64,000 nt of DNA from Candidatus Woesebacteria bacterium RBG_13_46_13 (GCA_001791995.1 MGFR01000001.1:177148-241147), one strand, 5' to 3'. Shown: positions 1 through 64,000, counted from the stretch's first letter. A program made the numbers and translations. The notes: a model not told the origin generated them from the letters alone.

Positions 1-1358
1 TCTACGGAGTTCTGGCTCCGGGTTTTTCGCTGGAGCACAGAAGCCAGATAGTCGGGCTGACCAGAATACTTTTCGCCGCACAAGGGTTCTTTGTGGTCAG
101 TTATGTCTTGACGGCTGTTCTTGAGTCTTCGAGAAGATTTTTGATTCCGGCCATTGCGCCTCTTTTTTACAATATCGGAATAATTGCGGGCACCGCTCTT
201 TTCTCTCCGAGCATGCACCTTCTTGGGCCAACCTTGGGTGTGGTCATCGGTGCGGGAGCCCATTTTTTGATACAACTGCCCCTGGCCATGAAATTGGGTT
301 TTAGGTTTAAGCCAAAGATAAATATCACCGATGAGGTGAAAAAGATAGGCAAGCTGGCGCTACCCAGGATTATCGAAGTATCGTTCTTGCAGGTGGCCAA
401 AAGCGTGGAGCTATTTTTGGCTTCTTTGATATCGACCGCTTCCTATACCTATTTTACGTTTGGAAACTCTCTGCAGCTATTACCTGTGGGCCTTTTCGGA
501 ACATCCATTGCCAAGGCTGCTCTGCCGACCCTGGCCCGGCAGGCGGATTCCAAAATTGAATTCAGGAGAACACTTTTTGCCGCACTTTATCAGGTGGCTT
601 TCTTGGTTTTTCCGGTGGCCACGGCCCTAGTAGTTTTAAGGATACCCATCGTGAGACTGGTTTTCGGGACCGATATTTTCGGTTGGGAAGCAACCGTGCA
701 AACAGGAATGGTGGTTTCAGCTTTCGCTTTCGGTGTGTTTTTCCAGGCCGCGGCGTCACTTCTGGCCAGAGGTTTTTATGCCCTTCATGACACCAAAACC
801 CCGGTAATTATCTCGGTGACCGCGATAGCCTTAAATATTTTGGGCGATTTTATCCTGATCAGAAAGTTTGGTTTCCCGGCCTGGGGATTGGCGGCCGCAT
901 TCTCTTTCGGGGCGTTTTTTCAAACAACCCTGCTTTTTTTCTTCCTGAACAGAAAAATAGGAGACGGCACCAATTTTAAAACCATTTTCCCGATTCTCAA
1001 GGCGGTGGTTGCGTCTTTGGGTTCAGGGATGGTGATGTATTTTCTGCTGAAGTTTTTTGACAGGTCGGTCTGGATCAAAAGACTTTCTTTCTTGGGAAAA
1101 CTTGAAGGAACAAGGGGCATTGCTTTCGAGAAATTTGTACTCGATACCCGCTACACGGCAAACTTGCTGATACTGACTGTTTTTGTCAGCCTGGTGGGGG
1201 CCTTGGTCTATCTGGGGCTTTCGTTAATTTTTAAGTCCAAAGAGCTTCATTATTTCCTGCGTCTTATCAGGAAGGTGGTTGTGGGCAGAAAAGTGGAACC
1301 AATTCCTGCCAAGGAAACCGAATCGGTGACACCCCCACCGACGGATACGGCAGTCTAG
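1..1358 (+). CDS. murJ: Lipid II flippase MurJ/MviN-family polytopic membrane protein, 5'-partial (reading frame open back to window start)
   Basis: Frame 3 has no stop from nt 3; ORF-track 93..1358 product is multi-TM with MurJ-like hydrophobic repeats; GTG at 93 is only an ORF-finder start. Confidence 0.6.
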   Translation, partial: YGVLAPGFSLEHRSQIVGLTRILFAAQGFFVVSYVLTAVLESSRRFLIPAIAPLFYNIGIIAGTALFSPSMHLLGPTLGVVIGAGAHFLIQLPLAMKLGFRFKPKINITDEVKKIGKLALPRIIEVSFLQVAKSVELFLASLISTASYTYFTFGNSLQLLPVGLFGTSIAKAALPTLARQADSKIEFRRTLFAALYQVAFLVFPVATALVVLRIPIVRLVFGTDIFGWEATVQTGMVVSAFAFGVFFQAAASLLARGFYALHDTKTPVIISVTAIALNILGDFILIRKFGFPAWGLAAAFSFGAFFQTTLLFFFLNRKIGDGTNFKTIFPILKAVVASLGSGMVMYFLLKFFDRSVWIKRLSFLGKLEGTRGIAFEKFVLDTRYTANLLILTVFVSLVGALVYLGLSLIFKSKELHYFLRLIRKVVVGRKVEPIPAKETESVTPPPTDTAV

Positions 1359-1364
1359 CGGGTC

Positions 1365-1393
1365 TTGACAGACATTAGCACTCATGTTAATCT
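1365..1393 (+). promoter_or_regulatory. sigma70-like promoter TTGACA-17-(TGt)TAATCT upstream of hrcA
   Basis: TTGACA at 1365-1370, 17-nt spacer, TG-extended TAATCT at 1385-1393, 20 nt before hrcA ATG. Confidence 0.45.
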
Positions 1394-1401
1394 TCTGCTA
1401 A
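1375..1401 (+). promoter_or_regulatory. CIRCE-like HrcA operator (TTAGCACTC-N9-TTCTGCTAA), right arm partly degenerate
   Basis: Left arm matches CIRCE consensus TTAGCACTC exactly; 9-nt spacer; right arm keeps TGCTAA; overlaps the hrcA promoter directly upstream of hrcA-grpE-dnaK-dnaJ. Confidence 0.5.
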
Positions 1402-1413
1402 ATTAGAATTGCC

Positions 1414-2142
1414 ATGATGGAACCGCTTTCCGCCAGACAAACACAAATTCTCAAAGCCCTCATCGATGAATATATCGAAACCGCCGAACCGGTAGGATCG
1501 GAAAACTTGGACAAGAAATACAATCTCGGAGTTTCCCCGGCAACGATAAGAAACGAGATGGGTACCCTAACCAAAATCGGATACCTAAAACAGCCCCATA
1601 CCTCCGCAGGCCGTGTGCCGACCCCTACCGCCATGAAGTTTTTCATCGACCAGCTGATGGAAGAAAAACAGATGAGTCTTGCTGACGAGGTCAAGGCTAA
1701 AGAAGAGGTTTGGGATGCCAAAGACGATATCGATGAACTTTTAACGGAAGCAACGCACGCTTTGGCGGAAAGAACCAGAAGCTTAACCGTTGCCGCCACC
1801 GACGAAGGCAAGGTTTGGCTTTCCGGATATTCCAATATCTTTACCAATCCCGAATTCGCCGATTTGCACACCTGCGCAAATCTTTTCAATTTTCTGGAAG
1901 AAGCCGAGAAAATTCATGAGCTTTTCTTCGAACGCCCTCTTTCGGGTAGCCCGATAGACGTTTTTTTTGGTGAAGAGCTGGGTTGGCCGGATCTTTCCCC
2001 CGTGGGGGTTATAGCCACCCATTTCAGCGCCAAAGGCAAAAACGGCGCACTCGGAATTATCGGGCCGGTCAGAATCAGCTATCCCACGGTAATTCCGGTA
2101 CTCAGGTATTTCAGAAATTTAATCGAGGAGGTAGCCGGATGA
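1414..2142 (+). CDS. hrcA: Heat-inducible transcription repressor HrcA (compact, 242 aa)
   Basis: N-terminus LSARQTQILKALIDEYIETAEPVGS...ATIRNEMGTLTKIGYLKQPHTSAGRVPT is the HrcA wHTH signature; C-terminal GIIGPVRISY motif. Confidence 0.85.
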   Translation: MMEPLSARQTQILKALIDEYIETAEPVGSENLDKKYNLGVSPATIRNEMGTLTKIGYLKQPHTSAGRVPTPTAMKFFIDQLMEEKQMSLADEVKAKEEVWDAKDDIDELLTEATHALAERTRSLTVAATDEGKVWLSGYSNIFTNPEFADLHTCANLFNFLEEAEKIHELFFERPLSGSPIDVFFGEELGWPDLSPVGVIATHFSAKGKNGALGIIGPVRISYPTVIPVLRYFRNLIEEVAG

Positions 2143-2558
2143 AAAAGAACCCAGAGATTAATCTTAAAGCGCAACTTGCAAGAGCCCTGGCAGACTATGA
2201 TAATTTAGTTAAGAGGGTTGAAAGAGAAAAATACGAGTTTGAGAAGAAAGCCAATCTCAAGCTTGCAATCAGGTTGCTTCCGGTTTTAGATATATTAAAG
2301 CAAGCGCAGAGACACTTGGGGGATCCCGGAATTGCAATCACGATTGTCCAGTTCGAAGACGCTTTAAAAGCGGAGGGGATAGAGGAGATTAACGTTGCCC
2401 CTGGGGATAACTTTGATACCCAGTTGCACGAGGCGGTCGAAGTTGTCGAGGAAGGCAAAGGGAAAGGTAAAATCAAGGAAATTGTCATGACCGGCTGGAG
2501 ATTTAACGGGGGGTCCGTAATTAGGCACGCAAAGGTAAAAGTATCCAAGAAAGGATAA
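2139..2558 (+). CDS. grpE: Nucleotide exchange factor GrpE
   Basis: ATG at 2139 overlaps the hrcA stop (ATGA); coiled-coil followed by a beta-domain typical of GrpE; lies between hrcA and dnaK. The ORF-track 1983 start is an out-of-frame overlap with hrcA. Confidence 0.8.
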
Positions 2559-2563
2559 AAAAT

Positions 2564-4477
2564 ATGAGCAAAATAGTCGGAATTGATTTAGGAACCACGA
2601 ACAGTGTCGTTGCGGTCATGGAAGGTGGCCGTCCCAAGGTTATTCCGGCGGCTGATACGGGGAGAAATATTACTCCTTCGGTAGTCGAGCCTGTTAAAAA
2701 CCTGGTCGGCGACGTTGCCAAGAGACAGGTGATTTTAAATCCCAAAAACACAGTTTATTCGGTTAAACGACTTATGGGCCGCAGGGAATCGGATAAAGAG
2801 GTCGAAAGGACCAAGAAAATGGTTCCTTATGAGATTAAAGCAGGCAAGGACGGAATGGCCGTAATTTCGATTGAGGACAAAGAGTATTCTCCCCAGGAAA
2901 TCTCGGCCAGAATCCTGATGAAGCTTAAAAAGGACGCCGAAGCTTATCTGGGAGAGAAAGTGGAATCAGCGGTAATTACTGTCCCTGCGTATTTTGATGA
3001 TGCCCAGCGTCAGGCCACCAAACAAGCCGGTGAAATTGCGGGATTTAAGGTCGAAAGAATTATCAACGAACCCACGGCTGCCTCCCTGGCCTACGGACTG
3101 GATAAGAAAAGCACGGAAAAGATTGCCGTCTACGACTTGGGCGGGGGAACTTTCGACATCTCCGTTCTTGAACTCGGTGAGGGTGTTTTTGAAGTCAAGG
3201 CCACCAATGGGGATACCCACTTGGGCGGGGATGATTTCGACGAAAGGATAGTCGACTACATTGCGGAAGAGTTTAAGAAGGAGCACGCGGTTGATCTGAA
3301 GGCGGATACCCAGGCCTTGCAGAGAGTCAGAGATGCCTCCGAAAAGGCGAAAATAGAGCTATCTGCTGCCGAGGAGATTGAAATCAATCAGCCGTATATC
3401 ACCCAGAAAGACGGGCAGCCGCTTCACCTGACAATGAAGTTGACCCGGGCCAAGTTGGAAAGTTTGGTCGAGGATCTTGTGGAGGCAACAATGAAGCCGA
3501 CCGAGGCCTGTCTGAAAGACGCGAAGCTGGACCCCCACGATATTGACGAGGTGATATTGGTGGGAGGAATGACCAGAATGCCCAAAGTAATAGAGGCAGT
3601 CAAGGGATTTTTCGGTAAAGAGCCCAATAAGTCCGTCAATCCGGACGAGGTGGTTGCGGTTGGGGCAGCCATTCAGGCGGGGGTCCTGGGCGGGGAGGTC
3701 AAAGACATACTGCTCCTGGATGTGACCCCTTTGAGCTTGGCAATCGAAACTCTGGGTTCGGTTGCAACCCCCATGATTTCCAGAAACACTACGATTCCGA
3801 CCTCCAAGACGGAAATTTTCTCAACGGCGGCGGATAACCAGACCCAGGTTGAGATTCACATCACCCAAGGAGAGCGTCCTTTAAGTGCCGATAACAAAAG
3901 CCTGGGGCGCTTCGTCCTGGACGGGATCCCCCCGGCTCCCAGAGGTGTTCCCCAGATCGAGGTCACCTTTGATTTGGACGCTTCGGGTATCTTAACCGTT
4001 ACCGCCAAGGATAAAGCCACAGGCAAAACCCAGAACATCAAAATTACCGGTGCGGTGGGGCTGTCCGAAGACGAAGTCAAAAGAATGCAGGAAGAGGCGG
4101 AAAAACACAAAGAGGAAGATACCAAGAAGGCAGAAAAGATAACAGCCAAAAACCAGGCCGATTCATTGGTGGCCGCGGCAGAAAAAGCTCTTAAGGATGC
4201 CGGAGATAAGGCCCCCAAAGACGTTAAGGAAAAAGTGGAAGAAAAAATAAAAGCAGTTAAGGAGATTATGGCCAAAGAAGATTTTTCGAAAGACGAACTC
4301 GATGCGGCAACCAAGGATCTCTCGGATACTCTTTCCCAGATAGGTCAAGCGATGTACGGTTCGGGAGCCCAAGAAGCAAAGAAAGAAGAAGCCGGGGAGA
4401 AGTCAGAAGAAAAAGAGGAAAAAAAGGAAGAGAAGAAAAAAGAAGAAAAGGTTGAAGAAGGGGAAGTTGTAAACTAG
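2564..4477 (+). CDS. dnaK: Chaperone DnaK (Hsp70)
   Basis: [23 protein letters not shown] and the Hsp70 signatures; 637 aa with an acidic/lysine-rich C-terminus. Confidence 0.97.
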
Positions 4478-4483
4478 TAATGA

Positions 4484-5371
4484 ATGGCCGCGAAATCCGA
4501 CTACTACGACATTCTGGGAGTCTCCAAAAGCGCCTCAGCTGAAGAAATAAAAAAAGCCTACCGGAAACAGGCCTTAGAGTGGCACCCCGATAGACACAAA
4601 GACGAGAAAGAAGCTGCGGAGCGGCGCTTCAAAGAAATAAACGAGGCTTACCAAATTTTATCCGATCCTCAGAAACGCTCGGCCTATGACCAGTTCGGAC
4701 ATTCTGCTTTTTCCCCGGGGGGCATGCCCGGTGGTTTCGGGGGAGGCGGAGGACCATTTGGTCAAACCGGCCGCTATGGACCCTTTACTTATACCTATAC
4801 GACCTCGGGTGGAGGCGGGGGCAATCCCTTTGCGGGATATGATTTCGGAGATCCGTTTGAAATCTTCGAGCAATTTTTCGGCGGGGGCAATCCCTTTCGC
4901 CAGGCAAGGCAAATTCCGCGCTACTCAATCAGCATCGATTTCATGGACGCGATAAAGGGGGTTGCCAAGGAGGTGGACATTGAAGGGAAAAAGCGCAAGA
5001 TTAAAATTCCCGCCGGAGTTGGGGAGGGTTCAAGAATCAACTTCGGAGATTTTATGCTCTCTATTAATATCAGGCCGCACGAGGTATTTGAAAGAGACGG
5101 AGACGATATCTACGTAAAAGTCGAAATTCCCTATTCGATGGCGGTTTTGGGAGGGGACGTCGACGTTCCCACGGTTTACGGAGATGTAAAAATTCGTATC
5201 CGTCCGGGAACCCAGTCGGGTACGATGGTTCGCCTGCGCGAAAGGGGCGCTCCCCGGGTTCACGGCCGGGGAAAAGGAGATGAGTATGTCAGGATCAATC
5301 TTCTGGTGCCCGACAAACCCACGCATAAGCAAAAAAAGATAATCGATGAAATGAAAGAGGAAGGGTTATAA
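4484..5371 (+). CDS. dnaJ: J-domain co-chaperone DnaJ/CbpA-type (G/F-rich linker, no Cys-rich zinc finger)
   Basis: DYYDILGV...HPDRHKD J-domain with HPD motif; Gly/Phe-rich region; C-terminal beta-sandwich domains; no CxxCxGxG repeats. Confidence 0.8.
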
Positions 5372-5372
5372 C

Positions 5373-6080
5373 TTAAACGTATTTTATTGCCTTAAAAGGA
5401 AAAGTTTTTTGGTAAACGATTGCATCAAGGAGAAAGGTGGGGGCGACTCTTAAGTCTCCCTGTTTCCCCTCTTTAATAACCTGAAGATCCAATAGCTCCT
5501 GATAAGTGTAGGTTTTTCTGATGGAGCGCCAAGCTACTTCATTTAAAGTTGCCGCATGAACCAAACCGACTCTTTCTGGTCCGGTGAGTTTTCCTCCCAA
5601 GACACAAGCGCCGACATCGTGGGCCAAGTCGTCTAAGCTGAAAACTCGCTCGTGTTCGGTGCCGACAAATAGCCTGTTTCCCTGCCCAATCCTTACCGAG
5701 TTTTCTCTGGTCAGAAGATCGTTTTGTCCTCTGGCATTAACAAAGCTGGTTCCCAGCGGAACCTCCTGGGGGGTAAAACCCACATCTTTGGCTATTTCAT
5801 AGAAGGACTCAATAGAACGGTCGTGGTAGGCAGCTGATAAGCGATGTCCGTGTTGGGCAATTTTATCCCTGACGTTTTTTAAGCTATTTAATTCCCTTTG
5901 CTTGAGGGAAGGCTCGATTCCTTCTTTAATCTCCATTAAACTGATTTTATCGTTTTTGTTTTCGGAAAAGAAATAGATTGACTTAAGGGAGCTTCCGGAG
6001 TAAACTTCAGGGTGGATTTGGATTTGAATGGTGGGATTTTTGCCCGCCATTTTTTTTAGAAAGATATATGCAAACACCAA
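5373..6080 (-). CDS. Hypothetical protein (235 aa, soluble, no recognised motif)
   Basis: Clean 235-codon ORF with protein-like composition, convergent on dnaJ and start-overlapping nusA; no family assignable from sequence alone. Confidence 0.5.
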   Translation of the reverse strand: MVFAYIFLKKMAGKNPTIQIQIHPEVYSGSSLKSIYFFSENKNDKISLMEIKEGIEPSLKQRELNSLKNVRDKIAQHGHRLSAAYHDRSIESFYEIAKDVGFTPQEVPLGTSFVNARGQNDLLTRENSVRIGQGNRLFVGTEHERVFSLDDLAHDVGACVLGGKLTGPERVGLVHAATLNEVAWRSIRKTYTYQELLDLQVIKEGKQGDLRVAPTFLLDAIVYQKTFPFKAIKYV

Positions 6081-7168
6081 GAACTGAATTTGCCCAGGCT
6101 TTAAAAGCCATTGCCACCGAAAGGGGGCTTGACCCCAACGTTATTTTGGAAACGATTGAACAGGCGATAATTGCAGCTTACAGGAGGGATGCCAGAGAAC
6201 GCGGAGAAGATACGGAAGAAATGGATTTTGACGTTGAGATTAATTCAACCAACGGAGAAGCAAGAGTTTTTGCCTGGCCCCTGGAGAAGCCGGAAGAAAG
6301 AAAAGACGTTACGCCTCCGGGATTTGGTCGAATAGCGGCCCAGACCGCAAAACAGGTTATTCATCAGAAAATTCGCGAGGCGGAAAAAGGAGCGATTATG
6401 GATGAATTCTCGGGAAGAGTGGGAACGCTCATTTCTGGAATGGTATTAAGATTCGACGGACCGAATGTCAGGGTGGATATCGGCAGGACCGAGGCCCTAA
6501 TGCCTGCCGAGGAAAGAATCCCCAATGAAAGGCTCAATTTGAACCAAAGATTTTCTTTTCTTTTGAAGGATATTCAAGAAGGACTTAAAGGCAAAGAAAT
6601 AATCCTCTCAAGGGCAGACCCCCGCTTTGTAGAAAAGCTTTTTGCCAGGGAAGTTCCGGAAATTTCCTCAGGTAATGTTGTTATCAAGCAAATAGCCAGG
6701 GAAGCCGGAACCAGGACTAAAATAGCGGTCATCTCCAACCAATCCGGAGTTGATCCTGTGGGAAGCTGTGTCGGGCAAAAAGGTGTTAGAGTGCAGGCGG
6801 TGACCAATGAACTTGGCGGAGAAAGGGTTGATATTATTCCCTTCAGTGAAGACTCCTCGGAGCTTATCGCCTCTGCGCTTTCTCCGGCCGAGAATATCAG
6901 TGTGGAGCTTAATGAAGAAAGCAAAACCGCCAAGGTCAAGGCTCCCGAAGACCAACTCTCTTTGGCGATAGGCAAAGAGGGGCAAAATGTCAGGTTGGCC
7001 GCCAGACTTACGGGTTGGAGAATTGAAGTCGAATCTTCCGGAGTTAAAACCGAGGGAGAGGCTAAACCCAAAACCAAAGCGGTTGCCAAGAAGAAAACCA
7101 AAAAATCTGTAGCCAAAAAAGAAGAAAAGGTAAAGGAAGAACCGAAAAAAGCCGAGAAAAAGGAATGA
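6068..7168 (+). CDS. nusA: Transcription termination/antitermination factor NusA
   Basis: N-terminal domain, S1 and KH regions (IAREAGTRTKIAV.., GQKGVRVQAV..); K/E-rich tail; precedes infB. Confidence 0.9.
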   Translation: MQTPRTEFAQALKAIATERGLDPNVILETIEQAIIAAYRRDARERGEDTEEMDFDVEINSTNGEARVFAWPLEKPEERKDVTPPGFGRIAAQTAKQVIHQKIREAEKGAIMDEFSGRVGTLISGMVLRFDGPNVRVDIGRTEALMPAEERIPNERLNLNQRFSFLLKDIQEGLKGKEIILSRADPRFVEKLFAREVPEISSGNVVIKQIAREAGTRTKIAVISNQSGVDPVGSCVGQKGVRVQAVTNELGGERVDIIPFSEDSSELIASALSPAENISVELNEESKTAKVKAPEDQLSLAIGKEGQNVRLAARLTGWRIEVESSGVKTEGEAKPKTKAVAKKKTKKSVAKKEEKVKEEPKKAEKKE

Positions 7169-7198
7169 AAAGCTTTTTCTCTCAAAACAAATTAAATT

Positions 7199-8599
7199 AT
7201 GGAAAAAGGACACGAAAGACCTCCCATAGTCACAGTCTTGGGTCACGTTGACCACGGTAAGACTACCCTTCTTGATGCCATCAGAAAGACTAATGTTGCT
7301 TCGAAAGAAGCAGGCGGAATCACCCAGTCTATTGGAGCCTCGGTCATAACCACCAAAGATGGTAAAAGGATAACTTTTATCGATACCCCCGGGCATGCGG
7401 CCTTCAGCAAAATGCGCTCAAGGGGGGCGGATGTTGCCGATATTGCCATTTTGGTCGTCGCGGCGGAAGACGGAGTAAAACCGCAAACCATGGAGGCACT
7501 TCAATTGATTAAAGAAGCAAAAATTCCCTTGATCGTTGCCATCACCAAAATAGATTTATCCTCGGCCGATGTGGAGGGATCAACGGGGCAGATAGAGAAA
7601 CAGGGCATTCTTTTTGAAGGCAGGGGCGGCAGCACTTCTCTGGTAAAGGTATCCGGAAAAACCGGCCAGGGAATAGACGATTTGATAGAAACCATTAGCC
7701 TCTTATCCCAAGTCTCGGAGATTTCGGGAGACCCCAAGGCTCCCCTGGTCGGAGTGGTTATTGAAACCCAGAAAGACAAAAAAGGACCTCTGGTTTCGGC
7801 AATAATCCGTGAGGGCAGCCTAAAGGTAGGCGACGATATTTCGGCGGGAGACACCTCAACCAAAGTGCGTGGGCTCTTTGACGACAGGGGACTTCCTGTA
7901 AAAGAAGTTTTACCCGGAGAACCGGTGCAGATCTTGGGTTTTGGCGTACTTCCGGAAATCGGAGCCAAAATTGAGATTAATAAAAAAGAGCCCAGCGAGG
8001 AAGAGTATAAGAAAACGCTGCCCGTTGCGAAACTTAAAAAGGGAGAGCTGGGGGTTATTATCAAGGCGGAAAATGCCGGAGGCCTGGAGGCTGTTCTGGG
8101 CAATTTACCGCCGCGTATCGTAGTGGTAGATTCGGGTATTGGCGATATTTTCGAATCCGATATCTTGCTGGCCAAAGCCTCGGGAATAAAAAGGATTTTT
8201 GCCTTCGAGGTCAAGGCTTCCCCTAACGTAATCAAATTGGCTGACGCAGAAGGGGTAAGAGTTGAGAAGTTTGAAATTATCTACGAACTTTTTCAAAGAC
8301 TTCAGGAGCTTGTCCAAAAAGGAGACGTCGAAATATTGGGTAGGGCCGAAATTCTGGCGTCCTTCCCTTTCAACAACAGGAAGGTTGCCGGCGCTAGGGT
8401 AGTCAGCGGCAAGATAGCCAAAGTCGATACCCTGATTCTTACGCGGGGCGATAAAGAACTTGGCAAAATCAGGGCGATTTCTCTGAAAAAGCAGAAGCAG
8501 GAAATAGCAGAAGCCAAGGCGGGAGAGGAATTCGGTATGATTTTTGAGCCCCAGCTTGATTTTGCAATTGGCGATGTGATAGTATCCGTGCGCAAGTAA
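7199..8599 (+). CDS. infB: Translation initiation factor IF-2 (minimal form, G domain to C-terminus)
   Basis: [24 protein letters not shown], and NKID-like TKID G motifs; nusA-infB order. Confidence 0.9.
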   Translation: MEKGHERPPIVTVLGHVDHGKTTLLDAIRKTNVASKEAGGITQSIGASVITTKDGKRITFIDTPGHAAFSKMRSRGADVADIAILVVAAEDGVKPQTMEALQLIKEAKIPLIVAITKIDLSSADVEGSTGQIEKQGILFEGRGGSTSLVKVSGKTGQGIDDLIETISLLSQVSEISGDPKAPLVGVVIETQKDKKGPLVSAIIREGSLKVGDDISAGDTSTKVRGLFDDRGLPVKEVLPGEPVQILGFGVLPEIGAKIEINKKEPSEEEYKKTLPVAKLKKGELGVIIKAENAGGLEAVLGNLPPRIVVVDSGIGDIFESDILLAKASGIKRIFAFEVKASPNVIKLADAEGVRVEKFEIIYELFQRLQELVQKGDVEILGRAEILASFPFNNRKVAGARVVSGKIAKVDTLILTRGDKELGKIRAISLKKQKQEIAEAKAGEEFGMIFEPQLDFAIGDVIVSVRK

Positions 8600-8605
8600 A
8601 ATCTT

Positions 8606-9436
8606 ATGGAAAATTCATTTGGCTCGATTATCAACTCAGCGAACTCTATCTTGATCCTTCTTCCCTTGAAGCCCTACTTCGACCAGGTCGCGGCAGCGCT
8701 TTCGCTTTATTTGGCCATCAAAGGCAAAAAGGAGGCAACTATAGTTTGCACCACACCCATGATAGTGGAGTTTAACCGCCTAGTCGGGGTGAATAAAATC
8801 TCGACCGAAGTCGGAAACAAGAATTTGGTTATCCGTTTTGCCGGCTATAAGGCCAGCGAAATTGAAAAAGTCAGTTACGATGTCGAAAACGGCGAATTTC
8901 GTCTGACCGTGGTACCCAAAGCGGGGTTTGTCTCTCCTAAAAAGGAGCAGGTTGACCTTGGCTATTCTGGAATTTCAGCGGACACCGTAATTTTGGTGGG
9001 TGGAGCGATGGAATCGCACTTCCCAACCCTTTCCCAGGAAATCGCAGGGGCCAAGATTTTGCATATAGGGACCAGAGCCCTATCTGGAAGCGCCGCGCTT
9101 TCCTTTGCCAGACCTGCTTCCTCCACATCGGAGCTGGTTGCCCAGCTTATCGCCGAGGCCGGCCTGACTCTCGATGCGGATATCGCTACCAATTTACTGA
9201 TGGGAATTGAGGAGGGTAGCCGTGAATTCAAAGGACAGGATGTTACCGCTGATACATTTCAGACGATTGCAACATTATTAAGAGCCGGTGGGAAAAGAGG
9301 CGGAGCCAGGCCGGAGAAAACCACATTCCCGGTCGGGGCCATTCCCGGAGAAGTTTTTCAGGAGCCGGAAAAGAAGGAAGAACCTCCTAAAGATTGGCTG
9401 GAACCGAAGATTTATAAAGGGACAAGCGTTAGCTAG
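8606..9436 (+). CDS. DHH/NrnA-like phosphoesterase-fold protein with non-conserved catalytic motifs (probably inactive)
   Basis: Length and layout resemble NrnA (DHH plus DHHA1), and it sits in the infB neighbourhood as in other bacteria; the expected DHH Asp/His and GGGH motifs are substituted (LKPYFDQ..., GGKRGGA). Confidence 0.4.
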   Translation: MENSFGSIINSANSILILLPLKPYFDQVAAALSLYLAIKGKKEATIVCTTPMIVEFNRLVGVNKISTEVGNKNLVIRFAGYKASEIEKVSYDVENGEFRLTVVPKAGFVSPKKEQVDLGYSGISADTVILVGGAMESHFPTLSQEIAGAKILHIGTRALSGSAALSFARPASSTSELVAQLIAEAGLTLDADIATNLLMGIEEGSREFKGQDVTADTFQTIATLLRAGGKRGGARPEKTTFPVGAIPGEVFQEPEKKEEPPKDWLEPKIYKGTSVS

Positions 9437-9438
9437 TT

Positions 9439-9467
9439 TTGCCTTTTGGAAATCCTTGTGTTAATAT
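9439..9467 (+). promoter_or_regulatory. sigma70-like promoter TTGCCT-17-TAATAT for rpsO
   Basis: Hexamers at 9439-9444 and 9462-9467 with a 17-nt spacer, 57 nt upstream of the rpsO ATG. Confidence 0.4.
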
Positions 9468-9523
9468 AACCCCGATGCTTACAAGGTTGTTCGATTAAAC
9501 GAACTACTTTGTTCGACACGACC

Positions 9524-9793
9524 ATGGCTCTAACACCAGACGAGAAAAAAGACATAATTAAAAAATTTGCCAGGGAGAAAGGCGATACAGGTTCCCCCGA
9601 AGTGCAGATAGCCCTATTAAGTCTCCAAATAGACAGGTTAACAGCCCACTTGAAAGAACACTCAAAAGATGTACACTCAAGACGAGGGCTACTGTCAATG
9701 GTAGCCAAAAGAAGAAGACTATTAACCTATCTTCGAAAACGGGATGAGGAGCGCTACAAAAAACTCATCGCAGATTTGAAGCTGGAGAAATAA
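9524..9793 (+). CDS. rpsO: 30S ribosomal protein S15
   Basis: [15 protein letters not shown]...[25 protein letters not shown] is the S15 signature; ATG at 9524 is preferred over the ORF-finder TTG at 9509. Confidence 0.9.
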
Positions 9794-9822
9794 AAAGATC
9801 CACAGTTTAAAAATAAATAGCA

Positions 9823-9845
9823 GGAAAAAGGAACAATCCTTTTCC
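9823..9845 (+). promoter_or_regulatory. Stem-loop in the rpsO-pnp intergenic leader (GGAAAAAGGA-ACAA-TCCTTTTCC)
   Basis: Roughly 9-bp imperfect stem with a 4-nt loop between the rpsO stop and the pnp start; no T-tract after it. Confidence 0.35.
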
Positions 9846-9859
9846 AATTGAATAAAAAA

Positions 9860-12079
9860 ATGAAGAAAGTTGAAAAATCCATCGAATTAGGTGGAAGAAA
9901 GTTAACACTCCAAGCAGGAGTTTTAGCAGAACAAGCCTCGGGTGCAATTTTGGCCCAATACGGTGAGACGGTTGTATTAGCAACGGTTGTCTCGGCGCCT
10001 CTTAAGGTTGATTTGGGGTATTTCCCCCTGACGGTTGAGTATCAGGAAAGGCTTTATGCCGGCGGCAGAATAAAAGGGAGCCGTTGGGTCAAACGCGAGG
10101 GACGTCCTTCCGATGAGGAAATTCTCTCCGCCAGGCTAATCGACCGTTCCATCCGACCTCTTTTCCCGGAAACCTACAAAAAAGACGTTCAGGTCATGAT
10201 CACCGTTCTTTCTGTTGATATCGAAAACGACCCGTCGGTCCTATCCGCCATTGCGACTTCGGCCGCCATTGCGATTTCCCCGATTCCCTGGAAGGGTCCA
10301 GTGGGAACTGTACGTGTCGGTAAAAAAGACGGCACTTTCTTTACCAATCCTCAGGATTCGGAAATGGCATTTTCGGATATGGATTTGGTGGTTTCTTCAA
10401 CCAAGGACGCCGTTTTGATGATTGAGGCGGGAGCCAAAGAGGTAGATGAAGAAGCGGTTTTGGGAGCAATTGAGCATGGACAAAAAGACGCAAAGAAAGT
10501 AATTGAGCTAATTGAGGATTTAGCCAAAGAGGTTAAGGTGGAAAAAGAATCTGCCGGAGAAGCCCTTTTTACGGCTGAAACAAAGACTAAAGTTAAAAAA
10601 CTCCTGGAGGGAAAGGCCGAAGATTTGATAAAGGTTATGGCCGAGCGTGAAGGCGGAGGGGAACTTGACGAGATTAAAACAGCGATTGCTCAGGAATTAA
10701 GCGAAGAATCCCCGGCGGCTGTTTCCTTAATTGTAGAAAAAATAGTTAAGGAAAAGGCCAGAGAAATAACCCTGAAGGGCAAAAGGGTTGATGGCAGAAA
10801 GGTTGACGAGATAAGAAAACTTTCAAGCCAGGTCGGAGTTCTTCCCAGGACCCACGGCAGTGCAATTTTTCAAAGAGGACAAACACAAGTCTTAACCGTT
10901 ACTACTCTTGGAGCCCCGTCTCTGGGGCAACTTCTTGAGTCTGCCGAAGGCGAGGAATCAAAAAGATATATGCACCATTACTCAATGCCTCCCTATTCGG
11001 TAGGGCAGACAGGCAGGGTAGGTTATCCGTCAAGGCGGGAGATTGGTCACGGAGCTTTGGCCGAACGGGCACTGGAGCCTGTAATCCCGGCAGAAGATGT
11101 CTTTCCTTATGCAATTAGGGTGGTATCCGAGGTCACCAGTTCAAACGGCTCAACCTCAATGGCCTCCGTCTGCGGCTCGACACTTTCCTTGATGGACTCG
11201 GGTGTTCCCATTGCCTCTCCGGTTTCGGGAATTGCCATGGGTTTAGTCATCGATACTCCGAAAAAGTATGTGGTCTTATCCGACATCATGGGACTTGAGG
11301 ATTATATGGTCGGGGATATGGATTTTAAGGTGGCGGGAACCCAAAAGGGAATAACCGCGCTGCAGCTGGATGTTAAAACCTTGGATTTAAGTCTTGAGAT
11401 TCTCGGCAAAGCCCTCTCCCAGGCCAAAGAAGGCCGCGCAAAAATTCTTAAAAGCATTCTTGAGACACTTCCGGAGCCCAGAAAAGGCGTTTCCGCTTTT
11501 GCACCCAAAATTAAAGTAGTGAAGATTTCCCCGGAAAAGATTGGGGAAGTCATCGGTCCTGGGGGAAAGATGATTCGAAAGATTATTGCCGAAACAGGAG
11601 CCCAGGTTGAAGTCGAGGACGACGGCAGCATTAATGTTTCTTCCATCACCGATGCCGCGGTTGCGGCAGCGATTGAAAGGATTGAAGGCCTGACCAAGGA
11701 AGTTGCCCCAGGCGAGATTTATGACGGGGAGGTCAAAAGAATTCAGCCTTTCGGCGCATTTGTGGAGATACTCCCGGGTAAAGACGGATTGGTTCATGTA
11801 TCCGATATGGGTGAGGGCTTTGTAAAAAATCCGGAGGATGTGGTGAAACTTGGAGATAAAATTAAAGTCCGGGTCAAAGAAATCGACAATTTGGGGAGAA
11901 TAAACCTTTCGATGAACATGGACCCATCCAAGGACAAGCCTAGAGCCGAAAGAAGAGATAGCTTTGGCCCCAGGAAATTTGAAAGAAGACCCAGTAGGGG
12001 TTTTGCAGACAAAGGTGGTTTTGGTGGACCCCATTTCCCCACGAGTAGATTTGTGGATTCCAAGAAAAAAGGCTTCTAA
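9860..12079 (+). CDS. pnp: Polynucleotide phosphorylase (PNPase)
   Basis: Two RNase PH domains, a KH domain (KIGEVIGPGGKMIRKI) and an S1 domain; classic rpsO-pnp pair; ATG at 9860 is preferred over the TTG at 9848. Confidence 0.93.
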   Translation: MKKVEKSIELGGRKLTLQAGVLAEQASGAILAQYGETVVLATVVSAPLKVDLGYFPLTVEYQERLYAGGRIKGSRWVKREGRPSDEEILSARLIDRSIRPLFPETYKKDVQVMITVLSVDIENDPSVLSAIATSAAIAISPIPWKGPVGTVRVGKKDGTFFTNPQDSEMAFSDMDLVVSSTKDAVLMIEAGAKEVDEEAVLGAIEHGQKDAKKVIELIEDLAKEVKVEKESAGEALFTAETKTKVKKLLEGKAEDLIKVMAEREGGGELDEIKTAIAQELSEESPAAVSLIVEKIVKEKAREITLKGKRVDGRKVDEIRKLSSQVGVLPRTHGSAIFQRGQTQVLTVTTLGAPSLGQLLESAEGEESKRYMHHYSMPPYSVGQTGRVGYPSRREIGHGALAERALEPVIPAEDVFPYAIRVVSEVTSSNGSTSMASVCGSTLSLMDSGVPIASPVSGIAMGLVIDTPKKYVVLSDIMGLEDYMVGDMDFKVAGTQKGITALQLDVKTLDLSLEILGKALSQAKEGRAKILKSILETLPEPRKGVSAFAPKIKVVKISPEKIGEVIGPGGKMIRKIIAETGAQVEVEDDGSINVSSITDAAVAAAIERIEGLTKEVAPGEIYDGEVKRIQPFGAFVEILPGKDGLVHVSDMGEGFVKNPEDVVKLGDKIKVRVKEIDNLGRINLSMNMDPSKDKPRAERRDSFGPRKFERRPSRGFADKGGFGGPHFPTSRFVDSKKKGF

Positions 12080-12139
12080 GAAGCTACCCGAAACCTAAAT
12101 GACTTCTTCAAATCTGTTTGGTGATATAGAATAAAAGAT

Positions 12140-13186
12140 ATGGATACTGCTGCCCAGGAAATTAGTTTACTGGAAGAAAAAATCAAGAAAGCTTCTTTGC
12201 CCGAAAAGCTGACCGAGGTTGTTTTGGTTAGGCTTAATCAGCTGACCAAGCTGACCAACTCCCCGACCTTCTTACCGGAATTTGACCGAATTGGCCGTTA
12301 TATAGACTGGATTACCAAGATTCCTTGGGGTCAAAAGACCCAGGACAGCTTGGATTTGGTAAATGCCAAGAAAATTCTCGACAAGAACCATTTCGGCCTC
12401 GGTGAGATCAAAGACAGAATTTTGGAATATATTTCCGTGATGAAACTCAAACAGGAAAAGGGCGAAGGCATCGAGATAACCCGCGCACCCATTCTTTGTT
12501 TTGTAGGCCTGGTCGGAACTGGCAAAACTACCATTGCCTTTTCGATTGCGGAGGCCCTCGGCAGAAAGTTTGCCAGAATTCCGTTTGGAGGAATGGGCGA
12601 CCCCCTGGATTTAAGAGGACAGTCGAGGATGTACGCCGAGGCCGAGCCCGGCAAGATTGTTAAATCCTTGGTGGTCAGCCAAAGCCGCAACCCGGTAATA
12701 CTGCTTGACGAGATAGACAGGGTAACCGATGCCGGCAGGGCCTCGATTATGGGAGTTTTGGTGGAACTTTTGGATCCCGAACAGAATCATGAATTTATCG
12801 ACCACTACATCGATTATCCGGTGGATTTATCGGAAGTCTTATTTATCGCAACAGCGAATAACACAACCAATATTTCAACTGCGGTTTTGGACAGAATTGA
12901 ACCCATCGCCATGCCGTCCTATTCGGACAACGAGAAAATTACCATCGGAATTTCGTATATCCTGCCCAAGGCAATGAAGGCCGCGGGAATTCCCGACGGG
13001 GCCCTGGTTATCGACCAAGACGTTTGGTCTAGCATCGTCAGGCCCTTGGGTTATGATGCTGGAATCAGAACGCTGGAAAGAACTATTGAAGGGCTGGTCA
13101 GGAAAGTCGCCCGAAGCATCGTTGAGGGAAAATCGACAGGTTTTCATATCAACGCCCAAAACGTCAGAGAATTTTTACCACAATAA
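12140..13186 (+). CDS. Lon-family AAA+ ATPase module lacking both the N-terminal domain and the S16 protease domain
   Basis: Aligns to the Lon region YIDW..PW..D...A...LD..H.GL..IKDRILEY, Walker A GLVGTGKTT, Walker B ILLDEIDR, sensor ATANN and LDRIEPI; the ORF stops exactly where the Lon protease domain would begin. Confidence 0.75.
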   Translation: MDTAAQEISLLEEKIKKASLPEKLTEVVLVRLNQLTKLTNSPTFLPEFDRIGRYIDWITKIPWGQKTQDSLDLVNAKKILDKNHFGLGEIKDRILEYISVMKLKQEKGEGIEITRAPILCFVGLVGTGKTTIAFSIAEALGRKFARIPFGGMGDPLDLRGQSRMYAEAEPGKIVKSLVVSQSRNPVILLDEIDRVTDAGRASIMGVLVELLDPEQNHEFIDHYIDYPVDLSEVLFIATANNTTNISTAVLDRIEPIAMPSYSDNEKITIGISYILPKAMKAAGIPDGALVIDQDVWSSIVRPLGYDAGIRTLERTIEGLVRKVARSIVEGKSTGFHINAQNVREFLPQ

Positions 13187-13187
13187 G

Positions 13188-13802
13188 ATGGAAGAGAAGG
13201 AAAAATCAGCAAGACTCCAGGATTTAAAAAAGAGAATGCAAAACGACACGGCTCTGCCTTTGAGAAATTCAGCCACCCAATTGGTTTTTGGTGAAGGCAG
13301 CCCTGATACTAAAATATTCTTTTTGGGAGAAGGCCCTGGTTATTGGGAAGACCAGAAAGGCAGACCTTTCGTGGGAAATGCGGGCGCTCTACTCAACCAG
13401 CTGCTTTATTCTATTAAACTACCCAGGCAAGACGTATTTATCACCAACGTGATCTGTTTTAGGCCACCGGAGAACAGAGATCCTTTACCCGAGGAGATTG
13501 AAGCTTTTAGGCCCTATATCGACGAAATGATTGATATCATGAAGCCTAAGCTGATTGTTACTCTGGGGCGCTTTTCTATGGCCAAATTTGTTCCCGGAGC
13601 CAAGATAACCGCTGTTCACGGAAAATCTTTCGTTGTAGACTGGAAGGGAAGAAAAATTACCGTTGTTCCGATGTTTCATCCTGCAGCGGCCTTAAGAAGC
13701 GGGGAAGTATTGCGAATGATTAAAGAAGACTTTATGCTTCTTCCTGATATCCTTAAGAAGGAAAACCAGGTACAGGCCGAACAGATGAATTTAAGCATAT
13801 GA
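13188..13802 (+). CDS. Uracil-DNA glycosylase, family 4-like
   Basis: GEGPGYWEDQKGRPFVGNAGALL motif A and a HPAAALR-type motif B; ATG at 13188 follows the Lon-like stop directly. Confidence 0.8.
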   Translation: MEEKEKSARLQDLKKRMQNDTALPLRNSATQLVFGEGSPDTKIFFLGEGPGYWEDQKGRPFVGNAGALLNQLLYSIKLPRQDVFITNVICFRPPENRDPLPEEIEAFRPYIDEMIDIMKPKLIVTLGRFSMAKFVPGAKITAVHGKSFVVDWKGRKITVVPMFHPAAALRSGEVLRMIKEDFMLLPDILKKENQVQAEQMNLSI

Positions 13803-15454
13803 AAAATAGCCTCAAATTTATAGCACTCTCCGGTACGACCGGAGTAACCGAAAATTTCTATATTTATGAATACGGAAACGATATGATCATCGTCGACTGT
13901 GGCGTGGGATTTCCCGAGCATGACATGCTCGGGGTGGATTTGGTCATCCCGGATTTTTCCTATGTCAAGAAAAATATCTCCAAACTGCGCGGAGTACTTA
14001 TTTCTCACGGACACGAAGACCATCTCGGAGCTTTACCCTTCCTCTTAAAAGAGATAAAAACTCCCATCTATTCGACGAAGCTGGTTGCGGGTTTTATTGA
14101 GGATAAATTTGAAGACTATGGATTACCGAGCCCGAGGGTTGTGGTTTTTGATCCGGAAAGGGACGTTATCTCTCTGGGAGTTTTCAAAGTAGCACCCTTT
14201 AGGGTCTCACACTCCGTTCCCGACGGTGTCGGCTTTGCAATCGATACCCCCGAAGGAAAAATTTTCCACGTCCCCGACTATAAGTTTGACTGGACCCCGG
14301 TCGACGGGAAGCCCTTTGATGTGACCAGAATGGTGTCTTTGGCGACAGGGGGCGTATTGGGTGTGGCATCGGATTCCTTAGGCTCCACAACTCCTGGCTA
14401 TACCGAAAGCGAGAGGGAAATAGAAGGCAAACTGGAAGAGATTATCAGGAAGGGCAAACGACGTGTTTATTTCACCACGATTTCTTCGAATATTTCCAGA
14501 GTTCAGCAGGCACTACAGGTAGCTGCCCGTTTGGGCCGCAAGGTGAGTTTTGTCGGAAAATCAATTGACCGAAAAGCCGAAATTGCCAGGAACTTGGGGT
14601 ACCTGCATTATTCAAAAGATCTGGTTATCCCGGCAAAGCAGGCCGCCAAACTGCCGATCGAGAGAGTGATGTATATCATTTCCGGCAGTTACGGTCAGCC
14701 CGGAAGCGCACTCTATAGAGTGGCATTGGGGGATCACGATTTCTTAAAAATAGAGGCTAACGACTTGGTTGTTTTTTCTTCGGATCCGGCCCCGCCCGGC
14801 TCCAAGACAAACGTGGACTTTGTGGTGGATAAACTGATCGAGCTTAATGCCGATGTGCACTATTACGATGTTCAGGAGGATTTGCACGTCTCCGGGCACG
14901 GTAGCCAGAAGGATATCCTGATGCTTTTTGGACTTTTAAAGCCCAAATATTTTATGCCCATAGGTGGGACGGTTAGGCACATGAGGTCTTATAGCCTCTT
15001 GGCCCAAAGCATCGGGGCGGATGGCAGAAACGTCTTTGAGCTAACCCCGGGTGAAATCGTCGAGTTTAAATCCGGCCTGGCCAGGCTTTCCGGAAAGGTC
15101 CCTACCAGAAATATTTTGGTTGATGGCTTAGGAGTTGGAGATGTGGGCAACGTTGTCTTAAGAGACAGGCAGGTTCTTGCCCGGGACGGTGTAGCCATAG
15201 TTCTTTTGATGTTTGACGGGGCCAATAGAGTCTTGGTTGCAGACCCAGAGATAATCAGCCGAGGCTTTGTTTACGAGAACAAAGAGAAAGAGTTTCTACT
15301 TAGAGCCGGTAAAGATTTAAGGCGCCTTATTGAATCCAAAAAAAGAATAGACGGGAAACTTCTAAAAGACGAATCTCAAGACTTCCTTGAGAAGTATTTC
15401 TATGCAAAGACGGGCAGGCGCCCGATGGTTCTTCCCCTGATTGTGGAAGTATAA
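13799..15454 (+). CDS. rnj: Ribonuclease J (metallo-beta-lactamase/beta-CASP)
   Basis: HGHEDHLGALP metal-binding motif, beta-CASP region, 551 aa; start overlaps the UDG stop (ATGA). Confidence 0.9.
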   Translation: MKNSLKFIALSGTTGVTENFYIYEYGNDMIIVDCGVGFPEHDMLGVDLVIPDFSYVKKNISKLRGVLISHGHEDHLGALPFLLKEIKTPIYSTKLVAGFIEDKFEDYGLPSPRVVVFDPERDVISLGVFKVAPFRVSHSVPDGVGFAIDTPEGKIFHVPDYKFDWTPVDGKPFDVTRMVSLATGGVLGVASDSLGSTTPGYTESEREIEGKLEEIIRKGKRRVYFTTISSNISRVQQALQVAARLGRKVSFVGKSIDRKAEIARNLGYLHYSKDLVIPAKQAAKLPIERVMYIISGSYGQPGSALYRVALGDHDFLKIEANDLVVFSSDPAPPGSKTNVDFVVDKLIELNADVHYYDVQEDLHVSGHGSQKDILMLFGLLKPKYFMPIGGTVRHMRSYSLLAQSIGADGRNVFELTPGEIVEFKSGLARLSGKVPTRNILVDGLGVGDVGNVVLRDRQVLARDGVAIVLLMFDGANRVLVADPEIISRGFVYENKEKEFLLRAGKDLRRLIESKKRIDGKLLKDESQDFLEKYFYAKTGRRPMVLPLIVEV

Positions 15455-15465
15455 TGTAGATTGCG

Positions 15466-17547
15466 ATGAGCAAGAGGCACAGACGTTCAACCAAAAGAGC
15501 TTTTAATCTCAGGCTGAAAAAAGGCACGGTCTATTCCATTGTCCAGGTCTTTTTCTTTGCCTTGGCAGGACTTATATTGGTGTCTTTTTCCAGGCAGGGG
15601 CTGGTTTTGGTGAGGCTTAATGATTTGCTCATCAGCGCTTTTTCCTGGACGACTTTTATTCTGCCCTTCCTTTTTCTTTCCTTTGCTTTGCTTGTTTCCA
15701 AAATCAAAAACCCGTTGGGGCAACCGAATGTGGTTATCGGCGGACTGCTTTTTTTTGTTTCGATCCTGACCCTAGGTAGGGCAGGAGCAATCGGCAGGAT
15801 GGCCTGGGGGGGAGCCTCTTCGTTGGTTACCTCCATCGGGGCCTTTATAGTACTTTTAGGTACCACACTGGTGGGGCTGATCATTCTTTTCAATACTTCT
15901 TTCGAACAGGTAATAGAATTGGCCTCGGGTATTATTGCCCAGGCCAAGAAATATATCCTTGGCGAAAAAGGATTTTCCAGGCAAACCTCCCGTGGGCCAA
16001 TGAAAGTCTCGGGTGGAGCTCTGCCCCAGGCTGGGGCAAGACCGCCGCAGGAAGTACCAGGACAACTCGAACAAAAATTGGTAAGTAATGTCCCCGGAGA
16101 AGAAAAGGTTTGGAAATATCCCTCCATCGAACTCTTAAGCGATGTCGAAAGCGGCAAGGCCAATCGCGGAGACATTAAAGGCAACGCCGCCACGATTGAA
16201 AAAACTCTTGAATCGTTTGGTATAACCGCACGGGTGGTTGAGGTTAACTTGGGCCCCGCGGTTACCCAATATGCACTTGAGGTGGCCCTGGGGACAAAGC
16301 TTTCGAAGATTACTTCCCTGGAGCGGGATTTAGCTCTGGCCCTTTCCGCCCCGACGGGAACAATCAGGATTGAGGCGCCGATTCCGGGAAGGAATCTGGT
16401 GGGCATAGAGCTGCCCAACATCAGCCCGGAGTTTGTTCCATTAAGAAGAATGATGGAATCCGATGTGATTAGGGATAATCATTCGAAGCTAGCCGTGGCC
16501 CTGGGATTGGATGTTTCGGGTAAGCCCATCGTCACCGAGATCGGCAGAATGCCCCACGTTCTGATTGCGGGCCAGACCGGCTCCGGAAAGTCGGTTTGTA
16601 TCAACGCTTTCTTGGCAACGATTCTTTTTAGGGCGGCCCCATCCGAGGTTAAGCTGATTATGGTTGACCCTAAGAGAGTAGAGCTGACCCATTACAACGG
16701 TATCCCGCACCTTCTCTCTCCGGTAATCGTCGAACCTGAAAAAGTGATATCTGCCCTGAAGTGGATTCTGGCGGAAATGGACAGGCGTTACAAGCTTTTT
16801 GCCCAAGCTGGAGCCAGAAATATCGATGGCTATAACGAAATGTCGGGTTTCCAGGCTCTTCCTTATATAGTGCTTTTCATCGACGAACTTGCGGATATCA
16901 TGCTTTTCTCACCGGTGGAGGTAGAAGATGCGATTACCAGAATTGCCCAGATGAGCCGGGCCACAGGTATACATATGGTTCTGGCGACCCAAAGACCTTC
17001 GGTGGATGTTATTACGGGTCTTATCAAGGCCAACATTCCCTGCAGGATAGCTTTTGCGGTTGCCTCCCAGGTAGATTCCCGGGTAATACTGGATACCCAG
17101 GGAGCGGAAAAACTCTTGGGGCGGGGAGATATGCTTTACCTGCCTCCCGAACAGGCCAAACCGATCAGAATTCAGGGAGCCTTCGTTTCGGATAAGGAGA
17201 CCAACGCACTGGTTGCCTTCCTTAAAAACCAGGGAGTTACCCCCCAATATACCGAGGAGGTAACCTCAATGCCTAAAGGTGGGGGGGCAACAGTTCCGGG
17301 TCTTACAGGTGAGGCAGACGATTTGTTTGCGGAAGCGGTGAGGGTAGTTTGCCAATACGAGAGAGCCTCGGCCTCCCTTTTGCAAAGACGGCTTTCAATC
17401 GGCTATGCCCGAGCAGCCCGAATTATCGACCAACTGGAAGCTGCCGGCGTCGTCAGCCAGGCTGAGGGATCCAAAGCCAGGGATGTTCTGGTCCAAAACG
17501 CCGAAGAATTTCTAGCTTCTGCCTCACAAGGTAGTGAGCCCCAATGA
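15466..17547 (+). CDS. ftsK: DNA translocase FtsK/SpoIIIE
   Basis: N-terminal TM segments, GQTGSGKSV Walker A, LFIDELAD Walker B, C-terminal gamma (wHTH) domain. Confidence 0.92.
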   Translation: MSKRHRRSTKRAFNLRLKKGTVYSIVQVFFFALAGLILVSFSRQGLVLVRLNDLLISAFSWTTFILPFLFLSFALLVSKIKNPLGQPNVVIGGLLFFVSILTLGRAGAIGRMAWGGASSLVTSIGAFIVLLGTTLVGLIILFNTSFEQVIELASGIIAQAKKYILGEKGFSRQTSRGPMKVSGGALPQAGARPPQEVPGQLEQKLVSNVPGEEKVWKYPSIELLSDVESGKANRGDIKGNAATIEKTLESFGITARVVEVNLGPAVTQYALEVALGTKLSKITSLERDLALALSAPTGTIRIEAPIPGRNLVGIELPNISPEFVPLRRMMESDVIRDNHSKLAVALGLDVSGKPIVTEIGRMPHVLIAGQTGSGKSVCINAFLATILFRAAPSEVKLIMVDPKRVELTHYNGIPHLLSPVIVEPEKVISALKWILAEMDRRYKLFAQAGARNIDGYNEMSGFQALPYIVLFIDELADIMLFSPVEVEDAITRIAQMSRATGIHMVLATQRPSVDVITGLIKANIPCRIAFAVASQVDSRVILDTQGAEKLLGRGDMLYLPPEQAKPIRIQGAFVSDKETNALVAFLKNQGVTPQYTEEVTSMPKGGGATVPGLTGEADDLFAEAVRVVCQYERASASLLQRRLSIGYARAARIIDQLEAAGVVSQAEGSKARDVLVQNAEEFLASASQGSEPQ

Positions 17548-18170
17548 AAACCATAGGCAGTTTTATTAAAGATGCCCGTGCCAAAAAGAGATATTCTTTG
17601 GCCAAACTAGAAGAAGCTACCAAGATCAAAAAGGATTTTATTGAGGCAATAGAGAAAGAGGATTGGAAGACCCTCCCCGATTATTCTGTTGTTGTGGGTT
17701 TTGTAAAGAATATCGCAGCGTATCTGCAGGCCGGCGAAAGGCAGGCAATAGCGCTTCTAAGAAGGGACTATCCTCCGCAAAAGTTATCCATAAATCCCAA
17801 ACCCGATGTTTCCAGGCAGTTTGTTTGGAGCCCAAAACTGACATTTTTTGTCGGCGTGGGAGCAGTGATTGCCATAATTGTCGGATATCTTATCTTCCAA
17901 TATGTCAGATTTATCAATCCTCCGCATCTTGAGGTTTTCGAGCCCAAAGAAGGACAGGTAGTTAATACGGCTGCAATCAGAGTCTCAGGAAAAACCGACG
18001 GCGACGCGGTAATTAAAGCCAATAATCAACCGATATTGGTATCCGACGACGGAAAATTTAGTGCAGACATTGAGATTTTCGCCGGAACTGGTGAAATCGT
18101 GGTCAAGGCCGTTTCCCGCTCTGGAAAAGAAACTACTGTAAAGCGTATGATAAAACCGGAGTTGAAATAA
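17544..18170 (+). CDS. HTH (XRE-type) membrane protein, RodZ-like
   Basis: N-terminal HTH (RYSLAKLEEATKIKKDFIEAIE), a single TM helix (VGVGAVIAIIVGYLIF), and a C-terminal beta-rich domain. Confidence 0.5.
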   Translation: MKTIGSFIKDARAKKRYSLAKLEEATKIKKDFIEAIEKEDWKTLPDYSVVVGFVKNIAAYLQAGERQAIALLRRDYPPQKLSINPKPDVSRQFVWSPKLTFFVGVGAVIAIIVGYLIFQYVRFINPPHLEVFEPKEGQVVNTAAIRVSGKTDGDAVIKANNQPILVSDDGKFSADIEIFAGTGEIVVKAVSRSGKETTVKRMIKPELK

Positions 18171-18171
18171 T

Positions 18172-18420
18172 ATGGACGGGGTACAAACATTATTGGCGGT
18201 TGTTGTGGTTTCTTTGACCGCCCTGTTGGTAATTGTCGGAATTCAAGTTCTTTTGATTATTGTCGATTTAAGGAAAGCAATAAAAAGACTCAATAGTATT
18301 CTGGAGGATGCCATCTTGGGTGGTGGGCTAATCAGGCCGGAAAAGCTTACTGGAGTAATCGAGATTATCAAGAGAAACAAGAGATTGGAAACTCTTGGAG
18401 CGGATTCCTCGGAGAAATAG
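18172..18420 (+). CDS. Small membrane protein (82 aa), hypothetical
   Basis: N-terminal TM helix followed by a charged helix; tightly coupled 1 nt after the RodZ-like gene. Confidence 0.35.
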   Translation: MDGVQTLLAVVVVSLTALLVIVGIQVLLIIVDLRKAIKRLNSILEDAILGGGLIRPEKLTGVIEIIKRNKRLETLGADSSEK

Positions 18421-18426
18421 ACAGTC

Positions 18427-18455
18427 TTTATATCAGCCTCCTTTGTCTATATAAT
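18427..18455 (+). promoter_or_regulatory. sigma70-like promoter TTTATA-17-TATAAT upstream of alaS
   Basis: Perfect -10 TATAAT at 18450-18455; weaker -35 at 18427-18432. Confidence 0.4.
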
Positions 18456-18489
18456 CTAGCCAGAAGCAAAGCTTTTTAAGTCGGCTATT

Positions 18490-20259
18490 ATGACCACAGA
18501 CGAGATTCGCGAAAAATACCTAAAATTTTTTGAAGAAAGGGGACACGCAAAAATAGAGGCAGCTCCTCTGGTTTTGGAAAACGATCCGACTACCCTTTTT
18601 ACCTCGGCCGGAATGCAGCCTTTAATTCCCTACCTTAAGGGTGAAGTGCACCCCAAAGGCAAAAGGCTGGTGGATATTCAGCCTTCTTTAAGACTGCAGG
18701 ATATTGAAGAAGTGGGAGATGCTTCCCACACTACTTTTTTTGAGATGCTTGGCAACTGGAGCTTGGGAGATTATTTCAAAAAAGAGCAGCTTGCCTGGTG
18801 TTGGGAGTTTTTTACAAAAGAACTGGGACTAGAGCCCGAAAGACTTTATGTTTCTGTTTTTGAAGGAACAAAGGATGTTCCCAAAGATACAGAGTCCGCC
18901 GATGTTTGGAAAAGCCTGGGAGTTCCCGAGGAGAGAATTTTTTACTACGGAGTCGATAAGAACTGGTGGAGCAGAAGCGGAACTCCGGATTCAATGCCCG
19001 ATGGAGAAATCGGCGGTCCGGACTCCGAAATCTTCTTTGAATTTACAGATATTCCCCACAACAAAAAATACGGCAAGGATTGTCACCCCAACTGCCAGTG
19101 TGGAAGGTTCATGGAGATAGGCAACTCCGTCTTTATTCAGTACGAAAAGCAAAAAGACGGCACCCTTTCCGAGCTCCCCCAGAAGAATGTTGACTTTGGA
19201 GGGGGACTGGAAAGAATCTCGGCCGCCGTTGGCGGCTATTCAGACATTTTTCTGACCGACATTTACGAGCAGGCCATAAGGGTGATGGAAAAGATTACGG
19301 GAAGAAAGTATCGCCAGGTAAAATCGGAAAGCGCAGATTTTAGAATCATTGCCGACCACCTAAGGGCTGCGGTAGCAATTGCAAAAAACGGAGTCTATCC
19401 CGGCAATAAACTTCAGGGTTATGTTCTACGCAGATTGATAAGAAGAGCCGTTGCGAAGATACGCCAGATTAAACCAGATTCTGCAGTGGATATTATCGGA
19501 AAAATGTGCGAATCGTTTGGGGCGAGTAACGACGTGGGCGACGTGATTAAGGAGGAAGTGGAAAAATTTGAAAGAATCTTACTTGAGGGCGCAAGGGTAG
19601 TAAAACAGAATCCCAAAATTGACCCCTTTGAACTTTATCAATCGTTCGGAATTCCATACGAGATGTCTCTTGAGATTTTTTCGGGAGTGGGGAGATTGCT
19701 GACGGATAAGGACAAAAAGGAGTTCGAGAAAAAATTCGAAGAGCATCAAGAACAATCAAGAAGTGCCTCCGCTGGAATGTTTAAGGGAGGCTTGGCCGAT
19801 GCGTCTGAAGAGGTAACCAAACTTCATACCGCCACTCATCTGGTCCATGCCGCGTTAAGAAAAGTATTGGGAGAGACCGTGTCCCAGAAAGGCTCAAATA
19901 TCACTGCGGAAAGATTAAGATTCGACTTTTCCCATGCTGAAAAATTAACAGATGGACAAATAAAGAAAGTAGAAGGTCTTATTAACGAAGTTGTTGATAA
20001 AGACTTACCGGTTACGTTTGAAACTAAAACATTGGACGAAGCTATTAAGGAAGGTGCTTTGCATTTCTTCGGCGAAAGATACGGGAATGAAGTAAAAGTC
20101 TATACCATCGGGGACCCCAAGGGCGGCTGGTTCTCAAAGGAAGTTTGCGGCGGGCCTCATGTTGAACACACGCATCTTATTGGCCATGTTAGAATAGTTA
20201 AGCAGGAGAAAGTCGGCTCGGGAATTGTCAGAATCTATGCCACGAATAAGCCCGAGTAG
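18490..20259 (+). CDS. alaS: Alanine--tRNA ligase (catalytic plus editing domains; no C-Ala domain)
   Basis: FTSAGMQP, FFEMLGNWSLGDYFK class II motifs; editing domain HTATHLVHAAL...CGGPHV; 589 aa. Confidence 0.9.
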   Translation: MTTDEIREKYLKFFEERGHAKIEAAPLVLENDPTTLFTSAGMQPLIPYLKGEVHPKGKRLVDIQPSLRLQDIEEVGDASHTTFFEMLGNWSLGDYFKKEQLAWCWEFFTKELGLEPERLYVSVFEGTKDVPKDTESADVWKSLGVPEERIFYYGVDKNWWSRSGTPDSMPDGEIGGPDSEIFFEFTDIPHNKKYGKDCHPNCQCGRFMEIGNSVFIQYEKQKDGTLSELPQKNVDFGGGLERISAAVGGYSDIFLTDIYEQAIRVMEKITGRKYRQVKSESADFRIIADHLRAAVAIAKNGVYPGNKLQGYVLRRLIRRAVAKIRQIKPDSAVDIIGKMCESFGASNDVGDVIKEEVEKFERILLEGARVVKQNPKIDPFELYQSFGIPYEMSLEIFSGVGRLLTDKDKKEFEKKFEEHQEQSRSASAGMFKGGLADASEEVTKLHTATHLVHAALRKVLGETVSQKGSNITAERLRFDFSHAEKLTDGQIKKVEGLINEVVDKDLPVTFETKTLDEAIKEGALHFFGERYGNEVKVYTIGDPKGGWFSKEVCGGPHVEHTHLIGHVRIVKQEKVGSGIVRIYATNKPE

Positions 20260-20265
20260 TTTTCT

Positions 20266-22479
20266 ATGGATTTCAAGAGCTTTTTATCAGGCGAAAAATT
20301 GGGAGCAAAGGAGCATTACTGGGCTTTGGTTATTGAGCCCGGTTGGATCCAAGCGGGCATATGGGAAATAGCAGGAGATAAGGCAGAGGTGACCTCGGTA
20401 AGCCCCCCTGCAGCTTGGGAGGTAGAAGAAGAAATAATCGGGGCGGCAGACACGGCCCTTTCGGCAGCAGTACAGAATTTACCTGAGGATATCGGTGAGC
20501 CTTCAAAAACCGTATTTGGAGTTCCAACTTCCTGGGTTTCCGAAGGACAGATAAAAGCAGAACACCTGGAAAAGATTAAAAGAATCTGTTCGGAGCTTTC
20601 ACTGGAGCCTTCCGGTTTCGTAGTTTTACCCGAGGCAATAGCCCATCATGTTAAGTCCGAAGAGGGAGCTCCCCTTAATGCCGTGGTTATCGGCGTTGGC
20701 GATGAAAACATTGAAATATCCGTCTTTAAACTGGGGAATTTGGTGGGAAACTCCGTGGTGGCCAGAAGCGTCTCGATCGCCGATGATGTTGCCGAGGGCC
20801 TGGCGAGATTTTCCGGAAGCGAAGCGCTTCCCTCAAGGCTCCTGCTTTATGACGGCAAAGAAGGAGAACTCGAAGAAGTCAGACAAAATCTCTTAAAGGT
20901 TTCTTGGGAAGAGCAGGAAAAAGTAAAATTCCTACACACTCCCAAGGTAGAGATTGTGGACCCCGACACCAAGGTTTTGGCAACGGCTCTGGCCGGAGCC
21001 TCGGAAATAGCTAACGTTTCCAGTGTCGAGTCCACCAAAAAAGAGTATGAGGAGGAAGAGGGAGAAATTCCGCCCGAGACCGAAAACGTCGGCAAACCGG
21101 ATGGGGGCATCAATGCCGAGGATTTGGGTTTTGCGATAGGGGAAGATGTTGCCAAAAAGCCCGGAGCGCCCAGCCCCGAGACAACGCAAGCCCTTCCCAC
21201 ACAAAACGCCCCGCAACCTTCGAGACCAGCCCCGCCCGCGACCTTACCAAAAGGTTTTGAGGTTGGACGATTCTTCGCTAGGGTGAAAAATTTTCTGGTA
21301 TCACTATTGCCCACCAAGACGATCCAAACAGGATTCCCCGCCCCAGGCAAAAGAGTATTTGCCTTGGGTCTAGGATTTTTTGTATTTCTGATAATTTTGA
21401 GCTTTGTTCTTTGGTGGTATCTGCCCAAGGCCGTGGTTTCTATTTATGTTTCCCCTAAAAACATCGAGCAAAAGACGGATGTGGTTTTTGACACCACTGT
21501 CTCCAGTCCGGATTTGGCCAGCGCGGTAATACCTGCGCAGATAGACAAGACGGAAGTTTCCGGGGATAAGACAAAATCAACGACCGGAACCAAGGTAGTC
21601 GGAGAGAAGGCCAAAGGGAGTGTCAAGATTCGTAACGGCACAGCCAGCAACATTAATCTTGCGGTCGGTACCATTTTGGCAGGAACAAATGACCTTAAAT
21701 TTAGCATCAATTCCGCAGCTTCCGTATCGGCTGCACTTTCTCCTTCCGAGCCGGGTACGGCAACGGTTGATGTTTCGGCTGTAGATATCGGTTCGCAATA
21801 CAATCTTGGCAAAGACGAAACCTTTAAAGTGGGCAATTACCCCAAAGCGGATGTTGACGCGGTTGCGCTTTCGGATTTTTCCGGAGGTACCAGTCGGGAG
21901 ATTTCCGCCGTTTCCGAGGACGACCAAAAGGGATTGGAAGAGGAGTTGACCGCCGAGCTTTTGGATAAAGCCAAGCAATCTCTTTCCCAGGAGGTGGGAG
22001 AGGATAAATTGTTTATTGAGGACAGTCTCACTCCAACTGTCGGGTCGAAATCCTTCAGCAACAAGGTGGGAGATGAAGCCTCAACCCTCAAGCTCTCTTT
22101 GGATCTAAAAGTCAGCGGAATTGCGGTCGACAAAAAGATGTTTTACGAGTTTGCCAGAGAAACGTTGAAAGAAAAAGTACCTTCAGGGTTTGTCTTAAGA
22201 GACGAACAGTTAAAAAACAGATTTGTGCTTATTGACGAGAACAAGGGCGTATACGAAATGGAGGCGGTAATTGCTGCAAACCTTCTGCCGGAGTTAAAAA
22301 TTGATGAGATTGCCAAGAATATTTCAGGGAGATCCAGCGTTGTTGCCGAAAGATACCTTTCCTCCATCCCCGGATTTAGCCGGGCGGAAATTAAAATCAA
22401 ACCCCCGCTTTTTGGCAAGCTTAAGGTGTTGCCGAGAATAACGAAGAACATTCAGATAGAAGTTGCTGCCGAAAGATAA
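20266..22479 (+). CDS. Large bitopic protein: N-terminal actin-fold ATPase-like domain (FtsA/PilM-like), Pro-rich linker, one TM helix, roughly 350-aa extracytoplasmic beta-rich domain
   Basis: Sugar-kinase/actin-fold-like segments (HYWALVIEPGWIQAGIW; LNAVVIGVGDENIEISVF); linker PSPETTQALPTQNAPQPSRPAPPATLP; TM VFALGLGFFVFLIILSFVLWWYL. Confidence 0.5.
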   Translation: MDFKSFLSGEKLGAKEHYWALVIEPGWIQAGIWEIAGDKAEVTSVSPPAAWEVEEEIIGAADTALSAAVQNLPEDIGEPSKTVFGVPTSWVSEGQIKAEHLEKIKRICSELSLEPSGFVVLPEAIAHHVKSEEGAPLNAVVIGVGDENIEISVFKLGNLVGNSVVARSVSIADDVAEGLARFSGSEALPSRLLLYDGKEGELEEVRQNLLKVSWEEQEKVKFLHTPKVEIVDPDTKVLATALAGASEIANVSSVESTKKEYEEEEGEIPPETENVGKPDGGINAEDLGFAIGEDVAKKPGAPSPETTQALPTQNAPQPSRPAPPATLPKGFEVGRFFARVKNFLVSLLPTKTIQTGFPAPGKRVFALGLGFFVFLIILSFVLWWYLPKAVVSIYVSPKNIEQKTDVVFDTTVSSPDLASAVIPAQIDKTEVSGDKTKSTTGTKVVGEKAKGSVKIRNGTASNINLAVGTILAGTNDLKFSINSAASVSAALSPSEPGTATVDVSAVDIGSQYNLGKDETFKVGNYPKADVDAVALSDFSGGTSREISAVSEDDQKGLEEELTAELLDKAKQSLSQEVGEDKLFIEDSLTPTVGSKSFSNKVGDEASTLKLSLDLKVSGIAVDKKMFYEFARETLKEKVPSGFVLRDEQLKNRFVLIDENKGVYEMEAVIAANLLPELKIDEIAKNISGRSSVVAERYLSSIPGFSRAEIKIKPPLFGKLKVLPRITKNIQIEVAAER

Positions 22480-22491
22480 TTCTCTTCCTAA

Positions 22492-23184
22492 ATGAATAAA
22501 AAAGTATTTTATAAAATAGCAGCGGTTGTTTCCGCGATATCGGGACTTATCATCTTGGCGGCGGTTATGCTGCCGATTTTAAGCTATGAAAACTCTTCCG
22601 CCAAACTGTACCCAAAACTTATCAGTCCCCTGACCCCGAATAAGGTACTTTCGGGGGAGGCCCAAAACCTGGATTACACCAAGGCTTCAAACTGGTTTCC
22701 CGCCGCCGCTTCTAAAGAAAAATTTATCTCCAGCAATATTTCTTTCTATACCCTGAGTATTTCCAAGCTGAAGATTGAAAATGCCAGCGTTGCCATCGGC
22801 GGAGAAGACTTGGCCAAGAGTCTGATTCAATATCCCGGTACGGCCTTACCCGGCAGACCCGGTAACTCGGTAATTTTCGGGCACTCGATTCTCCCCATTT
22901 TTTATAATCCCAAAGATTATATTTCGATTTTTTCAACTCTCCCCAGTTTAAAAAAGGGAGACGATATTGAAGTAAACTACGACGGGGCCACCTATAAATA
23001 CAAAGTCGAAAATCTATTTGAAGTATTACCCTCCGATATCCAGGTTTTGGAACAGGACTCAACAGACTCGTTTCTGACGCTGGTTACTTGTGTTCCGCCG
23101 GGGGACCCCAGAAAACCTAAAAGGTTGATAGTCAGGGCCAGGATAGTTCCTTTAAAGGAGGCAAATGAAGTACTTGGGCGTTGA
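22492..23184 (+). CDS. Sortase-family transpeptidase
   Basis: N-terminal TM anchor, conserved His (VIFGHS), catalytic TLVTC motif and downstream Arg (RLIVRAR). Confidence 0.75.
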   Translation: MNKKVFYKIAAVVSAISGLIILAAVMLPILSYENSSAKLYPKLISPLTPNKVLSGEAQNLDYTKASNWFPAAASKEKFISSNISFYTLSISKLKIENASVAIGGEDLAKSLIQYPGTALPGRPGNSVIFGHSILPIFYNPKDYISIFSTLPSLKKGDDIEVNYDGATYKYKVENLFEVLPSDIQVLEQDSTDSFLTLVTCVPPGDPRKPKRLIVRARIVPLKEANEVLGR

Positions 23185-23545
23185 TTATGGCAGGAGCAAA
23201 GTCGGGATTTCCCTGGCGGTGGCGGGTTTGGCTGAACCTTATCGCGTAATCAGATATCAAGATTTAAATACACTCAAAGGACAGATTGCTGAGATTGTTA
23301 AAAAAGAAGAAATAGATAAGATAGTGGTTGGGGTCTCCGAGGGAAAGTCGAAAGAGGAAGCGGAAGATTTCGGTAAAAACTTAAGCGTTGATGCTCCGGT
23401 TGTCTTTTTTGACGAAACTCTTTCAACCCAGCTGGCCCAGGCGCTCTCCCGGGAAGCCGGGGTAAAGAGGAAAAAAAGAAAAGCACTCGAGGATGCTTTT
23501 GCCGCAAGCGTTATGTTACAATCCTTCTTAGACAGCAATGTTTAA
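23165..23545 (+). CDS. ruvX: Holliday-junction-resolvase-like nuclease YqgF/RuvX
   Basis: YLGVDYGRSKVGISLA N-terminal RNase H-fold motif; about 126 aa; conserved neighbourhood with mltG downstream of alaS. Confidence 0.75.
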   Translation: MKYLGVDYGRSKVGISLAVAGLAEPYRVIRYQDLNTLKGQIAEIVKKEEIDKIVVGVSEGKSKEEAEDFGKNLSVDAPVVFFDETLSTQLAQALSREAGVKRKKRKALEDAFAASVMLQSFLDSNV

Positions 23546-23738
23546 AAATGTAATAGCCCCAATCCAGGCTTGGCTGCTTTCGCAGGGAAGATGCGTGGGT
23601 TGCGGCAGGGAACTCTCCCTTGCCAAAAAAGAGAACAGGCGGGATGGAACTCAAAAAGCAACTTGCGCCTGCGGCCGTATTTTTATCTTCGACCCCAAGA
23701 CCAAAAGATACCGACGCGCTCTTCTGGAAGAAGTTTAG
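23538..23738 (+). CDS. Small zinc-ribbon protein (CxGCG...CxCG), hypothetical
   Basis: 66 aa with two Cys pairs 22 residues apart; positionally like the small gene between yqgF and yceG in other bacteria. Confidence 0.4.
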   Translation: MFKNVIAPIQAWLLSQGRCVGCGRELSLAKKENRRDGTQKATCACGRIFIFDPKTKRYRRALLEEV

Positions 23739-23741
23739 AGG

Positions 23742-24716
23742 ATGAAGAAATACATCGCCCTGCTTGCCCTTGTTGTAGTCTTAATTGGGCTACTTTCTGC
23801 CGCGAATTATTGGTGGCAGAATACGTCTAAACCCGTCAGTAATCAGAGAGAAGATGTTGATTTTTTGATTACTAAAGGAAGTTCTGCTGGCAAGGTCGGG
23901 CTTCAACTTCAGCAAGAAGGTTTAATTCGCTCAGCCACCGCTTTCAGGCTTTATGTTCAGCTGACCGGGAAATCCAAAAGTATCCAGGCGGGGGAATATA
24001 GCCTTTCGGCGAATTACTCTCTGATTAAAATGGTTGATATTCTTTCCAAAGGGCCGATAGAAGTCTGGGTGACGATTCCGGAAGGGCTAAGGCGGGAAGA
24101 GGTTGCCTTAAGATTTGCCGACGGATTGGGCAAGAAAGACAAGGGGCCCTTTGTCGAGGAATTTTTAAGTTCTTCAAAGGGAAAAGAGGGTTATCTTTTC
24201 CCAGATACCTACCTTTTCCCCAAAACGGGCACCGCCCAACAGGTTGTTAATAAAATGCTGACAACTTTTGACAACAAAATAGAACCGTTTACCAAAGATA
24301 TTTCCCCCTCGTCCTTGTCTAAAAACGAAATTGTTACCCTGGCCTCGATTGTAGAAAGAGAGTCCAGATCCGACTCGGAAAGGCCAGTTGTTGCCGGCAT
24401 TCTATTAAACAGAATCGATATCGGCATGGGGCTTGGAGCCGATGCTACTGTCCAGTATGCGGTGGGGACTGCCGAAAATTGGTGGCCGATTCTGTCCAAA
24501 GACGATTTGGCAACGGCTTCCCCATATAATACCTATAGATTCCGCGGACTACCCCCAACACCTATCGCCAACCCGGGAATCTCTTCTTTGCGCGCGGCGA
24601 TTTTTCCCGAGGAGTCCGATTATCTCTACTACCTGCACGACGCAAAAGGACAGATATATTACGCTACAACACTTGCCCAGCACAACGAAAACATACGCAA
24701 GTACTTGGGTAAGTAA
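23742..24716 (+). CDS. mltG: Endolytic murein transglycosylase MltG (YceG family)
   Basis: N-terminal TM, then a YceG domain (GEYSL, VTIPEG..REE motif region, LYYLH near the C-terminus). Confidence 0.85.
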   Translation: MKKYIALLALVVVLIGLLSAANYWWQNTSKPVSNQREDVDFLITKGSSAGKVGLQLQQEGLIRSATAFRLYVQLTGKSKSIQAGEYSLSANYSLIKMVDILSKGPIEVWVTIPEGLRREEVALRFADGLGKKDKGPFVEEFLSSSKGKEGYLFPDTYLFPKTGTAQQVVNKMLTTFDNKIEPFTKDISPSSLSKNEIVTLASIVERESRSDSERPVVAGILLNRIDIGMGLGADATVQYAVGTAENWWPILSKDDLATASPYNTYRFRGLPPTPIANPGISSLRAAIFPEESDYLYYLHDAKGQIYYATTLAQHNENIRKYLGK

Positions 24717-24725
24717 AGATAACCC

Positions 24726-24754
24726 TTGACAGGGTCCTTTCTTTTTGTATAATC
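24726..24754 (+). promoter_or_regulatory. Consensus sigma70 promoter TTGACA-17-TATAAT upstream of rpoB
   Basis: Perfect hexamers at 24726-24731 and 24749-24754 with a 17-nt spacer. Confidence 0.6.
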
Positions 24755-24760
24755 CCATTA

Positions 24761-24778
24761 GGCGTAGGAAACTACGCC
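24761..24778 (+). other. GNRA-tetraloop hairpin GGCGTAG-GAAA-CTACGCC in the rpoB leader
   Basis: Perfect 7-bp stem with a GAAA loop, starting 7 nt after the -10. Confidence 0.5.
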
Positions 24779-24806
24779 CCCTCTTCGTCTAATAGAGGGG
24801 ATTTTT
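24779..24806 (+). terminator. Terminator/attenuator-like hairpin CCCCTCT-N9-AGAGGGG followed by ATTTTT in the rpoB leader
   Basis: GC-rich 6-7 bp stem directly followed by a T5 run, 15 nt before the rpoB ATG. Confidence 0.4.
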
Positions 24807-24820
24807 GTGTTTAGTCGCTA

Positions 24821-27800
24821 ATGACCACCACAAACAATACCCAACATAGGATTTTTGGCAAAGAAGAAAAGAATCTACCCACTCTTGATCTTTCTTTGGT
24901 GCAGAGAGAATCTTGGGAATGGTTTTTGGGAGAAGGGATTGCTTTAGAACTTGTTGAAATTTCCCCGATTGATGATTTTACCGGTAAAAATTGGCAACTC
25001 AAATTAGGCGAGCATGCCTTAGGTCTTCCGACAATTGCTCCCCGCGTTGCTCAGCAAAAGGGAATTACCTACTCCTCTCCTTTAAAGATTAACGCCACCT
25101 TGGTAAATAAAAAGACCGGCAAGGAGGTCTCGCAGGAGGTATTTTTGGGAGATCTTCCCCAGATGACGTCCCGTGGGACTTTCATTATTAACGGAATTGA
25201 AAGGGCGGTTATTAACCAGATAGTCAGAAGCCCCGGAGTTTATTTTTCAGGGGAACTCGATGCCTCCAGCGGCAGAATGCTTTATAAAGCCGAAGTCAGG
25301 CCCCTGCACGGTTCTTGGCTGGAGTTTGAAGTTGCCAGGAACGATGTGTTGGCCGCCAGGATAGACAGAAGGAGAAAAGTGCTGGCAACCGTTTTCTTAA
25401 GGGCCTTGGGGATAGAGACGGACGCGGATATTCTGGAGTTCTTCAAAGAGACAGACAAAAACGCCCAGCATCACTACATCGAGGCCACTCTGGCCAAAGA
25501 TTCAACCAAGAGTAAAGAGGAAGCCCTTTTGGAGATTTATCGAAAGATGAGACCAGGGGAACCAGCGGTTTTGGAAAATGCGGAAACACTATTTACCTCG
25601 TTATTCCTTGAACCCAGACGCTACGACTTGGGGAAGGTCGGCAGATTCAAAATCAACAAAAGGTTAAGCCTGACCTTACCCAATGAAAAATCTACCTGGA
25701 TTCTTACCAGACAGGATGTCGTGGGAGCCATTAAATATCTCATCGGCCTGCAAAACGGGGAAGGTAGGGTGGACGATATTGACCATTTGGCCAACCGACG
25801 TCTAAGGCGGGTGGGAGAGTTGGTCGCGGTCAACGCATTTAGGGTAGGGCTTTTAAGAATGGAACGCTCGGTCAAGGAAAAAATGAGTCTGATTTCACCG
25901 GACGACAGACCGCTTCCGGCGACCTTAATAAATGCGCGCCCGCTTATTGCTTCCCTGAATGAATTTTTCAGGTCGAATCAGCTTTCAACCATACTTGATG
26001 ACACCAACCCTCTTTCCGAAATCGATAACTTAAGAAGGGTTTCGGTCTTGGGCCCCGGCGGAATCAATCGGGAAAGGGCCTCATTCTCCATTCGGGACGT
26101 TAATTCCTCTCAATACTCAAAAATAGACCCCGTTCGTTCTCCCGAAGGACCCAATATCGGACTGGTTACTTACTTGGCTCTTTATGCCCGAGTCAACGAG
26201 TTCGGGTTTATCGAAGCTCCGTACAGAAAAGTTCAAAAGATAAAAAGAGGTAACAAAATTCTAATCAAAGTAACGGATGAGATAATTTTTGTTACGGCCG
26301 ACGATGAGGAAGATTTCCATATCACCCATTCGGGGGTGGAGATTGACGCCAGAGGTTATATAGTAGGCCCCAGAGTCCCCTTCAGGTTTAAGGGTACATT
26401 CACCGAAGGACCGGTCGAACTTATTGATTTGATAGACGTTACCCCCCGTCAGGTGGTGGGTGCCTCGGCCGCCTTAATTCCGTTCTTGTCGCACGATGAA
26501 GGTAACCGTGCCCTGATGGGCTCCAATATGCAATGTCAGGCGGTTCCCCTGGTTTCCCCCGAATCCCCAGTGGTAGGAACCGGAACGGAGATAGAAATTG
26601 CCCAGGCGATGGGCAGAGTAGTCAGGGCCCGCCACGCCGGAACCGTTGAATATGCCGACGGAGAAAGAATAGAGGTCAAACTTAGCCAAAAAGTGGAGAA
26701 CGACAACCATTATGAGGATATTGAAATTGCCGAAGGCGGTAAAAAAGAAATTTATCACCTGACCAAATTCAAAAGAACCGCCCATTCAACCTGTTACAAC
26801 CAAAGAGTCCGGGTTATCACCGGCGATAAGGTAAAGCCGGGCGAGCTTCTGGCCGATGGGCCGGCCGCGGAAAAGGGAGAGCTTGCCTTGGGCAGGAATT
26901 TGGTTATCGCCTACAGCAATTTCGGAGGATACGGATTTGAAGACGCAATTTTGGTCTCCGACAGGTTAGTCAAAGATGATTCCTTAACCTCGATTCACAT
27001 CGAAGAATATGAAGCAGATGTGGTGGATACTAAGCTTGGCCCCGAAGAGTTGACTCGGGATATCCCCAATGTTGCGGAAACCGAACTGGCAAATTTGGCC
27101 GAAGACGGAATAGTGGTCATCGGTGCGGAGGTCGGACCCAACGACATTTTGGTCGGTAAGATTGCCCCGAAGGGAGAGACCGAGCTGACTTCGGAGGAAA
27201 GGCTATTAAGAGCCATTTTCGGAGAGAAAGCCAGAGAGGTCAGAGATACCTCCCTCAGGGTTCCCCACGGAGAGCGCGGAATTGTGGTTGACGTTTCAAT
27301 ACTGGATAAAGACAAAGGGGACGAGCTAGGCCCGGGAGTGATTAAGAAAGTGATTGTTAAAGTCGCCCAGATGAGGAAGATTACGGTGGGAGATAAGGTT
27401 GCCGGACGCCACGGCAATAAGGGTGTAATTTCCAAAATCATGCCGGTTGCGGATATGCCCTATCTTGAGGACGGAACGCCGGTTGATATTATCATCTCAC
27501 CCCTTTCGGTCCTGGCCCGAATGAACCTCGGACAGCTTCTGGAATGCCATTTGGGGTGGGCTCTCTCCAAGAAAGGCCAAAAGGCCTATCTTCCGGTCTT
27601 CGAGAAGATAAAAGAGGATGTCATCGAAAAAGAATTGAAAGAAGCCGGCCTGCCGGTTACGGGAAAGGCCAGGCTCTGTGACGGTAGAACCGGAGAGCCT
27701 TTTAAAGAGGATACGGTAGTTGGAATCAGCTACATCATGAAACTTATCCACATGGTTGAGGACAAAACACATGCGCGCTCGACCGGTCCGTATTCTTTGG

Positions 27801-28213
27801 TTACACAGCAGCCATTGGGAGGCAAAGCCCAAATGGGAGGTCAGCGTTTAGGGGAAATGGAAGTTTGGGGACTCGAAGCCCACAGGGCAGCCTATACTTT
27901 GCAGGAGATGCTGACCATAAAATCCGACGATGTGGTCGGCCGCGCCAGAGCCTTTGAGGCCATAGTTAAAGGCGTGGATATTCCCGAATCCACGGTTCCC
28001 GAATCGTTTAAAGTTTTGGTCAGAGAACTTAATTCCTTGGGGCTTGGAGTTGAGGCCAGGGGAGCGGTTATGGCCAAAGATTTGGGAGGCGAAGAAGGGG
28101 AGAAGGGAACCGAGTTGGCCAAGGCGGCCGGGGCGGAAGTGGTCGCAACCGCGGAGTTGGTTAGTCCGGTGGGGACAATGGAGGTAGAAGAGGTAAAGGA
28201 GGCAACAAGCTAA
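24821..28213 (+). CDS. rpoB: DNA-directed RNA polymerase subunit beta
   Basis: 1130 aa with universally conserved beta-subunit blocks (e.g. GDKVAGRHGNKGV, NMQRQAVPL-like region). Confidence 0.97.
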   Translation: MTTTNNTQHRIFGKEEKNLPTLDLSLVQRESWEWFLGEGIALELVEISPIDDFTGKNWQLKLGEHALGLPTIAPRVAQQKGITYSSPLKINATLVNKKTGKEVSQEVFLGDLPQMTSRGTFIINGIERAVINQIVRSPGVYFSGELDASSGRMLYKAEVRPLHGSWLEFEVARNDVLAARIDRRRKVLATVFLRALGIETDADILEFFKETDKNAQHHYIEATLAKDSTKSKEEALLEIYRKMRPGEPAVLENAETLFTSLFLEPRRYDLGKVGRFKINKRLSLTLPNEKSTWILTRQDVVGAIKYLIGLQNGEGRVDDIDHLANRRLRRVGELVAVNAFRVGLLRMERSVKEKMSLISPDDRPLPATLINARPLIASLNEFFRSNQLSTILDDTNPLSEIDNLRRVSVLGPGGINRERASFSIRDVNSSQYSKIDPVRSPEGPNIGLVTYLALYARVNEFGFIEAPYRKVQKIKRGNKILIKVTDEIIFVTADDEEDFHITHSGVEIDARGYIVGPRVPFRFKGTFTEGPVELIDLIDVTPRQVVGASAALIPFLSHDEGNRALMGSNMQCQAVPLVSPESPVVGTGTEIEIAQAMGRVVRARHAGTVEYADGERIEVKLSQKVENDNHYEDIEIAEGGKKEIYHLTKFKRTAHSTCYNQRVRVITGDKVKPGELLADGPAAEKGELALGRNLVIAYSNFGGYGFEDAILVSDRLVKDDSLTSIHIEEYEADVVDTKLGPEELTRDIPNVAETELANLAEDGIVVIGAEVGPNDILVGKIAPKGETELTSEERLLRAIFGEKAREVRDTSLRVPHGERGIVVDVSILDKDKGDELGPGVIKKVIVKVAQMRKITVGDKVAGRHGNKGVISKIMPVADMPYLEDGTPVDIIISPLSVLARMNLGQLLECHLGWALSKKGQKAYLPVFEKIKEDVIEKELKEAGLPVTGKARLCDGRTGEPFKEDTVVGISYIMKLIHMVEDKTHARSTGPYSLVTQQPLGGKAQMGGQRLGEMEVWGLEAHRAAYTLQEMLTIKSDDVVGRARAFEAIVKGVDIPESTVPESFKVLVRELNSLGLGVEARGAVMAKDLGGEEGEKGTELAKAAGAEVVATAELVSPVGTMEVEEVKEATS

Positions 28214-31200
28214 TGGAACCTTTAGCAGAACTAAGAACATTGGCAGATTTTAAGAGCCTGATTTTAAGGCTGGCATCTCCCGAAGAAATTCGGGCTTGGA
28301 GTCGTGGAGAAGTAACCAAACCGGAAACCATCAACTACAGAACACTCAAGCCGGAAAAGGATGGTCTTTTCGATGAGCGGATCTTCGGTCCAACCAAAGA
28401 TTGGGAATGTTACTGCGGAAAATACAAAAGAATCAGGTATAAAGGTGTGGTTTGCGACAAGTGCGGAGTCGAAGTTACCCAATCAAGGGTCAGGCGGGAA
28501 AGAATGGGCCATATTGCCCTTGCCACTCCGGTTGTTCACGTTTGGTTTTTCAAAGGAGCTCCGTCAAAGATCTCTCTGCTTCTGGGAGTGGCTCCGAGAG
28601 CCATAGAGCAGGTTATCTACTTCGCCCGTTATTTGGTGATCGCCGTTGACGAAAAAGGCAGAAAGGCTGCCATCTCCGGGCTGGAAAAGATCGAAAGCGA
28701 AAGACTCGCGGATATTTCCAGGGAGTTTACGGAAAGGAAAGACGGATTAAGAGGTGAGGCCCAGCAGGCAAAAGAAAAGACTTCTGGGAAGGTAAAGGAC
28801 AAAGAACAGCTGGCCTTGGCAATTTCCGAAATTGAGCTGGACTTGAGGAAAAAAGAAGCCGCAATTTCCGAAGAAGAAGCAACAACCGGACAGAAGACAA
28901 GCCAGCTTTTCGAAAACTTGCTCTCTCTGGTTAGGGGCTTAAAACCGCTTTCCGTATTAACCGAAGAGGAATACGACGAGCTGGCCCAACACGGAGCCGT
29001 AGAATTTTTCACCGCCAGAATGGGAGCCGACGCTATCACCTCGGCCCTTGAAGGAGTAAATCTGGAAGAGCTTTCCGCGACTTTGCGCCGAGAAATCGGA
29101 GAAGCAAAAGGAGCAAGCAGCAAATATGTGAAGTTGGCCAAACGCTTAAAGCTAGCCGACGGAATGAGGAGGGTCAAGATCAATCCCATGTGGATGGTAC
29201 TTAAGGTTCTGCCGGTTCTGCCTCCGGACTTAAGGCCAATGGTTCAGCTTTCGGGAGGGCGCTTTGCAACCAGCGACTTAAACGATCTTTACCGCAGAGT
29301 CATCAATAGAAATAACCGGTTGAAACACCTTATTTCTCTGGGTGCTCCCGAGATTATCTTAAGAAACGAGAAAAGAATGTTGCAAGAGGCGGTTGATTCC
29401 CTGATTGATGCCTCGCAAAGAAAAGCCGTCAGGCGTGGTCGCGGCAAACAAGCTCTAAGGTCTCTCTCGGATATGCTCAAGGGTAAGCAAGGCCGGTTTA
29501 GGCAGAATCTTTTGGGTAAAAGAGTCGACTATTCGGGCCGTTCGGTCATTATTGTCGGGCCGGAATTAAATCTTACTCAGTGCGGATTGCCCAAAGAAAT
29601 GGCCCTTGAGATGTTTAAGCCATTTGTCTTGAGGGAAATGATCACCAGGGGCATTGCGCCAAACGTAAAATCAGCCAAGAACATGCTTGACAGAAGGCCG
29701 CCAGAGGTCTTCGACATCTTGGAGGAAATTACCAAAAACCACCCGGTTCTTCTCAATCGTGCCCCGACCTTGCACAAGCTTTCCATCCAGGCGTTTTATC
29801 CTGTTCTGATCGAAGGCAGTGCCATCAGAATTCACCCCGCAATCTGCGCAGGATTTAACGCGGACTTCGACGGAGACCAAATGGCGGTCCATGTTCCTTT
29901 AGCCCAAAGGGCAATCGACGAGGCCAGGGATTTGATGTTGCCTACCCACAATCTTTTAAGACCCGCAGACGGAACCCCGGTCTCCACACCAGCGAGCAAG
30001 GAAATGGCTTTGGGGGTCTACTATCTAACCAGCGAAGACCCCAGAATTTCTGCCTCCGAGACTGTCTTCGCCGACAGCGAAGAGGTTGTTTTCGCATATC
30101 AGTCGGGCAAGGTGGAGCTGAGGCAAGGAATTTCCGTCAGGGTATCGGGTAAGATTATAGAAACGACAGTAGGCAGAATTCTTTTTAACGAGGTACTTCC
30201 CGAAAGTTTCGAGTATGTCAACGAACCGGCCACCTCCGGGGTCATCAAGAAATTGTTCAATAAAGCCTATGCAACCATAGAAAAAGACAAGGTGGTCGAG
30301 ATGGTGGATGCTATAAAAAATCTTGGTTTTTTTGGCGGGACCCTTTCTGGCTTGTCTTTTGGAATTTCCGACGCAAAGATATTGCCCGACAAGCAGAAAA
30401 TGCTTGATGAAGCGGAAGTTAGGATTGCCGAAATAGAAAATAATTTCATTCAAGGTCTCATTACTAAAGAAGAAAGGAAACGTTTGTCCCAGGAGGTCTG
30501 GATTGAGGTAACGGAAGAGTTGGCAGATAAAACCTGGGAGGCGCTGGACGCAACCAACCCCATCAAGGTTGTCATAGATGCCAAGGTGGGAAGAGCATCT
30601 CGAGATCAGGTCAAACAACTTGCGGCCATCAGGGGTTTGGTCGTTGACCCCCTCGGAAAGATAGTCGAACTTCCCATTAAATCCAACTTCAGGGAGGGTC
30701 TTTCCGTGTTCGAATACGTAACCTCTTCCCGAGGATCCAGAAAAGGTTTGACCGATACGGCCATCAAAACTGCCGATGCCGGTTACTTGACTAGAAGACT
30801 TGTGGATGTGGCCCACGACTTGATTATCAGGATGGAGGATTGTGGCACCAAAGAGGGAATTTTGATAAGCAAAGCAACAAGGCCCAATATTTTCGTATCA
30901 AGAATCATGGGTAGGTTTACCGTTAACGACATAGTTACCCCGAAAGGCAAGAAGGTTATCATCAAAAAGAATGAAATAATTTCCGAGGATAAAGCGATTG
31001 AGATTGACGCTCTCGGGATAACCGAAGTTATTATCCGATCTCCATTGACCTGCCAAGCTCGCTACGGGATGTGTAAGACTTGTTACGGTTGGGACCTTTC
31101 CAACAAAAGAATGGTTGAAATAGGAACTCCGGTCGGAGTAGTGGCGGCTCAATCCATCGGAGAACCGGGAACACAACTGACTCTTAAGACCAAGCACTCT

Positions 31201-31947
31201 GGAGGGATCGTCGGTTTGGACGTTACCCAGGGTCTTCCCCGTGTTGAAGAGCTTTTTGAAGCCAGAACCCCCAAGGCTCTTTCGCCGCTTTCGGAGATCG
31301 GAGGCAAGGTCAGAACCGCCGAAACCGATGAGGGTTGGAAAGTTACGGTAACGAGCGTTAGTGCCAAGCCGAAAGAAGAAAGAGACTACCTTATTCCCAA
31401 AACCTTAAAACTTGCGGTTGATGATAAACAGCTTGTCGAGGCAGGCACGCAACTTGCCGTCGGAGCCTTGGATATTAAAGAAATCCTGATAATTAAAGGC
31501 TTGCGCTCTGCACAGGAATATCTTGTCAGCGAGATTCAAAAAGTATACGAATCCCAGGGAATTCCCATCAACGACAAGCATTTTGAGGTAATAGCCAGGA
31601 AAATGAGCGATGAGGTCAGAATTATTACGCCTGGAGATACCAAATTCCTACCGGGAGATTTGGTCGATAAGGCAGGTTTTGAGGAAGAGAACGAAAAAAT
31701 CTTAGCCGCTGGCGGAGAGCCGGCCAGTGCCCAACAGGTGGTCTTGGGTATAACCAGGAGAGCTCTCTATACCGAAAGCTGGCTATCGGCTGCTTCATTC
31801 GAACAAACTACTGATGTCCTAACCGACGCTGCGCTTTTCGGGAAAGAGGACAGGCTGGTCGGATTAAAAGAGAACGTAATCATTGGGCGCCTGATTCCCG
31901 TAACCCTCGAACGAGCCGTCTTGCCTCAAGAGCAGAAAAGGGGGTAA
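28213..31947 (+). CDS. rpoC: DNA-directed RNA polymerase subunit beta'
   Basis: Zn-binding Cys cluster (CYCGKYKRIRYKGVVCDKCGVEV) and the NADFDGDQMAVH catalytic motif; start overlaps the rpoB stop (TAATG). Confidence 0.97.
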   Translation: MEPLAELRTLADFKSLILRLASPEEIRAWSRGEVTKPETINYRTLKPEKDGLFDERIFGPTKDWECYCGKYKRIRYKGVVCDKCGVEVTQSRVRRERMGHIALATPVVHVWFFKGAPSKISLLLGVAPRAIEQVIYFARYLVIAVDEKGRKAAISGLEKIESERLADISREFTERKDGLRGEAQQAKEKTSGKVKDKEQLALAISEIELDLRKKEAAISEEEATTGQKTSQLFENLLSLVRGLKPLSVLTEEEYDELAQHGAVEFFTARMGADAITSALEGVNLEELSATLRREIGEAKGASSKYVKLAKRLKLADGMRRVKINPMWMVLKVLPVLPPDLRPMVQLSGGRFATSDLNDLYRRVINRNNRLKHLISLGAPEIILRNEKRMLQEAVDSLIDASQRKAVRRGRGKQALRSLSDMLKGKQGRFRQNLLGKRVDYSGRSVIIVGPELNLTQCGLPKEMALEMFKPFVLREMITRGIAPNVKSAKNMLDRRPPEVFDILEEITKNHPVLLNRAPTLHKLSIQAFYPVLIEGSAIRIHPAICAGFNADFDGDQMAVHVPLAQRAIDEARDLMLPTHNLLRPADGTPVSTPASKEMALGVYYLTSEDPRISASETVFADSEEVVFAYQSGKVELRQGISVRVSGKIIETTVGRILFNEVLPESFEYVNEPATSGVIKKLFNKAYATIEKDKVVEMVDAIKNLGFFGGTLSGLSFGISDAKILPDKQKMLDEAEVRIAEIENNFIQGLITKEERKRLSQEVWIEVTEELADKTWEALDATNPIKVVIDAKVGRASRDQVKQLAAIRGLVVDPLGKIVELPIKSNFREGLSVFEYVTSSRGSRKGLTDTAIKTADAGYLTRRLVDVAHDLIIRMEDCGTKEGILISKATRPNIFVSRIMGRFTVNDIVTPKGKKVIIKKNEIISEDKAIEIDALGITEVIIRSPLTCQARYGMCKTCYGWDLSNKRMVEIGTPVGVVAAQSIGEPGTQLTLKTKHSGGIVGLDVTQGLPRVEELFEARTPKALSPLSEIGGKVRTAETDEGWKVTVTSVSAKPKEERDYLIPKTLKLAVDDKQLVEAGTQLAVGALDIKEILIIKGLRSAQEYLVSEIQKVYESQGIPINDKHFEVIARKMSDEVRIITPGDTKFLPGDLVDKAGFEEENEKILAAGGEPASAQQVVLGITRRALYTESWLSAASFEQTTDVLTDAALFGKEDRLVGLKENVIIGRLIPVTLERAVLPQEQKRG

Positions 31948-31968
31948 AATACCTCGTATCGATTTATT

Positions 31969-32433
31969 ATGCCAACAGTATCACAACTTGTCAGACACGG
32001 AAGAAAGGTTCTCGGCAAAAAAGCCAAGACAGCCTCTTTGGGGAAGTGGTTTAATGCCAAAGACAGAAAATTTGGCGAACTATCCTCTCCCTTTAAGCGT
32101 GGGGTTGTGCTTTCTGTGCGAACGATGACGCCCAAGAAGCCGAACTCCGCCTTAAGAAAAGTGGCCAGGGTTAGACTTTCAAACAAACAGGAGCTGACGG
32201 CTTATATCCCCGGTGAAGGGCATGAATTGGCCGAGCACTCTATTGTTATGGTGCGCGGCGGCAGAGTAAAAGATTTACCCGGAGTTAAATATCACGTAGT
32301 CAGAGGTAAATACGACACAACCGGGGTAGTCGGCAGACAGACGGGAAGAAGCAGATACGGAACCAAGAGAGGAGGAGGCCCACGCACGGCCGCGGCAGCA
32401 CCGGCTGTAGCGCCCAGTGAGCCTGCTGTATAA
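31969..32433 (+). CDS. rpsL: 30S ribosomal protein S12 (Ala/Pro-rich C-terminal extension)
   Basis: [28 protein letters not shown] and [12 protein letters not shown] signatures. Confidence 0.95.
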
Positions 32434-32438
32434 ATAAT

Positions 32439-32918
32439 ATGGCCAGAAAAGGACAGACCAAGCCCCGTGAGATAGAGGTCGATCCGATATACGGCAGTAT
32501 CGTGGTTTCAAAACTGATAAATAGGAGTATGCTGGACGGCAAAAAATCCGTAGCCCAGAAAGAAATCTATAATGCCTTTGAGCTAATTAAAGAGAAGACA
32601 AAGGAAGATCCTCTAAAGGTCTTCGAGGCGGCGCTGGACAATATCAAGCCGACAATGGAGGTTAGACCAAGAAGGGTGGGAGGTGCAGCTTATCAGGTTC
32701 CGATGAGCGTCAGAGGTCCCAGGAGAGAATCGTTGGGGATAAGATGGTTGATATTTGCCGCACGCTCAAGGAGCAACTCCGAATATCATTCTTACGCCGA
32801 AAAACTAGCCCAAGAGATAATCGATTCTTCAAAAGGGGAAGGAGTGGCAGTTAAGAAAAGACAAGACATGGAAAGAGTGGCAGAGGCCAACAGGGCCTTC
32901 GCCCACTTTAGGTGGTAA
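32439..32918 (+). CDS. rpsG: 30S ribosomal protein S7
   Basis: Canonical S7 sequence (DPIYGS..., RVGGAAYQVP). Confidence 0.95.
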   Translation: MARKGQTKPREIEVDPIYGSIVVSKLINRSMLDGKKSVAQKEIYNAFELIKEKTKEDPLKVFEAALDNIKPTMEVRPRRVGGAAYQVPMSVRGPRRESLGIRWLIFAARSRSNSEYHSYAEKLAQEIIDSSKGEGVAVKKRQDMERVAEANRAFAHFRW

Positions 32919-32939
32919 AGGATTAGCCTCATTATTTAA

Positions 32940-35102
32940 ATGGCAGAAGTTCAAAAAAAGAAGTCGGCTATGGTTATGACGGTTACCAAAGACCGCGACG
33001 TTCCTTTGGAAAGAATCCGAAACATCGGCATTATTGCCCATATTGATGCCGGCAAAACGACAACCACCGAACGAATCCTTTTTGAAACCGGAAAAACTTA
33101 TAAGCAAGGGTCGGTGGACGAAGGGACAACCGTCACTGACTGGATGGCCCAGGAAAGAGAACGCGGCATTACCATTGTTTCGGCGGCCATTACCACTTTC
33201 TGGGACTTAAAAGCGACTTCTTCTGTGGAATCCGGTCACTATCGGGTCAATATTATCGATACACCTGGCCACATCGACTTTACGGCCGAGGTGGAAAGAT
33301 CGTTGCGGGTCTTGGACGGAGCGGTTATGGTTTTCGACGGCAGAACCGGAGTTGAGAGCCAATCCGAAACCGTTTGGCGCCAGGCTGATAAATATAGCGT
33401 TCCCCGGATTTGTGTTTTGAATAAACTAAACCTGATCGGGGCCGATTTTGAGGGCTCTTTAAAATCTATCCACGAGCGCTTGGGTGCCAACGCCGCCCCG
33501 ATTGTTCTACCCATCGGAGTTGAACACGACCACAGAGGAATCGTCGATTTGGTCAAAATGAAGGCCTTTTCTTATAAAGCCGTTGAGGACAATGCCTTGA
33601 CCGAGGGAGAAATTCCCAGCGATTTATTGGAATCCGCTAAAAAATACAGGAAAGAGCTAATCGAAAAAGTGTCCGAATTCGATGACGCAACCCTCACCAA
33701 ATATCTGGAAGGACAGGAGCCGACCGAGACGGAATTAAAACAGGCGATAAGAAAAGGGGTTATCAAGGGCAAGTTTTTCCCCATATTCGGAGGAGACAAT
33801 AGAACCGCGGAAGTTCAGCTGATTCTTGATGGAGTCATTGAATATCTGCCGTCTCCTTTGGATCTGCCGCCGGTGGAAGGTGTTAATCCCAAAACCGGAG
33901 AGAAAGAAACCCGAGAAAGAAAAAACGAAGCGCCTTTTAGCGCCTTGGCTTTCAAAGTCATGACCGACCCCCACGTGGGCAGACTGGTCTATTTAAGAAT
34001 TTATTCGGGAAAAATATCCTCGGGGCAGGTGGTTTATAACTCAACCCGCCAGAATCAGGAAAGGATAGGTAAACTTGTGCTTTTACATGCCGACCAAAGA
34101 GAGCTTATCGACAGTGCCTTTGCTGGCGAAATCGTGGCTGCGGTCGGGATAAAAGATACCACAACGGGAGACACGGTTTGTGATCCGGGATTTCCCATCC
34201 ACCTCGAGTCCATTAGTTTCCCCGAACCGGTAATTTCGTTAGCCATTGAGCCGGCGACCAAAAGCGACCAGGAAAAGATGGGGATTGCCTTGGGGAAGCT
34301 CTCGGATGAGGACCCGACCTTCAGAATTAAATCGAATCCCGAGACAGGGCAGACGATTATTTCGGGAATGGGAGAGCTCCAGCTTGAGGTTCTGGTCGAC
34401 AGAATGAAAAGGGAATTTGGCGTTGTCGCCACGACCGGTGCACCACAGGTAGCGTATAAGGAAACCATCAAAAAGATTGCCCAAGGCGAAGGAAAATATA
34501 TCCGCCAGACTGGGGGCCGAGGTCAATACGGGCACTGTTTGGTTCGGGTTGAACCCAGAGGCCGGGGTGAAGGATTTCTTTTCAAAAGCGAGATCAAAGG
34601 GGGAGCCATTCCTTCGGAGTTTATCTCCCCAATCGAGAAGGGAATCAAAGAAAAAATGGAAAACGGTATCTTGGCCGGTTTTCCCATGGTGGATATGGGA
34701 GTATTTGTTTACGACGGCAGCTTCCACGAGGTTGACTCTTCCGAGATTGCCTTTAAGATTGCCGGTTCTTTGGCGGTGGAGGAGGCAGCCAGAAGAGCGG
34801 ACATGGTTCTTCTTGAGCCTATTATGAAGGTTGAGGTTTCCACCCCGGAAGAGTTCATGGGAGATGTCATTGGAGATTTATCCAGCAAGAGGGCTCAGAT
34901 CCAGGGGACGGAAAAACGAGGCACAATGACGGTTATTTTGGGGCAGGCGCCCCTGGCCGAGCTTTCGGGATATGCAACCAAGCTGCGCTCGATTTCTCAA
35001 GGTAGGGCCAGCTATTACATGGAGCCTTCGCACTACGAAGAAGTGCCCAGAAACATTGCCGAGCAAATTGTGGCCAAAAGCGGCAAAGCCCAGGCCAGCT
35101 AA
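32940..35102 (+). CDS. fusA: Elongation factor G
   Basis: NIGIIAHIDAGKTTTTERIL, DTPGHIDF and a five-domain length of 720 aa. Confidence 0.97.
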   Translation: MAEVQKKKSAMVMTVTKDRDVPLERIRNIGIIAHIDAGKTTTTERILFETGKTYKQGSVDEGTTVTDWMAQERERGITIVSAAITTFWDLKATSSVESGHYRVNIIDTPGHIDFTAEVERSLRVLDGAVMVFDGRTGVESQSETVWRQADKYSVPRICVLNKLNLIGADFEGSLKSIHERLGANAAPIVLPIGVEHDHRGIVDLVKMKAFSYKAVEDNALTEGEIPSDLLESAKKYRKELIEKVSEFDDATLTKYLEGQEPTETELKQAIRKGVIKGKFFPIFGGDNRTAEVQLILDGVIEYLPSPLDLPPVEGVNPKTGEKETRERKNEAPFSALAFKVMTDPHVGRLVYLRIYSGKISSGQVVYNSTRQNQERIGKLVLLHADQRELIDSAFAGEIVAAVGIKDTTTGDTVCDPGFPIHLESISFPEPVISLAIEPATKSDQEKMGIALGKLSDEDPTFRIKSNPETGQTIISGMGELQLEVLVDRMKREFGVVATTGAPQVAYKETIKKIAQGEGKYIRQTGGRGQYGHCLVRVEPRGRGEGFLFKSEIKGGAIPSEFISPIEKGIKEKMENGILAGFPMVDMGVFVYDGSFHEVDSSEIAFKIAGSLAVEEAARRADMVLLEPIMKVEVSTPEEFMGDVIGDLSSKRAQIQGTEKRGTMTVILGQAPLAELSGYATKLRSISQGRASYYMEPSHYEEVPRNIAEQIVAKSGKAQAS

Positions 35103-35110
35103 ACTGATAC

Positions 35111-35140
35111 TTGACACTATTTATCGAGGCTAGGTATAAT
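35111..35140 (+). promoter_or_regulatory. sigma70 promoter TTGACA-18-TATAAT upstream of tuf
   Basis: Perfect hexamers at 35111-35116 and 35135-35140. Confidence 0.5.
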
Positions 35141-35151
35141 ACGCTCAATGT

Positions 35152-35177
35152 AAGGGCAACTATGCCCTTTTCTGTTT
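35152..35177 (+). terminator. Terminator/attenuator-like hairpin AAGGGCA-ACTA-TGCCCTT plus a T-rich tail in the tuf leader
   Basis: 7-bp perfect stem immediately followed by TTCTGTTTG, downstream of the tuf promoter and 33 nt before the ATG. Confidence 0.35.
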
Positions 35178-35210
35178 GTAAAAGGATTAAGTTTAATATA
35201 AAATACGCAT

Positions 35211-36410
35211 ATGGCAGGTGAAGCAAAAGCAAAATTCGATAGAAGCAAACCGCACGTAAACGTCGGAACCATTGGTCACGTTGACCATGGTAAAACCACA
35301 TTAACGGCGGCCATTACTACTGTTCTTTCTAAGCAGCCGGGAAATCCGACAAAGCCTCTGAAGTTTGACGAGATCGACAATGCTCCCGAAGAGAAAGAAA
35401 GAGGAGTTACGATCAACATCTCCCACGTCGAGTACGAAACGGACAAGCGCCACTATGCTCACATCGACGCTCCGGGACACGCAGACTACATCAAAAACAT
35501 GATTACCGGTGCAGCCCAGATGGACGGAGCCATTTTGGTTATCTCCGCAGCTGATGGCCCCATGCCTCAAACCAGAGAGCACGTTATTTTGGCTCGCCAA
35601 GTCAACGTTCCCGCAATTGTAGTTTTCCTTAACAAGGTTGATGCGGTTGATGACCCTGAAATTATAGATTTAGTCGAAGCCGATGTCAGGGAACTGCTTA
35701 AGAAATACGAATACCCGGGAGACGAAGTTCCCATAATCAAAGGCAGCGCCCTTAAGGCTCTTCAGGGAGATGCCGAGGCAGAAAAGCAAATTGTCGAGCT
35801 GATGAAGGCTGTCGATGAGTATATTCCCGACCCGGTCAGGGATTCAGAGAAGCCTTTCCTGATGCCTATCGAGGACGTCTTCGCAATCAAAGGACGAGGT
35901 ACGGTTGTCACCGGAAGAGTCGAGCGAGGTAAACTCAAAATTAACGAGGAAGTCGAGATTGTCGGGCTTAAAGACACGAAGAAAACGGTTGTTACCGGTC
36001 TGGAAATGTTCAGAAAGACCCTGGACGAAACCGTTGCCGGGGATAATGTCGGAGTACTACTTAGGGGAATTGAAAAAGACGATGTCGAGCGCGGTCAGCT
36101 TTTGGCTAAACCCGCCTCAATTACTCCCCATACGGAGTTTGAAGCAGAGGTTTATATCCTTTCCAAAGAGGAAGGTGGACGCCACACACCGTTCTTTACG
36201 GGTTATAAGCCCCAATTCTATATCAAGACGGCAGATATTACCGGAGACATCACTCTTCCCGAGGGAATAGAGATGGTCATGCCCGGAGATTCCGCTAAGA
36301 TGAAAGTTAAACTTATTCAGCCAGTGGCAATGGAGGAAGGCTTTAGATTTGCAATTCGTGAGGGCGGTAGCACAGTTGGTGCTGGAGCTATCACCAAAGT
36401 TATTGCGTAA
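35211..36410 (+). CDS. tuf: Elongation factor Tu
   Basis: [32 protein letters not shown] and the NKVD (G4) motif. Confidence 0.97.
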
Positions 36411-36432
36411 GTTAGCACCTTAAACGGGCAAA

Positions 36433-36741
36433 ATGCCGGCAGGAAGACTAAGAGTCAAGCTTAAGAGCTACGACCACCGTGTCATAGATGAGGCGGCAGG
36501 TAAGATATTGGATACAGCCCTAGCTACCGGTGCAAAGATAATTGGCCCGATTCCTCTCCCCACAAAAAGAACGGTCATGGCCGTTAAAGAATCCCCTTTT
36601 ACCGATAAAGACGCACAGGAACACTTCGAGATGTTGATTCATAAACGCTTGATTGACATTATCGACCCCTCAGAGCGTACCATCGACTCCCTTTCCAATC
36701 TCGACCTCCCTGCGGGGGTATCTATCGAGATAAAGATGTAA
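36433..36741 (+). CDS. rpsJ: 30S ribosomal protein S10
   Basis: RVKLKSYDHRVIDEAAGKILDTALATGAKIIGPIPLPTK is the S10 signature. Confidence 0.95.
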   Translation: MPAGRLRVKLKSYDHRVIDEAAGKILDTALATGAKIIGPIPLPTKRTVMAVKESPFTDKDAQEHFEMLIHKRLIDIIDPSERTIDSLSNLDLPAGVSIEIKM

Positions 36742-36745
36742 CCTC

Positions 36746-36774
36746 TTGCGCAGTTTAGCTTCCTCTGATATAAT
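36746..36774 (+). promoter_or_regulatory. sigma70 promoter TTGCGC-17-(TGa)TATAAT in the rpsJ-rplC gap
   Basis: Extended -10 TGATATAAT at 36766-36774; -35 at 36746-36751. Confidence 0.45.
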
Positions 36775-36834
36775 TTTCGCATCGTGGAGGTGATCGGTAA
36801 GGTCTAATCACCAAGTTTGCAGGATGTGCCCCTT

Positions 36835-36859
36835 AAAGGTGCCTCCGGCACCTTTTTTT
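36835..36859 (+). terminator. Intrinsic-terminator-like element AAA-GGTGCC-TCC-GGCACC-TTTTTTT, 11 nt before the rplC start
   Basis: 6-bp GC-rich stem flanked by an A3 run and a T7 run (bidirectional terminator form), lying between rpsJ and rplC. Confidence 0.45.
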
Positions 36860-36870
36860 GTGTTCAAAAA

Positions 36871-37641
36871 ATGGATACGATTCTAGCCAGCAAAGGTGGT
36901 ATGAGCCAAGCCTTCGTAGAAGGAAGAAGAATTCCGACTACCAAGCTTATGGCCGGCCCTTGCGTGGTAACACAAGTCAAGAAACTGGACAAGGACGGTT
37001 ATTGGGCAATCCAGCTGGGATTTGGCCAGAAGCGGATTAAAAACGTTACCAAACCCCTTCAAGGACACCTCAAAAGCTTCATTAAAGACAACAAAGCCCC
37101 CAGATATTTAAGAGAAGTCAGGTTAGATAAAGAGCCGGAATTTAAAGTCGGAGATACCCTTAAAGCCTCCGACATTTTTAATAAGGGAGACATAATTGCC
37201 GTTTCCGGGATTTCCAAAGGCAAGGGCTTTGCCGGAGTTGTAAAGCGTTGGCACTTTGCGGGAGGGCCCAGGACCCACGGACAGTCCGATAGAGAAAGAG
37301 CCCCAGGTTCAATAGGTCAAACAACCACCCCGGGGAGAGTTTTTAAAGGTAAACACATGGCCGGTAGGATGGGTGGCGAAAGAGTAACCGTTAAAAATCT
37401 CCAGGTAGTGTCCGTTAATCCCGAGACAAACGAGATAGAAGTTTCCGGCCCCATCCCCGGTATCAAAAAAGGGCTGCTTATATTAAGGCGCATCTCGGCC
37501 GGCAAACTTGAAGGAATAATCGAGGCCCAAGCACAAGTCGTTGAAGGAGAAGCACCCGAGGGAGAAGAGGTAAGGGTGGAAGGCGAAGCCGCTCCGACCC
37601 CGCAGGTGGAGGAAAAGAAAGAAGAGAATGCTCAAAGTTAA
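36871..37641 (+). CDS. rplC: 50S ribosomal protein L3 (acidic C-terminal extension)
   Basis: MDTILASKGGMSQAF... matches the L3 N-terminus. ATG at 36871 is preferred because the upstream in-frame extension from 36817 would span the terminator-like hairpin. Confidence 0.88.
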   Translation: MDTILASKGGMSQAFVEGRRIPTTKLMAGPCVVTQVKKLDKDGYWAIQLGFGQKRIKNVTKPLQGHLKSFIKDNKAPRYLREVRLDKEPEFKVGDTLKASDIFNKGDIIAVSGISKGKGFAGVVKRWHFAGGPRTHGQSDRERAPGSIGQTTTPGRVFKGKHMAGRMGGERVTVKNLQVVSVNPETNEIEVSGPIPGIKKGLLILRRISAGKLEGIIEAQAQVVEGEAPEGEEVRVEGEAAPTPQVEEKKEENAQS

Positions 37642-38257
37642 TACATATTCCCTAAAGGGAACAAAGCTTGCCCCAACCGTTCTTCCCAAAGAATTTGAGA
37701 CAGCGGGGAGCCTTAACCTCTTGGCCCAGGCAATGCGTGTTTATGAGGCCAGGGGGCATGTCGGTTTGGCCAAAACAAAAACCAGGGCAGAGGTAGAGAG
37801 AACCAAGAAAAAGTGGTACAGACAAAAGGGTACGGGGGGTGCCCGCCATGGTGCAAAATCGGCACCGATTTTTGTCGGAGGAGGAGTAGCCCACGGTCCG
37901 CGCCCGATCGAAAGAAAACTTTCCCTTCCCAAAAGGATGGCCAAAAAGGCACTCTACGTTGCCCTTGGTCTTAAAGCCAAAGACGGCGCTATTGTAGTTG
38001 CCGATGGGCTTGCGAAGATTAAAAAGACCAAAGATGTCCAGATTTTGATTGACAGGATTAAAAAAGGAGGAAATTTTACCTTTGCTCTGTCGCAGGAGAA
38101 TATCGGCGTTTCGCAGTATTTGAAGAACATTAAAAACGCCGTTGCAGTGCCCTTTAAAGACCTTAATGCCTACAAAGTTTTTTTGGCCGGGGTGGTTGTT
38201 CTGGATAAAGATAATTTTAAAAAAGCAACAACAATCGCAAAGAAAGGGAAGAAATAA
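37628..38257 (+). CDS. rplD: 50S ribosomal protein L4
   Basis: KKKWYRQKGTGGARHG signature. Confidence 0.93.
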   Translation: MLKVNTYSLKGTKLAPTVLPKEFETAGSLNLLAQAMRVYEARGHVGLAKTKTRAEVERTKKKWYRQKGTGGARHGAKSAPIFVGGGVAHGPRPIERKLSLPKRMAKKALYVALGLKAKDGAIVVADGLAKIKKTKDVQILIDRIKKGGNFTFALSQENIGVSQYLKNIKNAVAVPFKDLNAYKVFLAGVVVLDKDNFKKATTIAKKGKK

Positions 38258-38536
38258 ATGAAATTAATTCCACTATTGACGGAAAAAAGCCTGGCAGAGG
38301 CCAGACGCGGCAGTTACACTTTTTTGGTAGGAGCTGGGTTTAACAAAAGCGAGGTCAGAAAAGCCATCGAATCGGTCTTTGGTGTGCACGTAACCGGGAT
38401 AAACTCATTAAGCGTCAAGGGCCTTTCCAAGAAAAATTTTAAAGGCTATATCCAAAGGCAAAAGGGAGCCAAAAAGGTGATGGTGACTCTTAAAGACAAA
38501 GAAAAAATCGATCTTTTCGAGGAAAAGAAGAAATAA
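38258..38536 (+). CDS. rplW: 50S ribosomal protein L23
   Basis: L23-like 92-aa product in the canonical position. Confidence 0.9.
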   Translation: MKLIPLLTEKSLAEARRGSYTFLVGAGFNKSEVRKAIESVFGVHVTGINSLSVKGLSKKNFKGYIQRQKGAKKVMVTLKDKEKIDLFEEKKK

Positions 38537-38537
38537 T

Positions 38538-39290
38538 ATGAAAAAAATCAAAAGAATATCGCCAAAAAGAAGCGGTAGGAGTTTTGGGAGCTTAACCGTA
38601 CGTCATCAGGGAGGACGGGCCAAGAGATTCTTAAGGGAAATTGATTTCAAAAGAGAAAAAGATGACGTTTGGGGAAGAGTCGAGTCGATAGAATACGATC
38701 CGAATAGAAGCGCCGAGATTGCTTTGGTGCTTTATGAAGACGGGGAAAGAAGGTATATTCTGGCACCTTTTGGACTTAGCGTTGGGCAAAAGATTATTGC
38801 TTCCGCCTCAGCCCCGATTGAGGCCGGAAACACCCTGCCTTTGGCCAAGATTCCGGTCGGAACCCAGATTCACAACATTGAAATCAAACCCGGTATGGGC
38901 GGACAAATGGTCAAATCCGCGGGTTCGGCTGCAATATTGCAGGGTAAAGAAGAGGATTGGGTTTTAGTCAGGCTTCCTTCCGGAGAGGTCAGAAGGTTTT
39001 TGCCCGGCTCTAAGGCTACGGTGGGACAAATTGGAAGGATCGAGGCAAAAACCGAAAGATTGGGGAAAGCCGGCCGAAAAAGGAATATGGGTATAAGGCC
39101 CACGGTCAGAGGAGTTGCCATGCACCCGCATGCCCACCCGCACGGAGGAGGAGAAGGACGAAGCTCGGTGGGGCTTAAATATCCCAAGACCGTTTACGGG
39201 CAACCTGCGGTCGGAAAAACCAGGAGAAAGCATAAATATTCGGATAAACTGATAATTACAGGAAGAAGAAAAGGAGCGCACACGGCGTAA
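38538..39290 (+). CDS. rplB: 50S ribosomal protein L2
   Basis: [18 protein letters not shown] signature. Confidence 0.95.
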
Positions 39291-39295
39291 TAATT

Positions 39296-39577
39296 ATGTC
39301 CAGATCGTCCAAAAAAGGTCCGTATGTCGATGAACGCCTGGTCAAAAAGGTGGTTTCCGGCATGGGTACAAAAGAAAATCCCATCAAGACCTGGTCTCGA
39401 GACAGCCAAATTCCTCCCGAATTTGTCTCCAAGTACTTCCAGGTCCATAACGGCAGAATTTTTATCGATGTTTTCGTAACCGAAGACATGGTTGGCCACA
39501 GACTTGGGGAATTTTCCCCCACCAGAACATTTAGGGGACACGGAGAAATAGTCAAGAGAATTTTGGAGAAAACTTAA
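39296..39577 (+). CDS. rpsS: 30S ribosomal protein S19
   Basis: [15 protein letters not shown]...[23 protein letters not shown]. Confidence 0.95.
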
Positions 39578-39969
39578 TGGAAATTATCGCAACACAGAAG
39601 TTTTTGACGATGTCGCCTCGGAAAATAAGGCCGGTTGTTGACGTGATTAAAAAGCTTAAGCCGACAGAAGCCGTAGAAAAACTTCCCTTTATGGCCAAAA
39701 GAGCCGCCGAACCCCTGGCAAAAGTCATTAAGCAGGCCATTGCTAACGCCAGGAGCCGGGGTTTATCCGATACCGAGCTGACCTTTAAAGAAATTCAAAT
39801 TGGAGAAGGCCCAAGGCTTAAAAGGGGCAGACCCGTCTCAAGAGGCCAGTGGCATCCGGTAAAAAAGAGGATGAGCCATATCAGGGTCGTCCTGGAGGCC
39901 AAAACAGCCCCCGAAAAACCAAAAGCCAAGAGTCAAAAGGTAAAGGAGGAACATGGGACAAAAGATTAA
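39577..39969 (+). CDS. rplV: 50S ribosomal protein L22
   Basis: L22 family sequence in the canonical position. Confidence 0.9.
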   Translation: MEIIATQKFLTMSPRKIRPVVDVIKKLKPTEAVEKLPFMAKRAAEPLAKVIKQAIANARSRGLSDTELTFKEIQIGEGPRLKRGRPVSRGQWHPVKKRMSHIRVVLEAKTAPEKPKAKSQKVKEEHGTKD

Positions 39970-40606
39970 TCCGGTCGGCTTTAGGGTCGGAAACTTCCTA
40001 CCCTGGAAATCCAGGTGGTTTTCCGACAGCTCGAATTTTAAAGATTTCCTGATCGAGGACATCAAATTGAGAAAAGCCTTGATGGAAAAACTTAAGCTGG
40101 CTGGTATTACCGAGGTCAATATCGAAAGGCTTCCCAAGAGTATGTCGATAGGGCTTACTGTATCGCGTCCGGGAGTGGTTATCGGCCGTGGAGGCTCTGG
40201 TATCGAGGAGGTTAAAAATTTCATTCTCAAGATAATCTCTGAAGTAAGGAGAAAGACGATCAAGGATTTAAAGATTGATTTGAAAGTCAATGAGGTCAAA
40301 AATTCCGAGCTTTCGGCCCACCTGGTTGCCGGCAGAATCGCCGCGGAGCTGGAAAGACGAATTCCCCACCGCAGGGTGGTAACCAAGGCCATTGAGCGGG
40401 TTATGGCCTCGGGCGCCCTGGGGGTTAAAATTGTCTTAGGAGGCCGAATCAACGGCGCCGAAATTTCCAGGGTTGAAAAGTTCCAGAATGGCTCTGTCCC
40501 TACCCAAACCTTGAGGGAAAATATCGATTACGCCCAGTTGCCCGCACTCTTAAAAAGAGGTTATGTGGGGGTCAAGGTTTGGATACACAAGAAAGAGGAA
40601 GATTAA
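39953..40606 (+). CDS. rpsC: 30S ribosomal protein S3
   Basis: MGQKINPVGFRVG... with a KH domain. Confidence 0.95.
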   Translation: MGQKINPVGFRVGNFLPWKSRWFSDSSNFKDFLIEDIKLRKALMEKLKLAGITEVNIERLPKSMSIGLTVSRPGVVIGRGGSGIEEVKNFILKIISEVRRKTIKDLKIDLKVNEVKNSELSAHLVAGRIAAELERRIPHRRVVTKAIERVMASGALGVKIVLGGRINGAEISRVEKFQNGSVPTQTLRENIDYAQLPALLKRGYVGVKVWIHKKEED

Positions 40607-41020
40607 ATGTTGCAGCCGAAAAGACGAAAATACATCAAAGATTTCAGGGGCAGAAGGCGGGGAGTGGCTACCCGCGGAGCCACGCTTTCTTTTGGGGAGT
40701 ATGGCCTCAAGTCTTTGGGGACGGCCTGGGTTGCCGCCAACCAAATTGAAGCCGCAAGGCGTACAATTACCCATAACCTCAAAAAGGGAGGAAGAGTCTG
40801 GGTCAGAATTTTCCCAGATAAGCCGATTACCTCCCGGCCGGCGGGAAAGCGTATGGGCGGAGGTAAGGGAGATATTGCCAAATATGTGGTCGTGGTTAAG
40901 CCGGGCAGAATCCTATTCGAGGTTGCCGGAGCAGCCAAAGAATATGTCTTGGATGGTTTTGCCAAGGCAGCTGCCAAATTGCCGGTAAAAACCAGAGTAG
41001 TCAGTAAGGAAGAATTATGA
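40607..41020 (+). CDS. rplP: 50S ribosomal protein L16
   Basis: MLQPKRRKY...RMGGGKGDI signature. Confidence 0.95.
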   Translation: MLQPKRRKYIKDFRGRRRGVATRGATLSFGEYGLKSLGTAWVAANQIEAARRTITHNLKKGGRVWVRIFPDKPITSRPAGKRMGGGKGDIAKYVVVVKPGRILFEVAGAAKEYVLDGFAKAAAKLPVKTRVVSKEEL

Positions 41021-41253
41021 AAAGAAAAGATTTTGTGGAGTTAAAATCGAAAGAGACCAGCGAGCTTAAAAAGCTGCTCAAAGAGAAGAAGCTGGAATTG
41101 GTCAAAATTTATCCGGAGATTGCCATGGGGCGGGAGAAGAATACCAAAAAGGCTGGCCTTTTGAAGAAAGATATTGCCCGGATTGCGACCCTGATTAACG
41201 AAAAAGAAATAGTCAAAAAAGAGGAGGTTAAAGATGAAAATATTCAAAGGTAA
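41017..41253 (+). CDS. rpmC: 50S ribosomal protein L29
   Basis: Helical 78-aa product between rplP and rpsQ. Confidence 0.85.
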   Translation: MKRKDFVELKSKETSELKKLLKEKKLELVKIYPEIAMGREKNTKKAGLLKKDIARIATLINEKEIVKKEEVKDENIQR

Positions 41254-41479
41254 AGTGATCTCGACGAAGATGGCCAAAACCGCGACGGTTGCGGTTGAGC
41301 GGATCGTGGTCCACCCGATCTACAAAAAGAGGTTTAAAAGGATTAGGAAGTATCACGTCCATGACGAGATTGGGGTTAAGGTTGGGGACGAAGTCAAATT
41401 TATTGCGACCAAACCGGTGAGTAAACTCAAGAAATGGAAAATTATTAGGGAGTCTGACAAAAAGGAGAAAGCAAAATGA
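41234..41479 (+). CDS. rpsQ: 30S ribosomal protein S17
   Basis: GKVISTKMAKTATVAVERIVVHPIYKK signature. Confidence 0.93.
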   Translation: MKIFKGKVISTKMAKTATVAVERIVVHPIYKKRFKRIRKYHVHDEIGVKVGDEVKFIATKPVSKLKKWKIIRESDKKEKAK

Positions 41480-41841
41480 TACAGCTCAGATCAATTTTAA
41501 AGCCTGCCGATAATTCCGGAGCCAAGAGGCTGATGACCATCGGCATTTCGGCCAAAATCGGCAAAAAAGCCGGCTTGGGGGATGTGGTTTTGTGTGTGGT
41601 CAAAGGAGCAGACCCTGCGGGAACCGTAATTGACCACGAAAAAGTCAGGGTTTTGATAGTCAGAACCAGGAAGGAAACCAAGCGCCAGGACGGCAGTTAT
41701 GTCCGCTTCGACGACAATGCGGGAGTAGTCATCGACAAAATGGGGCTCCCCCGCGGTACCAGAATATTAGGTCCCATCGCCAGAGAGGTTAAGGAAGCCG
41801 GTTACAACAAAATCTCATCTTTGGCCAGAGAGGTGGTTTAA
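41476..41841 (+). CDS. rplN: 50S ribosomal protein L14
   Basis: MIQLRSILKPADNSGAK N-terminus. Confidence 0.95.
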   Translation: MIQLRSILKPADNSGAKRLMTIGISAKIGKKAGLGDVVLCVVKGADPAGTVIDHEKVRVLIVRTRKETKRQDGSYVRFDDNAGVVIDKMGLPRGTRILGPIAREVKEAGYNKISSLAREVV

Positions 41842-41850
41842 AGGATAAAA

Positions 41851-42177
41851 ATGCAAAAATCAAAATTTAAAGCAGGAGATATGGTCAGAATTACCCTAGG
41901 CAAGGATAAAGGCCGCGAAGCCAAAATCGAAACCATAGATTCGAAAAAACACCTGGCTATCGTTCCTGGGGTAAATATTTATAAAAGACACGTCAAGGGG
42001 GGTAGGGAAAAAGGACAGAAGGGCGGCATTTATGAGCTACCCCGTCCTTTGGCTTTCTCAAAGATTGCGCTTGTCTGTCCCAAATGCAAAAAACCCACCA
42101 GGGTAGGCTTTAGAGTGATGGAAAAAGAAAAAGTCAGAATCTGCAGAAAATGCGGAAAGGAGATTGACACCAAATGA
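41851..42177 (+). CDS. rplX: 50S ribosomal protein L24 with a C-terminal CxxC...CxxC zinc-ribbon
   Basis: KOW motif (GDMVRITLGKDKGREAKI); C-terminal CPKC(x17)CRKC. Confidence 0.9.
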   Translation: MQKSKFKAGDMVRITLGKDKGREAKIETIDSKKHLAIVPGVNIYKRHVKGGREKGQKGGIYELPRPLAFSKIALVCPKCKKPTRVGFRVMEKEKVRICRKCGKEIDTK

Positions 42178-42716
42178 GCCGCTTAAAAGAAAAATATCAA
42201 AAAGAAGTTATGCCTGTCTTAACCAAAGAGTTTGAGATAAAAAACTCTCTCGAGGTGCCCAGGGTTGAAAAAATTGTGGTCAATACGGGACTGGGAGAGA
42301 TGATTAAGGATAAAAACCTTAAAGACATTGTATCGAAGGAATTGGCCGCAATTACCGGACAGATTCCCTCGGTTAAAGTGGCCAAGGTTTCCATTGCCGC
42401 CTTTGGCTTAAGGGCCGGGATGCCGGTAGGGTTGACCGTGACCTTAAGAGGCGAGAAAATGTACGATTTTTTGGATAAATTGGTTTCCATTACCCTGCCC
42501 CGCTTGAGGGATTTCAGGGGAGTACCGCTTAAGAGTTTTGACGTCAGAGGCAACTATACTTTGGGTATTGTGGAGCATACGGTTTTTCCGGAGATAGATT
42601 TAAGCAAGGGAGTAACGCCCCGGGGAATGGAAGTTTCGATTGTCACCAATGCGGGTACCCCGGAAAGGGCCAAAAGACTATTGGAACTATTGGGTATGCC
42701 GTTTGAGAAACAATAA
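42174..42716 (+). CDS. rplE: 50S ribosomal protein L5
   Basis: L5 family sequence ([14 protein letters not shown]). Confidence 0.93.
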
Positions 42717-42718
42717 CT

Positions 42719-42904
42719 ATGTCAACAACAGCCAAGGAAGTCAGAGAAGGTAAGAAATTAAGGTTTAAGGGTCGCTACCACAACCGCTGCAGAATCTGTG
42801 GCAGGAGCAGGGGATATATGAGAAAATTCGGTCTTTGCAGGCTTTGTTTCAGGGAGCATGCCTTAAAAGGCGAGATTCCCGGTGTTAGAAAGGCCAGTTG
42901 GTAA
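42719..42904 (+). CDS. rpsZ: 30S ribosomal protein S14 type Z (zinc-binding)
   Basis: 61 aa, [23 protein letters not shown]. Confidence 0.93.
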
Positions 42905-42911
42905 ATTCGTT

Positions 42912-43289
42912 ATGACAAATTATCCCATAGGAGATTTTTTAACCAGGATCAGAAATGCCGCTTTAGCCCGCAGGCACGAGGTGGTTGTGGACAGCACCAA
43001 TCTGATCAGGTTATCCGCTAAGGCACTCGAACGGGCCGGTTTTGTCCAGGACGTTAAAGAGGCCAAGGGTAAACTTTCCTTGGCGATATGCTACCGCAGA
43101 AAAAAACCCATTATGTTGGGAATTAAGCTTATCTCCAAGCCGGGCTTAAGGATTTATGCCAGCGCGGATGATATCGAGGCCAGAAGAGGTCCGGAGACTC
43201 TGTTGATTTCTACACCCAAAGGAGTGTTGGTTTCAAAAGAGGCAATCAAACAAAGGACGGGCGGAGAAGTTTTGGCCAAAATTTGGTAG
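42912..43289 (+). CDS. rpsH: 30S ribosomal protein S8
   Basis: MTNYPIGDFLTRIRNA N-terminus; ATG at 42912 is preferred over the ORF-finder start at 42882. Confidence 0.93.
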   Translation: MTNYPIGDFLTRIRNAALARRHEVVVDSTNLIRLSAKALERAGFVQDVKEAKGKLSLAICYRRKKPIMLGIKLISKPGLRIYASADDIEARRGPETLLISTPKGVLVSKEAIKQRTGGEVLAKIW

Positions 43290-43299
43290 AAAGATATTT

Positions 43300-43851
43300 A
43301 TGAGCAGAATAGGAAAATTACCGATTATCTTACCCCAAGGAGTTACCCTTGAGGTGGCCGGCCGTGAAGTTAAAGTTGTGGGTCCAAAAGGAAGCCTGGT
43401 ACGCAGACTCGCCCACGGGATTTCCGTTGAGGTAAAAGACGGAGTAGTCCAGGTGCAAAGTACGGGCAAGACCAAACAGGATAAGTCGAATTTCGGCTCA
43501 AGCCGAGCCCATATTGCCAATATGGCCAAGGGCGTTTCCGAAGGCTGGAAGAAGGTTTTGGAATTGGTTGGCACCGGCTACCGCGCAGAGGCAACGGGCA
43601 ATAGCCTGACTCTGACAATCGGCTATTCCCATCCGGTCAAAGTCGAAGGCTCTGACAATATCAGTTTTAAGGTCGAAAAGTCGATAATCACAATTGAGGG
43701 AATTGATAAAGAAGAGGTCGGAGAGGTTGCCGCCAAAGTCAGAGCGGTACGCCCCCCTGAACCCTACAAAGGCAAGGGTATCAAATATCTAGATGAAGTA
43801 ATCAGAAGAAAGGCGGGTAAAGCAGCCAAGACCGTGGGGGCTCCGGCTTAA
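43300..43851 (+). CDS. rplF: 50S ribosomal protein L6
   Basis: MSRIGKLPIILPQGV N-terminus. Confidence 0.93.
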   Translation: MSRIGKLPIILPQGVTLEVAGREVKVVGPKGSLVRRLAHGISVEVKDGVVQVQSTGKTKQDKSNFGSSRAHIANMAKGVSEGWKKVLELVGTGYRAEATGNSLTLTIGYSHPVKVEGSDNISFKVEKSIITIEGIDKEEVGEVAAKVRAVRPPEPYKGKGIKYLDEVIRRKAGKAAKTVGAPA

Positions 43852-43862
43852 TTTATTAAAAA

Positions 43863-44216
43863 ATGGCTAACTTTAAAGCAAAAAGGTTTTTAAAAAGAAA
43901 ACTGCGGGTTAAAATGAAGGTTAGGGGGGATGCCTCCCGACCCAGACTTTCGGTTTTTAGATCGAATAAGAATATTTACGCCCAAATCATAGATGACGCG
44001 GCGGGGAAGACCCTGGTTTCCGCAAAAAACAGGGAGAAAGAGATTGCTAAGATTAAATCCAAAATGGAGGCTGCGAGTGCCGTGGGAGAAGCAATTGCGG
44101 TCAGGGCTTTGAAGGCAAAAATCAAAAAAGTGGTTTTTGATAAGGGCGGTTTTAAATATCACGGCCGTGTAAAAGCTCTGGCCGAGGGAGCCAGAAAGGG
44201 AGGACTTGAATTCTAA
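43863..44216 (+). CDS. rplR: 50S ribosomal protein L18
   Basis: [20 protein letters not shown] signature. Confidence 0.93.
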
Positions 44217-44689
44217 TGGGATATTACAATCCGGAGGTTAAAGAGTTTGAGGAAACGGTTGTCCAAATCAACAGGATTTCCAAGAAAACCAAAGGCGGAA
44301 ACCAAATCAGATTTTCTGCTCTGGTGGTTGTTGGGGACAAAAAAGGCAAAGTCGGCGTCGGCCTTTCAAAAGCGGGCGATGTCAGAAGCGCCATCAAAAA
44401 AGCGGTAGCGGCAGCCAAAAGAAGAATGGTGGTAATACCTTTAAGTGGAACTACAGTACCCTACTCCGTCAGGGAGAAGTTTTCCGCAGCCAAAGTTTTG
44501 ATCAGGCCTGCTCCTCCGGGCTCGGGTATTATTGCCGGGGGTCCCATTAGGGTAGTCATGGAAGCGGCCGGTATCAGGGACGCATCCGGGAAAATCTTGG
44601 GCACGAAAAATAAAATTTCAAATGTTTACGCAACCCTAAAGGCGCTTGAGACTATTTCGGAAATTTCCAAAAGAAGGGAGAAAGAATAA
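44216..44689 (+). CDS. rpsE: 30S ribosomal protein S5
   Basis: S5 dsRBD and C-terminal domain (VVVGDKKGKVGVG). Confidence 0.93.
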   Translation: MGYYNPEVKEFEETVVQINRISKKTKGGNQIRFSALVVVGDKKGKVGVGLSKAGDVRSAIKKAVAAAKRRMVVIPLSGTTVPYSVREKFSAAKVLIRPAPPGSGIIAGGPIRVVMEAAGIRDASGKILGTKNKISNVYATLKALETISEISKRREKE

Positions 44690-45129
44690 TGAGCACTCAA
44701 TTACCAAAACTGGTTACACGAAGGTCAAAAAGGGTAGGCCGCGGTTACGGAAGCGGCAAAGGGGGCCATACCGTCGGACGCGGGCAAAAGGGTCAGAAGA
44801 CCAGGGCCCACATCGGGATTCTTTTTGAGGGAATAAAGGTCAAGAAATCTTTGATTAAAAAGCTGCCTCTGCAGCGGGGAAAAGATAAATTCAGAGCGCA
44901 TCCCAAACCCATCGTGGTCAAGCTTTTCCTTCTGGATCTGTTGCCGGCCAAATCCACGGTTGATATCGCCCTACTGGCCAAGGAAGGAATTGTAGACGCC
45001 AGGGATGCGGCAGAAATCGGAGTAAAGATATTAGGAAACGGCGAGGTCAAGAAAGCCTTTACCATCAAAGTTCCAATTTCGAAATCAGCCGCCAAAAAGA
45101 TAGAGAAAGCCGGCGGAACTATTGCTTAA
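44689..45129 (+). CDS. rplO: 50S ribosomal protein L15
   Basis: [26 protein letters not shown] signature; follows S5 directly, so no L30 gene. Confidence 0.93.
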
Positions 45130-46415
45130 TGTTTAATTCGATTGCCCGCTTTTTTGTCAAGGTCGTAAAGTCGCCAGACATAAGGAAAAAACTTCTTATA
45201 ACGGCACTTATCCTTTTTGTCTTTAGGCTGGTGGCCCATATTCCCGCAGCCGGTATCGACAGAGCCAGTCTGCAGGCATTATTTTTGGGCAGTCCGCTTT
45301 TATCCCTTCTGGATGTTTTCTCCGGCGGAACCCTGGCCAACTTTTCCATAATGGCTCTGGGGCTTAACCCTTATATCAACGCCTCGATTATTCTTCAGCT
45401 TTTAACCTATGTTGTACCAAGCCTGGAGGAGCTTTCAAAGGAAGGCGAGTACGGTCAGGAAAAAATTAATCAATACACCAGATTTTTGACAGTGCCCCTG
45501 GCCGCTGTTCAGGCTTTTGGTATGTATTCACTATTGCATTCACAAGGAATAATCTCGGTTATCTCTCCCCTGGCTTTAATTTCGCTGGTCTTAACCATGA
45601 CGGCGGGAACGATCTTTGCGGTCTGGCTGGGGGAGCTGATCACCGAATACGGATTTTCAAACGGAATATCGCTTCTGATCTTCGCCGGGATAGTGGCACG
45701 GCTTCCGATCACCTTTTTCCAATCGGCAACAACAATTCAGACCCAGGATTTACTTAAAACTGGAGCCTTCGCGATAATCGCGGCGGTGATTGTGGGGCTT
45801 ATTGTCTTCATGAACGAAGCGGTCAGGCAGATTCCGATAAGCTACGCCAGACGTGGAGGGAAAGTCAGTCCTGGCTTTTCTTCTTACCTTCCGCTGCGGC
45901 TTAATCAGGCGGGGGTTATCCCTATCATCTTTGCCGTATCTTTAGTTCTGGCCCCGACCATGATTTCCCAGTTTTTATCGGGAGTAACCAATCCCCAGGT
46001 CGCAAGTTTCGTAAATTTCTTAACAACCGCTTTTAATCCCAAATCGGCCATCTATAACGCTACCTACTTCTTTTTGGTGGTAGGCTTTACCTTTTTCTAT
46101 ACCGCGGTGGTTTTTAATCCCCAAAAGATTTCCGAAAATCTCCAGAAAAACGGGGGATTTGTACCGGGGATTAGGCCTGGGGCCCAGACCGCCAAGTATT
46201 TGTCCTTTGTCTTAAACAGAATTACCCTAATCGGGGCAGTGTTTTTGGGACTGATCGCCATTCTGCCTTCGCTTTTCCAGAACGTCATCGGCGTTGCCAA
46301 TTTGGCCATTGGCGGAACCGGAATCTTAATCGTTGTCTCGGTGGTTTTGGAGATTACGCGCGAACTTGAAAGCCAACTGGTGATGAGAAGATACGAAGGG
46401 TTTTTGGAAAGATGA
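45129..46415 (+). CDS. secY: Protein translocase subunit SecY
   Basis: Ten-TM SecY topology and signature regions; canonical position after rplO. Confidence 0.95.
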
Positions 46416-47038
46416 ATATAATTCTTTTGGGACCACAGGGATCGGGCAAGGGAACGCAGGCACGTCTTTTGACCGAAAAATTGGGCCTTTTTTATATTGA
46501 GAGCGGAGACCTTTTAAGGGCAGCCGCAAAAGATGACCCCAGGATTGACGAAATTATCAACAAACAGGGCCAGCTATTGCCCGATGCGGAAACATTTTCC
46601 ATAGTTACCGATTACATCAATAGCAACAAACCGGAGGCAAAGAACCTACTTTTCGACGGATACCCCCGGACCATCAAACAATATGAGCTTTTGCAAAAAT
46701 GGCTTGGAGAAAAAGGAAGTAAGATCGACTGTGGGTTTTATTTAAATATTAGCGATGAGGAGGCGGTAAGGAGACTTTCGGCCAGAAGAATGGATCCCTC
46801 ATCCGGAAAAATTTATAACCTGATTACGGACCCGCCTGGGTCGGAAGTAAACATGGATTCACTGATTCAGAGGCCTGATGATCGGCCCGATGCAATTAAA
46901 AAACGTCTGGGTTGGTTTAAAACCACGGTAGCTCCGATGATTGAGCTTATCAGGAAAGATATTCCGTTTTATGAAGTAGACGGAGCAAGACCGATTCAGG
47001 TTATCTTCGCTGATATTCTGCAGAAGTTGGAAAAATAA
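46412..47038 (+). CDS. adk: Adenylate kinase (short-lid, no zinc)
   Basis: [15 protein letters not shown]-loop. Confidence 0.93.
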
Positions 47039-47039
47039 A

Positions 47040-47798
47040 ATGACGGATATTTCGCTAAAAACCAAAGAAGAAGTCGCCATCATGCAAGAGGGTGGAGTCC
47101 TTTTGGGGAAAGTGAAAGCTGCTCTCAAAGAAAAGGTCCAAGAAGGAGTAAATGCCTCCGAAGTGGAAGATTTGGCGGTAGAGCTGATTAAGAAATCAGG
47201 TGGCGAGGCTTCTTTCAAGATGGTTCCTGGCTATTCGTGGGCAACCTGCATCAACATTAATGAAGGGCTTGTTCACGGAATTCCCAAAGAAAGCGTGGTT
47301 TTTAAAAAGGGCGACGTGGTGAGTGTGGATGTTGGCCTTTATTACAAAGGTTTCCATACGGACACCTCTTTTACCAAGGCGATAGAGCCGGATAGTATGA
47401 CCAAGAAGTTTTTGCAGGCAGGCCAGGAGGCCTTGGAAAAAGCTATTGAGGCAGTATCTCCGGGAAAAAGGATTTACGATATTTCCCTAGCCATCCAGGA
47501 GACGATCGAAAAAGCAGGCCATTCCCCGATTAGAGTGCTGACCGGCCACGGAGTGGGCCGAGAGCTACATGAAGAACCCAAAATTACCTGTTTTGCGTCT
47601 GGGGACAGAGCCAAAAGTCCGGAAATAACCGAAGGAATGGTTTTGGCGATTGAAGTGATGTATTGCCTGGGTAGCCCCCAGGTAGAAATTTCCAAAGACG
47701 GATGGACAATTTCCATGCGTGATGGTAAAATATCAGCGCTTTTCGAGGAGACCGTGGCGGTTACTTCGCGCGGTCCCCTTGTTTTGACGGAAGGATAA
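47040..47798 (+). CDS. map: Methionine aminopeptidase type I
   Basis: Pita-bread fold metal ligands (VHGIP, D..VDVG, HGVGRELHE). Confidence 0.93.
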   Translation: MTDISLKTKEEVAIMQEGGVLLGKVKAALKEKVQEGVNASEVEDLAVELIKKSGGEASFKMVPGYSWATCININEGLVHGIPKESVVFKKGDVVSVDVGLYYKGFHTDTSFTKAIEPDSMTKKFLQAGQEALEKAIEAVSPGKRIYDISLAIQETIEKAGHSPIRVLTGHGVGRELHEEPKITCFASGDRAKSPEITEGMVLAIEVMYCLGSPQVEISKDGWTISMRDGKISALFEETVAVTSRGPLVLTEG

Positions 47799-47801
47799 TC
47801 T

Positions 47802-48017
47802 ATGGATAGGAACGAAATTACCGAGGTCGATGGGGTGGTTACACAAGCTTTACCGAATACGATGTTTAGGGTCGACCTGGTCGACGGCAGGACGGTTCTG
47901 GCAACGCTTAAGGGCAAACTCAGAAGGCACTTTATCCGCATTTTCCCCGGGGATAAGGTCAAGGTCGAAATGACTGCCTACGACGAAGAGCGGGGAAGAA
48001 TCGTTTATAAGTATTAA
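47802..48017 (+). CDS. infA: Translation initiation factor IF-1
   Basis: S1-like 71-aa product [18 protein letters not shown]. Confidence 0.93.
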
Positions 48018-48022
48018 AAACC

Positions 48023-48136
48023 ATGAAAGTTCAATCATCGCTACAAAAACGCTGTAAGGATTGCAAAATAGTTAAACGTAACGGGATTTTGTATGTAATC
48101 TGCAAAAATCCCCGCCACAAGCAAAGGCAAGGTTAA
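48023..48136 (+). CDS. rpmJ: 50S ribosomal protein L36 (zinc-ribbon type)
   Basis: Hand-translated 37 aa [37 protein letters not shown]; the CxxC...C...H spacing matches L36. Below the ORF-track length cut-off. Confidence 0.88.
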
Positions 48137-48139
48137 TTT

Positions 48140-48553
48140 ATGGCAAGAATTTCTGGAATAGAACTAAACGACAACTGGAAAGTAGACTTCGCCCTGACAA
48201 GGATCAGGGGGCTGGGTTGGCCGTCGGTCAGAACTATTTTGGATTCTTTAAAGATCGACTCCGCCAAAAGGGTTTCCGATCTCACCCCGGAGGAAATTGC
48301 AAAAATTTCCGGCAAACTGGAAGACTATACTACCGAGGGGGAATTGGCACGGGCAGTCAGGGGAAATATTTCCCGCCTGCAGGCAATAGGTTCCTATAGA
48401 GGCTCTAGGCATTCGCGAAATCTGCCGGCCAGAGGACAAAGGACCAGGACCAATGCCAGAACCAAAAGAGGCAAAAGAAAAACAGTAGGCGCCTTCAAGA
48501 AAGAAATACTTTCGGCCCAAAAGACAGCCAAGACCGAGGAGGAGAAGAAATAA
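48140..48553 (+). CDS. rpsM: 30S ribosomal protein S13
   Basis: MARISGIEL...RIRGLG. Confidence 0.93.
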   Translation: MARISGIELNDNWKVDFALTRIRGLGWPSVRTILDSLKIDSAKRVSDLTPEEIAKISGKLEDYTTEGELARAVRGNISRLQAIGSYRGSRHSRNLPARGQRTRTNARTKRGKRKTVGAFKKEILSAQKTAKTEEEKK

Positions 48554-48554
48554 T

Positions 48555-48920
48555 ATGGCAGCCAAAAGACAAGCCGAGGCCGGCAAAGTTTTCATTTCGG
48601 CTTCGTTTAATAACACTCTCATAACGGTCACCGATGAAAAAGGGGCGGTAATTGCCTGGGGTTCATCCGGAGCCGCCGGATTTAAAGGTACCCGTAAGGC
48701 CACTCCCTATGCGGCCACCTTGGCTGTAGAAAAGGTAATCAAAAAAGCCAAGGACGATAATGGCTTGGGAGAGGTTGAAATCTATGTTAAAGGTCCCGGT
48801 CCGGGCAGAGACGCAGCCTTACGCGCGGTGAGAGCCGCCGGGGTTAAAATCTCTCTCATCGCAGACGTTACGCCCATGCCCCACAACGGCCCCAGGCCCA
48901 AAAAGAAAAGGAGAGTCTAA
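48555..48920 (+). CDS. rpsK: 30S ribosomal protein S11
   Basis: S11 family sequence (FKGTRKATPYAA). Confidence 0.93.
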   Translation: MAAKRQAEAGKVFISASFNNTLITVTDEKGAVIAWGSSGAAGFKGTRKATPYAATLAVEKVIKKAKDDNGLGEVEIYVKGPGPGRDAALRAVRAAGVKISLIADVTPMPHNGPRPKKKRRV

Positions 48921-49520
48921 ATGGCACGCTATACAGGACCAAAAGACAGATTATCCAGAAGAGAGGGGTTTGACCTTTTCGGTGCGGGTGCTAAACTTAC
49001 ACGCCTAACAGTTCCGCCGGGGATGCACGGACCCAAGGGTTCCAGAATGCCTTCGCAGTACGGAAGGCAGTTAAGGGAGAAACAAAAAGTCAAAAGACTT
49101 TACGGGGTCTTGGAGAAACAATTCAGGAATTACATTGCTGAGGCTTTAAAGACCAAGGGAAATACGGCGGAGATGCTCCTTTCGCTTTTGGAAAGACGAC
49201 TGGACAATGTAGTTTTCAGGTTGGGATTTGCCCCAACCAGGGCATCGGCCAGACAATTGGTTTCCCATAGGCACGTCTTGGTTAACGGCAAAAGGGTAAA
49301 TTTCCCTTCCTATCAGGTCGGACCCGGAGAAACAATTTCCCTAACCGCCAAGGGAATGGATGTCCCGGCAATCAAGCAAAAGCTGGCCGAGGAAAAATAC
49401 AAAGCACCCGAATGGCTGAAAAGAAAAGCCGCAGTCGGGCTTATCGAAAGAGAGCCGAGGGTGGAAGATTTGACAGAACCTATTTCAGTGCAGGATATTA
49501 TTGAATTCTATTCAAGGTAA
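48921..49520 (+). CDS. rpsD: 30S ribosomal protein S4 (non-zinc form)
   Basis: MARYTGPKDRLSRREG N-terminus; no Cys cluster. Confidence 0.93.
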   Translation: MARYTGPKDRLSRREGFDLFGAGAKLTRLTVPPGMHGPKGSRMPSQYGRQLREKQKVKRLYGVLEKQFRNYIAEALKTKGNTAEMLLSLLERRLDNVVFRLGFAPTRASARQLVSHRHVLVNGKRVNFPSYQVGPGETISLTAKGMDVPAIKQKLAEEKYKAPEWLKRKAAVGLIEREPRVEDLTEPISVQDIIEFYSR

Positions 49521-49536
49521 GAAGGAGGTGATATTA

Positions 49537-50466
49537 ATGAACGAACCGATGTTTGAAATAAAAGAGGAAGAAAGCCAAAAGAACTATTCTAAATTTTTCA
49601 TTTCGCCTTTAGAGCAAGGCTATGGAGACACATTGGGCAATGCTTTAAGGAGAGTTCTTTTGACCTCGCTTCCGGGAGCTGCCATTACAACCGTCAGAAT
49701 TTCGGGAGTAAAGCACCAGTTTTCAACCCTGAAAGGGATGAAAGAGGATGTGGTCGAGTTTTTACTCAATCTTAAAAAAGTCAGATTCTCTTTGGAACCA
49801 GGTGCGCTCAAAGCCGACAAACCGGTCAAGGTAACCATTTCGGTCAAAAGTTCGGGAGAGGTCAAAGCCAAAGACATTAAGGTCCCGGCGGATGTAAAGA
49901 TTGCAAACCCGGAATTCGTTTTGGCTACCCTAAATAAAGGATCAAAACTGGAGGCAGATATGGAGATTACTGCCGGTGCCGGATACTCACCTGCCGAAGA
50001 CAGGGAGAAAGGCCCGATAGGGCAAATCCCACTCGATGCCTCATATTCTCCTATTACCAGGGTAAATTATAAGGTTGAAGAAACCAGAGTTGGACGTTTA
50101 ACCAACTACGACAAGTTAATATTGGAAATTTGGACGGACGGGACAATGACACCCAAAGAGGCAGTTAAGATGGGAGCCAGGACTTTGGTTTCCTATTTTA
50201 ACCAGCTGGTTTCTCCTAAAAAGGTAGCAAAAGCGGAAGAAAAGACAGTTACCGACACGCTCGGTCCAGTAGGCAAACTCTCCGTCGAGGAGATAGGTCT
50301 ACCCACCAGGGTGGCAAACGCCCTAGTTAAAGCCGGATACGAAACCGTTGAGGAGCTTGTTGGGGCAAAGCGAGAAGATTTGGTCAAGGTCAGAAATTTG
50401 GGAGAAAAATCGATAAAGATTATTGCGGTAGCCCTTGCGGAAAAGGGTGTTAATTTAGGAGTATAA
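49537..50466 (+). CDS. rpoA: DNA-directed RNA polymerase subunit alpha
   Basis: N-terminal dimerisation domain plus C-terminal domain; ATG at 49537 sits behind a strong AAGGAGGTGA Shine-Dalgarno; the ORF-finder start at 49501 overlaps rpsD. Confidence 0.93.
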   Translation: MNEPMFEIKEEESQKNYSKFFISPLEQGYGDTLGNALRRVLLTSLPGAAITTVRISGVKHQFSTLKGMKEDVVEFLLNLKKVRFSLEPGALKADKPVKVTISVKSSGEVKAKDIKVPADVKIANPEFVLATLNKGSKLEADMEITAGAGYSPAEDREKGPIGQIPLDASYSPITRVNYKVEETRVGRLTNYDKLILEIWTDGTMTPKEAVKMGARTLVSYFNQLVSPKKVAKAEEKTVTDTLGPVGKLSVEEIGLPTRVANALVKAGYETVEELVGAKREDLVKVRNLGEKSIKIIAVALAEKGVNLGV

Positions 50467-50472
50467 GACCAA

Positions 50473-50925
50473 ATGAGAAAGATGGTTTTCGGCAGAAAGC
50501 TTTCGCGGGGAAGGAAAGCCAGAGAAGCGCTTTTCAGATCTTTGATAAAGGCGCTGATTATCAGTGGAAAAATAACCACCACCAAGGCGAAAATCAAGGC
50601 AATCCAAGGCGAGATTGACAAGCTAATTACTCTTTCAAAGAAGGGGACTCTTTCGGCGGAGAAGAGGGTTTCGGCAATTTTGGGCAACAACAGGGTCTTG
50701 GCCCAAATCCTTTCGGGCAAGATTGTAAAGGCTTTTGGGACAAGGACAAGCGGCTTTACCAGGATGACTTTGCTTTCGAGAAGGAAAGGCGATGCCGCCG
50801 AGATGGCCAGGCTCGAATGGGTAGAAAAGATCAGTTTGGAAGAGAAAAAGCCGGCCGCCAAAGCCAAGCAAGAGACCAAAGCTCCACCGAAGAAAACAAA
50901 GAAGACAGTCAAGAAAGCGAAATAA
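50473..50925 (+). CDS. rplQ: 50S ribosomal protein L17
   Basis: L17 family sequence with a K/A-rich tail. Confidence 0.9.
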   Translation: MRKMVFGRKLSRGRKAREALFRSLIKALIISGKITTTKAKIKAIQGEIDKLITLSKKGTLSAEKRVSAILGNNRVLAQILSGKIVKAFGTRTSGFTRMTLLSRRKGDAAEMARLEWVEKISLEEKKPAAKAKQETKAPPKKTKKTVKKAK

Positions 50926-51341
50926 TGAAAACGTATCAACCCAAAGCAAAAGAGATAACCAGAAGCTGGCATCTTCTGGATGCCAAGGACAAAGTCTTAG
51001 GCAGGCTCTCGACCGAGATTGCCAAGTTTTTAATGGGTAAGCAGAAGCCCGCCTACTCCGCACACATGGATTCGGGCGACTTTGTGGTAGTGGTTAATTG
51101 CGAAAAAGTGTTTGTAACCGGAAAGAAGGCCCAACAGAAGCTTTATCGGGGTCACTCCGGCTATCCCAAAGGATTTAAGGAGGTTAGCTACGTCAAAATG
51201 CTTAAAGAACACCCCGAAAGAATCATCGAGCATGCGGTTTCCGGAATGTTACCGGATAATCGTTTAAAAAGAGACAGAATGGCGAGGTTAACGGTAGTTG
51301 CGGGAGAAGATAATCCGTACAAGGATAAATTTAAGCAATAA
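50925..51341 (+). CDS. rplM: 50S ribosomal protein L13
   Basis: MKTYQPKAKEITRSWHLLDAKDKVLGRL N-terminus; ATG overlaps the L17 stop (TAATG). Confidence 0.93.
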   Translation: MKTYQPKAKEITRSWHLLDAKDKVLGRLSTEIAKFLMGKQKPAYSAHMDSGDFVVVVNCEKVFVTGKKAQQKLYRGHSGYPKGFKEVSYVKMLKEHPERIIEHAVSGMLPDNRLKRDRMARLTVVAGEDNPYKDKFKQ

Positions 51342-51751
51342 TGGCAAAAACTAAAAAACAAACTTATATTTCCGCAGTAGGAAAAAGAAAAACCGCCTCG
51401 GCCCGCGTCAGACTTTATAAAGGCAAAGGCGAAAATATGGTAAACGCTCTTCCTATGGAAAAATATTTTCCGGGCAAGGTTAACCTCGCGCATTGGCAAA
51501 AACCGTTCGTCTTAACCGAAACACTCGATAAATATTATGTCAGCGTCAAGGTTACCGGCAGCGGCAAGGAAGCTCAACTTGAGGCCATGGTTTTGGGAAT
51601 AGCCAGAGCGTTCTCGGAGGCAAATACGGAAAAGTTCAGACTGACCTTAAAGAAAGCGGGGCTTGTCAAAAGAGACTCGAGGAAAAGACAACGACGCATG
51701 GTGGGAACCGGTGGCAAATCCAGACGCAAGAAACAAAGTCCGAAGAGATAA
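51341..51751 (+). CDS. rpsI: 30S ribosomal protein S9
   Basis: AVGKRKTASARVRL signature. Confidence 0.93.
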   Translation: MAKTKKQTYISAVGKRKTASARVRLYKGKGENMVNALPMEKYFPGKVNLAHWQKPFVLTETLDKYYVSVKVTGSGKEAQLEAMVLGIARAFSEANTEKFRLTLKKAGLVKRDSRKRQRRMVGTGGKSRRKKQSPKR

Positions 51752-51779
51752 TTAGCTTCACTGTGTTATAATTTTACCC

Positions 51780-53063
51780 ATGCGCGCTAAAGCCGGAATT
51801 ACACTCCCCAAAGGCACAAAAGTTCCAGACCACATCGCGATTATTCCCGACGGCAACCGCCGTTGGGCCAGAGCCAGAGGACTCCCGACTCTCCAAGGCC
51901 ACAAAAAAGGATTTGACGCTGCAGTACTTGTTTCCAGGGCAGCCAGAGATATCGGTATCCATACCGTAACCATGTGGGGATTTTCAACGGACAATTGGGA
52001 TCGGGCAAAAGAGGAAATAAATTATCTAATGAAGCTTTATGCCAAACTGGTAGACGATTATCTTAAGGACGCAAAGAAAGACAATGTCAAAATAGTTCAC
52101 CTTGGCAGAAAAGACAGGCTTCCCCAACTCCTTCTTAAAAAGATTGCTTTTGCGGAAGAAACAACCAAGGATAACTCCAAATATATTATGAATATCGCCA
52201 TCGATTACGGTGGCCAGGACGATATCATCCGGGCCACCCAAAGCATGATCAAAGATGGGGTCAAAGCCGAACAGGTAGACAAAGCTCTTTTTGAAAAATA
52301 CTTGGATACGAAAGACCAGCCCTATCCTTATGTCGATTTGATAATTAGATCATCGGGTGAACAAAGGACCAGCGGATTTTTGCTTTGGCAGTCCGCTTAT
52401 GCGGAAACATATTGGGAAAACGACCATTTTCCCGACTTCACACCCGAAAAGCTTAAGGCAGCCATTCTCGACTATTCGAGACGCAGAAGAAGGTTTGGAG
52501 GTAATGATGCCGAGGAACACCTCAAATTTAACCCCGAGGTCGTTGCTAAACTTGAAGTTGCCTGGTGGAGATTAAGGAAGATTCCCGAGGGGACGCGCTT
52601 TAGGGATTACGCCTTTAAACACCTAAGAGAGCAGTACGGATTTTCAAAGCACATCGCCAAGAAAGCCGCCAAGTATTTACTTACCGCATTTTTGGAGCAG
52701 GACAACGGCAGAAACTGGGAAAAGGCCATGCGGGAGGTCGGCAAGTTTTACTCTCTTTTAAGAGAAGAGCTGAAGCTGGCCTTTGAGCCGTCCTTGGTTG
52801 CTTCCTTGGAAGTTAAGATGTGGAGGGACCTGGAGGGCAAGGACGAGGTCCGTTCTGCGGGTGAGGCAGAAGAGACCGCCAGAGAGCTTTACGCGGAAGT
52901 CTATAGAATATCTCTTCTGCAGGCAGCCAAAGCGGCCCATTTAAGGGTTATGGCCAATATCGAGCGGGGTTTGGCCGAGCGGGGATTCGGAGACAAACAC
53001 TGGGCCAGGGCAGAGGACTACTTGGAGAAATTCTACCGTGCCCTCAAGGAAAGAGTTGCCTAA
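51780..53063 (+). CDS. uppS: Undecaprenyl-diphosphate synthase (cis-prenyltransferase) with a roughly 180-aa helical C-terminal extension
   Basis: HIAIIPDGNRRWA signature, and the ...RTSGFLLWQSAYAE and DYSRRRRRFG motifs; 427 aa against a typical length of about 250. Confidence 0.88.
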   Translation: MRAKAGITLPKGTKVPDHIAIIPDGNRRWARARGLPTLQGHKKGFDAAVLVSRAARDIGIHTVTMWGFSTDNWDRAKEEINYLMKLYAKLVDDYLKDAKKDNVKIVHLGRKDRLPQLLLKKIAFAEETTKDNSKYIMNIAIDYGGQDDIIRATQSMIKDGVKAEQVDKALFEKYLDTKDQPYPYVDLIIRSSGEQRTSGFLLWQSAYAETYWENDHFPDFTPEKLKAAILDYSRRRRRFGGNDAEEHLKFNPEVVAKLEVAWWRLRKIPEGTRFRDYAFKHLREQYGFSKHIAKKAAKYLLTAFLEQDNGRNWEKAMREVGKFYSLLREELKLAFEPSLVASLEVKMWRDLEGKDEVRSAGEAEETARELYAEVYRISLLQAAKAAHLRVMANIERGLAERGFGDKHWARAEDYLEKFYRALKERVA

Positions 53064-53782
53064 GGGAAGACAAAAAGCTTCAAGCCCAAGACCAAGAGAA
53101 ATATCGCGATTAAATTCTTGAATATTTTTTGAGGAAGCCTATCCACAATCTTCTTGGCAATCCAGGCCCCCAAGAGTGATGCCGGGATAAATACCGCCAA
53201 TCCCCAAGAAAGCGGCGCATTTATTCTGGTTCCGCCAATAAAATAGGTGGTTATTCTTGAGGCATCAATTACCGCTCCCAAAAGCCCCGAGGTAAATATA
53301 TAAGTGGACTTGGGAACGTTGAAGGCCGTCAAAACGATAGCCCTTAAGGCTCCGCCACCAACCCCGGTTAGTCCCCCCAGAAATCCCGAGCCTGCCCCGC
53401 CGAAAGCTGAGGCAAGAACGGATTTTTTGATTCTGAACGTTGGCCGGAAAAGAAGATAGACCACGTAAGAAATCAAAATTGCCCCCACCAGACGCGAGAG
53501 CAGTTTTTCGGGAAGGGTCAAAACCAGGCTCGCTCCAAAGTAAGCCATAATTACCCCGGGAATTCCGAATGAAATCAAAAGCTTCCAGTCGATTCCTTTT
53601 TTGAAAAAGTACATTTTCCAAATGTCTCCAAACCAGTGGATAATACCTACCAAAAGCAGGGTTTCGGGAAGAGGCAGAAAGAAAAGCACAACAGGAACCA
53701 TGATTGTGGAAATTCCGAAGCCGCTGATTGTACCCAAAATACTGGCCAAGAGAGTTAGGGCGCTGATTGCGAGAATTTCCAT
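53060..53782 (-). CDS. TauE/SafE (TSUP) family membrane transporter
   Basis: Polytopic protein with repeated Gly-rich motifs (GFGISTIM..., GGLTGVGGGAL). Confidence 0.75.
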   Translation of the reverse strand: MEILAISALTLLASILGTISGFGISTIMVPVVLFFLPLPETLLLVGIIHWFGDIWKMYFFKKGIDWKLLISFGIPGVIMAYFGASLVLTLPEKLLSRLVGAILISYVVYLLFRPTFRIKKSVLASAFGGAGSGFLGGLTGVGGGALRAIVLTAFNVPKSTYIFTSGLLGAVIDASRITTYFIGGTRINAPLSWGLAVFIPASLLGAWIAKKIVDRLPQKIFKNLIAIFLLVLGLKLFVFP

Positions 53783-53817
53783 TTAAGGGGGTATCTTGAT
53801 AAAATATACCAGATTTC

Positions 53818-53888
53818 CGGGGAGTAGTTTAACGGTAGAATAGGCGCATGGGGTGCGTCTGGACGGAGTTCAATTCTCCGCTCCCCGA
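53818..53888 (+). tRNA. tRNA-Pro (anticodon GGG)
   Basis: Hand-folded cloverleaf: 7-bp acceptor stem (CGGGGAG/CTCCCCG), D-arm with GG, anticodon stem GGCGC/GCGTC with loop AT-GGG-GT, T-arm CGGAG-TTCAATT-CTCCG; CCA is not encoded. Confidence 0.85.
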
Positions 53889-53939
53889 CACGTTTTTCCT
53901 TCTTGAATTTAATCTGGCTGCGTAGTAAAAGGAAACGCT

Positions 53940-55019
53940 ATGGCCAAAAAGAAGAAAGAACTTCAGGAAACCAAACGCCAAGAGGCCGGCTCGGCAAAAC
54001 TTCAGGCGATACGCCTCGCCATGGATCAGATCGAAAAGCAATACGGACGGGGTTCGATTATGAGATTGGGTGAAAGAGGAGGGGATAAATACAAGATAGA
54101 AGTGGTTTCCACCGGCTCCATTGCCCTTGATTTGGCTCTTGGGGTGGGTGGGCTGCCTCGGGGTAGGATTACCGAAATTTACGGACCGGAAGCATCAGGC
54201 AAGACCACACTGGCCCTATCCGTAATTGCCGAGGCGCAGAAAAAAGGTGGACAGGCGGCCTTTGTTGACGCGGAACATGCATTGGATCCCGAAAGGGCGG
54301 AGACCATCGGAGTTGATTTGGATAACCTCTTGATGAGCCAGCCGGATACGGGAGAGCAGGCGCTGGAGATTACCGAAACCCTAATCCGCTCCGGAGGGCT
54401 GGATGTTGTGGTTATCGATTCCGTAGCGGCTCTGGTGCCCAGGGCGGAGCTGGAAGGGGAAATGGGCGATGCCCAGATGGGGATGCAGGCCCGTTTGATG
54501 AGCCAGGCTTTAAGAAAGCTTACCGGTGCAATTTCCAAATCCAAGACGGTTCTGATATTTACCAACCAACTGCGGCAAAAAATCGGGGTGATGTTCGGTA
54601 ACCCCGAAACAACCCCCGGAGGTCTGGCTTTGAAGTTTTACTCTTCGGTCAGAATCGACCTAAGAAGGATAGAGGTCTTAAAAGACGGAGAACAGGTAAT
54701 CGGATCCCGCCATCGGGCCAGGGTTGTCAAAAATAAAGTTGCGCCTCCTCTAAGGGTTGCGGAATTCGATATCATGGAAAAGGAAGGAATGTCCCGTGCC
54801 GGGGGAATCTTGGATGTCGCCGTTAATTTAGGTATTGTTACCAAAAGCGGGTCATTTTTCAATTACGAGGGAAAACCTCTAGCCCAAGGTCGGGAAGGGG
54901 CCAAGGCCTACTTAGAAGAGCACACCAGATTTGCCGAGGAGCTAGATAAGAAAATTAGAGATATGGTCGCCTCCGGCAAAAAACTCCCCAAGGAATTAGG
55001 AGAAGAAAAGGGGGAATAG
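53940..55019 (+). CDS. recA: Recombinase RecA
   Basis: [10 protein letters not shown]-loop and the RecA L1/L2 region. Confidence 0.97.
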
Positions 55020-55024
55020 CCCCG

Positions 55025-55636
55025 ATGCCAGTCATCACGGCAGTTAAGCCTCAAAGGAATAAAAAGCGCCTAAATATCTATCTGGACGGAAAATTCGGAT
55101 TTGGGATAGACTTGGAAAACTTCCTCAGGCTGGGATTAAAAGTCGAAGAGGAATTATCCGAAGAAGATATCGAGGAAATTGTCAAAAAGGCGGAGTTTCA
55201 GAAAACGCTGGACAAACTGTTAAGGTTTGCCACCCTAAGACCCAGAAGCGAGAAAGAGATAAACTACTGGTTTAAGAAACAAAAAGTCCACGAAAGTATT
55301 ATTCCCAAACTTTTCGAAAGAATTAAACATCTGGACTTAGTCGATGATGAGGCCTTCTCTGGCTGGTGGATTGAGCAGAGACTGACCTTTAAGCCGAAAG
55401 GAGTCAGGGCCTTAAGGCAGGAACTTAGACAAAAGGGGATAGCCAAAGAGATAGTAGATAAGGTCCTGGCCAAGACAAAAATCGATGAAGTCGGAATGGC
55501 CAAGGAACTGATGCAAAAAAAGGCTTATAAGTGGCAAAACCTGCCCAAGAGGGAGGCACGGCTGAAGATGTCCCAATTTCTGGCCAGAAAGGGATTTGCC
55601 TGGGAGGTAATTGAAAAGGTTGTCGAGAAGAGGTAA
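55025..55636 (+). CDS. recX: RecA regulator RecX
   Basis: 203-aa helical-repeat protein directly after recA, with RecX-like repeats (ALR.EL..KGI). Confidence 0.65.
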   Translation: MPVITAVKPQRNKKRLNIYLDGKFGFGIDLENFLRLGLKVEEELSEEDIEEIVKKAEFQKTLDKLLRFATLRPRSEKEINYWFKKQKVHESIIPKLFERIKHLDLVDDEAFSGWWIEQRLTFKPKGVRALRQELRQKGIAKEIVDKVLAKTKIDEVGMAKELMQKKAYKWQNLPKREARLKMSQFLARKGFAWEVIEKVVEKR

Positions 55637-55737
55637 AATAGGCTCGGAGTGAAAGAACCAATGTTGAAGAAGACGCTTTTGGTTTCTTCGATCAGCCCGG
55701 TTGAATAACCGGCAGGGCTTCTTTTGCTCCCAAGATT

Positions 55738-56982
55738 ATGGCAGATGACGACATCAAGATATTAGTTGAAGATTTAAGGCACGACAGAGAGAATCTCGAA
55801 AAGCGCCGCGAGGCTCTGAAAAAGAGGGAAGAAGAACTTGTTTCCCGCCTGGAAAAAGCCTCTAATATGACCGCCGATGAGGCCAAAAAGATTCTTTTGG
55901 ATGAGATCCAGAGTGAGCTGACCGCGGAGGTTGCCCAAAAGATCAGAAAATCCGAAGAGCGGATCAAAGAAGACGCCAACGAGAAAGCCAAGGAAATCTT
56001 AATCGATGCGATGAAGCACGGGGCAACCGATTATGTGGCCGAATTTACCGTCTCCAGCTTCGTTTTGCCCAACGAAGACGTCAAGGGAAGAATAATCGGT
56101 GCTGGAGGCAGAAACATCAGAACCTTCGAAAGGGAAACCGGAGTTGAAATCGAGATCGATGAGAGTAACGAAATCAGACTTTCCTCTTTCGATTCGGTCC
56201 GGCGCGAAATTGCCAAAAGAGCTTTGGAACGTCTGATCAAAGACGCCAGAATCCAGCCTTCGAGAATCGAAGAGGTGGTCAAGGAAGTCAAAAAAGAAGT
56301 CGACGATATTATTTTGGAAGAAGGTAAAAGGATAACCCACGAATGTGGAGTCTATAACCTGCCGATGGATCTTATTAATTTAATCGGCAGATATAAATTT
56401 AGGACTTCTTACGGCCAGAATCTGGCGATTCATACGATTGAAGAGACCAAGATAGGTATCTCCATTGCCAATGAGGTGGGGGCGAATGTTGATATCGTCC
56501 GGTTGGGATGTTTGCTGCACGACATCGGTAAAGTTGTAACCGACGAAGAAGGAACCCACGTCGATGTGGGGGTCAGTACCATCAAAAAATTCGGCCTTCC
56601 CAAGGAAATAATTGCCTGCGTAGCCGAGCACCATGAAGACAAACCTTTTTCTTCGGTAGAATCAACCATTGTTTGGGTGGCCGATGCCATTTCCGGTTCC
56701 CGCCCCGGAGCCAGATATGAACCCCACGAAGAGTATGTGACCAGAATGAGCAAAATCGAAGAGATAGCCGGCTCCTTTTCTGGAGTGGATTCCGCCATGG
56801 CATTTCAGGCAGGCCGTGATGTCAGGGTTATCGTTAAACCGGATGAGGTGGATGACGATAAAATAACCGTCTTGGCCCACGAGATAGCCCAGAAATTGGA
56901 AAAGGAAGCCCAATATGCGGGTCAGATTAAAGTCACGGTAATTAGGGAAGTCAGGGCATCGGATACGACCAAGGCCCACTAA
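55738..56982 (+). CDS. rny: Ribonuclease Y (KH plus HD domains; no N-terminal TM)
   Basis: KH motif GRIIGAGGRNIRTFE and HD domain LLHDIGK; recA-rny neighbourhood. Confidence 0.85.
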   Translation: MADDDIKILVEDLRHDRENLEKRREALKKREEELVSRLEKASNMTADEAKKILLDEIQSELTAEVAQKIRKSEERIKEDANEKAKEILIDAMKHGATDYVAEFTVSSFVLPNEDVKGRIIGAGGRNIRTFERETGVEIEIDESNEIRLSSFDSVRREIAKRALERLIKDARIQPSRIEEVVKEVKKEVDDIILEEGKRITHECGVYNLPMDLINLIGRYKFRTSYGQNLAIHTIEETKIGISIANEVGANVDIVRLGCLLHDIGKVVTDEEGTHVDVGVSTIKKFGLPKEIIACVAEHHEDKPFSSVESTIVWVADAISGSRPGARYEPHEEYVTRMSKIEEIAGSFSGVDSAMAFQAGRDVRVIVKPDEVDDDKITVLAHEIAQKLEKEAQYAGQIKVTVIREVRASDTTKAH

Positions 56983-56995
56983 GACCCCTTCTCCT

Positions 56996-57862
56996 ATGAA
57001 AAAGAAAGAATTTTTTCTGTTTCTACTTTTGGTAACAGTTTTTTTCGGGCTATATCTTTTGGCCAAAAACATTTTTTTCCCGACAAATCTCAAAAGGATT
57101 ACGCCTGAAAAAATCGCCCAAAACTATCCTTTATCTACACCGACTCCGATCCCAACCCCAAAGCCCTTAAGCTTTACCGAAATGAATGCACTCTATGGAC
57201 CTTGTGTGGGTTTGCCCACTCTGATGTATCACCATGTTCAAGACGCAGCGGCGGCCAAGGAGAAAAACCAGTCAGGCTTAACCGTAACGACCGAAACCTT
57301 CGGGGAACAAATGAAATACCTAAAAGAGAGAGGTTATCAAAGCGTTTATATGTCCGATTTGGTTAATTTCTTTGCCGGGACGGGTCGAGTTCCCGCCAAA
57401 AGCATTTTGATCACCTTTGACGATGCTTATGACGATTTTGCGATCAACGCGGTTCCGATCTTAAGAGAATTTGGCTTTAAGGCCACGCTTTTCGTACCGA
57501 CGGGGCTGATCGATAATCCCGGTTATTTAAGCTGGCAAACGCTTAAGGATTTAGCCGGAGCCGGGGATATTCTTTTCGCAAACCATACCTGGTCGCATCG
57601 CAATGTCGGGGCGGATAAGGCGGAGGTTGAAAGGGAAATTACAACCGCAGACTTGCAACTTGAGGAAAAGGGCTTAAATACCCCCAAGATTTTTGCCTAT
57701 CCCTATGGTCTTGAAAGCGCCAATGCCAAAACAATACTCCAAAGCTTAGGCTACAAATTGGCCTTTACCACCAGACCCGGATCGACGCTCTGCCAAAAGC
57801 AGAGCCTCGATCTTCCCAGAATAAGAATCGGTAATGTTTCCATTTCTTCCTACGGTTTTTGA
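56996..57862 (+). CDS. Polysaccharide deacetylase (CE4/NodB domain) with an N-terminal TM anchor
   Basis: TFDDAYDD, YLSWQTL and HTWSH motifs. Confidence 0.8.
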   Translation: MKKKEFFLFLLLVTVFFGLYLLAKNIFFPTNLKRITPEKIAQNYPLSTPTPIPTPKPLSFTEMNALYGPCVGLPTLMYHHVQDAAAAKEKNQSGLTVTTETFGEQMKYLKERGYQSVYMSDLVNFFAGTGRVPAKSILITFDDAYDDFAINAVPILREFGFKATLFVPTGLIDNPGYLSWQTLKDLAGAGDILFANHTWSHRNVGADKAEVEREITTADLQLEEKGLNTPKIFAYPYGLESANAKTILQSLGYKLAFTTRPGSTLCQKQSLDLPRIRIGNVSISSYGF

Positions 57863-57877
57863 AAAAGTGCCCAGAAC

Positions 57878-57906
57878 TTGACTTTTTTTCTCCCTTAATC
57901 TATCCT
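57878..57906 (+). promoter_or_regulatory. Candidate promoter TTGACT-17-TATCCT upstream of hup
   Basis: Consensus-like -35; weak -10. Confidence 0.3.
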
Positions 57907-57917
57907 GTTGAGCAGTT

Positions 57918-58193
57918 ATGACCAAAAGAGAATTGGTAGACCTCGTTGCCCGAAAAGCCCACTTAACCAAAAGGGCCGCAATTGAAGCGGTCGATGTTTT
58001 CCTCGGTGAGGTAGGCAGGGTTCTTTCCAAAGGAGAAAAGGTGGTTCTTTCCGGATTCGGAACATTCAGGGTTATCTCCATGAAGGGTAAAACCGTAAAG
58101 ATTCCCAGGACGGATAAAATGGTAACCATCAAAGCCCATCGTTCTCCCCGCTTCACTCCTGGCAAGAAGCTAAAAAGACAAGTCTCCAGATAA
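57918..58193 (+). CDS. hup: DNA-binding protein HU
   Basis: MTKRELVDLVA...GFGTF..R.ARNPRTG-like arm region. Confidence 0.9.
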   Translation: MTKRELVDLVARKAHLTKRAAIEAVDVFLGEVGRVLSKGEKVVLSGFGTFRVISMKGKTVKIPRTDKMVTIKAHRSPRFTPGKKLKRQVSR

Positions 58194-58215
58194 TTGTTGT
58201 AGTATACTTTCATAG

Positions 58216-59214
58216 ATGGACAAGGCTATTGTTGTTGACCATTTGCTTAAAAACTTCGAAGTTACCGAGAAAAAACCGGGTCTGGTAAACTCCTTCACTT
58301 CTATATTTTCTCCCCAGAAAAAAACGATCAGAGCCCTAAGAAACATTTCTTTCACCGTTGAGTCCGGGGAGCTTGTCGGTTTTATCGGCCCCAACGGTGC
58401 CGGGAAAACAACCACCCTTAAGGTTTTATCCGGACTGCTTTATCCGACATCGGGCTTTACCTCTGTTTTGGAATTCGATCCCTGGGACAGAAAACCGGAA
58501 TTTTTGAAACAAATCTCTTTGGTGATGGGGCAGAAAAACCAGCTCTGGTGGGATTTACCCGCCATGGAGACTTTTGAGCTTAATCGGGCGATATACGAAA
58601 TACCCAAAAGGCAGTATGAAGAGACTTTGGATGAGCTGACCGAGCTTTTGGAAGTAAAAAAACTTTTAAACATCCAAGTCCGAAGGCTTTCCTTGGGTCA
58701 GAGAATGAGGCTTGAGTTGGTGGCGGCCTTGCTGCATAGTCCCAAAATTCTTTTCTTGGACGAGCCCACCCTGGGATTGGATTTGATTGCCCAACAGAAG
58801 ATGCGGGACTTTATCTACGAATACAACCGGCGCTCCGGCGCAACAATCCTTTTAACTTCCCACAACATGGACGATTTAATGGACCTGGCCAGGCGGGTCA
58901 TCGTCATCGACGAAGGCAGAATAATTTTCGACGGGGCACTTGAGGAATTGGTTAACCGCTTTGCCAAGGAAAAAATAATCAAGGTATCCCTCTTAAGAGA
59001 AGACGATATCAAGAGAATCGAGGAGATAGGTAAGGTAAAGAAATTGGCCTTTCCAGAAGTTATCCTCTCGGTTCCCAGAAGCACTACGGCGGTGGCCGCG
59101 GCGGAGCTGTTGCAAAACTTTCCTGTTGCCGATTTGACGATTGAGGAAGTTCCGATTGAGGAGGTTATCCGTAAAGTCTTCCGGGGAGAGGGAAAGAAAA
59201 AGCTTCTTAAATGA
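58216..59214 (+). CDS. ABC transporter ATP-binding protein (ABC-2 type)
   Basis: Walker A GPNGAGKTT, signature LSLGQRMR, Walker B ILFLDEPT. Confidence 0.88.
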   Translation: MDKAIVVDHLLKNFEVTEKKPGLVNSFTSIFSPQKKTIRALRNISFTVESGELVGFIGPNGAGKTTTLKVLSGLLYPTSGFTSVLEFDPWDRKPEFLKQISLVMGQKNQLWWDLPAMETFELNRAIYEIPKRQYEETLDELTELLEVKKLLNIQVRRLSLGQRMRLELVAALLHSPKILFLDEPTLGLDLIAQQKMRDFIYEYNRRSGATILLTSHNMDDLMDLARRVIVIDEGRIIFDGALEELVNRFAKEKIIKVSLLREDDIKRIEEIGKVKKLAFPEVILSVPRSTTAVAAAELLQNFPVADLTIEEVPIEEVIRKVFRGEGKKKLLK

Positions 59215-60014
59215 AAAAGTATCTGGCGATTTTTAAAATCTCCTTTGCCCAGGAGTTTGCCTACCGTTTGAACTTCATTATGTGGAGGCTGAGAAACGTC
59301 ATGCAGATTTTTTTGATTTTCTTTCTCTGGAACGCTGTATTTACGGACCCCACCCGAGTAGTTTTCGGTTACGACCGGGGCAAAATTTTAACCTATGTTT
59401 TCGGAATCCTGATTATGAAGGCGATTGTTCTTTCGGCCAGGACTATCGAGGTGGCCGGAGAAATCTCAAGCGGGGATTTAACCAATTTTCTTTTAAAGCC
59501 TGTTAACTATTTTAAGTATTGGTTTAGCCGTGACCTTTCCAGCAAGGCCTTAAATTTGGGCTTTGCCGCGTCTGAGGCACTAATTCTATATCTTATCCTT
59601 AGACCCCCGTTCTTTCTTCAGACCAATCCTTGGCTAATTGTTGCTTTTGTTATTTCTCTGGCTATCGCCGTGGTTTTGTTTTTCGGGCTTTTGTTTTTAT
59701 CCAACCTGATTGCATTTTGGATGCCGGAGCAGGGCTGGTCCGCCCAGTTTCTGATAATCGTGATCTTTACCGACTTTCTCTCCGGAGGGGTATTCCCCTT
59801 GGATATTTTTCCCCTGGTGGTTCAGAAGATCCTCTATACCCTGCCTTTCCCCTACCTCTTGTTTTTTCCGCTCCAGATATATCTGGGAAAAATACCGGTC
59901 ACCCAGGTCTGGGGAGGAATAATGATTGCCTGTGCCTGGACTCTGATACTACTGGCCGGCTTAAAATTTGTCTGGAACAGAGGTATCAGGAAATATGAAG
60001 CCGTAGGACGATAA
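59211..60014 (+). CDS. ABC-2 family transporter permease
   Basis: Six-TM permease translationally coupled to the ATPase gene. Confidence 0.7.
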   Translation: MKKYLAIFKISFAQEFAYRLNFIMWRLRNVMQIFLIFFLWNAVFTDPTRVVFGYDRGKILTYVFGILIMKAIVLSARTIEVAGEISSGDLTNFLLKPVNYFKYWFSRDLSSKALNLGFAASEALILYLILRPPFFLQTNPWLIVAFVISLAIAVVLFFGLLFLSNLIAFWMPEQGWSAQFLIIVIFTDFLSGGVFPLDIFPLVVQKILYTLPFPYLLFFPLQIYLGKIPVTQVWGGIMIACAWTLILLAGLKFVWNRGIRKYEAVGR

Positions 60015-60802
60015 TGAAAAACCTAAGAAAGTATCTCAAAGTATGGTGGATGATGAGTAAAAACAGCTTCATCCAGGTACTTATCAATAAATTCGGGGCA
60101 GGAGTTTTCCTGACGGGGAAAATACTCAGATTTGTTTTCTTCATGACCTTTATAGTCTTTCTTTTAAAAGGCACCCAGAATTTGGCGGGATATTCACTTT
60201 CCCAGACCGTCTTTTTCTTCCTGACTTTTAATCTGGTGGATATTGTTTCGCAGTTTTTGTTCCGTGAAGTTTACCGTTTCAGGCCCCTGATCGTCTCCGG
60301 GGGTTTTGATTTGGTATTAACCAAACCGATAAGCCCGCTTTTCCGTTCTTTGATGGGGGGAGCGGATATTTTGGATTTTATCACTATTCCTCCGCTTATC
60401 GTGGCAATTGTTATTTTGGCAAGGGGACTTAATCCGACAGCCATCTCAGCTTTCTTTTACATTCTCCTTCTGCTAAACGGTCTACTTCTGGCCACCGCTT
60501 TCCATATCATGGTGATATCTATGGGAATTATCACTTTTGAAATAGACCATACGATTATGATTTACAGGGATTTAACCAATTTGGGTCGGTTCCCGATTGA
60601 TATTTATGCTCAACCTTTAAGGGGGATACTGACCTATCTTATCCCGGTTGGAATCATGATTACTCTTCCGGCCAAAGCCTTGATGGGCCTGGTAAGCTAT
60701 CAGGGAGTTTTGGTTTCTCTGGCAATCGGAGTGTTGGCGCTATACGTGGCCAAACGTTTTTGGGGTATTGCTTTAAAAAGATATACTTCGGCATCAAGTT
60801 GA
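60014..60802 (+). CDS. ABC-2 family transporter permease (second subunit)
   Basis: Polytopic paralog-like permease coupled to the previous gene. Confidence 0.7.
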   Translation: MKNLRKYLKVWWMMSKNSFIQVLINKFGAGVFLTGKILRFVFFMTFIVFLLKGTQNLAGYSLSQTVFFFLTFNLVDIVSQFLFREVYRFRPLIVSGGFDLVLTKPISPLFRSLMGGADILDFITIPPLIVAIVILARGLNPTAISAFFYILLLLNGLLLATAFHIMVISMGIITFEIDHTIMIYRDLTNLGRFPIDIYAQPLRGILTYLIPVGIMITLPAKALMGLVSYQGVLVSLAIGVLALYVAKRFWGIALKRYTSASS

Positions 60803-60806
60803 TACC

Positions 60807-61748
60807 ATGGGGAAACTACTTATTATCTGCGGACCCACGGCCGTAGGCAAAACATCTTTAGCGATTGAGCTGGCAAGGACTCTGGAGGGGGAGCTGGTCT
60901 CTGCGGATTCCAAGCAGGTATATAAGGGGCTGGATATCGGAACGGGCAAAGATATTCCGCCTCAGGCCAAAAGGAAAGGATTCTATCTATATAAGGGGGT
61001 TAAGATCTGGGGATACGATTTGGTTGGGGCCAGTCAGGATTATAGCGTTGCCCAGTTTGTGGCCTTTGCCCAGGACCGAATCAAAAGAATCCGCAAGGAC
61101 GGCAAACTTCCTATCCTGGTAGGAGGAACCGGCCTTTACATCAGGGCCATAGTCGACGGTATTGGTACCGTAGAAATTCCCAACAACAATGCGCTGCGGA
61201 AGAATCTGGCGGAAAAAGAAGTCCAGGAGCTTTTCGAACTTCTGGCCCAACTGGACCCGATTAAAGCAGGCTCCTTAAACGCTTCCGACAAGAAAAACCC
61301 CAGGAGGCTGATCCGGGCAATAGAAATAGCCACCTGGAGACTTAACTCAGGGGGTAGGAAACTTAAGCAAGTTAGGCCACAAGAGGACGCCCTCTTTATC
61401 GGTCTTATCGCGCCCAAAAAGGTTCTTTACGAAAGGATAGACAAGAGAGTAGAGACACGTCTTCGGGCCGGAATTATCAAGGAAATAACGGCTCTTTTAA
61501 AAAGCGGGGTGGATTGGGACAACCAATCGATGAGCTCTCTGGGGTACAGGCAGTGGCGGGAATACTTTGCGGGGGTATCCTCCAAAGAGGAGGTGGTTAA
61601 GCTTTGGAAGGTGCAGGAGAGGAAATATGCCAAGCGTCAGATTACCTGGTTTAAAAAAGACCTCCGGATCATCTGGTTTGACGTAGTCTCACCCGGTTGG
61701 AGAGAAAAGGTGGAAAAATTGGTCAAAAAATGGTATAAATTGTCCTGA
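60807..61748 (+). CDS. miaA: tRNA dimethylallyltransferase
   Basis: ICGPTAVGKTSLAIELA...VSADSKQVYKGLDIGTGK. Confidence 0.9.
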   Translation: MGKLLIICGPTAVGKTSLAIELARTLEGELVSADSKQVYKGLDIGTGKDIPPQAKRKGFYLYKGVKIWGYDLVGASQDYSVAQFVAFAQDRIKRIRKDGKLPILVGGTGLYIRAIVDGIGTVEIPNNNALRKNLAEKEVQELFELLAQLDPIKAGSLNASDKKNPRRLIRAIEIATWRLNSGGRKLKQVRPQEDALFIGLIAPKKVLYERIDKRVETRLRAGIIKEITALLKSGVDWDNQSMSSLGYRQWREYFAGVSSKEEVVKLWKVQERKYAKRQITWFKKDLRIIWFDVVSPGWREKVEKLVKKWYKLS

Positions 61749-61760
61749 AAGGGGCCGAAA

Positions 61761-62738
61761 ATGCCGAGAAAAATCGAAATTTCCCACAAAACCATTATTT
61801 TCGCGGTTATGTTTTTGTTGGGTTTGTGGTTTTTCTACTACATTAGGGATTTAATCTTCGAACTTTTCATCGCTCTGGTTATAATGACCATTCTTAACCC
61901 CTTCGTCAGTAAAATCACCAAAATCAAGATTCCCAGAGGGTTTGCTATTTTAATCGTTTATATAGTTGTATTGGGTATTTTCGGTCTGGGAATTGCCGGG
62001 GTAATACCTCCATTGGTCGAGCAGACCACTGGATTTGTAAACAATCTTCCCCATTTTCTTTCCAGGATCGGGGTCAGCCGATTTATGAGTGAGCAGGTTA
62101 CCTCGCAGCTGCTTTCCCAACTGGGGGCCATTCCGGCACAGGCCTTAAAGTTCGGTTATTCGGTTTTTTCCAATGTCCTTTCGGTCTTAACGGTTTTGAT
62201 ATTTGCCTTTTACCTGCTTTTGACACGCGACAAACTGGATACCCAGCTGGCTTTTCTTTTCGGAGAAGACAAAAGGAGAGAAATTGGCAGGATAATCGAC
62301 ATGCTGGAGACCAGGTTGGGAAGCTGGGTGAGGGGGGAGCTGCTCCTAATGCTTTTGGTCGGAACCTTAATTTATATCGGCTTGGCCCTCTTGGGAATTC
62401 CTTTTGCACTGCCCTTGGCCATTATCGCGGGGCTGTTGGAAATAGTACCTATTTTAGGGCCGATTATCGCCGCCGTCCCCTCCGTAATTATCGGATTTAC
62501 CATCTCTCCGGTGATGGGGCTTGCCGCAGCCGCCCTGGCTTTTCTGGTCCAGCAATTTGAAAATTATGTTTTTGTCCCCAAGATTATGGAGAAATCGACG
62601 GGCGTATCTCCCTTAATTACGCTTTTCGCCCTGGCCATAGGCTATAGAATTGCGGGTCCCGCCGGAGCCGTTATCTCCATGCCGGTTGTGTTGGCACTCC
62701 AGGTCGTTTTGCGGGAATACTTCCTCTCCAGGCAGTAG
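61761..62738 (+). CDS. AI-2E family transporter (PerM/UPF0118)
   Basis: Eight-TM protein with a conserved GLLEIVPILGPIIAAVP region. Confidence 0.8.
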   Translation: MPRKIEISHKTIIFAVMFLLGLWFFYYIRDLIFELFIALVIMTILNPFVSKITKIKIPRGFAILIVYIVVLGIFGLGIAGVIPPLVEQTTGFVNNLPHFLSRIGVSRFMSEQVTSQLLSQLGAIPAQALKFGYSVFSNVLSVLTVLIFAFYLLLTRDKLDTQLAFLFGEDKRREIGRIIDMLETRLGSWVRGELLLMLLVGTLIYIGLALLGIPFALPLAIIAGLLEIVPILGPIIAAVPSVIIGFTISPVMGLAAAALAFLVQQFENYVFVPKIMEKSTGVSPLITLFALAIGYRIAGPAGAVISMPVVLALQVVLREYFLSRQ

Positions 62739-62766
62739 CTTTTTCTCCGGATACTATTTTGCCATC

Positions 62767-62792
62767 AAAAAACCCGCTTGCGCGGGATTTTT
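62767..62792. terminator. Bidirectional intrinsic terminator AAAAAA-CCCGC-TTGC-GCGGG-ATTTTT
   Basis: GC stem flanked by an A-run and a T-run; ends both the AI-2E gene (+) and rnpB (-). Confidence 0.7.
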
Positions 62793-63081
62793 GACCTCTG
62801 GAGGGTAGTAAGCCAGGTTCTGTTTCAGATGACCATCTGTCTAATGCCCTCAAACTTTGGGTCTCGGGAAAGCATCCTGATAACGACCCGTTCGGAGGTT
62901 GCAGCGGGGAGGATTGCCCCTTTTCACTCGTTCTCGTCTACCTTTAGGGTAGATGAGTCGACATAGTCTCTGTGGCTCTGACTAGCGCTTTCGCGTTCCC
63001 GCTTGCGCGGGACACCCTGCTTTCTGCTGCCTGGACTTTCCTCCCCGATTTTATTCGGGGCGGTCATCCTTCCTCCAGAGT
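62793..63081 (-). ncRNA. rnpB: RNase P RNA (bacterial type A-like, reduced, about 289 nt)
   Basis: The reverse complement contains the P4 strands AGGAAAGUCCAGGC and ACAGAACCUGGCUUAC, a P3 hairpin (GCCCCGAAUAAAAUCGGGG), the P9-like CCCGCGCAAGCGGG hairpin identical to E. coli M1 RNA, and P1 pairing CUCUGGAGG/CCUCCAGAG. Confidence 0.7.
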
Positions 63082-63087
63082 GGCAAA

Positions 63088-63116
63088 AGTATATCACGCG
63101 AGGCTGAAAAAAGCAA
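63088..63116 (-). promoter_or_regulatory. sigma70 promoter TTGCTT-17-TATACT for rnpB (minus strand)
   Basis: Hexamers read on the reverse complement; the -10 ends 7 nt upstream of the inferred rnpB 5' end. Confidence 0.45.
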
Positions 63117-63128
63117 TTTTCGGGTGAT

Positions 63129-63157
63129 TTGATATTTTTCTATACCTATAGTAGAAT
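63129..63157 (+). promoter_or_regulatory. sigma70 promoter TTGATA-17-TAGAAT for the small ORF, divergent from the rnpB promoter
   Basis: Hexamers at 63129-63134 and 63152-63157. Confidence 0.45.
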
Positions 63158-63218
63158 GCAAGCGCCTTTTAAAGGCAACTCGTCGCTCATTTATTATCCC
63201 ATCTCAAAGGAGGGGAGA

Positions 63219-63515
63219 ATGACCAGCCTAACGGAGCTTGTCAAGCTTGGCAAGGTGGCCTCGCGGGTCCTGATCGAGACGTTGGAGGCTCTGGCCAACA
63301 ACGGCAAAGATTTGGGGCTTGTCGAAGCCAAGGACGTTGTGGGGCTGCTCGATCGTTCGGAGCCACCCCTCTCGCGAGCTGAACTCGAGAGACTCAAGGG
63401 AGCCAGCCGAAAGGCATCTACCGATCTCGGGACTCAGGGGAAGAGCTGGGCAGAGCAGGATTGGGCGAGAATTGTCAATGCAATCGAAGCCAAACTTGCC
63501 AGGATGCCCAGGTGA
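63219..63515 (+). CDS. Small hypothetical helical protein (98 aa)
   Basis: ATG at 63219 sits behind an AAAGGAGGGGA Shine-Dalgarno and has its own promoter and a downstream hairpin; GC-rich; no known motif. Confidence 0.4.
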   Translation: MTSLTELVKLGKVASRVLIETLEALANNGKDLGLVEAKDVVGLLDRSEPPLSRAELERLKGASRKASTDLGTQGKSWAEQDWARIVNAIEAKLARMPR

Positions 63516-63525
63516 GTACGAAAAG

Positions 63526-63578
63526 AAAGACAGAGCCAGCAATGGTGGCCCCAAAGGCCTTAAATCTGTCTTTTTCTT
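63526..63578 (+). terminator. Long hairpin AAAGACAGA...TCTGTCTTT followed by a T-rich tail (candidate terminator of the small ORF)
   Basis: 9-bp outer stem with an inner GGCC-CCAAA-GGCC stem, then TTCTTTG. Confidence 0.4.
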
Positions 63579-64000
63579 TGGCAAAAATGTTGACAAACAA
63601 AGAACCGGCCTGAATGGGGATTTAGAAAAGCTGTAGTACAGCTACCCCAAACCAGGCCGGCAATGATCCACAGGGTGAACCCCTGAACGGAGTCCACCCC
63701 TTGTGGAGGAGGAGAAGGGTGAAGAAACGCCGTTCGCCCTTCTACTATTCAACTGGGGCGCCATCCCCAGGAATAGCTGGTCGGGTGGAAAACAACACCG
63801 GTTACCCTCCCAACATGAGGGGGGCACGCTAGGAAAGTAGCCAACATTGTCTCCACCCGGTGATGGAATCAAGAAGCCGTGGCGGAAAAGCAAATCTTTC
63901 CGCTTGGCGAATCTTGACCCCCAAACTATCAAGGTACTTTCTCTCCGGACCCCGGGCCCCTAACGGGGAGTTAAGAGCCCGGGGCAGCCGGAGGGAGGCG

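Follow-up and report, generated by a model that had tools for sequence, protein, structure and literature searches.

The window end and the genes around it

The end of the window (the whole 64,000-nt stretch of DNA that was analysed) carries a conserved 98-aa protein gene on the plus strand and, convergent with it, a GC-rich block that very probably forms most of a structured RNA gene on the minus strand (Table 1). The GC content is 0.584 at 63640-64000 against 0.476 across the whole window and, with the window sampled every 50 nt, this is the top 361-nt stretch, the maximum elsewhere being 0.579. The original prediction, which described the block as base-paired and non-coding, named several helices, and all of them were located in the sequence where it had placed them: GCTGTA-G-TACAGC (63631-63643), GAAGGG...CCCTTC, GCGGAAA-N8-TTTCCGC, CTCTCCGG/CCGGAGGGAG and CCCCGGGC/GCCCGGGG, the last of which encloses CCCC-TAAC-GGGG. 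Folding of 63600-64000 gave a minimum free energy (MFE) of -210.5 kcal/mol and a z-score of -10.2 for the minus strand, and -181.1 kcal/mol and -6.3 for the plus strand; none of 100 dinucleotide shuffles folded equally well on either strand.

The minus-strand ORF 63642..63932 (96 aa, TTG start), which had been set aside as junk, is present, yet its frame is not conserved among the homologues described below. In L002 and L005, the two closest diverged homologues (collected loci are given L numbers), indels of 1 nt and 4 nt break it and leave a length not divisible by 3, and its equivalent contains two and five in-frame stops; the block is therefore not coding. The same ORF is broken by indels and stops in L150, and no conserved protein-coding frame was found in the block. 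Its reading as structured non-coding RNA stands.

The 98-aa protein belongs to no Pfam family and Foldseek found nothing in the PDB at E ≤ 0.001; its AlphaFold model, a confident one, is a helical bundle (pLDDT 90.7). A word-based search retrieved only four clusters of the protein, and more diverged copies are present in L146, L149 and L152; in eight loci its gene converges on that of the RNA.

A class A RNase P RNA (rnpB) lies at 62793-63079 on the minus strand (287 nt, 122.8 bits). In the cmscan alignment it lacks a 42-position segment of the model and a GNRA-capped hairpin at about model positions 281-303, which we read as the P13/P14 region and P18. The same reduced RNase P RNA occurs in L005, L148 and L150. 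A tRNA-Pro(GGG) was identified at 53818-53888 on the plus strand by both Rfam and ARAGORN.

Table 1. Coordinates of the features at the window end, counted from the first letter of the window
Feature	Position	Strand	Remarks
98-aa protein gene	63219..63515	+	Conserved; convergent with the RNA; strong Shine-Dalgarno site AAGGAGGGGAGA
Bidirectional terminator hairpin	63520..63582		Between the 98-aa ORF (+) and the RNA (-)
Structured ncRNA gene (predicted)	63594..64000	-	3' ~407 nt of ~442 nt; boundaries from promoter and terminator
U-rich tail UCUUUGUUUG	63594..63603	-	After the terminal hairpin; inferred 3' end
H8, terminal hairpin GCCGGCCUGG...UCAGGCCGGU	63604..63661	-	Terminator-like; includes the GCTGTA-G-TACAGC helix
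H7, hairpin CCACAAGGGGUGGACUCC-GUUCA-GGGGUUCACCCUGUGG	63667..63707	-	Helices 12-13
Pyrimidine linker CUCCUCCUCC	63705..63714	-	Anti-Shine-Dalgarno-like; between H6 and H7
H6, hairpin AGAAGGG...CCCUUCU	63713..63743	-	Conserved ACGGCGUUUCUUC core; the GAAGGG/CCCTTC helix
H5, hairpin GCUAUUCCUGGGG-AUGGCG-CCCCAGUUGAAUAGU	63744..63777	-	Helix 9; 2 compensatory pairs
H4, hairpin of 78 nt	63782..63859	-	~34 pairs, many G-U; helices 6-8; 6 compensatory pairs
H3, hairpin GGGGUCAAGA...UCUUGAUUCC	63865..63921	-	Inner stem GCGGAAAG/CUUUUCCGC; helices 4-5
H2, hairpin CUCCGG-GCCCCGGGCUCUUAAC-UCCCC-GUUAGGGGCCCGGGGU-CCGGAG	63940..63996	-	Helix 3; 100% paired in three sequences
5' pyrimidine tract CCUCCCUCC	63990..63998	-	3' half forms the base of H2

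Promoter and 3' end of the predicted RNA gene

The locus past position 64000 was completed from a near-identical contig of Candidatus Woesebacteria bacterium RBG_19FT_COMBO_47_8 (L001; GCA_001792165.1, MGGA01000044.1), which was reached via the AI-2E permease encoded at window 61761-62738. The window and L001 differ at 14 of 12,240 aligned bases, and position x of the window is position x-51760 of L001. The non-coding gap from the 98-aa gene to dtd, both on the plus strand, is 576 nt; the dtd start was placed 332 nt past the window end.

The whole RNA unit runs from L001 12275 to 11834 on the minus strand (window 64035 to 63594), and a nhmmer profile of the family maps to window 63594-63999 on this strand (E = 7e-146). 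The block had been taken for the 5' part of an RNA with its remainder beyond 64000. Since the end near 63594-63661 is a hairpin followed by UCUUUGUUUG, which is a 3' terminator, the window instead holds the 3' ~90% of the RNA. It does run off the window end, as had been stated, but just ~35 nt of RNA plus the promoter lie outside: the first hairpin (H1), a conserved 5' ACGAG and the promoter are in L001 12241-12308 (window 64001-64068).

The best sigma-70 match of the region is a minus-strand TTGAAA-16-TATAAT (11 of 12 positions; L001 12308-12281), which lies back-to-back with dtd just past the window end. Six of nine RNAs (those of L001, L002, L005, L150, L009 and L010) have this layout, with TTGAAA or TTTACA, a 16-nt spacer and TATAAT or CATAAT, and the other three, which are short forms, have an extended -10 element, TGATACAAT, overlapping the dtd start. 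The TTGACA at 63589, which had been noted as a possible plus-strand promoter element, lacks a usable -10, and it is not conserved either: its equivalent is TTTATC in L002 and is missing from L005.

At the other end, all ten homologues have a terminal hairpin that leads into a U-rich tail. The bidirectional hairpin beyond it is probably a backup terminator for the RNA. In L007, which has a partial copy of the RNA, about 95 nt are inserted between H8 and the hairpin equivalent to 63520..63582; the RNA therefore most likely ends at H8.

The dtd gene has an extended -10 element, TGTTAGAAT, whose last base lies 7 nt before its ATG (L001 12316-12334), and from its sequence appears to be leaderless. 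TATAAT-like boxes lie 7-10 nt upstream of the ATG in several L001 genes. Across the 21 kb of L001, a Shine-Dalgarno-like motif precedes just 4 of 22 genes and is strongest before the 98-aa gene (AAGGAGGGGAGA). Because Shine-Dalgarno-like sites are this few and TATAAT-like boxes are found near start codons, widespread leaderless initiation is suggested in RBG_19FT_COMBO_47_8.

A chain of hairpins

The RNA folds as a chain of eight consecutive hairpins, H1 to H8, and long-range pairing between its 5' and 3' parts is short and weak. A ribozyme or riboswitch seems unlikely, because this is a chain of extended hairpins and not an intricate multi-junction core. RNAalifold on four long forms of the RNA gave a consensus of 141 pairs in 16 helices, with 94.3% of cells paired.

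The helices of the original prediction fall into place along this chain. H2 comprises its nested CCCCGGGC and CTCTCCGG helices and H3 is its GCGGAAA-N8-TTTCCGC helix. The three helices of H8 (14 to 16) are paired in 97.5%, 90% and 91% of cells, and the outer stem of this hairpin, CCGG...CCGG, is found in 10 of 10 homologues. H6 is the sole block tied by nhmmer to the short forms (L149, E = 0.003), and the CUUCUCCUCCUCC tract of the linker that follows it is also found in the short forms, directly 3' of their first hairpin. In the 5' pyrimidine tract, L001, L002 and L005 have exactly the same GCCUCCCUCCGGC as the distant L009. The apical loops of the L001 RNA are CCCUGU, UCCCC, CUUGAUA, AUUUGC, CCCCCCU, AUGGCG, GCGUUU, GUUCA and ACU, of which CCCCCCU, at 63818-63824, belongs to H4.

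Strand and probable selection on structure

Several measures assign the structure to the minus strand. For each of the nine full-length RNAs the sense strand gives the lower MFE; its z-score is the more negative one for eight of them (-5.5 to -12.1), and G-U pairs are more numerous on it in seven of nine, being fewer in L010 only. Two single-nucleotide differences between the window and L001 lie inside the RNA; the one at 63827 converts an A-U pair of H4 to G-U, a change that is neutral only for a minus-strand RNA.

Examination of the helices for covariation in related loci, which had been suggested as a check, showed that 19 of the 141 consensus pairs of the four long forms are changed on both sides. 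The mean in shuffled alignments was 6.8, and none of 500 shuffles reached 19. When the 3' partners were slid by 1-3 columns as a control, two to nine pairs changed on both sides and pairing fell to 40-55%. The three short forms have a common fold of 107 pairs, six of which are compensatory. These compensatory changes support a selected structure, and with four sequences the support is to be read as supportive rather than conclusive. We are highly confident that a minus-strand structured RNA gene is real, its anatomy and conservation having been computed and its transcription predicted.

Gene callers place ORFs over the RNA. ORFs of 105, 62 and 130 aa on the plus strand were called in L146 (2162-2479), L147 (598-915), L152 (1791-1979) and L005 (835-1227), the calls in the short forms being those of 105 or 62 aa. 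They differ between loci, have a junk-like composition and are almost certainly false proteins.

Homologues and distribution

Searches through the 98-aa neighbour and through Dtd found nine further loci with an RNA in the same slot, always on the strand opposite dtd and with its promoter back-to-back with this gene. In nine distinct loci the slot has dtd on one side and the 98-aa gene or rnpB on the other; in L150, rnpB follows the RNA directly with no intervening 98-aa gene. The RNAs comprise long forms (L002, L005 and L150, 414-442 nt), short forms (L146, which is identical to L147, L149 and L152, 340-351 nt) and two divergent forms, of 431 nt in L009 and 502 nt in L010, in addition to the partial copy in L007. 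Pairwise identity among the Dtd proteins of these loci is 66-83%, and Woesebacteria are the closest relatives that carry a name. In many relatives that are just as close the RNA is missing, and a ComM-like gene or another ORF abuts their dtd. Among the 80 loci that a metagenome scan retrieved with Dtd as query, a comparable RNA lay upstream of dtd in L009 and L010 only; in the other close relatives whose contigs extend far enough upstream, dtd directly adjoins a coding gene. Within the 64 kb of the window the element is single copy.

Members of the long group are undoubtedly homologous to one another, as are those of the short group (nhmmer E < 1e-78). Between groups, sequence drift is almost complete. 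Here nhmmer comparison was confined to syntenic RNAs, for which reversed-sequence controls were never better than 0.1, and gave weak matches of long forms to L009 (1.5e-4) and L149 (2e-3), and of L009 to L152, L150 and L001 (4e-4 to 8e-4) and to L010 (5-8e-3). A covariance model of H3-H4 built on long forms (R1) finds the long forms with E-values of 1e-21 to 1e-37. It does not recover the short and distant forms (best L149, E = 0.9), so the subfamilies are not united by this model. Alignments across subfamilies by MAFFT and RNAalifold, of the H6-linker-H7 module and of the terminal hairpin, were too poor to use.

What the groups have in common is position, orientation, promoter type, the terminal CCGG...CCGG hairpin and local motifs. 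One of these motifs, the 5' ACGAG, is common to the groups, and ACGGCGUUUCUUC...CUUCUCCUCCUCC is common to long and short forms. UG-CCCCCCU-CA forms a hairpin apex in L001, L002 and L149, and close variants of it are found in L005 (CCCCCCCU) and L009 (CCCCC). On this basis of synteny, orientation, shared short motifs and weak nhmmer matches, among ten sequences from a handful of lineages, the long, short and divergent forms are treated as one fast-evolving modular family, of which L009 and L010 are presumed members. As judged from these sequences, the family was not catalogued before and is narrowly distributed, all members found to date coming from some Woesebacteria (Microgenomates, CPR), which are groundwater bacteria with tiny genomes. 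A search of the literature on non-coding RNAs of CPR bacteria or Woesebacteria found nothing relevant.

A scan of a genome collection with the pattern ATAAT-N28-48-GCCTCCCTCCGGCY gave 58 matches, all noise: they came from unrelated phyla and represented a Shine-Dalgarno site and start codon read on the opposite strand.

A second structured RNA of about 720 nt is present in L009 (1745-2466, minus strand), directly downstream of the family member. It has its own promoter, TTGACA-17-TATAAT, and a terminator hairpin, CCGGCC...GGCCGGUUC, and its z-score is -7.4. Its fold is multi-branched, unlike the hairpin chain next to dtd; it has no Rfam match and no homologue in the collected loci or the window. 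In several relatives (L009, L017, L018, L020, L151 and L153 were examined) a ComM-like Mg-chelatase gene abuts dtd, whereas in L009 about 1.4 kb with the two RNA genes separates dtd from an ORF of about 510 aa, the putative ComM counterpart. This contrast suggests that the RNA genes are gained or lost as a block at this junction.

Comparison with known RNAs

All 4227 models of Rfam 15 were run on the window, L001, L005, L009, L010, L011, L013 and L017. The only passes at the gathering score were RNase P and tRNA, both away from the RNA element, and in the window these were the class A RNase P RNA and the tRNA-Pro. At E ≤ 10 the end block gave short matches at chance level, the best being psbNH with 19.7 bits, where the gathering score is 45; the completed locus and the homologous loci, searched at permissive E-values, likewise yielded just fragments of this kind. 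The original prediction had recognised no family, and the Rfam result agrees with it; it had also seen no tmRNA, and neither Rfam nor ARAGORN reported one. The ARAGORN searches for tmRNA were negative for the window, L001, L009, L010, L146, L149, L150 and L152, and no tRNA was detected in the end block. The resemblance to a 5S-like loop that the original prediction had mentioned is without support, as neither 5S nor any other rRNA family scored in the block.

6S RNA is a single rod of roughly 180 nt, closed by its 5' and 3' ends and with a large central bubble. The MFE and consensus folds of the present RNAs consist of eight or nine separate hairpins over 340-500 nt, with no such rod, and Rfam returned no 6S match in the window end block, L001 or the homologous loci. 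Neither the block nor L001 matched riboswitch or T-box families in Rfam. A cis-acting leader of dtd is likewise not what was found, the promoter, terminator and fold asymmetry all being on the opposite strand.

Members of the 6C family are short RNAs with two C-loop hairpins, found in high-GC Gram-positives. Like 6C of Actinobacteria (B11 of M. tuberculosis), the Woesebacteria RNA presents a hairpin loop of five or more cytosines. Unlike 6C, it is 340-500 nt long with eight or nine hairpins, usually with one clear C-loop (CCCCCCU) plus linear CCUCC tracts, and it has no 6C match in Rfam. C-rich loops of the 6C sRNA bind multiple mRNA targets independently of an RNA chaperone (PMC6486639).

A second comparison is with RsaE/RoxS. 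The Woesebacteria RNA shares with it C-rich motifs complementary to Shine-Dalgarno sequences and an independent gene with a terminator, but it has no sequence or model match to RsaE/RoxS, is four times larger and occurs in a host with few Shine-Dalgarno sites (4 of 22 genes). RsaE/RoxS of Firmicutes are RNAs of ~100 nt with their own terminator that form defined Rfam families; their conserved UCCC motifs are several, unpaired and C-rich, and are complementary to Shine-Dalgarno sequences.

With OLE, GOLLD, ROOL, HEARO and raiA the RNA has in common that it is unusually long, GC-enriched, structured, intergenic, recognised through comparative analysis and lineage-restricted; it differs from them in being a linear hairpin chain, in having no Rfam match and in its far narrower distribution. 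Its many hairpins, repeated short motif, strong promoter and terminator recall the CsrB/RsmZ sponges, and its multi-site layout suggests titration. However, loops of Csr/Rsm sponges show GGA, whereas this RNA has C-rich loops on the sense strand, with GGA missing from every apical loop of L001; no csrA was seen nearby on the L001 locus.

Two other origins were considered and rejected. For a tandem guide array (CRISPR or TIGR-like), Tandem Repeats Finder, with the minimum score set to 30, reported no repeats in L001 11700-12400. For a phage origin, two degenerate patterns had no matches in IMG/VR. By these membership tests the RNA differs from all known families, which does not demonstrably make it a new kind of system.

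Proposed mode of action and alternatives

Pyrimidine-rich motifs recur along the RNA. There are two to five CCUCC per molecule against at most one GGAGG, and a CU-rich tract (CUCCUCCUCC, GCCUCCCUCC or AACCUCCUUAG) lies directly 3' of a hairpin. A long hairpin of 20-34 pairs displays an apical loop of five to seven cytosines. In silico, the C-rich tracts are unpaired with probabilities of 0.26-0.88, the value for CCCCCCU being ~0.88, and part of the CCUCC tracts are predicted to pair in cis, the 5' tract having a probability of 0.06-0.5 of being unpaired.

Transcription is predicted to start about 6-7 nt past TTGAAA-16-TATAAT and to yield an eight-hairpin RNA of ~442 nt that would stop at H8 and its U tract. 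Exposed CCUCC-type tracts and the loop of five to seven cytosines may then pair in trans with G-rich, Shine-Dalgarno-like sites of mRNAs. Action in trans is proposed because the pyrimidine elements are kept and their GGAGG complements are nearly absent from the same molecule. The targets would be a limited set of mRNAs, with the Shine-Dalgarno-led 98-aa gene as one candidate, and the set could be small because few gene starts on L001 are Shine-Dalgarno-like. Pairing with the ribosome-binding site of the 98-aa gene did not stand out from that with other gene starts: RNAduplex gave -31.7 kcal/mol for this gene start and up to -31.3 kcal/mol for others, which is not better. The size of the RNA (340-500 nt, with ~150 pairs) is far above that typical of a base-pairing sRNA and counts against this mode. 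By analogy with 6C and RsaE/RoxS, base-pairing through the C/U-rich elements is put forward tentatively, as a possibility that falls well short of an even chance. The combined reading, a minus-strand RNA gene of ~442 nt for which base-pairing in trans is predicted, is slightly favoured.

The hairpins and CCUCC tracts might serve another purpose. The RNA could be a large CPR-specific molecule of repeated hairpin plus CCUCC units that imitate helix 45 and the anti-Shine-Dalgarno sequence of the 16S 3' end. It would act either as a decoy for the few Shine-Dalgarno-led mRNAs of a largely leaderless organism or as a protein sponge, titrating 16S 3'-end factors (such as Era, KsgA/RsmA or bS21) instead of pairing with mRNA. 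In every subfamily a CCUCC-type tract lies directly 3' of a hairpin, there are several such sites per molecule, and in L010 the tract AACCUCCUUAG is identical to the canonical 16S 3' tail, ACCUCCUUA; large size and a strong promoter beside rnpB also fit an abundant sponge better than a classical sRNA. However, spacing and sequence around CCUCC are variable, and the locus shows no link to a protein partner. Its 98-aa protein has no RNA-binding fold match, and the gene is missing beside the RNA in L009, L010 and L150. We consider such a decoy unlikely. Rather less probable is a highly diverged housekeeping RNA (6S, tmRNA, SRP or similar) that Rfam models miss in CPR bacteria, even though the promoter is strong and looks constitutive, rnpB adjoins, and CPR RNAs are often atypical, as the neighbouring RNase P RNA without two model segments illustrates. 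Rfam gave no match at E ≤ 0.5 in L005, L009 and L010 and only psbNH at E ≤ 1 in L001 (E 0.15), and ARAGORN saw no tmRNA or tRNA-like domain in seven loci; the chain of eight hairpins is not a 6S rod and lacks both the SRP domain IV motif and tRNA-like ends, and in many close relatives the same slot is empty of RNA.

Evidence on strand and conservation bears on the remaining two explanations. That the block is a plus-strand structured leader (riboswitch, T-box or attenuator) controlling dtd would suit its place directly upstream of this gene and the plus-strand fold, which also beats shuffles (z = -6.3). It is nevertheless highly improbable: the antisense strand folds less stably in all nine homologues, G-U pairs of the minus strand become A-C mismatches on the plus strand, the plus-strand TTGACA is not conserved, and no T-box or riboswitch family matched. 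In addition, a near-consensus minus-strand promoter lies between the block and dtd, a separate extended -10 serves dtd and ends 7 nt short of its ATG, and the dtd genes of most relatives have no such leader. The slightest chance is given to a DNA-level palindrome, a remnant of a mobile element (MITE- or REP-like) or a pseudogene without RNA function. Long near-perfect inverted repeats and variable presence at the ComM-dtd junction among relatives could be explained in this way, but the element is single copy in 64 kb, no flanking repeats were noted and the patterns searched had no match among viral contigs. Moreover, promoter and terminator are conserved, the strands are not equivalent, compensatory changes exceed controls and there is no conserved frame.

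Significance

CPR genomes are tiny and have little spare DNA, yet a strongly promoted structured RNA gene of 340-500 nt is retained in these bacteria, where it is unrecognised by databases and mis-annotated as small proteins by gene callers. A covariance model of the family would clear such false protein calls from CPR genomes. Long structured bacterial RNAs without an assigned function are rare, and several earlier ones led to new biochemistry. If the decoy explanation were true, the RNA would represent RNA-based global control of translation initiation or of 30S maturation in a minimal-genome bacterium. If the pyrimidine elements act on Shine-Dalgarno-like sites or on 16S 3'-end partners, Woesebacteria would gain their first described regulatory RNA, and it would provide a handle on translation control in organisms that seemingly initiate mostly without Shine-Dalgarno sites.
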